Shown here: piece by piece, positions 1-28,135 of the stretch | How positions within the stretch are numbered: position 1 is the first letter of the stretch | Layout: each line of letters starts with the position of its first letter | From: a virus | Taxonomy: Duplodnaviria; Caudoviricetes | Length of the DNA: 28,135 nucleotides | Virus record (IMG/VR): IMGVR_UViG_3300044731_001657 | Coordinates: 1 to 28,135 of that record | Reading direction: 5' to 3' (one strand) | Program-made: the position numbers and the translations under genes | Notes under the pieces: model-generated | Told to the model about the DNA's origin: nothing | The model's database searches: none | What the model saw: only the letters and a program-made list of their open reading frames with translations

Positions 1-59
1 TTGGTTTTCGGCGCCTTGGGGGCGCTCGCCTTTTTCTTGGTGCTTTTGGCGGGTTTCAT
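1..59 (-). CDS. Hypothetical protein, N-terminal fragment (runs off the window)
   Basis: ATG at 59 just after the stop at 71; reads MKPAKSTKKKASAPKAPKT and stays open to the window edge. Confidence 0.6.
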   Translation of the reverse strand, partial: MKPAKSTKKKASAPKAPKT

Positions 60-70
60 AAAATTACTGG

Positions 71-577
71 TCAAATGTACAGGGAGGGTTGGACAACGGC
101 TGTCCTAGACCCCGAATTGGTTAGCGATTCGGCGACATCGTTGAGCAAGTCCCAGTTACCGGGCTTCCGGTGCTTGTTTGGGTCGTAGCGGACGCTGACG
201 CGGTTGCTGATGTCGTCGAAGGTCCAGAAGACGAACTGATTGAGGTCGGGTAGGTAGGCGGCGAGCACGTCGAAGTCGTGGATTTCGTAGGGGCGGGCTT
301 TCAGTCCGCCGGTGGCGCGCTTGACGGAGACGTGGTAAGCTCCGCGGTCGATAGTGGCGGTCTTGACCTGCACGGCCAGCGGCCGGACGCCGTCTCGGGT
401 CAGTATCACGTCGGCGGTCTGGGCGTGGCCGAAGGGCGTGAAGATCTCCCAGTCCTGCACCATCGCCCCGGCAATGAAGAGGGTTTCGGAGATTTCTCCT
501 TTGCGGCAGGCGGACAAGACGGCGCCTCCGGTGATGGGGGCGTGGATGCCGTCTTCGAGGGCGAATAGGTTGCTCAT
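71..577 (-). CDS. PD-(D/E)XK-family endonuclease (PDDEXK_5-like)
   Basis: KGEISE...TPFG...ADVIL...VQVKT...Y...DFDVLA pattern; start taken at ATG 577, just after the upstream stop at 582. Confidence 0.75.
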   Translation of the reverse strand: MSNLFALEDGIHAPITGGAVLSACRKGEISETLFIAGAMVQDWEIFTPFGHAQTADVILTRDGVRPLAVQVKTATIDRGAYHVSVKRATGGLKARPYEIHDFDVLAAYLPDLNQFVFWTFDDISNRVSVRYDPNKHRKPGNWDLLNDVAESLTNSGSRTAVVQPSLYI

Positions 578-581
578 AGGG

Positions 582-1415
582 TTAGGCTGCGTTTTCTTTC
601 GCGAACTGCTCGCGCATCTCGGCCAAAGAGCGCTCGAGGGCGGTTTGTTTGGGTTGGCCCTGCACAGGCAAAGGGATCGGCTGGCGCTGTTGGCGCAGTT
701 TCTGCAGCTCGTCGGGGAAGACGACGCCGGAGTAGTTGTTAACGATGGCGCGCTCCATCTTTTCGACCGCATCGCGCTCGTTGAACTCGGCCAACTGCTT
801 GAGCAGTCGGCGGGCGCCAATCTCAGTGAGGGGCGACCGCTTCTGGCGCTTGTGCTCAATTAAATCAACCCAGACCGCAGCGAAACCCGGACCATGCGGC
901 AGGGGCAATGATGCTGGGTCAAATTTGGGAGCGGTGGCGCGTTTTGGTTTGTCGGCCCTTTCCGAAGAAGAAGGTAGCGAAGGCGATGAAATCGCCGGAG
1001 CGGTAGTTAATGACCGTTTTAAGACGTTACTTTGTGTTGGGGTGTCAGAATCGGACGGGGGTAATGTCACGCTGACACCGGGGGTAGTGTCAGAATCGGA
1101 CGGGGGTAATGTCACGCTGACACCGGTCTCATTCTGACACCTGCCCTTAACCGGAAGCTGCCAGACCGTGGCGAGGTTGCGCCCGTTCAGCGTTTTGGCG
1201 CCCTCAATAGCTGTCAGCTCGCCGCTTGCCTCGAGACGCTTGATGCATCGGGCAATAGTGCTGCGAGCCAGCTTGGTCTTCTTCTGCATGGTTCCCCAGC
1301 TTCCAAAGCACCGACCGCTTTCGTCAGCAAAGTCGGCAAGGGCCAACAAAACCAGCAAGTCAGCGCCCTCGGCCCTACTGTCGTACCACGCCCAAGTTGT
1401 TGCTTTGACGCTCAT
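582..1415 (-). CDS. Phage replication initiator (N-terminal winged HTH, lambda O-like)
   Basis: N-terminus [10 protein letters not shown]...[20 protein letters not shown]...[14 protein letters not shown] is typical of HTH_36-type phage initiators; central iteron-encoded repeats; phage Rep-type C-terminal helical domain. Confidence 0.85.
1042..1140. repeat. Replication origin iterons inside the initiator gene
   Basis: Perfect 40-bp direct repeat at 1042-1081 and 1087-1126, built from imperfect TGTCA...TGACA/GGAC palindromes, plus a further unit at 1126-1140; AT-richer tract at about 1003-1038. Confidence 0.8.
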
Positions 1416-1972
1416 GCGGCCTCCTCTTGCTCAAGCACATTGCGCCGGATGCCGCTGATATACTTACCCATGTTGACGTCCACGCCGCCAAAGCGCGGAG
1501 TGGTGGCGCAAACGGTGTAAGCCTGCTCAATCCACGGGTAGACAACCTCTTCGCCAAACTCTTGGACGTAGCTAAAAATGATTAGGGCCGTTTTGCGATC
1601 AACCTCAGATTTGCCGGTGATGGAGCACCACAACTGCACAAGCGAATTAAGCCGCGCAGTGCGGTTGGCCGCAGCCTCGGCAGCCGCAGCCGCAGCAATG
1701 CGCTGCTCCTGCATTTCTTGGGCAAGCCGCAGCCGATCCGTTTCGGTTGGCACGGTTTGTTCAATCCGGTTTCCGGCCTTGCCTTGGTTGCACTCTACGC
1801 AGGCCGTAACTAGGTTCGCCTCATCGTTGGTTCCTCCTTGGCAGACAGGAACAACGTGATCAATGACTAGCGGCACCCGATCCGACTGCTGGCCGCAATA
1901 CCGACACGAAAAATTGTCGCGGCTGAAAATTGAAAACCGCAGACGCTTCCCGATAGACTTGCGCTTACTCAT
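1412..1972 (-). CDS. HNH endonuclease with a C-terminal DnaD-like helical region
   Basis: [10 protein letters not shown]...[29 protein letters not shown]; ATG 1972 overlaps the upstream TGA (ATGA). Confidence 0.85.
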
Positions 1973-2346
1973 CGACGCCACCGGTTGCGGCGGATACCGT
2001 CGCGGTTCTCAAAGACAAGGCGGCCCTCGGCGTCAGCTTTGACGTACACACACTTGATGCGCTCGCCGGCCGACCAGTCCGCGGCATTCTGCACTGAGCA
2101 GATCACTGACTCCGACCAGTCCGGCACAGAGACAAACAGCAGGCGTCCGTTGGGAATCTTCTTGGGGAGGACAGCGCCGGTAACCTCGTCGCCGGGCTGA
2201 AGGCCGACCTGCTTGGCGGCCGTCTCGGCGAGCTGCTGGTCGGTCATCGGGGTGGCCTTGAGAAGATTTTCACTTGGATCTTCGGGCGGTTGACTGATGG
2301 GTTGGCTAATGGTTGACTTTGAGGCAGTTAGGATGTGCTTGATCAT
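1969..2346 (-). CDS. Hypothetical protein
   Basis: 125-aa ORF after an AT-rich intergenic region, translationally coupled to the next gene. Confidence 0.65.
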
Positions 2347-2379
2347 GGCTTTTTATAAAAAATTCTGTAAGTCGCTATC

Positions 2380-2424
2380 GGTCGGGGGATTACAGCAAAT
2401 TGATAAAGCTGCATCCCCCCGACC
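2380..2424. other. G/C-tract imperfect inverted repeat in an AT-rich intergenic region (candidate packaging or regulatory site)
   Basis: GGTCGGGGGATTACAGC-N11-GCTGCATCCCCCCGACC, flanked by the TTTTATAAAA palindrome at 2351-2360. Confidence 0.45.
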
Positions 2425-2507
2425 CCTATAACCCAATACTATCATCAGAATATATAGTGCATTGGTAATGCCCTTGCACATCGGACAGAGGAGTCTCAAC
2501 AAGGTCA

Positions 2508-3110
2508 TCATGGCTGCGATATAGACGGATCGGATTCCTCTGTAGGCGATAATGAGACTGACGGCAGTGCCGCGGCCTTTTGCGCGTCCGGTTCCCGAGG
2601 GCCGACCGGTTCAAACGCCACATCGATGACCTGATCGCTCTTCAGCCCGCTCACAAAGCTGGCCCAGGCATCAGCCGCCGGAGCCATCACATGCTCGACT
2701 CGCTGGGTTGCGCCACCGCTCAACAACTCTGCCTTCTCAGACGCCACAGCCGACATGATGACCAATCCGTGGTCCTTCATATCCGGCACGCGATCAAGGA
2801 GTTCAGCCGTGCCCACAGCCGCGAGTGTCTTCCAATTGTTGGCTGCCGTCTGGCGGGCCTTCTCAAGCGCCTCGGGCCGGTTGCGGATCAGCGCGATGAC
2901 AGTGTGATAGCTTGTGTTATAGGCTCGAGCGATGCGCGTGGCGGGCATGCCACTGACATGCGCTGACAGAATCTCAGCGACCTTGCCCGGAGGCACATCT
3001 TCGCCGGTGTGGCCTTGGACGCTGACCAGCTCCTTGCCTGCATCATCCTTGATGATCTTGACTCGGTGTCCGCCAGCCTTGGGCTTTGATCGTGTTTTAG
3101 GTCTCGCCAT
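2508..3110 (-). CDS. HTH DNA-binding protein, possible terminase small subunit
   Basis: HTH-like ILSAHVSGMPATRIARAYNTSYHTVIALIR followed by helical segments and a low-complexity tail; basic MARPK N-terminus. Confidence 0.5.
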   Translation of the reverse strand: MARPKTRSKPKAGGHRVKIIKDDAGKELVSVQGHTGEDVPPGKVAEILSAHVSGMPATRIARAYNTSYHTVIALIRNRPEALEKARQTAANNWKTLAAVGTAELLDRVPDMKDHGLVIMSAVASEKAELLSGGATQRVEHVMAPAADAWASFVSGLKSDQVIDVAFEPVGPREPDAQKAAALPSVSLSPTEESDPSISQP

Positions 3111-3113
3111 AAA

Positions 3114-3569
3114 TCATTCCTCCGCATCGCCACGCAGCACAGCCGGACGCACCCAATTCGGGTCATTCTCGCCACCTTCACGCCCGCTCAATAAAAGCGG
3201 CTCCTGCGCGATTTTAACGCCCTTGCTATGGGCTGAGATCTCGTTAAGCGCGCGGGTCAGACTCCGCACTACGCTTCTGGCCTTGGTCGCCGTGCAATCC
3301 ATGGCCCAGGCCGTCAAATGTCCGCCTTGCCAAGACCGGAGATAGGGCCGCGCGCCTTTGATTGTGCGCAGCACCGCGGTCAGCTTCGGCTCGCGGCTTT
3401 GGAAGAACCACCGCTTGCCGCCGGTGTTCCAATAGCACAGCGCCGCGGGATAGCGCGGGAGGCCGGTCTTTGGGTTGACTGTGTTGCGGACGATGGACGC
3501 GCCCAGAGTCGAACTGGGGTCCGGCAGTTGTTTGCGCCGTCGAATCCTGTTGTCCGCGCCCGAAGTCAT
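3114..3569 (-). CDS. Hypothetical protein
   Basis: 151-aa ORF with ATGA coupling to the upstream gene. Confidence 0.65.
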   Translation of the reverse strand: MTSGADNRIRRRKQLPDPSSTLGASIVRNTVNPKTGLPRYPAALCYWNTGGKRWFFQSREPKLTAVLRTIKGARPYLRSWQGGHLTAWAMDCTATKARSVVRSLTRALNEISAHSKGVKIAQEPLLLSGREGGENDPNWVRPAVLRGDAEE

Positions 3570-3787
3570 CGCAGCATCTCCCTGTAACTCTGCGTCAAAT
3601 CATCCCACTCAAATCCCTTCGGCGCCCGCAGCCGCATCCAGCCATCCCGCAGCGAGTACCAGCCCTCGAGCTTGTAGTTGTACTCCCAAGCTGCCGGCGT
3701 GTTGTGCGGTGCGGTGGCCCGCCAGCTCGTCCCGGCGCAGGCCGAGAAGAGCAGGCAGGCGATGGTCGCTGCGGTCGCCTTGATCAT
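3566..3787 (-). CDS. Small predicted lipoprotein
   Basis: MIKATAATIACLLFSAC signal peptide with lipobox-like FSAC; ATGA-coupled at both ends. Confidence 0.65.
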   Translation of the reverse strand: MIKATAATIACLLFSACAGTSWRATAPHNTPAAWEYNYKLEGWYSLRDGWMRLRAPKGFEWDDLTQSYREMLR

Positions 3788-3933
3788 TTCTTGGCGAAGA
3801 GGCGCCGGCAGACCTCGAGGAGTGCGCCAGCAGGCAGGCACGGCGAAGTGCCGTAGTTGTCCGTGATCTGGGCGCCGCAGTGGCGAGCAACCATCTTCCA
3901 GAAGTTAATGTTGTCGATAGTGCGGTGGTTCAT
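3784..3933 (-). CDS. Small hypothetical protein (49 aa)
   Basis: MNHRTIDNINFWK...; ATGA overlaps at both ends. Confidence 0.6.
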   Translation of the reverse strand: MNHRTIDNINFWKMVARHCGAQITDNYGTSPCLPAGALLEVCRRLFAKK

Positions 3934-5117
3934 GGCTGGTGCTCCATCAGCTCGCCAACGAGAACTCTCCAAGCCCGCTCAACGGTGGGCACGCAGACTC
4001 CATTGCCGAGGAGTCGCAGCTCATCGGTGCGATTGTCTGTGGAGACGTGCAGGACGGCATCGTCCAGCCGATGGGTAAGCCCATCAGCGTCTCGACCCAG
4101 CGTGGGTTGAGTTTGCCGCTGCTCCGCTTCATGTCCTCCGGCAGCATCGACCTCGCTCCCGATCCGCCGTCCAAGCCGTGGCTGCCGCCGTTGCCGGTGC
4201 ATGAGGCTGGTGTCGGCCACATTCCATTGACCATCTCCGGCAAGTTCTGCCCTCGAGATTCCCATTGCTTGCAGGCTTCCGGTGTCGTTGCACCCTTGTG
4301 GTCGCAGGCATTGGGCGTTGCCAACCACAACCCTTGGCGGCTCCCAAGCGAACTGCTGCTCGCCGGGGCGGCTTGGCCATGGAGTTGCACCGCAATGGTC
4401 AGCTGTGTCCCGCATCCGTTGCCGTTGTAGCCCTTGGCCTTCATCGCTTCCTTGCGCTTGAGCCATGTCTCCGGCGACTCGCCGTCTTGTGAGACTTGGG
4501 CGTTGGGCGTTGGCCACCTCGCTACTGCGGCCCCAAGATTTGGGTTCACTCGATTGCCTTGGGTCGGCCCGGAATCTTTCCAGTCCCGCGCGTTTGTCGC
4601 GCGCCAAGATGAAAATCCTTTTCCTCTGGTGAGGCGCGCCGCACTCACTCGCGCTCGCCACGCACCACGTCGTTCGGTAACCCAGTCCTGCCAAGTCTTG
4701 CAGCACGTCGGGAAGCCCAAGGCTGATATGTCCCTCGACGTTTTCAGCGAAACAGACACTTGGTCGCATTGCAGCAATTCCGGCTGCGATAAACGGCCAG
4801 AGGTGTCTTGGGTCTTCGGCGCCGAGTCGCTTGCCGGCGGCACTGAATGGCTGGCACGGATAGCCGCCAGAGAGGATGTCCACGCGGCCGTGAAACTCGG
4901 CCCATGGGAAGGCTTTAAGATCCGTCCAGATAGGAGCTGGGTCCAAGAGTCCCGCTTCCATTTTAGAGACCAAGTTCGCGCAGGCGAAGGCTTCGATCTC
5001 ACTAAAAGCGATTGTGCGCAGGCTTGGGATTGCTCGTTTAAGTCCGAGATCAATGCCTCCGTATCCGGCACAAAGGCTGACGTGTGTAATGGGCGAGGTA
5101 GTATCCACATGGCTCAC
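3930..5117 (-). CDS. DNA (cytosine-5) methyltransferase, alpha-type polypeptide (motifs I-VIII and X)
   Basis: SLCAGYGG (I), GGYPCQPFS (IV), ENV (VI), HQRKRIF (VIII), LRLLGNGV (X); GTGA coupling to the upstream gene. Confidence 0.9.
   Translation of the reverse strand: MSHVDTTSPITHVSLCAGYGGIDLGLKRAIPSLRTIAFSEIEAFACANLVSKMEAGLLDPAPIWTDLKAFPWAEFHGRVDILSGGYPCQPFSAAGKRLGAEDPRHLWPFIAAGIAAMRPSVCFAENVEGHISLGLPDVLQDLAGLGYRTTWCVASASECGAPHQRKRIFILARDKRAGLERFRADPRQSSEPKSWGRSSEVANAQRPSLTRRRVAGDMAQAQGSDEGQGLQRQRMRDTADHCGATPWPSRPGEQQFAWEPPRVVVGNAQCLRPQGCNDTGSLQAMGISRAELAGDGQWNVADTSLMHRQRRQPRLGRRIGSEVDAAGGHEAEQRQTQPTLGRDADGLTHRLDDAVLHVSTDNRTDELRLLGNGVCVPTVERAWRVLVGELMEHQP
3947..5110 (-). CDS. Nested +1-frame ORF: putative methyltransferase beta polypeptide (TRD-like W-x-T-P modules and motif IX)
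   Basis: 387 open codons wholly inside the MTase gene; WPTP-type modules and LNPRWVETLMGLPIGWT (motif IX-like) at 4061-4111. The true start may be internal. Confidence 0.7.
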   Translation of the reverse strand: MWILPRPLHTSAFVPDTEALISDLNEQSQACAQSLLVRSKPSPARTWSLKWKRDSWTQLLSGRILKPSHGPSFTAAWTSSLAAIRASHSVPPASDSAPKTQDTSGRLSQPELLQCDQVSVSLKTSRDISALGFPTCCKTWQDWVTERRGAWRARVSAARLTRGKGFSSWRATNARDWKDSGPTQGNRVNPNLGAAVARWPTPNAQVSQDGESPETWLKRKEAMKAKGYNGNGCGTQLTIAVQLHGQAAPASSSSLGSRQGLWLATPNACDHKGATTPEACKQWESRGQNLPEMVNGMWPTPASCTGNGGSHGLDGGSGARSMLPEDMKRSSGKLNPRWVETLMGLPIGWTMPSCTSPQTIAPMSCDSSAMESACPPLSGLGEFSLAS

Positions 5118-5353
5118 GCTGCAACCTCCAATCGCTCACGCTCAACCCGCTGCATCTCAAACATCCGCGCGTAAGCCGACCGCTGCATGGCGGCCAAGTT
5201 CATGTTGTCGTCATTGAGCGCGTCGTTGGTCTGCTCCAGCTCACTGATGCGGTCGCGCAGTGCGTAAGTCTCCGAGCGATAAAGATCGCGGGCGATGCGC
5301 ACGCAGCGCAGCAGCTCTTCAAGTTCGGCGATGCGCTTGTCTTGCTCGTTCAC
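5114..5353 (-). CDS. Coiled-coil hypothetical protein
   Basis: (V)NEQDKRIAELEE...LRDRISELEQ heptads; GTG start overlaps the upstream TGA. Confidence 0.65.
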   Translation of the reverse strand: MNEQDKRIAELEELLRCVRIARDLYRSETYALRDRISELEQTNDALNDDNMNLAAMQRSAYARMFEMQRVERERLEVAA

Positions 5354-5640
5354 TTTGCACCGCCCTTCCACGATTGAATTGCCCGGTGCGCTTCCAGCAT
5401 CGCCTCGTAGTACTCAGCCTGGGGCGCTCCTTCGGTGGCCAAGAGCATGCGCTTCACCAGTTCGCGCGCCTCGTTGCGCTCCTTGATGAGCTTGAGCATC
5501 GGCGACTGCAATTGCGGCAGCGTGGCAGCCAGCGCTTCAACCACCGGAATGACGGCATCCGCGGGTCCGAGGCACTCGGGATCACCGCACTGGCAGAGAG
5601 CGTCTGGGTGATACGGCGCATCAATGGTGAGGTCGATCAT
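5350..5640 (-). CDS. Hypothetical protein with a CxC-x4-C motif
   Basis: MIDLTIDAPYHPDALCQCGDPECLG...; GGAGG upstream and ATGA coupling. Confidence 0.65.
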   Translation of the reverse strand: MIDLTIDAPYHPDALCQCGDPECLGPADAVIPVVEALAATLPQLQSPMLKLIKERNEARELVKRMLLATEGAPQAEYYEAMLEAHRAIQSWKGGAK

Positions 5641-5774
5641 TCCGCACCTCCGATCTTGTTGATTGCGGTAAGCGCGGCGAAGGCGCCGACAACGAGGACG
5701 ACCACAACCGTGAAGGTCGGGTCGGTGAGGTGGCTCAATACTTCGAGCAGGGTGGGTGTGTGGTGTGGTGTCAT
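5637..5774 (-). CDS. Small single-pass membrane protein (45 aa, not in the ORF track)
   Basis: Manual translation MTPHHTPTLLEVLSHLTDPTFTVVVVLVVGAFAALTAINKIGGAE*; fills the gap, and its stop overlaps the next ATG. Confidence 0.65.
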   Translation of the reverse strand: MTPHHTPTLLEVLSHLTDPTFTVVVVLVVGAFAALTAINKIGGAE

Positions 5775-5794
5775 AAGAAAGGCAAACCTTGGCA

Positions 5795-5989
5795 TTACTT
5801 GGCAACGTGGTTAAAAGTTCGCTGCGCCATGAATTTCTCCACCGCTTGGCGCGAGATGCGCGTGCCCTTGTGCGGGCCGATGTTGAAAGCCGGAAGCTCT
5901 CCGCTCTTGATCCACGCGCGCACGGCGCGTTCGCCGACGCCCATTCCGCGGGCAACTTGTTTCACAGTCAGTGCAAGGTGGGCATGCAT
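5795..5989 (-). CDS. xis: Excisionase / HTH_17 (MerR-like) DNA-binding protein
   Basis: LTVKQVARGMGVGERAVRAWIKSGELPAFNIG...RISRQAVEKFM; first gene of the leftward operon. Confidence 0.85.
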   Translation of the reverse strand: MHAHLALTVKQVARGMGVGERAVRAWIKSGELPAFNIGPHKGTRISRQAVEKFMAQRTFNHVAK

Positions 5990-5995
5990 TACTGG

Positions 5996-6106
5996 GCCAA
6001 AGAATGCCAAAGACTGCCAATAGCGCAAGAATTATTTTTGGCATTCCTTGGCGTGGGGTGAAAACCCTATTTGACATCCCTTGGCATCCGTTGGAGTCTA
6101 TTGGCA
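5996..6106. promoter_or_regulatory. Divergent promoter/operator region with 10-bp-phased TTGGCA/TGCCAA repeats
   Basis: GCCAA at 5996, 6006, 6016; TTGGC at 6038, 6048; TTGACA/TTGGCA/TTGGAG/TTGGCA at 6071, 6081, 6091, 6101. Candidate rightward TTGACA-17-GAGTCT and leftward TTGCGC-16-CATTCT promoters. Confidence 0.7.
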
Positions 6107-6119
6107 CACGCCAGCACCT

Positions 6120-6377
6120 ATGAGCACCAAGAAAGCCAGATACAAAGAGGACACCCGCAAGGGCGTCTTCGCCAACCTCAGCACCGACCTGCATGACCGC
6201 ATGCACCGGCGGGCCGCAGCCGCAGACCACAAGGCTGCCAAGTATGTCGCCGTGGCGCTTGAGTTTTACATGGATCTCGAAGACGCCTTCGGAGGCCCGC
6301 TCACTGAGCAGTTCCGGGCGATGATCTTGAGGAATGTCGGCGGCATGGCTGACAAGATGGAAAAAGCGCTCAAGTAA
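6120..6377 (+). CDS. Ribbon-helix-helix (Arc/CopG-like) protein, candidate immunity repressor
   Basis: KGVFANLSTDLHDRMHRRAAAADHKAAKYVAVALEFYM fits a strand-helix-helix pattern; divergent from xis. Confidence 0.6.
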   Translation: MSTKKARYKEDTRKGVFANLSTDLHDRMHRRAAAADHKAAKYVAVALEFYMDLEDAFGGPLTEQFRAMILRNVGGMADKMEKALK

Positions 6378-6421
6378 GCGGCCCTCCAAGAACGAGTAAC
6401 AGCTATTTTTCAAATAATGCG

Positions 6422-6468
6422 TTGACAGTGCCAACAGATGCTAAAGACTGCCAACAGATTCCAACACA
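6422..6468 (+). promoter_or_regulatory. TTGACA promoter element followed by four 10-bp operator-like repeats
   Basis: TTGACA at 6422, then TGCCAACAGA/TGCTAAAGAC/TGCCAACAGA/TTCCAACACA (6429-6468). Confidence 0.65.
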
Positions 6469-6476
6469 CCGCAACC

Positions 6477-6617
6477 ATGAACATCACAACCATCGCCCAG
6501 ACCGCCGCCGCCCTCAAGCTCACCGAGCTTGTCATCCGGCACGCTCACACGGTTCAATTGGCCCGCGTTCAAACCGCCGATCCGCAGCTCCAGCTACCCA
6601 TTGAGGGAGCCGAATGA
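6477..6617 (+). CDS. Small hypothetical protein (46 aa, not in the ORF track)
   Basis: Manual translation MNITTIAQTAAALKLTELVIRHAHTVQLARVQTADPQLQLPIEGAE*; its stop overlaps ATG 6614. Confidence 0.6.
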   Translation: MNITTIAQTAAALKLTELVIRHAHTVQLARVQTADPQLQLPIEGAE

Positions 6618-6976
6618 AACCGCTCGCCATCCTTCTCGCCGCAGCGCTCACTGGGTGCCAGACCGCACCCGAGCCGCTCGTCCGCCAGGGCATCCGCATG
6701 ATGCCGGTGCAGGTTGTCACATCGCCGCCCAACGCCATCATCGAGTACAACAACGAGGTGGTCGGCGTGTCGCCGTGCGTCATCAAGCTGCCGGCCACAC
6801 CGGAGGGCAACTGGCGGGACTTTCAGCAGGCGCATGTGCTCCGCGCTGAGATGGCCGACTACAGCGACTGGGAGTACAAGGAATACAACGCCGGCGCGCC
6901 GATCCCGGAGCGGGTGGTGTTTATTCTGGCCGATGCGCAGCGCGCCCAAATGCAGGCGCAGCGATGGGTGCGATGA
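6614..6976 (+). CDS. PEGA-domain lipoprotein
   Basis: MKPLAILLAAALTGC lipobox; VTSPPNAIIEYNNEVVGVSPCVIKL is PEGA-like; GAGGGAG RBS. Confidence 0.75.
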   Translation: MKPLAILLAAALTGCQTAPEPLVRQGIRMMPVQVVTSPPNAIIEYNNEVVGVSPCVIKLPATPEGNWRDFQQAHVLRAEMADYSDWEYKEYNAGAPIPERVVFILADAQRAQMQAQRWVR

Positions 6977-7197
6977 CTAGGCACGACTACCTGCTGACCG
7001 GCACGTTCCCCTGGGGCGGCATCCGCCTCGCCGGCCGCCGCTTTGACAGCCCGGAACTGCTGGCCATGATGCGCCGGCAGTGCCTAAGCGATAGCTGCGT
7101 GCGGCACGCGTGCGCGGACCTCGATGTCCTGCCATTCGCCGAGGAGGTTGCGGGGATTGAGGAGTATATTTGCCGCAGGGAAGCGGCTTATGTATAG
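6973..7197 (+). CDS. Hypothetical protein
   Basis: MTRHDYLLTG...; ATGA coupling to the lipoprotein gene. Confidence 0.6.
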   Translation: MTRHDYLLTGTFPWGGIRLAGRRFDSPELLAMMRRQCLSDSCVRHACADLDVLPFAEEVAGIEEYICRREAAYV

Positions 7198-7198
7198 T
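7170..7198 (+). promoter_or_regulatory. Sigma70-type promoter
   Basis: TTGCCG(7170-7175)-17 bp-TATAGT(7193-7198); ATG at 7206 lies at the expected +1. Confidence 0.55.
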
Positions 7199-7205
7199 CT
7201 GCGCA

Positions 7206-7472
7206 ATGATTCCGATGACCAAGCGAGTGTCCCGCAAGCGGCTTGAGGCAGCGTGGTTTGCGCTGGGTCCGCCAGACTATGTGCAGCCAGACAAAACGCA
7301 GCGTTTGTTTTGGGCCATTTGGAATGACCCGCCGTATCCCAATCACTTAGACTTTGAGACCTACGAAGAATACGCCGCAGCCATAAGGGAGTGTGAGCGA
7401 AACGTGGTAAGGCTTTATTCTGATCCAGACGAAGAGTCCCAGACGGACGCAACATCCACCTCGCGGTCGTAG
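7206..7472 (+). CDS. Hypothetical protein, convergent with and overlapping the integrase 3' end
   Basis: 88-aa ORF (MIPMTKRVSRKRLEAAWF...) directly after a promoter; AT-richer than its neighbours. Confidence 0.55.
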   Translation: MIPMTKRVSRKRLEAAWFALGPPDYVQPDKTQRLFWAIWNDPPYPNHLDFETYEEYAAAIRECERNVVRLYSDPDEESQTDATSTSRS

Positions 7473-8527
7473 ACAGCGTAAAATCTGGCCGTTGTCTGCG
7501 GGCTTGCGTGGCCGAGCATGTGCTGCACTACGCTGATCTTTCCGGTGGCGTTGAGCATGTCGGAGCCAGCTTGGCGGCGCAGCTCGTAAGCTGCCGAGCG
7601 CCGGTCTGGCAGGAACTCGCGCACCCAGAGGTTAAAGTTGCGCTCCATGAATTTCATTCGCATGCCGGCGGTGCGACCGACAACCATGAAGTCGTCCGCG
7701 GCGAGCAACTCTGGCACCATCCATTGCGGCAGCGCCATGACCCGCCCGCGCTTGTGGCCAGTCTTGAGCGTCAGCTCCTCGTTGGGCCGCTCAATGAGCA
7801 CCATGACGTGCCGGTCGCCGCGGTCTTCGATCCAGCCCTTGCGGCAGTAGGCGACCTCCTTGGGCGTCATGCCCAGGTAGCGGGTCAGCAGGAAGGCGCG
7901 CCGGGTGGCGCCGCCGATGGCCTTGCTGCTGGCGTCCATCTTTTCCAGCGTCTCCGGCGGGATACGGATAAAGGTTGAGACCGGCGCCTTCATGCCCTTG
8001 GTTGCCGCGGCAAACTTGGCGATGGAGTCCGGCAGCTCAAAGCCCTCCCAGTCTAAGGGATGGGCGAAGATGGCCCGCGCCGACGCCAAGTTGGTGCGCA
8101 CGCTGTAGGCGCTGCCTTGAAACTTGGCGCGATACTTGGAGACCAGTGCTGGCGAGATGACCGAGAGCGGCTTGGCCCGCACAGCGTCATTGTCGCCGCC
8201 GAGTGCGGTGCGCAGGACGATGAGGAGGCAATTGACATTGGCGTTGCGGCTGGCGATTTTGCTGCCCTGCAAATAATGATTGATAGCCTTGCCAACCGGG
8301 AGCGCCGTGGCGCGCATAGCGTGGTCCTTGAGAGCGGTCACGCCTTTGGTCGCCGTGTCATTGAGGATCGCCTTGGCTTTCACCTTGGCCAGCTCGAGGC
8401 TCTCGGTGCCAAGCGAGACCCGCTGCCGCTTGCGGATGCCTGGGTTGTAGAACTTCAGCTGCCAGCGCGGCGAGGCCGCAGTGGTGTAAAGACGGCCAGA
8501 GATGCCGCTGCTTTTGATGGCGTGCAT
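7415..8527 (-). CDS. int: Tyrosine recombinase / phage integrase
   Basis: N-terminal arm-binding-like WQLKFY...RQRVSLGT...A; C-terminal YELRR...VQHMLGHASPQTTARFY; adjacent to a tRNA-derived att core. Confidence 0.9.
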   Translation of the reverse strand: MHAIKSSGISGRLYTTAASPRWQLKFYNPGIRKRQRVSLGTESLELAKVKAKAILNDTATKGVTALKDHAMRATALPVGKAINHYLQGSKIASRNANVNCLLIVLRTALGGDNDAVRAKPLSVISPALVSKYRAKFQGSAYSVRTNLASARAIFAHPLDWEGFELPDSIAKFAAATKGMKAPVSTFIRIPPETLEKMDASSKAIGGATRRAFLLTRYLGMTPKEVAYCRKGWIEDRGDRHVMVLIERPNEELTLKTGHKRGRVMALPQWMVPELLAADDFMVVGRTAGMRMKFMERNFNLWVREFLPDRRSAAYELRRQAGSDMLNATGKISVVQHMLGHASPQTTARFYAVYDREVDVASVWDSSSGSE

Positions 8528-8544
8528 GCCGACCGTTCGCAGAG

Positions 8545-8759
8545 TTTGGCAGTGGCGTCAAATAGTTTGGCAAAAGTTTGGCCGATTCTTTGGCAAAAAG
8601 ATGGGTATCTGTTAGACGTTGTTGGACGCTGTCAGCACCGCCCGTCAGAAGAATTTGATAGTTCGCCGGCATAGCACAGCGGTAGTGCACCTGATTTGTA
8701 AAGAGCTGCCCAGCCCTGTATTCATGCGGGTCTCCAGCCACTTTGGCCGATAGTTTGGC
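8545..8759. other. attP region: tRNA-derived core flanked by arm-type direct repeats
   Basis: TTTGGC at 8545, 8566, 8577, 8589 (left) and 8742, 8754 (right); ATAGTTTGGCA and TTTGGCCGAT occur on both sides; 10-bp-phased TGTTAG/TGTTGG/TGTCAG at 8610-8635. Confidence 0.8.
8665..8701 (+). tRNA. 5' half of tRNA-Thr(UGU), truncated after the anticodon loop (att core, not a complete tRNA)
   Basis: GCCGGCA-TA-GCAC-AGCGGTA-GTGC-A-CCTGA-TTTGTAA gives the acceptor 5' strand, a perfect D arm, the anticodon stem 5' strand and a loop with TGT. The expected TCAGG and T arm do not follow. Confidence 0.85.
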
Positions 8760-8760
8760 A

Positions 8761-8789
8761 TTGACAAACGCCTCTCAATCCGTCATAAT
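8761..8789 (+). promoter_or_regulatory. Near-consensus sigma70 promoter
   Basis: TTGACA(8761-8766)-17 bp-CATAAT(8784-8789), ending 11 nt upstream of ATG 8801. Confidence 0.8.
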
Positions 8790-8800
8790 ATTGGCGGACA

Positions 8801-9427
8801 ATGAGGGAAGGAGCAGAGTGGAAAAAGGGAGATGTCCATGCGCAAAGCGGCCACATCTTTCAAGGCTACCGCAGGTATCGCCGTCCAGACGGCACCTACA
8901 GGATCGCAGAGCGCTGGGCCAGCCCTGCCTGCCAGGCCAAGAACAACAAGGAAGCGATCCGCGCGGCCAATACCGCTTACTACCAAGCCAACAAAGAGCG
9001 CATCCTGCGCAACACGGCCCAGTGGAAAAAGGAAAACCCGGCCAAGTTCGCCGACCACCGCCGCAAATATCTCCGCAATAGCCCCAAGGCGCGAATCGCC
9101 AACAATTCCCGAGACCGTATCCGCCGCATGATTGGAAGCCAAGGCAAGGGCCGCGGCCGGTCAAATAAGCTTATCGGCTGCGATGCCTATTCACTTTGTC
9201 TCATCCTCGAAGCGCAGTTCATGCCCGGAATGACCTGGGAGAACTACGGAACCGTCTGGCACGTTGACCACATCATTCCCCTCGCCACCTACGACCTCAC
9301 CGATCCCACCCAGCAGCGCGAAGCCTTTCACTACACCAACCTCCAGCCGCTCTGGGCGTCCGCCAACATGGCCAAGGGCGACACGGTGGAGGGCGAGGAT
9401 GTGGTGCTGGAAATGCTGGCGGCTTAG
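8801..9427 (+). CDS. HNH-type endonuclease with a basic helical N-terminal region
   Basis: GMTWENYGTVWHVDHIIPL...FHYTNLQPLWASANMAKGD; YYQANKERI-type basic helix. Confidence 0.85.
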   Translation: MREGAEWKKGDVHAQSGHIFQGYRRYRRPDGTYRIAERWASPACQAKNNKEAIRAANTAYYQANKERILRNTAQWKKENPAKFADHRRKYLRNSPKARIANNSRDRIRRMIGSQGKGRGRSNKLIGCDAYSLCLILEAQFMPGMTWENYGTVWHVDHIIPLATYDLTDPTQQREAFHYTNLQPLWASANMAKGDTVEGEDVVLEMLAA

Positions 9428-9429
9428 GC

Positions 9430-9460
9430 AAAATGAAAGGGCCAGCCGTAGCTGACCCTT
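9430..9460 (-). terminator. Rho-independent terminator of the virion operon (possibly bidirectional)
   Basis: Minus strand AAGGGTCAGC-TACG-GCTGGCCCTT-TCATTTT: 10-bp stem, C(UACG)G tetraloop, U-rich tail; lies between convergent genes. Confidence 0.8.
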
Positions 9461-9487
9461 AGTCTCCTTCCGGGCGTGCCGGATGAG

Positions 9488-12400
9488 TTATTTGTTACGC
9501 TTTGGCGCAACAAGTTTTTCTGGGAAAAATATCTGAAACGTCACCTCGCCGCCGTCTTCCAGCCGCAAGCCGTCATATCCTTGAGCGATAAGCTGGTCGG
9601 TCGAAAACTTATCTGTCTCATTCCAACCTCCTAGCTTGAGCTTCTTTTCATCCAGCAATCGCTCCACGATAGCGCCCTTGCCCGTAGCTGCAACATTGCC
9701 CGACTCAATCGAGCTTTTGTCCGTTGTAAACCAAATGGTGCCATCTGCTGCGCTACTTACGTCAAAACCGGCCTTTGCTATTACCTTAGCCGCCTGCGCG
9801 CTTGTGCCGTGGTATATGCGAGTCATCTGCGAGGATGCTACTGTGTCTCTGCTGCTTACGCCACCATCCGGCATCGCCTGCCCACGCCTCTGCAACGCCC
9901 GCTGCAACTGCGGATCTTCCTGCCGTACGCCACGGCGCTCCAGCTCTGCGCTGATCGCCTCGTTGCGCCGGAGCAGCTCGCGGGTCTGTGCGGCGCCGCC
10001 ACGCACCGGACGGCCCTCACGCATGCCCAAGGTGGACAGCCCGAGGTAGCCTTGGTTCTCCTCGTATTGGCGCAGGAGTTGGTCGGTGGGAGCGGACTCA
10101 AGGGAGTCCGGCATGGCCTGGGCGCGGATTCCTCGCTCAACCACAAGCTGCTCGCCCCTCTCTATTGCAGTATTTCGCAGCTCTGACAATTGTGCCTGCG
10201 TGATGTTTTTACCATCAGCATACAACTTGCCGGACTCCCTTGCGTTTAGGCGAACAAATCCTAAGTCCATATAGTCAGCAGTGCTGATGGGAAATTTTCT
10301 TCCTTCCAAAATGCCCGCATGACCATGCGCGCCGACATTCAAGAACTTTCCGTCTGGCGTCATCCATGCGGTTTGCGTTGTCATGCGCGGCTGTGCTCCT
10401 CCTAGCCGCATAACAGCGTCTTCAATGATCTGCCCGCGCGCCCCCACATCCGGCATCCCCTGAGCCTCCCGCGGGATCTGCTGGGGCATGCGGTTGTTGT
10501 TGATCTTGTCGTAGTCGAAGGAAAGCCCCTCGCGGCCGGTCGGCGTGAGGTCGTTGTAGCGGTCGAGGCGGAAGCTGCGCACGCTGCCGCGCGGGTTGAG
10601 GTCGCTGAATAGCGGGTTGGCCTTGCGCTGCACGGCGGTGCCGGTGCCGATCAAGCCGTTGAGCATGTCCCGCTTGGCTTGTCCGATACCGGCCTCACCC
10701 GGCAGTCCGTTGCGATGGTTGCCGAGGTAGGTTCTGAGGTCCGCCTCAATCACCTGCATATCATTGTTAAAGATCCCCAGCTCGCCGTTGTTGATCGCCT
10801 TCATGGCAGACGCGCGGAAGGCGTTAAGATCCATGAGCACCGTCTTGAGGTGCTTGTTGCCCGTCAGCTCCCAGCCCACGAACGCCACCTCGCGCTGGAT
10901 CGCCCGGATGTCGCCTCGGTTGCGGACGCGGTAAACGCCGTCCTTGCCGTCGCCGATGGCGTTGTAGTCGGCGATGAACGTCATGCCGCGCTCGCGGCTG
11001 GCCTCAAGCACTCGGGCAAATTCTCGCATCCATTTGGGGAAGTGGACGAAGTGGTCGAACTGAGCTGGCAGTGTGGGGCCGCTGACAATCGTGCGCCCAG
11101 AGTCTGTCGTGCGCCGACCGAACTCCGTTGAGTTGGGAGCCAAGATGCGCGACGGGTTGTACATCGTGTTGGCTTGGGACGTGCGGGAGCGTTCGCGGGT
11201 GCGCACCTCGCCAGGACTGCGCCATTGCGTCTTGCCGGTCTCGTCCACATACAGAAACTCGTTGCCAACTTGGCCGCCCTTGTCCGGGTCTGGGCGCATC
11301 TTGGTGTGTGGCGAGCGGGCCGCGCTGTCAGGCGTGCCATCGACAGACACCTTGGTGCCGCGGGTCTCCCGCTTGCCGGCGTCCTCTAGTCCGGCCAGCA
11401 AATCATTGTAGGCGCGCACATGCTCGATCATCCGCTTGCGCAGCACCGGCGACTGGAAGAGCGGGTTGTCGCGGAACAGCACCGAAGGGTTGTCCAGCGG
11501 CTTGCCGGTCGTGCGGTCGAACTTGGCGCCCAGCACCTCCAGCACGCGCGCCGAGGTAGCCAGAGCGCTCTCCAGCACCTTGGGTCCGCCTGCGCGGATG
11601 CCGCGGAAGTCGATGCCCTTCGCCTCACCGGCAAACTGCTCGGCTGTTACCTCGTCCCTTGCCCAGTCGTAATCATTGCCGCCCCTTTCGCGGCTGCGCT
11701 GGTTGTATTCATCGATGCGGGCGTCGATCAGCGCATCGCGCTCGGCAGCCTCCACCGGCTTGCCTTTCATCACGTCCGACATGGTGCGCTTGCCGCTGCG
11801 CACGTCGGCAATCTCTTCCGGCGTCAGCGCTACGGCCCCTTCATGCGTGCCGAACATGATGTCGCCGTCAACGATCTGCGCCATGTATTCGCGCCCGCGC
11901 GCCTTGATACCGTCCTCGCCGTAGACCTGCGTGACGTAGTTGCGCATGTCAGTGCGGATGTCTCCGTCAAGGATGTCGCTGGTCAGGATTGCGTGGGCAA
12001 TTTCGTGCGGCATCGAGCGGCTCGGCGGCATGTAGTCCACGACCTGCTGACCGGCCTTGACCGTGTCGCCGTCATTGACCAGCAGTCGCCGTCCCTTGGG
12101 TGCAGCGATAAATTCCGTGCGGCCATCATTCCCGCGGACACGCACCTCGCGGACGCCATCGCCGCGGTCACGGACGCGCACCTTGCCATCCATTGAGGCT
12201 GGCTCGCCGACATTGATGAAGATACGCGCCGTGCCGTTGCTGGCCTTCTCGATGAACACACCAGCGCCGGTCTCGTTGCCCGTGGCCCGCACGTCCACAT
12301 TCGCGCGGTAGTCTGAGGCGCGTAGAGTCACAAAGTCTGTCTTGCCCGCCACCACACCCTGCATTCCGGCGATCTGGCCGAGGCGGTCACGTCCAAGGGA

Positions 12401-14110
12401 AATTAGAGCGGGCACATCGCCGTTCACCGCATGCACGTCGATCAGCATTCTGGCGATGTCGGCATCTTTGCGAGAGCTGCTACGCCCGAATGCACCGGCA
12501 AATGGTCCCGCAAAGGTGCCGAGCGTTGCGGCGCCACCAACAATGGCCCCCGCTTGCTCTGCGTCCGGCGCCAGCAAGGCGAACGGCGTAGACGCCAGCG
12601 TGGCCGCAATACCAGAAGACACGGCGTCATCCGCAAAGCGCACCGCCTGCGTCACGCCCGCGCCGTCAGCCAGTCGCGCCAGCTTCCGCGTGATCTCCGG
12701 GTTGTCGGGGTTTTTGGCCACACGGCCCAGCGTGCTTTCCACGCCATTGGCGTAGGGTCGCATGTAGGCGGCGTATTGTGGCGGCACGGTGCCGGTGCGC
12801 AGCAAATCATCAGCCGCCGCCTGACGCACGGCACCAATATTGCCGGCGCGCATCTCGCGCAGCACCATGGCGCCAGTGCCAGCGGCTTGGGAGGTCTTGC
12901 GGATCGTCCCGCCGACCAGCTTGTAGGCTGGCACAATACCGCTTACCGCTGCGACCGGCAGCAGCACGCTGTCCATGCCATCCGTATTGGCCGCCAGCAG
13001 ACCTGCGCCGCCGCTGACCGCAGCAAGCGAGGCCACCTGTTGCGTTTTGCTAAGTCCCGTCTTGTCGGTAACGCGCGCAGCGACCCTAGACCCAAAGTCT
13101 TCCATGCCGTCCGCAACTCCAGCCAAGCCGCGCTCAACTGCCGGTAACGGCATTCCAGTCACTCGAGACAGGCGGCGCAGCACGCGCAGCTTGGAGAATA
13201 TGCCGGCGCCCATTGGCAGTGCGTTGGTAATATCTAGGCCCATTGCCCCAATCGTTGACACCGCCTGCATGGGCTGCTGCCCCAAGACCGTTGTCTGCTC
13301 GTTGGGGAAGGTCATTGTCTTCCCGCCCATCGTGGCCTCAGTAATGTTGCCAGCGTGCGAGCGGGCGTAGCTGTTCTGCTGCAGATAGCGCTCGTAGTCC
13401 TGCTCCTTATCCGGGCCGAACGGCGTCTCCTCAAACACACCCTCGTCGCGCGCCTTGGCGATGGCCGCCATCACGTTGTCGCCATCGACTCTTTCGTTGC
13501 CAGTCTTGGGAACTGCGGCGGCGATTTCGCGCATCTTGGCGTCATTGGCGTTGCCGCGCTGGATGGTGTCGGCGACTTTGTTTTGCCCCCAATTAACAAG
13601 CTGCAGCAACTGCACGCCAGCCTTGCGGCCAATCTCCATGCCAGTGGCTAGGTTACGCGCCGCAAAACGATCTGGGCGGAACATGTTTTCAAACCAGTTT
13701 TCGCGCAGCTCTGTGCCGGCATCCATGCCGAGACTTAGGAGGTTGCCCGGGACATCCTCGGCGCCTTGAAAGAATCGCGCCACCGCATCATCCTGCTGCT
13801 GCCGGTGATCGTACAAGAGCGAGTGCTCCGTATTGGTCAGAATGCGCTGCGGGTCGCGGCTGGCGACCTCGAGGTCTTGGTAGAACTGCTGCTCTTCCTG
13901 CTCCGAGATAGGCTGCGCCGTTGCCGGATCAAACGGCTCATCCAGAGTCGCCGTCTTCCAGTCAAACTCCGTGTCGATATTGACCGGACCCTGCGTTGGG
14001 GCTGGCATTGACCGCTGGCCAAATGTGGTAGCGGTCAGAGTCGCGGAGGGTTTGTCCTCCTCAACCGGCTGCGCTGTCGTCCAATCGAAATCGGGGTCGG
14101 CTTGGGCCAT
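9488..14110 (-). CDS. Large internal virion (DNA-ejection) polyvalent protein with a zincin HExxH domain and C-terminal ADP-ribosyltransferase-like cassette
   Basis: 1540 aa, last gene of the virion operon; N-terminal FD(W/P)xTAQP repeats, Gly/Ala hydrophobic segments, HEIAH plus downstream DEVTAE, C-terminal IYHGTS...IWFTT...GYDG. Confidence 0.8.
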   Translation of the reverse strand: MAQADPDFDWTTAQPVEEDKPSATLTATTFGQRSMPAPTQGPVNIDTEFDWKTATLDEPFDPATAQPISEQEEQQFYQDLEVASRDPQRILTNTEHSLLYDHRQQQDDAVARFFQGAEDVPGNLLSLGMDAGTELRENWFENMFRPDRFAARNLATGMEIGRKAGVQLLQLVNWGQNKVADTIQRGNANDAKMREIAAAVPKTGNERVDGDNVMAAIAKARDEGVFEETPFGPDKEQDYERYLQQNSYARSHAGNITEATMGGKTMTFPNEQTTVLGQQPMQAVSTIGAMGLDITNALPMGAGIFSKLRVLRRLSRVTGMPLPAVERGLAGVADGMEDFGSRVAARVTDKTGLSKTQQVASLAAVSGGAGLLAANTDGMDSVLLPVAAVSGIVPAYKLVGGTIRKTSQAAGTGAMVLREMRAGNIGAVRQAAADDLLRTGTVPPQYAAYMRPYANGVESTLGRVAKNPDNPEITRKLARLADGAGVTQAVRFADDAVSSGIAATLASTPFALLAPDAEQAGAIVGGAATLGTFAGPFAGAFGRSSSRKDADIARMLIDVHAVNGDVPALISLGRDRLGQIAGMQGVVAGKTDFVTLRASDYRANVDVRATGNETGAGVFIEKASNGTARIFINVGEPASMDGKVRVRDRGDGVREVRVRGNDGRTEFIAAPKGRRLLVNDGDTVKAGQQVVDYMPPSRSMPHEIAHAILTSDILDGDIRTDMRNYVTQVYGEDGIKARGREYMAQIVDGDIMFGTHEGAVALTPEEIADVRSGKRTMSDVMKGKPVEAAERDALIDARIDEYNQRSRERGGNDYDWARDEVTAEQFAGEAKGIDFRGIRAGGPKVLESALATSARVLEVLGAKFDRTTGKPLDNPSVLFRDNPLFQSPVLRKRMIEHVRAYNDLLAGLEDAGKRETRGTKVSVDGTPDSAARSPHTKMRPDPDKGGQVGNEFLYVDETGKTQWRSPGEVRTRERSRTSQANTMYNPSRILAPNSTEFGRRTTDSGRTIVSGPTLPAQFDHFVHFPKWMREFARVLEASRERGMTFIADYNAIGDGKDGVYRVRNRGDIRAIQREVAFVGWELTGNKHLKTVLMDLNAFRASAMKAINNGELGIFNNDMQVIEADLRTYLGNHRNGLPGEAGIGQAKRDMLNGLIGTGTAVQRKANPLFSDLNPRGSVRSFRLDRYNDLTPTGREGLSFDYDKINNNRMPQQIPREAQGMPDVGARGQIIEDAVMRLGGAQPRMTTQTAWMTPDGKFLNVGAHGHAGILEGRKFPISTADYMDLGFVRLNARESGKLYADGKNITQAQLSELRNTAIERGEQLVVERGIRAQAMPDSLESAPTDQLLRQYEENQGYLGLSTLGMREGRPVRGGAAQTRELLRRNEAISAELERRGVRQEDPQLQRALQRRGQAMPDGGVSSRDTVASSQMTRIYHGTSAQAAKVIAKAGFDVSSAADGTIWFTTDKSSIESGNVAATGKGAIVERLLDEKKLKLGGWNETDKFSTDQLIAQGYDGLRLEDGGEVTFQIFFPEKLVAPKRNK
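9866..10462 (-). repeat. Three dispersed 15-bp junction repeats CAGG(C/G)(G/C)ATGCCGGA(T/C) encoding Q(A/G)MPD
   Basis: Copies at 9866-9880, 10106-10120 and 10448-10462, all in frame. Confidence 0.85.
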
Positions 14111-14112
14111 TG

Positions 14113-15285
14113 CTAAATCTTGTCGAAGGTTGGTTTTCCTTGTGCATCGTATCCGCGGAACCTTGCAGGGCGCCCCTGGCCGTCACGATAGATTTTGCCG
14201 GGCTGGAATCCCGGCGCGGCAGCAGCAGGTGCTGGCTGCGCTGATGGCGTTGACTGGGTTGCCGCCGTGGGGGCGCTTTTGTTGGGGCTTGCGATTGCTT
14301 TTTGTTCCTCTGCCTTATTCTTAAACATGTCGTACATGCTCTCAAAAATTTGAGCATAAGACTCATCGTCGCGGCGATAGTTGAGACCACCCGTTGCGGC
14401 AGAACGAAGCATGGCGCGTTCTGTTTCGGTGAAGTTGCCCTGTCCTCGGTTTGCCTGAGCTTCGGCCAATGCGAGCGTGGACTCTAAAGTGTCATGGTCA
14501 ACGTACCATCCCACTCGATCTCCCTTTCCACTGCCAAAAACGCTGGCAATCATGCCGCTATCGAACGGCCCAACGCGCCCAAAATACTTCGGCGTCTTTT
14601 TCTCAGAATCCTTTTCGCCCTTCTTGAATCCGCGCAGGCGGTCCATGATCGAAAGAATGTCGTTCGACATTTCCACCGTCTTTTGCGCCTTTTCGGCTTC
14701 CACTGTTTTAAGCGCCCGCGCCTGCGGTGTCTGCTCCTGCGTTGCAACCCGGTCTTGCTGCGCGTGCCAATCTTGCACCAGTCCCGCCGCATATTTCGGA
14801 TCAACCTCTGCGTATCCCTCCGTGCGCTCGTAGACATGGCGCTGCGCTGGAGACCAAGACTGCGCGATGGGCTTGACCATCTCAACGGCCTTGGCCGGAT
14901 CGCCGGTCTGCTGGAGCGCCTGCTGGTAGGCTTGGCGGAAGTCGTTGATGTAGCCGAGGTCAAAGAACGAGCCTTCGTTTTGCAGCGCCGGAGTAGCGCG
15001 GCGGACTTCTGTCTCCTGCGTTGTTGAGGGAGCCTGTCCTGCGGTGTCGTCAATGACGGCCTGGGGCGTGATGCCGGCTTCCTGCTGCGCTCGGGCATAC
15101 GCTTCGTCATAGGACATTCCGCCCCTAACCAAGTCGTCCACCATCTGATTGATGCCGTTCATTTGGCTTATGGCGTCAAGTTGGTCCTGCGACATCACCG
15201 GCATGTCCGCGCCCTCACCATCGTCCACCGGCAGTGGCGCGAGGACCGTCATCGGAGGAGTCGTTCTGTTGTTTGTTAGTCCCAT
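14113..15285 (-). CDS. Putative internal virion / ejection protein
   Basis: 390 aa, helical, Q/A-rich; GNFTETERAML segment and a small C-terminal beta module; lies just upstream of the largest ejection gene. Confidence 0.6.
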   Translation of the reverse strand: MGLTNNRTTPPMTVLAPLPVDDGEGADMPVMSQDQLDAISQMNGINQMVDDLVRGGMSYDEAYARAQQEAGITPQAVIDDTAGQAPSTTQETEVRRATPALQNEGSFFDLGYINDFRQAYQQALQQTGDPAKAVEMVKPIAQSWSPAQRHVYERTEGYAEVDPKYAAGLVQDWHAQQDRVATQEQTPQARALKTVEAEKAQKTVEMSNDILSIMDRLRGFKKGEKDSEKKTPKYFGRVGPFDSGMIASVFGSGKGDRVGWYVDHDTLESTLALAEAQANRGQGNFTETERAMLRSAATGGLNYRRDDESYAQIFESMYDMFKNKAEEQKAIASPNKSAPTAATQSTPSAQPAPAAAAPGFQPGKIYRDGQGRPARFRGYDAQGKPTFDKI

Positions 15286-15291
15286 GGCTGG

Positions 15292-15759
15292 TTAGTTTCC
15301 GGTGCCGAAGATTGCGCTGGCGGGAGGAAGGTCGACGCGCGACGTTCCTGGGCCGCCCTGACTTGCGATATTGGCCGTATTCTTCGTGATTGCGCCGAAC
15401 ACAGGCGCATTTTGCTGCACACCAAGCCGCTGCTTCCCAAGCTGCGCGTTGGCCATCGCCGGCATCCACGATCCGAAGTTGTCGAGCATCATGCCGGCGT
15501 CGTAGTCGTCCATGTCGCCGAACATTGAGCCGTCCATGCCAAAGGTCTCTCCGGCCATGCCCATGAACTTTTTGAAGTTCTTGCCCTTGGCTTTGGTGCC
15601 CTGCATCTGCCCATAAGCCCCAGCCAAGCTAACCAAAGCCCCGCTAATGTCATTAGCCAGTTGGACCTTCGCCTGCGCATTCATCTGCGCCGAGTTGACA
15701 ATTCCCTGTCCGCGGATCGCTCCGCTCGTATCGTTAACTGTTGGATTGTAAGCAAACAT
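15292..15759 (-). CDS. Putative small internal virion protein
   Basis: MFAYNPTVNDTSG...; G/A/Q/M-rich; start chosen at ATG 15759, just after the upstream stop. Confidence 0.55.
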   Translation of the reverse strand: MFAYNPTVNDTSGAIRGQGIVNSAQMNAQAKVQLANDISGALVSLAGAYGQMQGTKAKGKNFKKFMGMAGETFGMDGSMFGDMDDYDAGMMLDNFGSWMPAMANAQLGKQRLGVQQNAPVFGAITKNTANIASQGGPGTSRVDLPPASAIFGTGN

Positions 15760-15763
15760 AGTT

Positions 15764-16054
15764 TTATTCCTCCGAGATTCCCGCCGCAGCCCGTGCCTCA
15801 AGGCACAGTTGTGATCCCGCCACAAACGCGCGGCAGGCGTTTGGTCGGTTGTTGTAAATTGAGCAAGAGACGCCGCATCCGACTTCGCCGGCCAGCGCCA
15901 CGCAGCGGTTGTTGGTCGTCTTCATCAAAGGGTAGTCGTCTCTAAGCATCCATTGCGGGATGCCAGCAGCGTCAGATCGGTCTCGTTGTAAGACTGGCCA
16001 GCTCCACTTGTGACTGCAGCATGCGCCACACCGTTGACAGTCGAATCGCTCCAT
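15764..16054 (-). CDS. YkgJ-family (CxxCxxCC) cysteine-cluster protein
   Basis: FDCQRCGACC...RCVAL...CSIYNNRPNACRAF...C; start ATG 16054. Confidence 0.85.
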   Translation of the reverse strand: MERFDCQRCGACCSHKWSWPVLQRDRSDAAGIPQWMLRDDYPLMKTTNNRCVALAGEVGCGVSCSIYNNRPNACRAFVAGSQLCLEARAAAGISEE

Positions 16055-16884
16055 GTCGGGCGGAAGCCCTGCGCGTCGCTCTGCAGGTCGATGTATGGTG
16101 CTAGATGGCTGATGTTGTTCGTCTCGCATTGATTCTTTGGGCAATAGACGGTGCCTCCGAGGTGCCGGTTCACGCAGTTCCAGCAGACAGGGTAGTAGTC
16201 GCTGTTCGCGCTCTTGTCCTTCCGGTGGCGCCACACGCCGTCCGCTTTCTCGTAGCGGGTTTCGTCGTTGGGCACGCCTTCGGCTTCCAAGTAATTCCAC
16301 ACGTCCGCATCGCTCCAGTGGCGCATGGGGTAAAATTGAGTCGGAATGCCGGCCTGCACCAAAACGTCCTGCGCAAGCGGCACATGGCCTTTGATGAGGT
16401 CCACATCGGCAGACTTTTGGCCGTGGAAGGCGGCATCCCACGGGAAGTTAAACGTGCCGGTCGGGCGCTTCAGAGCGTCCAGCCCGCACAGATAGCGTCC
16501 GCTGGCCAGCTCCTCCGGCTGCGGTTCTTCAGTGCCAAGGCAGAGTGACATGACCTTGTTCGGCGCCATTTCGTAAAACTTTACAAAGTCAAAACGCGGG
16601 CTGCCGGTTTCGATGTCGTGTCCATCGGTGAGGGCGTATCCGCTTGGAGCGTAGTCATACATCTCTAGGTCCCATTGCGCCGCCAGCCGGTCGCTGTGGA
16701 CATACCGAGTGCGGAACCGCGGTTCCCGCCACTGCACAACCGGCGTCTTGGCGCCGACCTTAAAGCGGATCATGTGCAGCATTGCTGTGCTGTCCTTGCC
16801 GCCACTCCAAAAAACGACAGGGTTGGTGCAGCCGTCCAGCCACAGCTCAACCTTACGACACGTCTCTGCGACTAGGTTTGTCAT
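15925..16884 (-). CDS. PAPS-reductase/FAD-synthetase-like PP-loop protein
   Basis: VVFWSGGKDS PP-loop, FHGQKSAD, YPMRHWSDADVWNYL; C-terminal CWNC...CPKNQC; no CysH ECG(L/I)H tail. Confidence 0.85.
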   Translation of the reverse strand: MTNLVAETCRKVELWLDGCTNPVVFWSGGKDSTAMLHMIRFKVGAKTPVVQWREPRFRTRYVHSDRLAAQWDLEMYDYAPSGYALTDGHDIETGSPRFDFVKFYEMAPNKVMSLCLGTEEPQPEELASGRYLCGLDALKRPTGTFNFPWDAAFHGQKSADVDLIKGHVPLAQDVLVQAGIPTQFYPMRHWSDADVWNYLEAEGVPNDETRYEKADGVWRHRKDKSANSDYYPVCWNCVNRHLGGTVYCPKNQCETNNISHLAPYIDLQSDAQGFRPTWSDSTVNGVAHAAVTSGAGQSYNETDLTLLASRNGCLETTTL

Positions 16885-17888
16885 TAGATGGCAATGCCCA
16901 CAACGGCCAGACCCGCCGCGGCACCAACGCCACTTCCGATCATGCCCATTGTAGCCGAGTTGTTGGCCGCGCCGGCCTGCATCCGCGCCGATTGCAGCGC
17001 TGACCGGTTGTTCATGAAACTGTTGTAGCGGCTGTCAACCATGTTTGCGTTAAAGGTTGCGGCGCCGCCGGCCAGCTCTTGCGCTCCGCGCCACGTCTGG
17101 CCCATCGCTGAAGTCAGGTTTTGTCCGATCCCGCCGCCGATACCCGCGTAGCCTAGCGCACGATATTGCGGGTCAATGTTCGCCCGCATCTGCGCGGCGC
17201 CTTGGTCAATGTTCGCGCCCTGTGCATAAGCATTAGCCGCGGATTGCTGCACCTGTGCGGCGCTGCCCAATAGTCCGGCGGCCTGACCGTAACGATTGAA
17301 CACGTTGCCGGTCACCATTTGGTTGGTGCTGGCAGCGAAGTTCCGGCGGGCGCTCTCGCGGGCCTGTGCGGCGGCGTCACGGTTGAGAATTTCTGCTGCG
17401 GCGCTTCCCATCGAAGTGCCAAGGCCGCGAGCGGCGAAGGCAGAGCGTGCCGACTGCTGGGCATCGCGAGTCTCTTCGGCAGACAGCGAGCGGCCGAGAG
17501 CAAGTTCAGCTTCGGCTTGCTGGCGTAGAGTGCGCTCAATGGCCGTCTCACCGGATTGAGCTTGGAGCGAGCGGCCAATGCCTCCGATCTCACCGGCCAT
17601 GCCGCGCATGTCGGCGCCAAGGCCACGAATGGTTGAGGCGTCACCGACAGTGCGGTTCACGCCAGCGAGCGCGTCACGGGTATATTGGTTGTCGAGGTTG
17701 GCGGCAATTTTCTGGACTGTTTCCAGTTGCAGCCGCTCTTGCTCAGGATAAGCCGCGACAGACGCCTGCACTTGCGCCGCCGCCGCTTCAGCCGCACCTT
17801 CGTTGGACGCACGCATGAGCGCGACGTAATCCAGCGGCTCCGCCTGTGGTGGCTCTGATCTTTTCTTAGATTTTTTCTTCTTTGCCAT
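16884..17888 (-). CDS. Putative DNA pilot / ejection protein
   Basis: A/Q/G-rich helical protein, QSARSAFAARGLGTS motif, hydrophobic glycine-zipper C-terminus; GAGGAG RBS. Confidence 0.65.
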   Translation of the reverse strand: MAKKKKSKKRSEPPQAEPLDYVALMRASNEGAAEAAAAQVQASVAAYPEQERLQLETVQKIAANLDNQYTRDALAGVNRTVGDASTIRGLGADMRGMAGEIGGIGRSLQAQSGETAIERTLRQQAEAELALGRSLSAEETRDAQQSARSAFAARGLGTSMGSAAAEILNRDAAAQARESARRNFAASTNQMVTGNVFNRYGQAAGLLGSAAQVQQSAANAYAQGANIDQGAAQMRANIDPQYRALGYAGIGGGIGQNLTSAMGQTWRGAQELAGGAATFNANMVDSRYNSFMNNRSALQSARMQAGAANNSATMGMIGSGVGAAAGLAVVGIAI

Positions 17889-17899
17889 AATTTCTCCTC

Positions 17900-18574
17900 T
17901 TATTCATACATGACGTTAACCGATCCGGCGTCGAAGGCGTCGGTGCCGTTGACAGTGGTGACGAGCACTTGCGTAAGCGTGTCCGACAGCGTCTTTACGC
18001 CAGCGGTTTGAGACGTGCTTGAAGTGTTGTTGTCTGTCACAATTCCATGCGCGACCCATTTGTTGCCGCCCATTGAGTTTATAATCAAGGCGCCTGTTCT
18101 ATTAGACCCTATGGTTCCGTAGCCTAGCGGAAAACCGGTTGTGAACGGACTTGTCCCGCTGACGGTTGGGCTGGCGGATTCTGTGGTCTGTATCACGCTT
18201 GAGACGTAGCCTGTCGCTTCAACGCCTCCAGCATCCCCTAGCTGAACTTGCACTCTGGTTGTGCCATTCGTGCTTACGCCGTCGAACATGACAGTGATTC
18301 GCTTCACCCATGACGGAATGCTTGAGAACGTAAAGCTGGTGCCGCTTGTGGTAGCTTGCGCGGTGCGCAGAGTGAGCGGCTGAGAAAGTTTTGCGGGTGT
18401 AACGTTGGCGTCCAAAATCTTTGCCGTGGTCACGCTGTCTGCCGAAAGATCGGCGGCCACGATGGTCCCGGCCGTCAGCGCCACGGTGGACTGCGCAAGA
18501 TCATTAAGTTTCGCCGGGGTAACAGTCTCGCCAGAGATGAAAGTTTTGATCGGAGTGATAGTCAGGGTTGCCAT
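17900..18574 (-). CDS. Tail fibre/needle-like protein
   Basis: GETVTPAKLN N-terminus, VTTAKILDANVTPAKL repeats, Thr/Ser/Gly-rich C-terminal beta domain. Confidence 0.65.
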   Translation of the reverse strand: MATLTITPIKTFISGETVTPAKLNDLAQSTVALTAGTIVAADLSADSVTTAKILDANVTPAKLSQPLTLRTAQATTSGTSFTFSSIPSWVKRITVMFDGVSTNGTTRVQVQLGDAGGVEATGYVSSVIQTTESASPTVSGTSPFTTGFPLGYGTIGSNRTGALIINSMGGNKWVAHGIVTDNNTSSTSQTAGVKTLSDTLTQVLVTTVNGTDAFDAGSVNVMYE

Positions 18575-18580
18575 AGTGTT

Positions 18581-20608
18581 TTAAGATGAATGTCGTGTTT
18601 CTGTTTGCGGCAGGCTTGCCATAGCGGCTTCAACCGAGACGTTGCGAATCTCGACGCCCGTTCCGGGGGCGCCCGTCACCGCGTCTCCGGTCGCCATCTC
18701 CATTTCGATGTAGTGCGCCTTTTTCCGAATCGGATTTTTCAGCGTGTAATCTTCAGATAGTCCGCTGGTGTTGGTTTGCCCCGGCACCAAAACAATCTCT
18801 TGGTCTGGGTTAAAAGTGTTGGCCTGCACGGAGATTTTCGCGGTGGCCGGGATGACCACATCGGCCAGCGAGCGAACGAAACGCTTGTTGTGCATGGTTC
18901 CCATGCCGTAACGCCGCGTAACAATGCGCCCCGGCACGCTCGACACGGTCGGCACAGAGGCATCGACATTCTCGTCGCCCGCTTCGACTTCGTTGAGCAG
19001 CATCAGCTTGCCGGCGCGGTTGCTAATCATCAGCCGGCGCTCGTTGGCCACATTGCTGACCAAGAAATCCCCGATGCCAAAGCCATAAATGTCCTGAGTC
19101 TCCCATTGCTCGTTGAGCTGATTGTAGATGAAGACGCCGTCCAGCGTGTCGCCGCCGGCCATCGGGACGGCGAGGTAGTAGCGGTTGTCGTGGTAGACAG
19201 CCACAGACTCCTCAATGAGGTTGGCGTTGAGCGTTTGAAGCTGGTTAGCAATCGGGTCGGAAAGCGGCAACGTCTGCCCGCGCAACTTGAGGTCAAGTTT
19301 GGCGTCAAGCCGGTAGACGCCGCTGTCAGAAAGAAAGTAAATAAATTGCCCCGCCGTGGCGATTGTCCGACGCGCCGCGCAGCCAATTTCATCGGTCAGC
19401 AAATCCAACCGGCTGACCGGAGTGTCGATGCTGAAGTCAGTGCCGTCCGTGCTGGCAAACTGATTGATCTGCGCCAACCACACCGACTTGCGGCAGAAGA
19501 CCAAGAAGCTGTTGTCCACCCAAGGATGCACCGCAACGACTAGGTCGTTGCCGCCCTTGCCTACGCGGAAGCTGGACCAAAAGGGATCGTAGAGGTCTGG
19601 GTCAAGAACGTCCGAGATCATCACGTTCTGGCGGCCGTCAGGGATGATGAGGCGATTGTTGATGTAGCTTGCCCACGGCGTTGACCGCATGCGCCGGTAG
19701 GTCGGACCTTCGGCCGGCACGCCTGCGTCTGCCCGCACAAAGTCGCTGGCGGTCTCACCATCCCAATACAGCGGCGGCTTGACTCGGCGCACCTCAATGT
19801 CTGCCGCCGCCTCGCTTAACGTCCCGCTCGGCACCGTAATAGTGAAGCGGTCACTGTCAACGATGCTCTCAACGCGGTATTCGTGACCGGCAAAGGCCGC
19901 GACCGATCCGCCCTCAATGCGCACCGTGGCGCCCGTCAGATAACCGTGGGACGCCACATGCACCGTGGCCGTGGTGCCGCTTACGGCGATGCCTTCGGCC
20001 GTTGTGAAGCTAGTGCCCCATCCCGGCTGATTCCGGTCGGCCTCGCGCAGCAGATAGAGTCGGTCGTAGGCTTGCACCATGCTGACCGCGTCAGTCGGCT
20101 CAATGGTCTCGTCGGGAGAAGACGGGTAGGAAAGTGTTGGCGGAAGCACGATCACGAACAGCTCGTCGCCCAAGTCAGTCACCAAAGAGTCTGCGTCGCT
20201 CGCGCCTAGCACGGCGCCGGCGCCGGCCGCCGATACGCTGAGGGCGCTGTCAGTAATGTAGGTGTAGGCTGCGTCAGGTCCAGCCAGCACCACCGCTTCT
20301 GTCGCAATGCTCTCTTCCTGCATCAGCATGACCGCCGAGGCAAAGATGCCGCCGCTGTAGACCGCTCGGACGACAGGTTCATTCGGCGCGGGCTTTAGGT
20401 CGAAGTCCAAGCATAACGGCGTGCCGCTCACGCTGATGTCGCTGGCCAGCCGCTTGGCGCCCTTGCGCGTCACGGCTACGCCACGGTCCAACCGCATGTT
20501 CTGCGAGAGCTGGAGCATTCCAGCGGGCAGGGAAACAGGATTGATCCGCGAGGCATAGCCCGCGAATCCCATGTCGCCGTCGCGGATGACTTGGTCAGAG
20601 AGAGGCAT
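18581..20608 (-). CDS. Tail nozzle / tubular protein B (P22 gp10 / T7 gp12-like beta-propeller) with an FCCH-like insertion
   Basis: 675 aa beta-rich; IGCAARRTI...FIYFLSDSGVY...LSDPI...RYYLAVP...YNQLNEQW blades; TATVHVASHGYLTGATVRIEG insertion. Confidence 0.7.
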   Translation of the reverse strand: MPLSDQVIRDGDMGFAGYASRINPVSLPAGMLQLSQNMRLDRGVAVTRKGAKRLASDISVSGTPLCLDFDLKPAPNEPVVRAVYSGGIFASAVMLMQEESIATEAVVLAGPDAAYTYITDSALSVSAAGAGAVLGASDADSLVTDLGDELFVIVLPPTLSYPSSPDETIEPTDAVSMVQAYDRLYLLREADRNQPGWGTSFTTAEGIAVSGTTATVHVASHGYLTGATVRIEGGSVAAFAGHEYRVESIVDSDRFTITVPSGTLSEAAADIEVRRVKPPLYWDGETASDFVRADAGVPAEGPTYRRMRSTPWASYINNRLIIPDGRQNVMISDVLDPDLYDPFWSSFRVGKGGNDLVVAVHPWVDNSFLVFCRKSVWLAQINQFASTDGTDFSIDTPVSRLDLLTDEIGCAARRTIATAGQFIYFLSDSGVYRLDAKLDLKLRGQTLPLSDPIANQLQTLNANLIEESVAVYHDNRYYLAVPMAGGDTLDGVFIYNQLNEQWETQDIYGFGIGDFLVSNVANERRLMISNRAGKLMLLNEVEAGDENVDASVPTVSSVPGRIVTRRYGMGTMHNKRFVRSLADVVIPATAKISVQANTFNPDQEIVLVPGQTNTSGLSEDYTLKNPIRKKAHYIEMEMATGDAVTGAPGTGVEIRNVSVEAAMASLPQTETRHSS

Positions 20609-20611
20609 ATA

Positions 20612-21349
20612 TTAGGCAGCAACAGCCTTAATTACCGCAAAGTTGATGTCGGGAGTGTCAGACGCCGTGCCCCCGGTTGTGCGGAAGGTGATCTCAAAAC
20701 CGCCAGATGACACGGTCGTCACGTCTAGCAGGTACCTGTTCGTGCCAGCGCGCTGGTTGACAATGACGCAGTCGTTGGGGCCGACCGTGCTGTTGTTGAC
20801 TGAGAAATTCGCCGCTGTTGCCGATCCCGCCGCCGTGAACATCGTGATGCTGCCGCACGTTTTGTTGATGGTCACAGGTGTGGTCCGACTGGTGGCCTGC
20901 GTCACCGTGCCGCCTGCACCAGTGGCATAGCCAACGCCAGACGAGCCGCTGCTGGTCACCGCTCCAGTGCTGGCCATTGAGGCAACGCTCGTTGCACCAG
21001 CGGACACGGCGCCGCACGTCAGGGCGCCGCCTGTCAGATTTAGCGGAGTGTTGCCCGCGCCTGATGCAATGAGTCCGACCTCCTGTAAGCTGTCGAGCAG
21101 GTCCGCTGTCACCGCCGGCTGATCGACCGGGGTGGCGTTCCAGAAGCCGAGGAGCTGGTTGGCGTCAGTTCCGATTCGCGTGCCAGTGCTGCTGCTGAGT
21201 GCGTTGTTTTTCTGCGCCCGCAAGCAGTCGCCCTTGAGTTGGCCGGCAGTGACCTTCTTGGTCACGCCGCTGTCGTCAATAACGAGATTGTCGCTGTCGT
21301 CCGGGGTGGCGCCGAGCGCGGTCAGTTGGTCGATTGTTTTGGTTGCCAT
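20612..21349 (-). CDS. Virion fibre/spike protein
   Basis: MATKTIDQLT...TKKVT N-terminal adaptor; GYATGAGGTVTQATSRTT...INFAVIK C-terminal domain. Confidence 0.6.
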   Translation of the reverse strand: MATKTIDQLTALGATPDDSDNLVIDDSGVTKKVTAGQLKGDCLRAQKNNALSSSTGTRIGTDANQLLGFWNATPVDQPAVTADLLDSLQEVGLIASGAGNTPLNLTGGALTCGAVSAGATSVASMASTGAVTSSGSSGVGYATGAGGTVTQATSRTTPVTINKTCGSITMFTAAGSATAANFSVNNSTVGPNDCVIVNQRAGTNRYLLDVTTVSSGGFEITFRTTGGTASDTPDINFAVIKAVAA

Positions 21350-21354
21350 AAGAT

Positions 21355-21900
21355 TTAATCGTTGTTGACTAGAACGTAGCTGAGAGTTTTGGCGTTGTTG
21401 CGTTTGAGTTCGGACTCAGTGAGGGCGATGAAGGCGTCCCACTGTTGAGGCGGGATCGTCTGGCAGCCCTCCGAGCTGGTTGTCGTGCGGCCGCCTTTGT
21501 GAATGTTAATGGCGAAGTGTCCGGTCTCTTCCTTGTCGCCACGCATGACCGTCACTGGACCAGCCTGCACTAACGCCTTGTAGGGATTGCCGCGACTGAT
21601 GCCGTGCTGCCCTATTTTGTAGCGATAGACACCGGCCTTGAGCTGGGCCATGGGCTTGCGGGCGTTGGCGTTCCAGCCGAGGCGGGACGGATCAACGTTG
21701 GCGTTCCAAGCAACGTGCGCGTTGGGCGAAACAAGGATGATAGCATCATCATACAAGCCAACGTCATTGCCCTTGGCGCCCATCGTGTTGCTGTAGTAGC
21801 CACGAATGCCGACCAAGCACACCGGATCGCTGACACCAGCGGACTTTAACTGCCGCTCGGTGTCTTGCCGTTGCTGCTGTGGCCGGTCTTTTGGAATCAT
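21355..21900 (-). CDS. Putative endolysin with an L,D-transpeptidase (YkuD)-like catalytic motif
   Basis: INIHKGG...SSEGCQTI (H...SxGC) and LVGIRGY; follows a cluster of small membrane genes. Confidence 0.7.
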   Translation of the reverse strand: MIPKDRPQQQRQDTERQLKSAGVSDPVCLVGIRGYYSNTMGAKGNDVGLYDDAIILVSPNAHVAWNANVDPSRLGWNANARKPMAQLKAGVYRYKIGQHGISRGNPYKALVQAGPVTVMRGDKEETGHFAINIHKGGRTTTSSEGCQTIPPQQWDAFIALTESELKRNNAKTLSYVLVNND

Positions 21901-22244
21901 CGCGTCTTCAGTTCAGCACCGGCCAGATCAACGGTCTTGGGGCCAACAAAGCCGTCCACCGCGAGCTGGGTGCTCTGGCTGTAGGCATTGAGCATCTTTT
22001 GTAGCTGTGTGCCGTAGTCTTTAAGTATGTTCGCTGGTAGCTTGGTCACAGCGATGTCAATGACCGCCCAGATAATCCCGGCGAGGACGGCTTCATTCAG
22101 GCCGAGGGCCGCGACATTAAGGCCCAGCTTTTGCGAGACGTAGGTAATTGCCGCTGCGGCCAGCGCCGTGACGGCTTTTTGGACGATGGGGCCGCCGCGA
22201 CTAAGCAGCAGTTTGACTAATTGTTTTTCGATAAAAGATTTCAT
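21897..22244 (-). CDS. Membrane protein with a C-terminal peptidoglycan-binding-like motif
   Basis: Two hydrophobic segments, then LQKMLN...LAVDGFVGPKT; ATGA-coupled start at 22244. Confidence 0.7.
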   Translation of the reverse strand: MKSFIEKQLVKLLLSRGGPIVQKAVTALAAAAITYVSQKLGLNVAALGLNEAVLAGIIWAVIDIAVTKLPANILKDYGTQLQKMLNAYSQSTQLAVDGFVGPKTVDLAGAELKTR

Positions 22245-22438
22245 TCGGGTTTTCTCCATTCCTTGTAGCTGTCGATTAGATTGCCCACGTTCGGGACGTA
22301 AGTGACCATGACTTTGATGCTGCCCCAGTCGCCCGGTTCCGCGCTGGCCGTCTTGACCGGCGGCAGCGGTATGCTCACGCAGCCACCAAGCAACAGCGTG
22401 GCGGCCAGCGTAAGCGCAAAACTCGGGCGGCACGTCAT
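22241..22438 (-). CDS. Small lipoprotein (o-spanin-like candidate)
   Basis: FALTLAATLLLGGC lipobox followed by Pro-rich VSIPLPP; within the lysis cluster. Confidence 0.65.
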   Translation of the reverse strand: MTCRPSFALTLAATLLLGGCVSIPLPPVKTASAEPGDWGSIKVMVTYVPNVGNLIDSYKEWRKPE

Positions 22439-22611
22439 TAGAGGCGGGCGTTGTTGTCCTTGGCCTGCACCAAGCCCCAGCCGGCAAGGATCGAAGTGAC
22501 GATCAGCCCTAGGTCAGGCAGTGCGTCAGTGGCGAGGTATTCTTTGGCGCCGGTGGCGACGGCAATGATGATCGTCAGCACGCCGATGGTCGTAGTTTTC
22601 CAGTTACGCAT
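22438..22611 (-). CDS. Holin-like protein (2 TM)
   Basis: MRNWKTTTIGVLTII...LGLIVTSILAGWGLVQAKD. Confidence 0.65.
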   Translation of the reverse strand: MRNWKTTTIGVLTIIIAVATGAKEYLATDALPDLGLIVTSILAGWGLVQAKDNNARL

Positions 22612-22612
22612 A

Positions 22613-22813
22613 TTATTTTTGCTTCTTCTTTTTGAGGTCGTGAAGGACCGAAAGTAATGTGACAACGCCGACCGCGAGGCCGACACAAAGACCGGCGACT
22701 CGGAGGTAGACCTCAAGCTGCGAGACCATAGAGACGGCCGCCGAGCCGAGGCTGGCAAATGTCCCCAGCACTCCGCGCTCAACCGTGCTCATGTGGCTAT
22801 GCAGCAGGCTCAT
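22613..22813 (-). CDS. Holin-like membrane protein
   Basis: Two hydrophobic stretches and a basic KKKKQK tail. Confidence 0.6.
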   Translation of the reverse strand: MSLLHSHMSTVERGVLGTFASLGSAAVSMVSQLEVYLRVAGLCVGLAVGVVTLLSVLHDLKKKKQK

Positions 22814-22815
22814 GG

Positions 22816-23073
22816 CTATTTGCGGTAGGCAATGACTGTGCCCGAGTGCAGCTTGATCGCACTGAAGAAGCCGTCGATGGTCGTGCCAGCCTTGATCGTG
22901 TGCGCGGAGCCTGACGAGGCATTGGCAGCTCCCGTGAGGTTGCCGGTGAGGACTTCAAACTTAGTGTCGGTCATCACGTCGATAGAGACGAAGTCGGCGC
23001 TGACTTGGGTTGTGTCGGCGATGCTGACGGCGCCGGACGTGCGGTTCGTGATGCGTGAATTAGGGAATCCCAT
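22816..23073 (-). CDS. Small beta-rich virion protein
   Basis: 85 aa ending GFFSAIKLHSGTVIAYRK; within the structural operon. Confidence 0.55.
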   Translation of the reverse strand: MGFPNSRITNRTSGAVSIADTTQVSADFVSIDVMTDTKFEVLTGNLTGAANASSGSAHTIKAGTTIDGFFSAIKLHSGTVIAYRK

Positions 23074-23085
23074 AGTGTTGGTTAG

Positions 23086-23703
23086 TTAGTATTGGTTGAC
23101 GCGAGCCGTCCATGTGGATGGCTGGCCCTGCTGGAAATAGTATTTGTCGCGCTGGGAGATCAGCTCGGACTCTGCGAGCTGTTCCATGGCGAGTGCTTTG
23201 TCGGTCTGTCCGTCCTCTTGGAGCAAATCTGCACTCAGCATCAGGCCGACTGCTTTTGCGATGACGCTAGGAACTGTCGCGGAGAGGTTGCTCGCGCTGT
23301 ATTCGGTCGGGCGGATGCGGAAGTTGACGTAGACGGTGGTCGGCAGGTCGGTGCTTTGCGGGAAACGGACGTTGTCGCCAAGGAGCGTGTAGCCGATGGC
23401 GCGGGGTGAAACGTGTGTCGCGGGGTTGTCGCGGAGGACACCAAACACTTCGCCCATGGCGGTCTGGCCGCTCTGCTCGTAGGGAATGAAGTAGCCGGTC
23501 GTGTCGTTGCCCTCGACGGTGCGTTCCTCGACGCGCATAAGCTCTGGCCAGTCAGCCCACTCCCAGCAGTCGCTGATGCGCTCGTTGGCGGCGGCGACCA
23601 TCATGGTGCGGGCGCCGGAAGGGATGGCGTCGATGGTGGACGCATCGTTGCCGACACGCTGCCATGCGCGGAGCAAGATAGATTGGAGAGTTACTGTGCG
23701 CAT
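23086..23703 (-). CDS. Head-tail adaptor / tail tubular protein A-like
   Basis: 205 aa; helical N- and C-termini around a beta core, ANERI...W...WPEL; lies between the portal and nozzle genes. Confidence 0.6.
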   Translation of the reverse strand: MRTVTLQSILLRAWQRVGNDASTIDAIPSGARTMMVAAANERISDCWEWADWPELMRVEERTVEGNDTTGYFIPYEQSGQTAMGEVFGVLRDNPATHVSPRAIGYTLLGDNVRFPQSTDLPTTVYVNFRIRPTEYSASNLSATVPSVIAKAVGLMLSADLLQEDGQTDKALAMEQLAESELISQRDKYYFQQGQPSTWTARVNQY

Positions 23704-24140
23704 TAGCTGTTGAGTGCGTTCATGGCCGACTGCACGGCGGCTTCAAAGGTGACGCTGGGATTCGGCCACGATGCTTGCGGCGCCGGATTGGCGGCGAACA
23801 TGGTGAGGATTGTTTGCAAGTAGGCTTCGACGGCGTCCAGCTCGGCGCAGGTTTTGCCTGCGGCGGCGAGGGACTGGCGCAGATACAAAAGCGTAGGCTG
23901 GCGGTTGCCGCCGAGGCCGACTGCATCGAGGTGTTCTTCGGCGGTGACGCTGGGCGGCGGCGTGGCGATAAGCGTGCGGCTGGCGGCGTCCCAGATAAGA
24001 GTGCCGTTTTGCAAGCCTTCGCCTTGCGCGTCAGTGAGCGGGAGCGCGGTGATGCCTGCGGGGAGCGGATCGGCGATGACGGTGCCGATGCTGACGCTTT
24101 GGCCGCTTTCGGTGTTATAGAGGAGGTGCCAGTTGTTCAT
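23703..24140 (-). CDS. Possible tail-fibre assembly chaperone
   Basis: Follows the fibre gene; beta N-terminus ending WDAASRTLIATPPP and a helical C-terminus. Confidence 0.45.
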   Translation of the reverse strand: MNNWHLLYNTESGQSVSIGTVIADPLPAGITALPLTDAQGEGLQNGTLIWDAASRTLIATPPPSVTAEEHLDAVGLGGNRQPTLLYLRQSLAAAGKTCAELDAVEAYLQTILTMFAANPAPQASWPNPSVTFEAAVQSAMNALNS

Positions 24141-24142
24141 GG

Positions 24143-24988
24143 TCAGACTTTCGGAACGGCGATGATGCAGGCGTCGTATTTGCTGGGGTTCGCCCCGATG
24201 TTGTGGCGGATGGCGAGGCGGCTGCCGGTGGGGATTTCTCGGCCGAAGGTGTTGAGGCGCAGGGCTGGCACGCTGAAGTTTTCAGTGGCGCCGAAGGCGA
24301 AGTTCAATTCGCCAAAACGGACTTCGCTGCCAGCGGCGCCGACGCCGATCTCGTAGACGGCATCGCCTTGCGAGGCGGTGTCGGTGTCGCTGGCGGACGG
24401 GGCGATAACGAAGGCGGTGTAAGGTTGGCTGGTGCTGCTGACGATCTGGACCCAAGTGCCCGATGCGCCGCTCATGGCGGTGCCGGTGCTGGTGGCGGTG
24501 TCAATGCCGAGAACATCCACAGTGGTCGGGATGAGGGCGGCGTCGGTGGCGTTGAGGCACTGAAACTCGCGCACACCAAGGGTTGCGGTCTGCGAGGCTC
24601 GGACGCCTTGGACGCGGGCAGCGATGCGGCTTCCTGATGCGATTTTGACGGGGATACGAAACGTCATGCTGGAACATCCGCCGACAGCGATGTTCGGCAC
24701 GATGACTGTCTCGCTGCCAGCGGCACCAACGCCGATGTCGAGCAGGGTGGCGCTGTCGGCGGTGGAGACGTTGACGCTACTAACGGCGAAATTTAGCATC
24801 GTGGTCTGCGCGCTGGTGGAGGCGATGACCTGCGACCATGAGCCTTTGGTGTGCGGCGTGGCCGAGGCGGTGAGCGTGACGCCGCTGGTGTTGTAGCCTG
24901 CGTTGGTGAACTCGTTGCCGTAGAACCACGGCTTGTCCGCGAAGAGCGGCGTGGCACCGAGGTAGGCTTTTTGCAGGCTCAAGGACAT
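24143..24988 (-). CDS. Putative receptor-binding/fibre tip protein with two tandem homologous domains
   Basis: KAYLG N-terminal adaptor; duplicated GSWSQVIASTS/GTWVQIVSSTS, DIGVGAAGSE/EIGVGAAGSE and IASGSRIAAR/IPTGSRLAIR. Confidence 0.65.
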   Translation of the reverse strand: MSLSLQKAYLGATPLFADKPWFYGNEFTNAGYNTSGVTLTASATPHTKGSWSQVIASTSAQTTMLNFAVSSVNVSTADSATLLDIGVGAAGSETVIVPNIAVGGCSSMTFRIPVKIASGSRIAARVQGVRASQTATLGVREFQCLNATDAALIPTTVDVLGIDTATSTGTAMSGASGTWVQIVSSTSQPYTAFVIAPSASDTDTASQGDAVYEIGVGAAGSEVRFGELNFAFGATENFSVPALRLNTFGREIPTGSRLAIRHNIGANPSKYDACIIAVPKV

Positions 24989-24991
24989 GGC

Positions 24992-25528
24992 TTACGAGGG
25001 GTCGGTGATGAGGTAGAGGGTGGTGGCGTCGGGGCTGCCGATGGCGGCGTATTCGGCGGTGGTGAGGCTGACGATGTTTGTGACTACGTCGCTGCCGCTG
25101 CCTGCGGAGGTGTCGCTGACTACGTTGACGCCGGAGCGGTCGGCGGCCGTGAGCGTGCGGGTCGTGCCGGTGGTGATGCCGGAGAGTTGGAACTTTAGAT
25201 TCTTGGTGGCGTCTCCGTCGTCGTAGATAAGGAACGAGCTGTCGCTCATCACGTCGAAGAAGGACGTGTCGGTGAGCTGGTAGTCGTTGTCGCGGGAGGC
25301 GCCGACGATGGCTTTGCGCACATAGACGCCAGCCTGTTTGTAGGACGAAAAGGGCCACGTTCCGGAATTCGACCGGACCAGCCAGCGGCTATCCAGCGCG
25401 GCCGTGCCGTCGAGCGGGAGATCCGCATAGGTTGCCACTTCGCCTGCGAAGAAGGCAGATCCGCCGCCGCCTCCACCGGAGCCGGTGAAGTCGAAGTTGC
25501 CTGTCAGCGGATTGAACTTAATGGCCAT
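24992..25528 (-). CDS. Fibre adaptor protein
   Basis: MAIKFNPLTGNFD-polyG N-terminus; C-terminal LTTAEYAAIGSPDATTLYLI fibre motif. Confidence 0.65.
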   Translation of the reverse strand: MAIKFNPLTGNFDFTGSGGGGGGSAFFAGEVATYADLPLDGTAALDSRWLVRSNSGTWPFSSYKQAGVYVRKAIVGASRDNDYQLTDTSFFDVMSDSSFLIYDDGDATKNLKFQLSGITTGTTRTLTAADRSGVNVVSDTSAGSGSDVVTNIVSLTTAEYAAIGSPDATTLYLITDPS

Positions 25529-25737
25529 TAGCTGCGGGTCACTGTGGCGATCTTGGCGTCATCCGAGGACGGCGTGCCGCCGACATAAGTGAATGTCAAT
25601 GTGGCGACTGTCTGGCTGCCTTCTTTGTAGACTACCGTGGAAAGATTGTTTGTCGTGGAGACGTAATTCAGCTCAACCGCGTTGTGCTGCGGGATGTTTA
25701 GTCCGGCGATGTTTCTGACTGAGACGTTGGGATGCAT
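25528..25737 (-). CDS. Small virion-associated protein
   Basis: 69 aa, beta-rich (IPQHN...VYKEG...VATLTFTY); TAATG-coupled to the next gene. Confidence 0.55.
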   Translation of the reverse strand: MHPNVSVRNIAGLNIPQHNAVELNYVSTTNNLSTVVYKEGSQTVATLTFTYVGGTPSSDDAKIATVTRS

Positions 25738-25765
25738 GGGCTAAACTCTCTAATTTCGCTATAAA

Positions 25766-27874
25766 TTAGGCGGCGGGTTGGGCGGTCATGCCGAGTTGCT
25801 GGTCTTGGGCCATCTTTTGGAGCGCGGGTTGCGCGCCGGTGCGGCCGATGACGGCGTTTTGCTGTTGTTGCAACTGGAATTGGAAAGCCTGTGCGCGGGC
25901 GTCGATCATCTTGCGGAAGATTTCGTCCTGCTGGTAGCGCTGCTGGACGGCGGGGTTGGACTGAATGATTTGCTGCAAGGTTTGCAGGCGGACTTGGGCG
26001 TTTTGTCCGCCTTCTTTAAGCGGCGGCTCGGTGCCTGCGGCGATTTTGGCGAAGGCGGTTTGTTCGTCTTCTTGCTCGGCCTGGGTAGCGGCGCCGATGT
26101 CCTTGATGAGGATGCCGGCGAGATTTGGGTCTACTGCCTGCATCATATATTGGACCAAGCCAACTCGATCGATAACGCCGAAGCTGTCCAAGGGAACCAA
26201 GACTTTGGCGAGGTAGTCTAATTTGGCGCCGAGGGCTTCGGAGTCGAGCAACCGGGCGTCGAACTCGCAGGTCACATCGAAGCGGCCGCGGATGTCGGCG
26301 GGGCTGGCAGTGAGCGGGAGATTGGGGTTGCCGGTGACGCGGGCGACTTCTTCCGCGGTCATATACTGCTGACAAAGAGCGAGCGTCTGGACGAGGCAGA
26401 GCTTCATATCGAGGAGCCACGAATCGACCAACTCCTGGGTGTGCAGCATGTAGCGTTGCGGCGGGACGGCTTCGCTGATGCGGCCGAAGTAGTTGTCCAC
26501 ATCGTTGCGGATGGACATCTCGACTTCGATGCTGCCGGCGTCGGGCTGCGGCGGGTTCATCCAAGTGATCTCGCCGGGGCGGCGCTCGGGGATCTGCACG
26601 CCCGGTCCCATGATGAGGTCCATCTTGCCGCGCGCGGCGGGGGTTTTGAGCGGGGGCAAGGTGACAATGCTGGCGCGGTCGCCTCGCATGTCGCGTTGGA
26701 TTTTGACTTCTTCCTGGGCGGTCTGGACGATCTCCGGCACGCCGCGGGACTCCAAGATGGGGCGTGAGGCGCGTTCGCGGGGCAGCTCGACGAAGGGATA
26801 GAGCGCGTGGGCGTAGGGCAGGATGTCGTGGACGGCGGTGCGGTCGGGAACGTGGTAGCTGAGGACGGTGCGGGTGACGCGCATCGCTTTGGTGCGGTCG
26901 TCGTGTTCCTTGCGGTAGACGTGCCAGATCTCGATCATGTCGCGCTGGTGGTCGTAGAGGAACTGGTCGCTGCGGTGGAGGTTCAGCGAGATGCGGCGAA
27001 TGTCGCCTTTCTTCTCCACGACTTGCTCAACCCATTTGTCGTCCCAGCCCTCGACAGCGGCACGCTCGCGCAACTCCGGTTCGGTCATTAGCTCGCGTCG
27101 GGCAACGAACGCGGCACGCTGTAACGAGTAGGTCTGGGCGGGGAAGATGATGTCTTCCCATGGCTCAAGCGCGGTCCACTGGGGCCGGCTTTCAAAAACG
27201 TAGGGCTGCTCCCATTCGACGAAGCCGCGTTCGCGGAACTGTCGGACTTTGGCGGTGCTGCCGAGTTCCGGGATGACTTCGCCCATGAGCTGCGCGGCGA
27301 GTTCTTCCTGCTCGGGGTCGAGGACGACCTCGAGGAGGGCTTGCAGGTTGGGGTCTTGGGACTCCTGCAGCATGGCCATGGCGCCTTCCATGGAGAATGA
27401 CTTGATCTCGGTGCGGGTGGTCTTGATCCAATCGACGGCCATGACGGCCAAGCCGTAGGTCTCGCGGAAGTTGGCGGCGAGCTGCACTTCGCGCCGGAGG
27501 TCATCCAAGACGTGCTGGAAGAGGAGCCACTTGAGGACGGACTCCGCGGCGCTGCGCTTGTCGATGTCCATGGACTCGACGGGCTGGACCTGGACGCGCG
27601 CCTTGAAGAAGGCGTTGGTGAGCATGGCAACGTGGTCGCGGACGATGGTGTCGGCCATGCGCACGCGCGAATCGAGGGACTTGTCCCATGGGAATGGGCG
27701 CTTGCCGAGGGCTTCTTGGTGTTTGCGGCCGTCGTCGGTCTGGCCGGCCCAGATGCAAAAGCGGGTGTTCCAGTTGCGGAGCTTGCGCTGGACGTAGCCG
27801 CTGCCATCGGCGTCGGCCTCATCGATGTCCGAGAGGATCTCGGAGATTTTATCGCGGTCAGGTGCTTTGATCAT
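25766..27874 (-). CDS. Portal protein (P22-like)
   Basis: 702 aa; RVQVQPVESMD...AAESVLKW, YGLAVMAVDW, YPFVEL...RGVPEIV...Q and GRFDVT pattern, with a Q-rich C-terminal helix. Confidence 0.7.
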   Translation of the reverse strand: MIKAPDRDKISEILSDIDEADADGSGYVQRKLRNWNTRFCIWAGQTDDGRKHQEALGKRPFPWDKSLDSRVRMADTIVRDHVAMLTNAFFKARVQVQPVESMDIDKRSAAESVLKWLLFQHVLDDLRREVQLAANFRETYGLAVMAVDWIKTTRTEIKSFSMEGAMAMLQESQDPNLQALLEVVLDPEQEELAAQLMGEVIPELGSTAKVRQFRERGFVEWEQPYVFESRPQWTALEPWEDIIFPAQTYSLQRAAFVARRELMTEPELRERAAVEGWDDKWVEQVVEKKGDIRRISLNLHRSDQFLYDHQRDMIEIWHVYRKEHDDRTKAMRVTRTVLSYHVPDRTAVHDILPYAHALYPFVELPRERASRPILESRGVPEIVQTAQEEVKIQRDMRGDRASIVTLPPLKTPAARGKMDLIMGPGVQIPERRPGEITWMNPPQPDAGSIEVEMSIRNDVDNYFGRISEAVPPQRYMLHTQELVDSWLLDMKLCLVQTLALCQQYMTAEEVARVTGNPNLPLTASPADIRGRFDVTCEFDARLLDSEALGAKLDYLAKVLVPLDSFGVIDRVGLVQYMMQAVDPNLAGILIKDIGAATQAEQEDEQTAFAKIAAGTEPPLKEGGQNAQVRLQTLQQIIQSNPAVQQRYQQDEIFRKMIDARAQAFQFQLQQQQNAVIGRTGAQPALQKMAQDQQLGMTAQPAA

Positions 27875-28135
27875 TTAAGGGACAAGCACCGTGGTGCGGC
27901 GCGGGGTGTAGTGGACGGCGGTCTCGGGGTGGCGCTTTTTGAAGTCATCGCGCCAGCCTTTGTCGGCCCAGCACCCGGGTTCGGTTTTTTCCCAAGCCCA
28001 GTAGACATCGGCGTCGATGCTCATGGTGTGCTGGCCGATGCCTTCGACGGCGCATTGCTCGAGGCGCTCGTTGGCCTGCGCGATGCGCTGCTGCTCAAGG
28101 CCGGCCATGACGGCCTTGGCGTTCCAACCTGTGAG
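27875..28135 (-). CDS. Hypothetical protein, probably 5'-truncated by the window edge
   Basis: The frame stays open upstream of 28108 to the edge (LTGWNAKAVM...); C-terminal W...GCWADKGWRDDFKKRHPE. Confidence 0.65.
   Translation of the reverse strand, partial: LTGWNAKAVMAGLEQQRIAQANERLEQCAVEGIGQHTMSIDADVYWAWEKTEPGCWADKGWRDDFKKRHPETAVHYTPRRTTVLVP

Follow-up and report, generated by a model that had tools for sequence, protein, structure and literature searches.

The DNA analysed here (the window, 28,135 nt of a tailed-phage record) carries a gene for a 1540-aa protein whose 3′ end holds three unrelated modules, each entered through nearly the same 15 bp. The question raised by this locus is whether that repeat is kept as DNA, at which modules are exchanged, as a peptide, at which the protein is read or cut, or as both. 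An earlier note on the sequence had suggested that the repeat serves as recombination homology, as a cleavage site for the protein's own HExxH peptidase, or as both. The gene and its tail are laid out as follows.

9488..14110, minus strand: gene of the 1540-aa polyvalent protein, last of a predicted virion/ejection module (from the ORF, 176 homologues and BFVD matches)
10511..11203, minus strand: last core domain, weakly WYL/Sm-like (weak VIA matches, Z 5–6, 80–92 aligned, rmsd 2.9–4.0)
10484–10495, minus strand: core-terminal degenerate motif copy, N-R-M-P, its middle residue mostly the same as in the tail spelling across clades
10448–10462, minus strand: junction 1, QGMPD (pattern match; loose contig ends at 10440–10447 in lake runs)
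10121..10447, minus strand: cassette 1, family F34 (W-x-T-P-D-G...H...GFVRL), in 2 of 120 proteins
10106–10120, minus strand: junction 2, QAMPD (pattern match; loose contig ends at 10126)
9881..10105, minus strand: cassette 2, family F1, 73–77 aa, the commonest cassette (49 copies in 120 proteins)
9866–9880, minus strand: junction 3, QAMPD (pattern match; loose contig ends at 9865 and 9887)
9488..9865, minus strand: cassette 3, family F64, probably ADP-ribosyltransferase-like
9437..9460, minus strand: conserved hairpin after the stop codon (its first 10 bases at most 300 nt from the stop in 20 of 42 closed-ORF loci)

A search with the pattern CAGG[CG][CG]ATGCCGGA[TC] finds three matches in the window, all on the minus strand, in frame and in the tail of the 1540-aa ORF, and over the whole record the motif occurs nowhere but in this tail region. 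When the codons of the entire ORF are shuffled, a triple of in-frame 15-mers sharing at least 12 bases arises in 18 of 100 shuffles, and across 4.6 kb the repeat is thus neither significant nor compelling on its own. Within the 340-codon tail, a triple of the same quality is seen in 0 of 2000 shuffles. By itself the window makes a fair case for the repeat; the relatives make a strong one. The pattern search, the shuffled tail and the relatives together bear out the three tail copies described in the earlier note, and the cassette boundaries it had assigned are those listed above. The shift in composition that it had drawn from hand counts (50, 68 and 50% GC for cassettes 1, 2 and 3) is also seen in the computed values of 0.54, 0.69 and 0.52, with GC3 of 0.55, 0.80 and 0.54; the core has a GC of 0.63 and a GC3 of 0.78. 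The junction it had named, Q(A/G)MPD, is present, but the true motif is longer and more variable, being spelled R-[GA]-Q-[AGF]-[ML]-P-D in the window's clade, and has an additional degenerate copy at the end of the core. Among homologue tails, 290 of 361 Met-Pro pairs are MPD. The linkers around the motif are richer in P, A, S, G, Q and R (0.55 vs 0.43), which argues that the motif is exposed.

The 1540-aa protein is a phage-type polyvalent protein, as that class is described in the available text of PMC5512222. Its BFVD matches are LPD/ART-PolyVal proteins (named matches at E 3e-8 to 7e-4), its relatives combine several unrelated effector-type domains in highly variable architectures, and the gene is encoded with the virion genes of a phage both in the window and in a complete relative (G005). 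Upstream in the window lie a gene with a PHROG tail-fibre match, another with a virion-structural/internal-virion match and three mid-sized ORFs without a family; downstream are an HNH/endonuclease VII gene and then a tyrosine integrase. In G005 the terminase, scaffold and major capsid genes lie upstream in the same run, and the downstream order is as in the window. Gene order and family membership lead us to infer that virions package this protein with the DNA and eject the two together, and the description of the cassettes as injected effectors would rest on the same two grounds. The VIA matches of the last core domain are to PafBC, CapW, BrxR and DriD. A search of GTDB genomes and INPHARED phages turned up no relative, and the 24 metagenome runs listed as containing window DNA are from lakes or unlabelled.

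Homologues were collected with the last core domain as query, giving 176 proteins, and the counts that follow are from 120 of these. The window protein and 11 others, whose last core domains are 95–99% identical, carry 11 different tails among the 12 of them, and the 120 proteins display 89 architectures. Splitting the tails at (R)[GA]Q[AGF]MPD yields 298 segments in 64 families, with 0–6 cassettes per protein and no motif hit in the cores of the 120 proteins split; this count leaves out P0119, whose core end was unmatched, and includes a few false splits (at an internal V-V-L-A-M-P-E) and very short spacers. The families are mostly either internal or terminal, and several of 400–800 aa are nearly always last. 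Locating cassette starts by homology instead of by the motif gives 318 starts; the motif is intact at 291 of them, degenerate at 10 and missing at ∼17, and the latter two groups include some double counts. The motif is therefore dispensable at some joints, and a small number of cassette fusions lack it. Cores that are just 35–38% and 31–34% identical draw on the same pool of cassettes and carry the same motif.

Comparison of the loci as DNA places the breakpoints in or beside the motif. Counted from the A of each junction's ATG, 159 of 182 pair types with a common upstream part lose homology 8–15 nt further on. Of the 32 with a common downstream part, 16 first become alike at −23 to 0, 11 at +25 and 3 at −35; these pair types are not independent of one another. 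The starts at +25 correspond to two start alleles of cassette 2, and those at −35 to the core-terminal copy. The N-R-M-P copy is itself the crossover point in three loci (L060, L070 and L075). Contigs from eight lake runs have loose ends at 10440–10447, 10126, 9887 and 9865, adjoining the three junctions, with others elsewhere, and in run X8 one contig joins the core directly to cassette 2, skipping cassette 1. These within-sample variants come from contigs, not reads, and run X1 may be the window's own source. The earlier note had proposed that payloads are shuffled in frame at the repeat, to be checked by whether homologues differ in the number or identity of their cassettes with breakpoints there and by a look for junction-spanning variants; the differing tails on near-identical cores, the mapped breakpoints and the junction variants occurring together in single lake samples support the shuffling. 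On these data we have very little doubt that cassettes are exchanged at the motif. The hairpin at 9437..9460 is likely a terminator, which would also supply 3′ homology for swaps of terminal cassettes.

The agent of the exchange could be sought in the neighboring tyrosine integrase (7415–8527), which lies 1 kb downstream of the gene and is intact in four of the five relatives searched. Integrons and shufflons rely on a dedicated recombinase, conserved sites and cassettes that can be excised or inverted. In this family, in contrast, the sites vary at most positions of the motif DNA, and the cassettes are all direct and in frame. Relative G003 has only a broken remnant of the integrase, yet it keeps a motif-joined array. 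Tails contain the DNA pattern 83 times, against 3 times in the 519 kb outside them (49 unique loci), and no orphan or free cassettes are found beside the gene in that DNA. The array in G003 and the lack of free cassettes make the integrase an unlikely agent, and we assign only a very small probability to site-specific shuffling of this kind. Record G001, which matches the window, has three adjacent genes, for an exonuclease, a gp2.5-like protein that anneals ssDNA and a RusA-like resolvase, and ordinary short-homology recombination by such proteins, not a site-specific recombinase, would be the agent that we propose.

The junctions are alike as DNA. With each of 32 upstream families represented by a single junction, GGG encodes Gly in 11 of 18 cases, CCG is used in 26 of 29 and GAT accounts for 19 of 31, against general tail usages of 0.15, 0.48 and 0.38 and dipeptide-matched usages of 0.22, 0.35–0.59 and 0.30 (Fisher P 1e-3, 2e-7 to 4e-3 and 2e-3 for the dipeptide-matched comparison). 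The Arg codon of the motif shows no significant excess over its dipeptide-matched usage (P 0.1). Rare codons common to the ends of unrelated cassettes point to a single DNA form, the expected outcome of copying or recombination. These data raise the prospect that the motif is a DNA crossover handle only, 15–25 bp spread by recombination, with the peptide as a neutral linker; the breakpoints at the motif and the existence of motif-less fusions also speak for it. However, the changes among junctions are mostly synonymous or conservative, and they include whole-codon replacements (GCG to TTT/TTC, ATG to CTG/TTG) that lower the likeness of the DNA while keeping the peptide pattern. The third codon position is more variable than the first and second, with Met to Leu tolerated, in a comparison that is biased toward peptide conservation since the initial search for junctions used a peptide pattern. 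A further difficulty for a neutral linker is that an F-x-P-D/E pattern survives in deeply diverged cores, with x changing from clade to clade. We therefore consider it improbable that the motif acts at the level of DNA alone.

The spelling of the junction in distant cores, of which 150 of 440 representatives were taken, is the strongest sign that the peptide has a role. The last residues of the core form a copy of the motif that differs by clade (N-x-M-P, N-L-S-P or N-L-A-P), and the tail junctions mostly match it. In the M-clade, 35 proteins have 62 xMP and 4 FSP tail matches; in the S-clade, nine proteins, with a support of 100 in a quick core tree (62 rows, SH-aLRT only, long branches flagged), have 0 xMP and 28 FSP; and in the A-clade, four proteins have 3 FAP and 0 xMP. 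The tail of P0207 contains FRPE four times, and a second group of four proteins spells its junction [RY][FY]MP[AE]. The clade spellings are AMPD, FSPD, FAPA and FRPE. Cassette family F2 exemplifies this, as its boundaries read FRPE in P0207, FSPD in P0230 and P0240, FMPA in P0227 and AMPD/FMPD in the window's clade. Matches to FSP are found in cores as well (14 and 5). Copying of the motif DNA within clades may contribute to clade spelling, the S, A and R clades having been compared as protein. On the whole, selection on the motif at the protein level is quite probable.

The same spellings bear on the possibility that the junction Met is an internal start codon from which nested C-terminal products arise. 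An ATG is present in 70 of 80 junctions, the rest having CTG or TTG, and a GGAGG lies 9–14 nt before the ATG of junction 1. Junctions 2 and 3, on the other hand, have no clear Shine-Dalgarno sequence at the usual spacing, the residues preceding the Met are kept at the amino-acid level, and whole clades spell FSPD, FAPA or FRPE and so have no start codon. The spellings that lack Met nearly exclude internal starts, which we regard as most improbable.

If the peptide is selected, the predicted peptidase of the core is a candidate for its reader. The relevant features are as follows.

11591..12430, minus strand: zincin-like metallopeptidase domain, aa 561–840 (predicted secondary structure, pLDDT 75.7; residue conservation)
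12032..12208, minus strand: optional barrel-sandwich insert in the peptidase, resembling an RNA polymerase beta-prime insert/jaw barrel
11993..12007, minus strand: predicted zinc-binding/catalytic motif HEIAH, aa 702–706 (HExxH in 113 of 121 close proteins)
11651..11653, minus strand: predicted third zinc ligand, Glu820, in a DEVTAE helix (Glu in 94 of 94 aligned cores)

The domain at aa 561–840 is predicted to contain three strands, a helix with HExxH and a later helix with Glu, which is the sequence signature of the zincin-like MPTases (a three-stranded sheet, an HExxH helix and a second helix with Glu). The zincin assignment rests on this signature and the predicted secondary structure because Foldseek and VIA searches with the domain returned only matches to the barrel insert, which swamped them. 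That insert matches T. thermophilus beta-prime 1275–1329 (hmmsearch E 6e-7; VIA Z 8.5, rmsd 1.3, 57 aligned) and is absent in P0050, P0100 and P0117. The eight close proteins without HExxH are three N-terminal fragments and five with EExxH. Among the 94 aligned cores, 77 have HExxH, 3 HExxxH, 10 HExxE and 4 EExxH, and the catalytic Glu is kept, as is the third-ligand Glu, in all 94. Glu is another possible metal ligand, and the replacement of a lost His always by Glu would fit a working enzyme.

We lean, by a modest degree, toward self-cleavage at the motif, with the peptide presumably kept because the core peptidase cuts there. The main rival is that the motif is a protein-level signal that the core's own peptidase does not cut: a docking, packaging or translocation handle read by the core, the capsid or the ejection channel, or else a cut site of some other protease, from phage or host. 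Conservation of the peptide and its spelling by clade are explained equally well in this way, and the exposed linkers suit it. It also draws support from N4 virion RNA polymerase, ArdC and TraC1, which have such a peptidase domain and are delivered uncut (PMC5512222), an observation that counts against self-cleavage. Moreover, the motif persists in cores with altered zinc ligands (HExxE or EExxH; P0182–P0193, P0115, P0119 and P0130), so that either these are active with a Glu ligand or the motif is independent of the peptidase. The exchange of His for Glu means that such cores give no clean control, and as a natural "dead protease" set they show no clean coupling with loss of the motif: three EExxH proteins (P0112, P0116 and P0118) have no tail motif, but they have one cassette only. 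Likewise, no peptidase residues clearly track the spelling. What speaks against a motif that the core does not cut is the catalytic Glu, whose invariance across the aligned cores implies that the peptidase needs a substrate, and the head module of the complete relative, where a scaffold and a major capsid gene are present and no separate head protease was found among the 11 ORFs scanned. Considering both sides, we judge a signal read but left uncut by the peptidase to be rather unlikely, though well worth keeping in view.

The reading that we favor, again with only modest confidence, is that a core that stays constant and includes a predicted zinc peptidase carries an array of cassettes, and that the motif between them would serve twice, as homology for exchange and as the place where the protein's own peptidase cuts. 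Co-infecting phages or prophages would recombine at the 15–25 bp of junction homology, or alternatively at a junction and the conserved hairpin that follows the gene, and would thereby gain, lose or replace cassettes in frame. The protein would then be packaged and ejected with the DNA, and the core peptidase, cutting at the motif before or after ejection, would free each module. In this scheme the peptidase of each core clade may read its own spelling. That the family consists of self-processing polyproteins in which one sequence is crossover point and cut site together, each core lineage having its own protease-site pair, we put forward more tentatively, with doubt and belief in near balance and doubt the heavier. 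If such lineage-specific pairs exist, a cassette that changes lineage must be re-spelled at both ends.

The cassettes themselves are largely without known relatives. Cassette 1 has no Pfam, PHROG or Atlas match. Cassette 2 occupies positions 1–4 and is terminal in 0 of its 49 copies, and no known family was found for it. Cassette 3, called ART-like in the earlier note, gives an Atlas lead of 0.88, the cluster being 22% ART-PolyVal, and a best non-self phmmer match to the ART-PolyVal family F5 (E 0.0095); it is probably ADP-ribosyltransferase-like on these leads, but Pfam lends the name nothing, as this cassette has no match there. In a Pfam search of 34 representative cassettes, ART-PolyVal appears in five (two above the cut-off), a PRTase with a C5 methylase is found, DUF7178 appears in two and GNAT gives a weak match; most of the 34 have no match. 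Small coupled ORFs follow three of the terminal cassette families, and none follows cassette 3 in the window.

These observations offer a way into a question that dates from 2017. Self-processing by the zincin-like MPTase of polyvalent proteins was predicted then, with no site given (Iyer et al. 2017, PMC5512222), and self-cutting has since been an open guess, with no account of how the architectures change so quickly. This family supplies exact candidate sites, a mapped exchange point and natural variants of both partners (four spellings; HExxH, HExxE and EExxH), which allow a direct protease-site swap test. The motif also provides a rule for dividing giant genes into natural units, here the 64 cassette families, and since most of those sampled have no Pfam or PHROG match they form a pool of candidate early anti-defense or host-takeover enzymes.

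The earlier note had named this its best candidate for an undescribed system. The label holds for the junction motif, no description of which was found in the literature searched, where few subscription papers were covered, and does not hold for the class of protein or the idea of self-processing, both of which are published in PMC5512222. Like the polyvalent proteins, the 1540-aa protein is a large multidomain phage protein with HExxH and a downstream Glu, the layout given in section 8 of that article; its relatives carry ART-PolyVal, C5 methylase with PRTase and weak GNAT cassettes, and its structural neighbors are LPD/ART-PolyVal proteins. In the available text of PMC5512222 neither a junction motif nor a cut site nor a mechanism of exchange is named ("linker" and "shuffl" each occur 0 times), and its supplementary alignments could show motifs; relative to that text, the window's family adds marked joints and a spelling that tracks the core clade. 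It adds to known systems its scale, the mapped breakpoints, evidence from both DNA and peptide, and the clade-specific spellings.

A virion protein of 2811 aa, phi24B gp47, has LPD domains and a metallopeptidase, was detected in particles and is a proposed ejection protein (bioRxiv 10.64898/2026.04.10.717836). Compared by its description in the available part of that preprint, it differs in that its authors assign the peptidase to peptidoglycan degradation and in having no junction motif there. The polymorphic toxins, including the MuF and PVC-metallopeptidase types (Zhang et al. 2012, PMC3482391), also join a constant 5′ body to exchangeable 3′ cassettes, and the small ORFs that travel with some terminal cassettes here might be compared with their toxin-immunity pairs, as far as the available text describes them. 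In the window's family, unlike these, up to six cassettes are in frame, internal ones are swapped too and there are no orphan cassettes. PMC11375127 was considered as an analogue of cassette exchange and rejected, as the available text does not describe one.

The 1540-aa protein would work like the MARTX toxins of Vibrio and relatives, in which, according to the available text of PMC6731672, a constant frame with an internal protease carries modules varied by homologous recombination, and effectors are freed at short motifs in the linkers (CPD at X-L-X, MCF at L-K-G). It has no Pfam match to RTX/MARTX repeats or to the InsP6-activated cysteine protease domain (CPD), and it differs in being a phage protein with a predicted zinc rather than cysteine peptidase and a bacterial host. 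If self-processing with matched spellings is true, this family would be a phage counterpart of MARTX processing.

Terminal F2 cassettes in homologous proteins (P0001-P0244) carry G-Q-A-L-F at their end followed by a short hydrophobic tail, and in internal copies within this protein set G-Q-A-L-F continues directly into MPD, SPK or RPE; this family therefore carries the left half of the junction motif. Cassette 2 (window 9881-10105, minus strand) and its relatives have two fixed start alleles, one for the first position and the other for later positions. The abundance of this cassette (49 of the 298 tail segments) and its absence from the terminal place suggest that it may act as a spacer or helper.

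Three terminal cassette families each have their own small ORF (61-79 aa) overlapping the stop codon, and these ORFs move together with their terminal cassette between core lineages. They are candidate inhibitor, immunity or partner proteins.

Small ORFs just past the stop codon, by set of related loci
L003, L017, L019, L086: first set
L018, L034, L055, L059, L081: second set
L005, L061, L065: third set

Several other genes and repeats lie in the window or to its left in G001, the record matching it.

Window 15925-16884 and 15764-16441, minus strand: PAPS-reductase-domain gene and overlapping Cys-rich ORF
Window 3930-5117 and 3947-5110, minus strand: C5 methylase gene covered by a pair of long ORFs (395 and 387 aa) that overlap each other in different reading frames
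L089:210-1801, minus strand: QueC-like, QueD-like and tRNA-guanine-transglycosylase-like genes, left of the window in G001

The first pair sits within a run of predicted ejection genes and is missing at the corresponding place in the complete relative genome G005. The 395- and 387-aa ORFs are perhaps a frameshifted or split methylase, and the three G001 genes are suggestive of 7-deazaguanine DNA modification. Immediately upstream of the integrase gene, short TTTGGCAAAA-like direct repeats (window 8566-8605) are possibly arm-type sites of attP.

Two domains of the core were also compared with known folds.

Window 10511-11203, minus strand: last core domain, weak WYL/Sm-likeness (Z 5-6)
Window 12032-12208, minus strand: optional barrel insert in the peptidase, like the RNA polymerase beta-prime barrel

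The last core domain, which closes with R-x-F-R-L-D-R directly ahead of the first junction, could conceivably be a nucleic-acid sensor gating processing. The barrel insert, present in some lineages and absent from others, could be a captured host domain; it matches Thermus (T.) thermophilus beta-prime residues 1275-1329 with an E value of 6e-7.

Follow-up and report, generated by a model that had tools for sequence, protein, structure and literature searches.

A predicted sandwich-barrel hybrid motif inserted before the HExxH helix of a peptidase-like domain in a giant phage protein

The giant gene and its predicted peptidase domain

The window, meaning the whole 28,135-nt stretch analysed (IMG/VR record IMGVR_UViG_3300044731_001657), contains a minus-strand run of structural genes that terminates with a 1540-aa ORF. 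The features on which the analysis turns are located within this ORF:

9488..14110, minus strand: ORF of the 1540-aa polyvalent-type protein, the largest and last gene of the structural run
11531..12388, minus strand (approximate bounds): zincin-like (MPTase-like) domain, aa 575-860, including the sandwich-barrel hybrid motif (SBHM) and a helical insert between the catalytic helices
12209..12226, minus strand: RIFINV, starting at aa 629, the final strand predicted for the peptidase sheet, immediately before the insert
12032..12211, minus strand: SBHM insert, aa 634-693, whose 56-aa segment aa 638-693 lies at 12032-12199
11993..12007, minus strand: HEIAH, aa 702-706, predicted zinc-binding/catalytic motif on a helix
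11639..11653, minus strand: helix E820-x-x-A-E824, with one Glu the likely third zinc ligand
10448..10465, minus strand: AQGMPD linker, aa 1216, end of the conserved core
10106..10123, minus strand: AQAMPD linker, aa 1330, between cargo modules
9866..9883, minus strand: GQAMPD linker, aa 1410, preceding the last cargo module
9491..9856, minus strand: last cargo module, with a YHGT motif at its start

The core of the protein is conserved until about aa 1215, and the cargo beyond it is variable. The initial annotation called the product an ejection protein; with gene position as the sole basis of this label, we regard an ejection (internal virion) protein as likely. At the family level, unrelated and exchangeable effector domains are joined in one large protein, which is the mark of polyvalent proteins. 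In 21 relatives scanned, matches to DUF7178, a C5 methylase, Kinase-PolyVal, and DUF7699 exceed the cut-off and matches to ART-PolyVal, PRTase, and GNAT fall below it, and cargo modules are shuffled throughout the family. The cargo of the window protein itself yields no domain match in Pfam or the PDB, and its last module is present in 1 of 126 family proteins. The YHGT motif at the start of this module is one that we take to recall ADP-ribosyltransferases; the idea of a C-terminal ADP-ribosyltransferase found no Pfam or PDB support and was dropped. PHROGs gave no match for the whole protein, the insert, or the peptidase-like domain, and none of the cultured or GenBank phages matches the core or the insert. 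The N-terminus of the protein (13900-14110, minus strand) carries three similar FD-x-x-TA motifs (FDWTTAQP, FDWKTATL, and FDPATAQP), and weakly hydrophobic segments are found at aa 378, 496, and 523, N-terminal to the peptidase-like domain.

The domain surrounding the insert is predicted to be a zincin-like protease with zincin hallmarks. HExxH, E820, and E824 are invariant in alignments A3 and A5, and the first His of HExxH is kept in 123 of the 126 family proteins, the other three having Glu instead. These three (P0157, P0175, and P0176) bear the insert, read EExxH, and have also lost the second Glu, so their peptidase domains are likely inactive. The third-ligand role of E820/E824 is taken from the description of MPTases in the available text of PMC5512222. 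The predicted order of a helix (37-50 in the 333-aa context model), three strands (54-59, 81-85, and 91-96), the HExxH helix, a helical insert, and the helix with the second Glu (278-290) is that of the same description. Further points of likeness to the polyvalent MPTases in that text are the flanking helices, the variable inter-helix insert, and the giant, multi-domain proteins, whose relatives here show ART-PolyVal, Kinase-PolyVal, methylase, PRTase, and GNAT matches. In contrast to them, our domain has no Pfam MPTase match, and an SBHM before HExxH is unmentioned in the main text of PMC5512222. MPTases are given there as the commonest polyvalent-protein domain, with substrates still mostly predicted. 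The N4 vRNAP likewise contains an HExxH domain, according to the available text of PMC13434306.

None of the curated MPTase models in Pfam matched the domain. The only PDB matches of the insert-less profile are to the Streptomyces protease snapalysin (PDB ID 1c7k and 4hx3) with nonsignificant E values of 0.25-0.26. This weak alignment runs from the strands through HExxH, with RIFINV on the strand before HExxH, and maps the insertion site to the short strand-to-helix loop of snapalysin, which, unlike the phage protein, is secreted and single-domain. One of 10 insert-less members matches Peptidase_M60 (E 0.0032), and the lead cluster of the Atlas search (score 0.94) is polyvalent-associated, with LPD23 on 18% of its members. 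The name metallopeptidase in the initial annotation draws on the motifs, the predicted secondary structure, and the weak snapalysin match (E 0.25). As for insertion into a predicted zincin fold, the insert forms a beta block of its own in the context model, after strand 91-96 and before helix 163-173. Fold searches with the insert-bearing 333-aa model returned no zincins; SBHMs filled these lists, and the result is not evidence against the fold.

Occurrence and history of the insert and the probable host

The proposal of a lineage-specific insert of about 56 aa between RIFINV and HEIAH was confirmed in its coordinates, and presence and absence among homologues establish a true indel. With aa 540-940 as the query, 120 of 130 homologous proteins were compared at the insert site; in these best 120, the insert is present in 49, absent in 70, and the site is uncovered in 1. 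Profile searches added six further insert-bearing members, giving 126 family proteins, 56 with and 70 without the insert. The spacer between the strand and HExxH measures 66 to 74 aa with the insert and 10 to 14 aa without it, the insert being a clean addition of about 55 aa directly upstream of HExxH. The 70 homologues that lack it exclude an integral part of the peptidase fold. A single contig bridges the insert in each of four lake or metagenome runs from four studies, none of which is marked as a possible source, which speaks against an assembly artefact, and the five listed read differences within the insert all fall on third codon positions. Intein, intron, and assembly artefact were rejected on the open frame, these bridging contigs, and the lack of any listed joint or indel. 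No RNA data set is among the carriers listed.

The flanks of the insert give different histories in trees rooted on three insert-less prophage homologues, whose long root branches add doubt. In the upstream flank (280 aa), a single branch unites the 18 representatives that have the insert (SH-aLRT 94, not starred), consistent with one change. In the downstream flank (400 aa), nine insert-less proteins are nested among insert-bearing ones, and monophyly is rejected (p-AU 0.023). A second analysis showed the same contrast. The simplest reading would be one gain of the insert, followed by recombination near HExxH. In four locus pairs, three of them not independent, the insert has an uncorrected pN of 0.016 to 0.091 and a pS of 0.37 to 0.54. 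Its GC3 is 0.73 compared with 0.74 for the gene, and its median identity is 40% versus 49% and 51% for the flanks (98 pairs). Inserts of different subgroups are 28 to 53% identical, yet retained. These comparisons indicate that the insert is old, constrained by purifying selection, and somewhat faster evolving than the core. The genes upstream of the giant protein (14113-15285, minus strand, and neighbours) are strongly mosaic; in loci L004 and L007, the 390-aa gene is 35% identical and the peptidase region 94% identical.

Two bacterial loci emerged when the head-closure-like gene was used as the query. The first, a 2.2-kb contig of an Ilumatobacteraceae MAG (60% identity), is too short to show integration. 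The second (47%) is on a 76-kb contig of a MAG labelled Chthoniobacter flavus (Verrucomicrobiota, Chthoniobacterales), where it is part of a syntenic prophage with a portal (49%), an SU10-type capsid, a terminase, and a PAPS reductase, adjoining SMC and thymidylate kinase genes. The portal is matched in 6 of 401 genomes of the same class, two of them near 50%. A genome-collection scan with the full-length alignment gave no relative; a later profile search gave three, with the peptidase-like domain encoded in 3 of 401 genomes of Chthoniobacterales, one beside purH and purK, and all three homologues are without the insert. The phage host is likely Chthoniobacterales-like, to judge from these sequence relatives.

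Related prophages among Verrucomicrobia-group housekeeping genes are seen at L061, L067-L070 (G001:C4), L085-L086 (G649:C38), and L087-L088 (G323:C1). The G323 prophage is more distant (portal 29-32%); one of its proteins, 2410 aa long, combines LPD3 with an HExxH domain that is weakly M90-like. In the window, a tyrosine-integrase-like gene (7415-8527, minus strand) and an HNH/endonuclease VII-like gene (8801-9427, plus strand) come after the giant gene, which suggests a temperate phage. A PAPS-reductase-family gene (15925-16884, minus strand) is located inside the run of ejection genes and is kept in many relatives and prophages; a Cys-rich ORF (15764-16441, minus strand) overlaps it in another frame. 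The frame of a C5 DNA methylase is overlapped over its full length by a second ORF on the same strand (3930-5117 and 3947-5110, both minus), and the Pfam match covers just aa 11-199; the methylase may therefore be frameshifted or encoded in two frames.

Fold and possible donors of the insert

The insert is predicted to adopt the SBHM fold, as the initial annotation proposed. Its similarity to SBHMs goes beyond chance. The SBHM signature is detectable by profile: a 15-sequence profile against PDB sequences finds the Thermus thermophilus jaw as the best single domain (i-E 1.2e-6, 31.4 bits), followed by Chlamydomonas cytochrome f (30.8 bits), and for each of three profiles, 0 of 500 shuffles equals the real score. 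The single-sequence PDB E values of about 1e-6 are sums across several SBHM repeats, the best shown per domain being 0.11-0.35. The model of the insert (pLDDT 91.4) is compact and all-beta, and domains of the jaw, cytochrome f, biotinyl, M23, and EIIA types can be superposed on it. The BFVD fold search returned nothing at E 0.001 or better, and the first Atlas search gave scores no higher than 0.80. The positions that never vary among aligned inserts (G1, G8, V10, G29, P37, L42, L43, V44, G47, and V50) look like those that maintain the fold.

Two donors compete. The word-indexed search gave 24 matches outside the family, of which 23 are RpoC, mostly at the jaw, in line with the top matches expected initially. 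Within the best 150 of 193 matches from the exhaustive search of 1.84 billion representatives, the highest-scoring single non-phage domains belong to cytochrome f (a fragment, 46.3 bits) and to an RpoC jaw (44.8 bits). With class profiles, 7 of 12 non-redundant inserts prefer the jaw and 5 cytochrome f, and in pairwise comparison 8 of 12 score highest with cytochrome f; the comparison jaws were retrieved by their similarity to the insert and the cytochromes are nearly all picocyanobacterial, so both sets are biased and the origin test is skewed to picocyanobacteria. The window's own insert scores 55.3 bits with the jaw profile versus 28.9 bits with that of cytochrome f. HHalign gives 99.2% for insert and jaw, 98.6% for insert and cytochrome f, and 98.1% for jaw and cytochrome f.

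In a careful tree of 50 rows, a 99/94 branch separates the 28 jaws, without exception, from the inserts and cytochrome f, and in a quick tree with 23 further SBHMs, the inserts again join cytochrome f (support 81). A tree constrained to unite inserts and jaws gains 10.65 log units over it (p-AU 0.69), and with only 59 columns, the jaw and the cytochrome f small domain are not separable as donor. From these sequence comparisons, we infer that the two are indistinguishable. The caution of the initial annotation that the origin is uncertain was well placed, and its specific derivation from the beta-prime jaw is not supported, since cytochrome f ties in every comparison. The insert differs from the jaw (Escherichia coli about 1153-1213; T. 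thermophilus 1271-1328) in being part of a phage HExxH domain, in having no equivalents of E1158, R1174, E1188, and M1189, and in not being nested among jaws in the careful tree. It differs from the cytochrome f small domain (N-terminal part of Pfam ID PF01333) in that its protein has neither haem domain nor membrane anchor, and picocyanobacterial cytochrome f is strongly acidic (median net charge -8 versus +1 for the inserts). A PF01333 match is no proof of origin, because RpoC proteins also match this model.

The jaw comparison also bears on function. In the E. coli jaw, E1158 and E1188 serve Gp2 binding, and T1169, R1174, and M1189 serve DNA contact, according to the available text of PMC3778932. 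Mapped onto 12 inserts through the E. coli sequence, neither E1158 nor E1188 is Glu in any insert, the R1174 position is basic in none, the M1189 position is Met in none, and the T1169 position is a gapped turn with Thr in 1 of 12; G1161 and P1191 are the only mapped positions kept in all 12. E1188 is also not kept in 14 other jaws aligned, and this variation of the mapped residues among jaws weakens the test. Jaws from the probable host order add a second line of evidence. RpoC jaws were matched in 43 of 61 Chthoniobacterales genomes, with 34.3 bits as the best score; of three classes, they have the lowest best pairwise score with 10 of 12 inserts, and their profile scores are the lowest with every one of the 12 (mean 15.8 bits, from a narrow profile and for an inferred host); the jaw of the prophage-bearing genome reaches 19.6 bits. 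Other jaws and cytochrome f are thus more similar to the inserts than host-order jaws are, which argues against a host mimic. A recent capture from the host was rejected on the same scores and on the GC3 shared with the gene.

The initial annotation had offered a jaw mimic or decoy. In such a case, an insert captured from beta-prime would lure or titrate jaw-binding host or phage proteins. The tie with cytochrome f, the absence of inserts on the jaw side of the 99/94 branch, the missing Gp2-binding residues, and the low scores of host-order jaws all count against it, and we consider RNA polymerase jaw mimicry unlikely, at about one chance in ten. The fuller version, an injected protease carrying a captured polymerase piece as built-in bait, so that jaw-gripping proteins are bound, delivered, and cut early in infection, is slightly less probable still; if true, it would be an integrated-decoy strategy against the host and a new mode of host takeover. 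The DNA grip also proposed, with the insert contacting double-stranded DNA without sequence preference and helping the ejected protein to hold or pull the genome, fares no better than the lure: the R1174 and M1189 equivalents are absent, the net charge of the inserts ranges from -2 to +4, and ejection proceeds in most relatives without the insert. Among the decoy, DNA grip, and substrate-targeting options, a substrate-targeting or accessory module for the predicted protease would fit best.

Candidate functions of the insert

A possible substrate lies within the protein itself. The [AG]Q[AG]MP[DE] linker separates the exchangeable C-terminal cargo modules and has three copies in the 1540-aa protein and none elsewhere in the window. 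Of 54 viral loci, 34 have it, with 70 copies in all, always at least 500 residues downstream of HExxH, and two of the three proteins from distant prophages have it too. At least one linker is found in 40 of 56 insert-bearing and 62 of 70 insert-less proteins, and it is identical in both, indicating that the SBHM is not needed for linker recognition. The linker, conserved at the protein level, may be a self-cleavage site and/or a joint for cassette recombination. Its codons are more uniform than background (Asp is GAT in 43 of 54 versus 30%, a count inflated by shared descent), which would suit recombination at the DNA level better than cleavage of the protein. The available text of PMC5512222 proposes that polyvalent MPTases act in self-processing.

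We tentatively favour, at a little under an even chance, the reading that the insert is an accessory binding arm (exosite), mobile and dispensable, on a likely self-processing protease, and not an RNA polymerase mimic. Three points argue for it: the location next to the HExxH helix, persistence over a long time in the face of recombination nearby, and a parallel with the fibronectin inserts of gelatinases. These fibronectin type II inserts presumably occupy the same loop as the SBHM insert. Gelatinases MMP-2 and MMP-9 likewise hold a folded binding module within a zinc-protease catalytic domain (available text of PMC3102199), although the fold of their insert is unrelated and their third ligand is metzincin-type, making this an analogy and not homology. 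SBHMs contact other proteins in RNA polymerase (available texts of PMC8131849 and bioRxiv 10.1101/2021.01.27.428476). SBHM repeats are also found in the patatin-like proteins P0183 and P0168. In the proposed course of events, a bacterial SBHM, with the jaw or the cytochrome f small domain as donor, would have been gained once in the ancestor. The giant protein would be packaged and then injected into a Chthoniobacterales-like host, where the protease would cut its own polypeptide at the repeated GQAMPD linkers and free the cargo domains. In the weakest step, contact of the SBHM with a protein of the phage or the host next to the cleft would alter the timing or the choice of substrate.

The main rival, ranking above the jaw bait, the DNA grip, and an assembly contact, is that the insert is a tolerated passenger, an insertion-prone SBHM in a permissive surface loop that is kept since its misfolding harms the protein and that has no binding job. 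We rate it as rather unlikely, though clearly ahead of the jaw-based proposals. Only fold-type positions of the insert are invariant, its exposed positions vary, and it is less conserved than its flanks, so that no conserved binding surface is evident. This, the unchanged linker, and the persistence of the insert in the three proteins with a degraded zinc motif favour the passenger, as do the 70 of 126 family proteins that do without it and the recurrence of SBHMs in patatin-like proteins and in RNA polymerase, where they were repeatedly duplicated and inserted (available text of bioRxiv 10.1101/2021.01.27.428476). Against a passenger, the insert is kept across deep subgroups despite adjacent recombination with insert-less relatives, and its pN/pS is low, though folding constraint alone could give the same. 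The persistence beside degraded zinc motifs would also suit a structural role unrelated to proteolysis, in which the insert acts as a spacer within the assembly, packaged or ejected, or touches other copies or other ejection proteins there; the domain does follow the weakly hydrophobic segments. The variable surface of the insert and its dispensability in sister proteins leave this the least probable of the readings, far behind both the passenger and the binding arm.

The preferred reading of a binding arm on a self-processing protease is directly testable in vitro, because the family supplies natural pairs that differ in the insert, natural variants with a degraded site, and a linker that recurs as a candidate for cleavage. 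A limited literature search, with subscription journals mostly outside it, found no earlier description of an SBHM insert before HExxH. The terms "SBHM" and "hybrid motif" are absent from the main text of PMC5512222, whose supplementary alignments could hold such a case; the available text of PMC7824862 has SBHMs only in phage RNA polymerases, that of PMC9503650 only in NadV, and those of PMC11674741 and PMC13050939 contain nothing on the insertion site. The SBHM before HExxH adds a variant to the peptidase architecture of polyvalent proteins, and it brings a motif known mainly from discussions of RNA polymerase inserts into a peptidase-like domain of phages, in an abundant lake phage group tied to Verrucomicrobia.

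The patatin-like proteins P0183, P0168, and P0282, matched in the exhaustive search, carry two or three tandem SBHMs that start a few residues past a GGGYLG motif, so that an SBHM has, on these sequences, entered an enzyme in a second instance.
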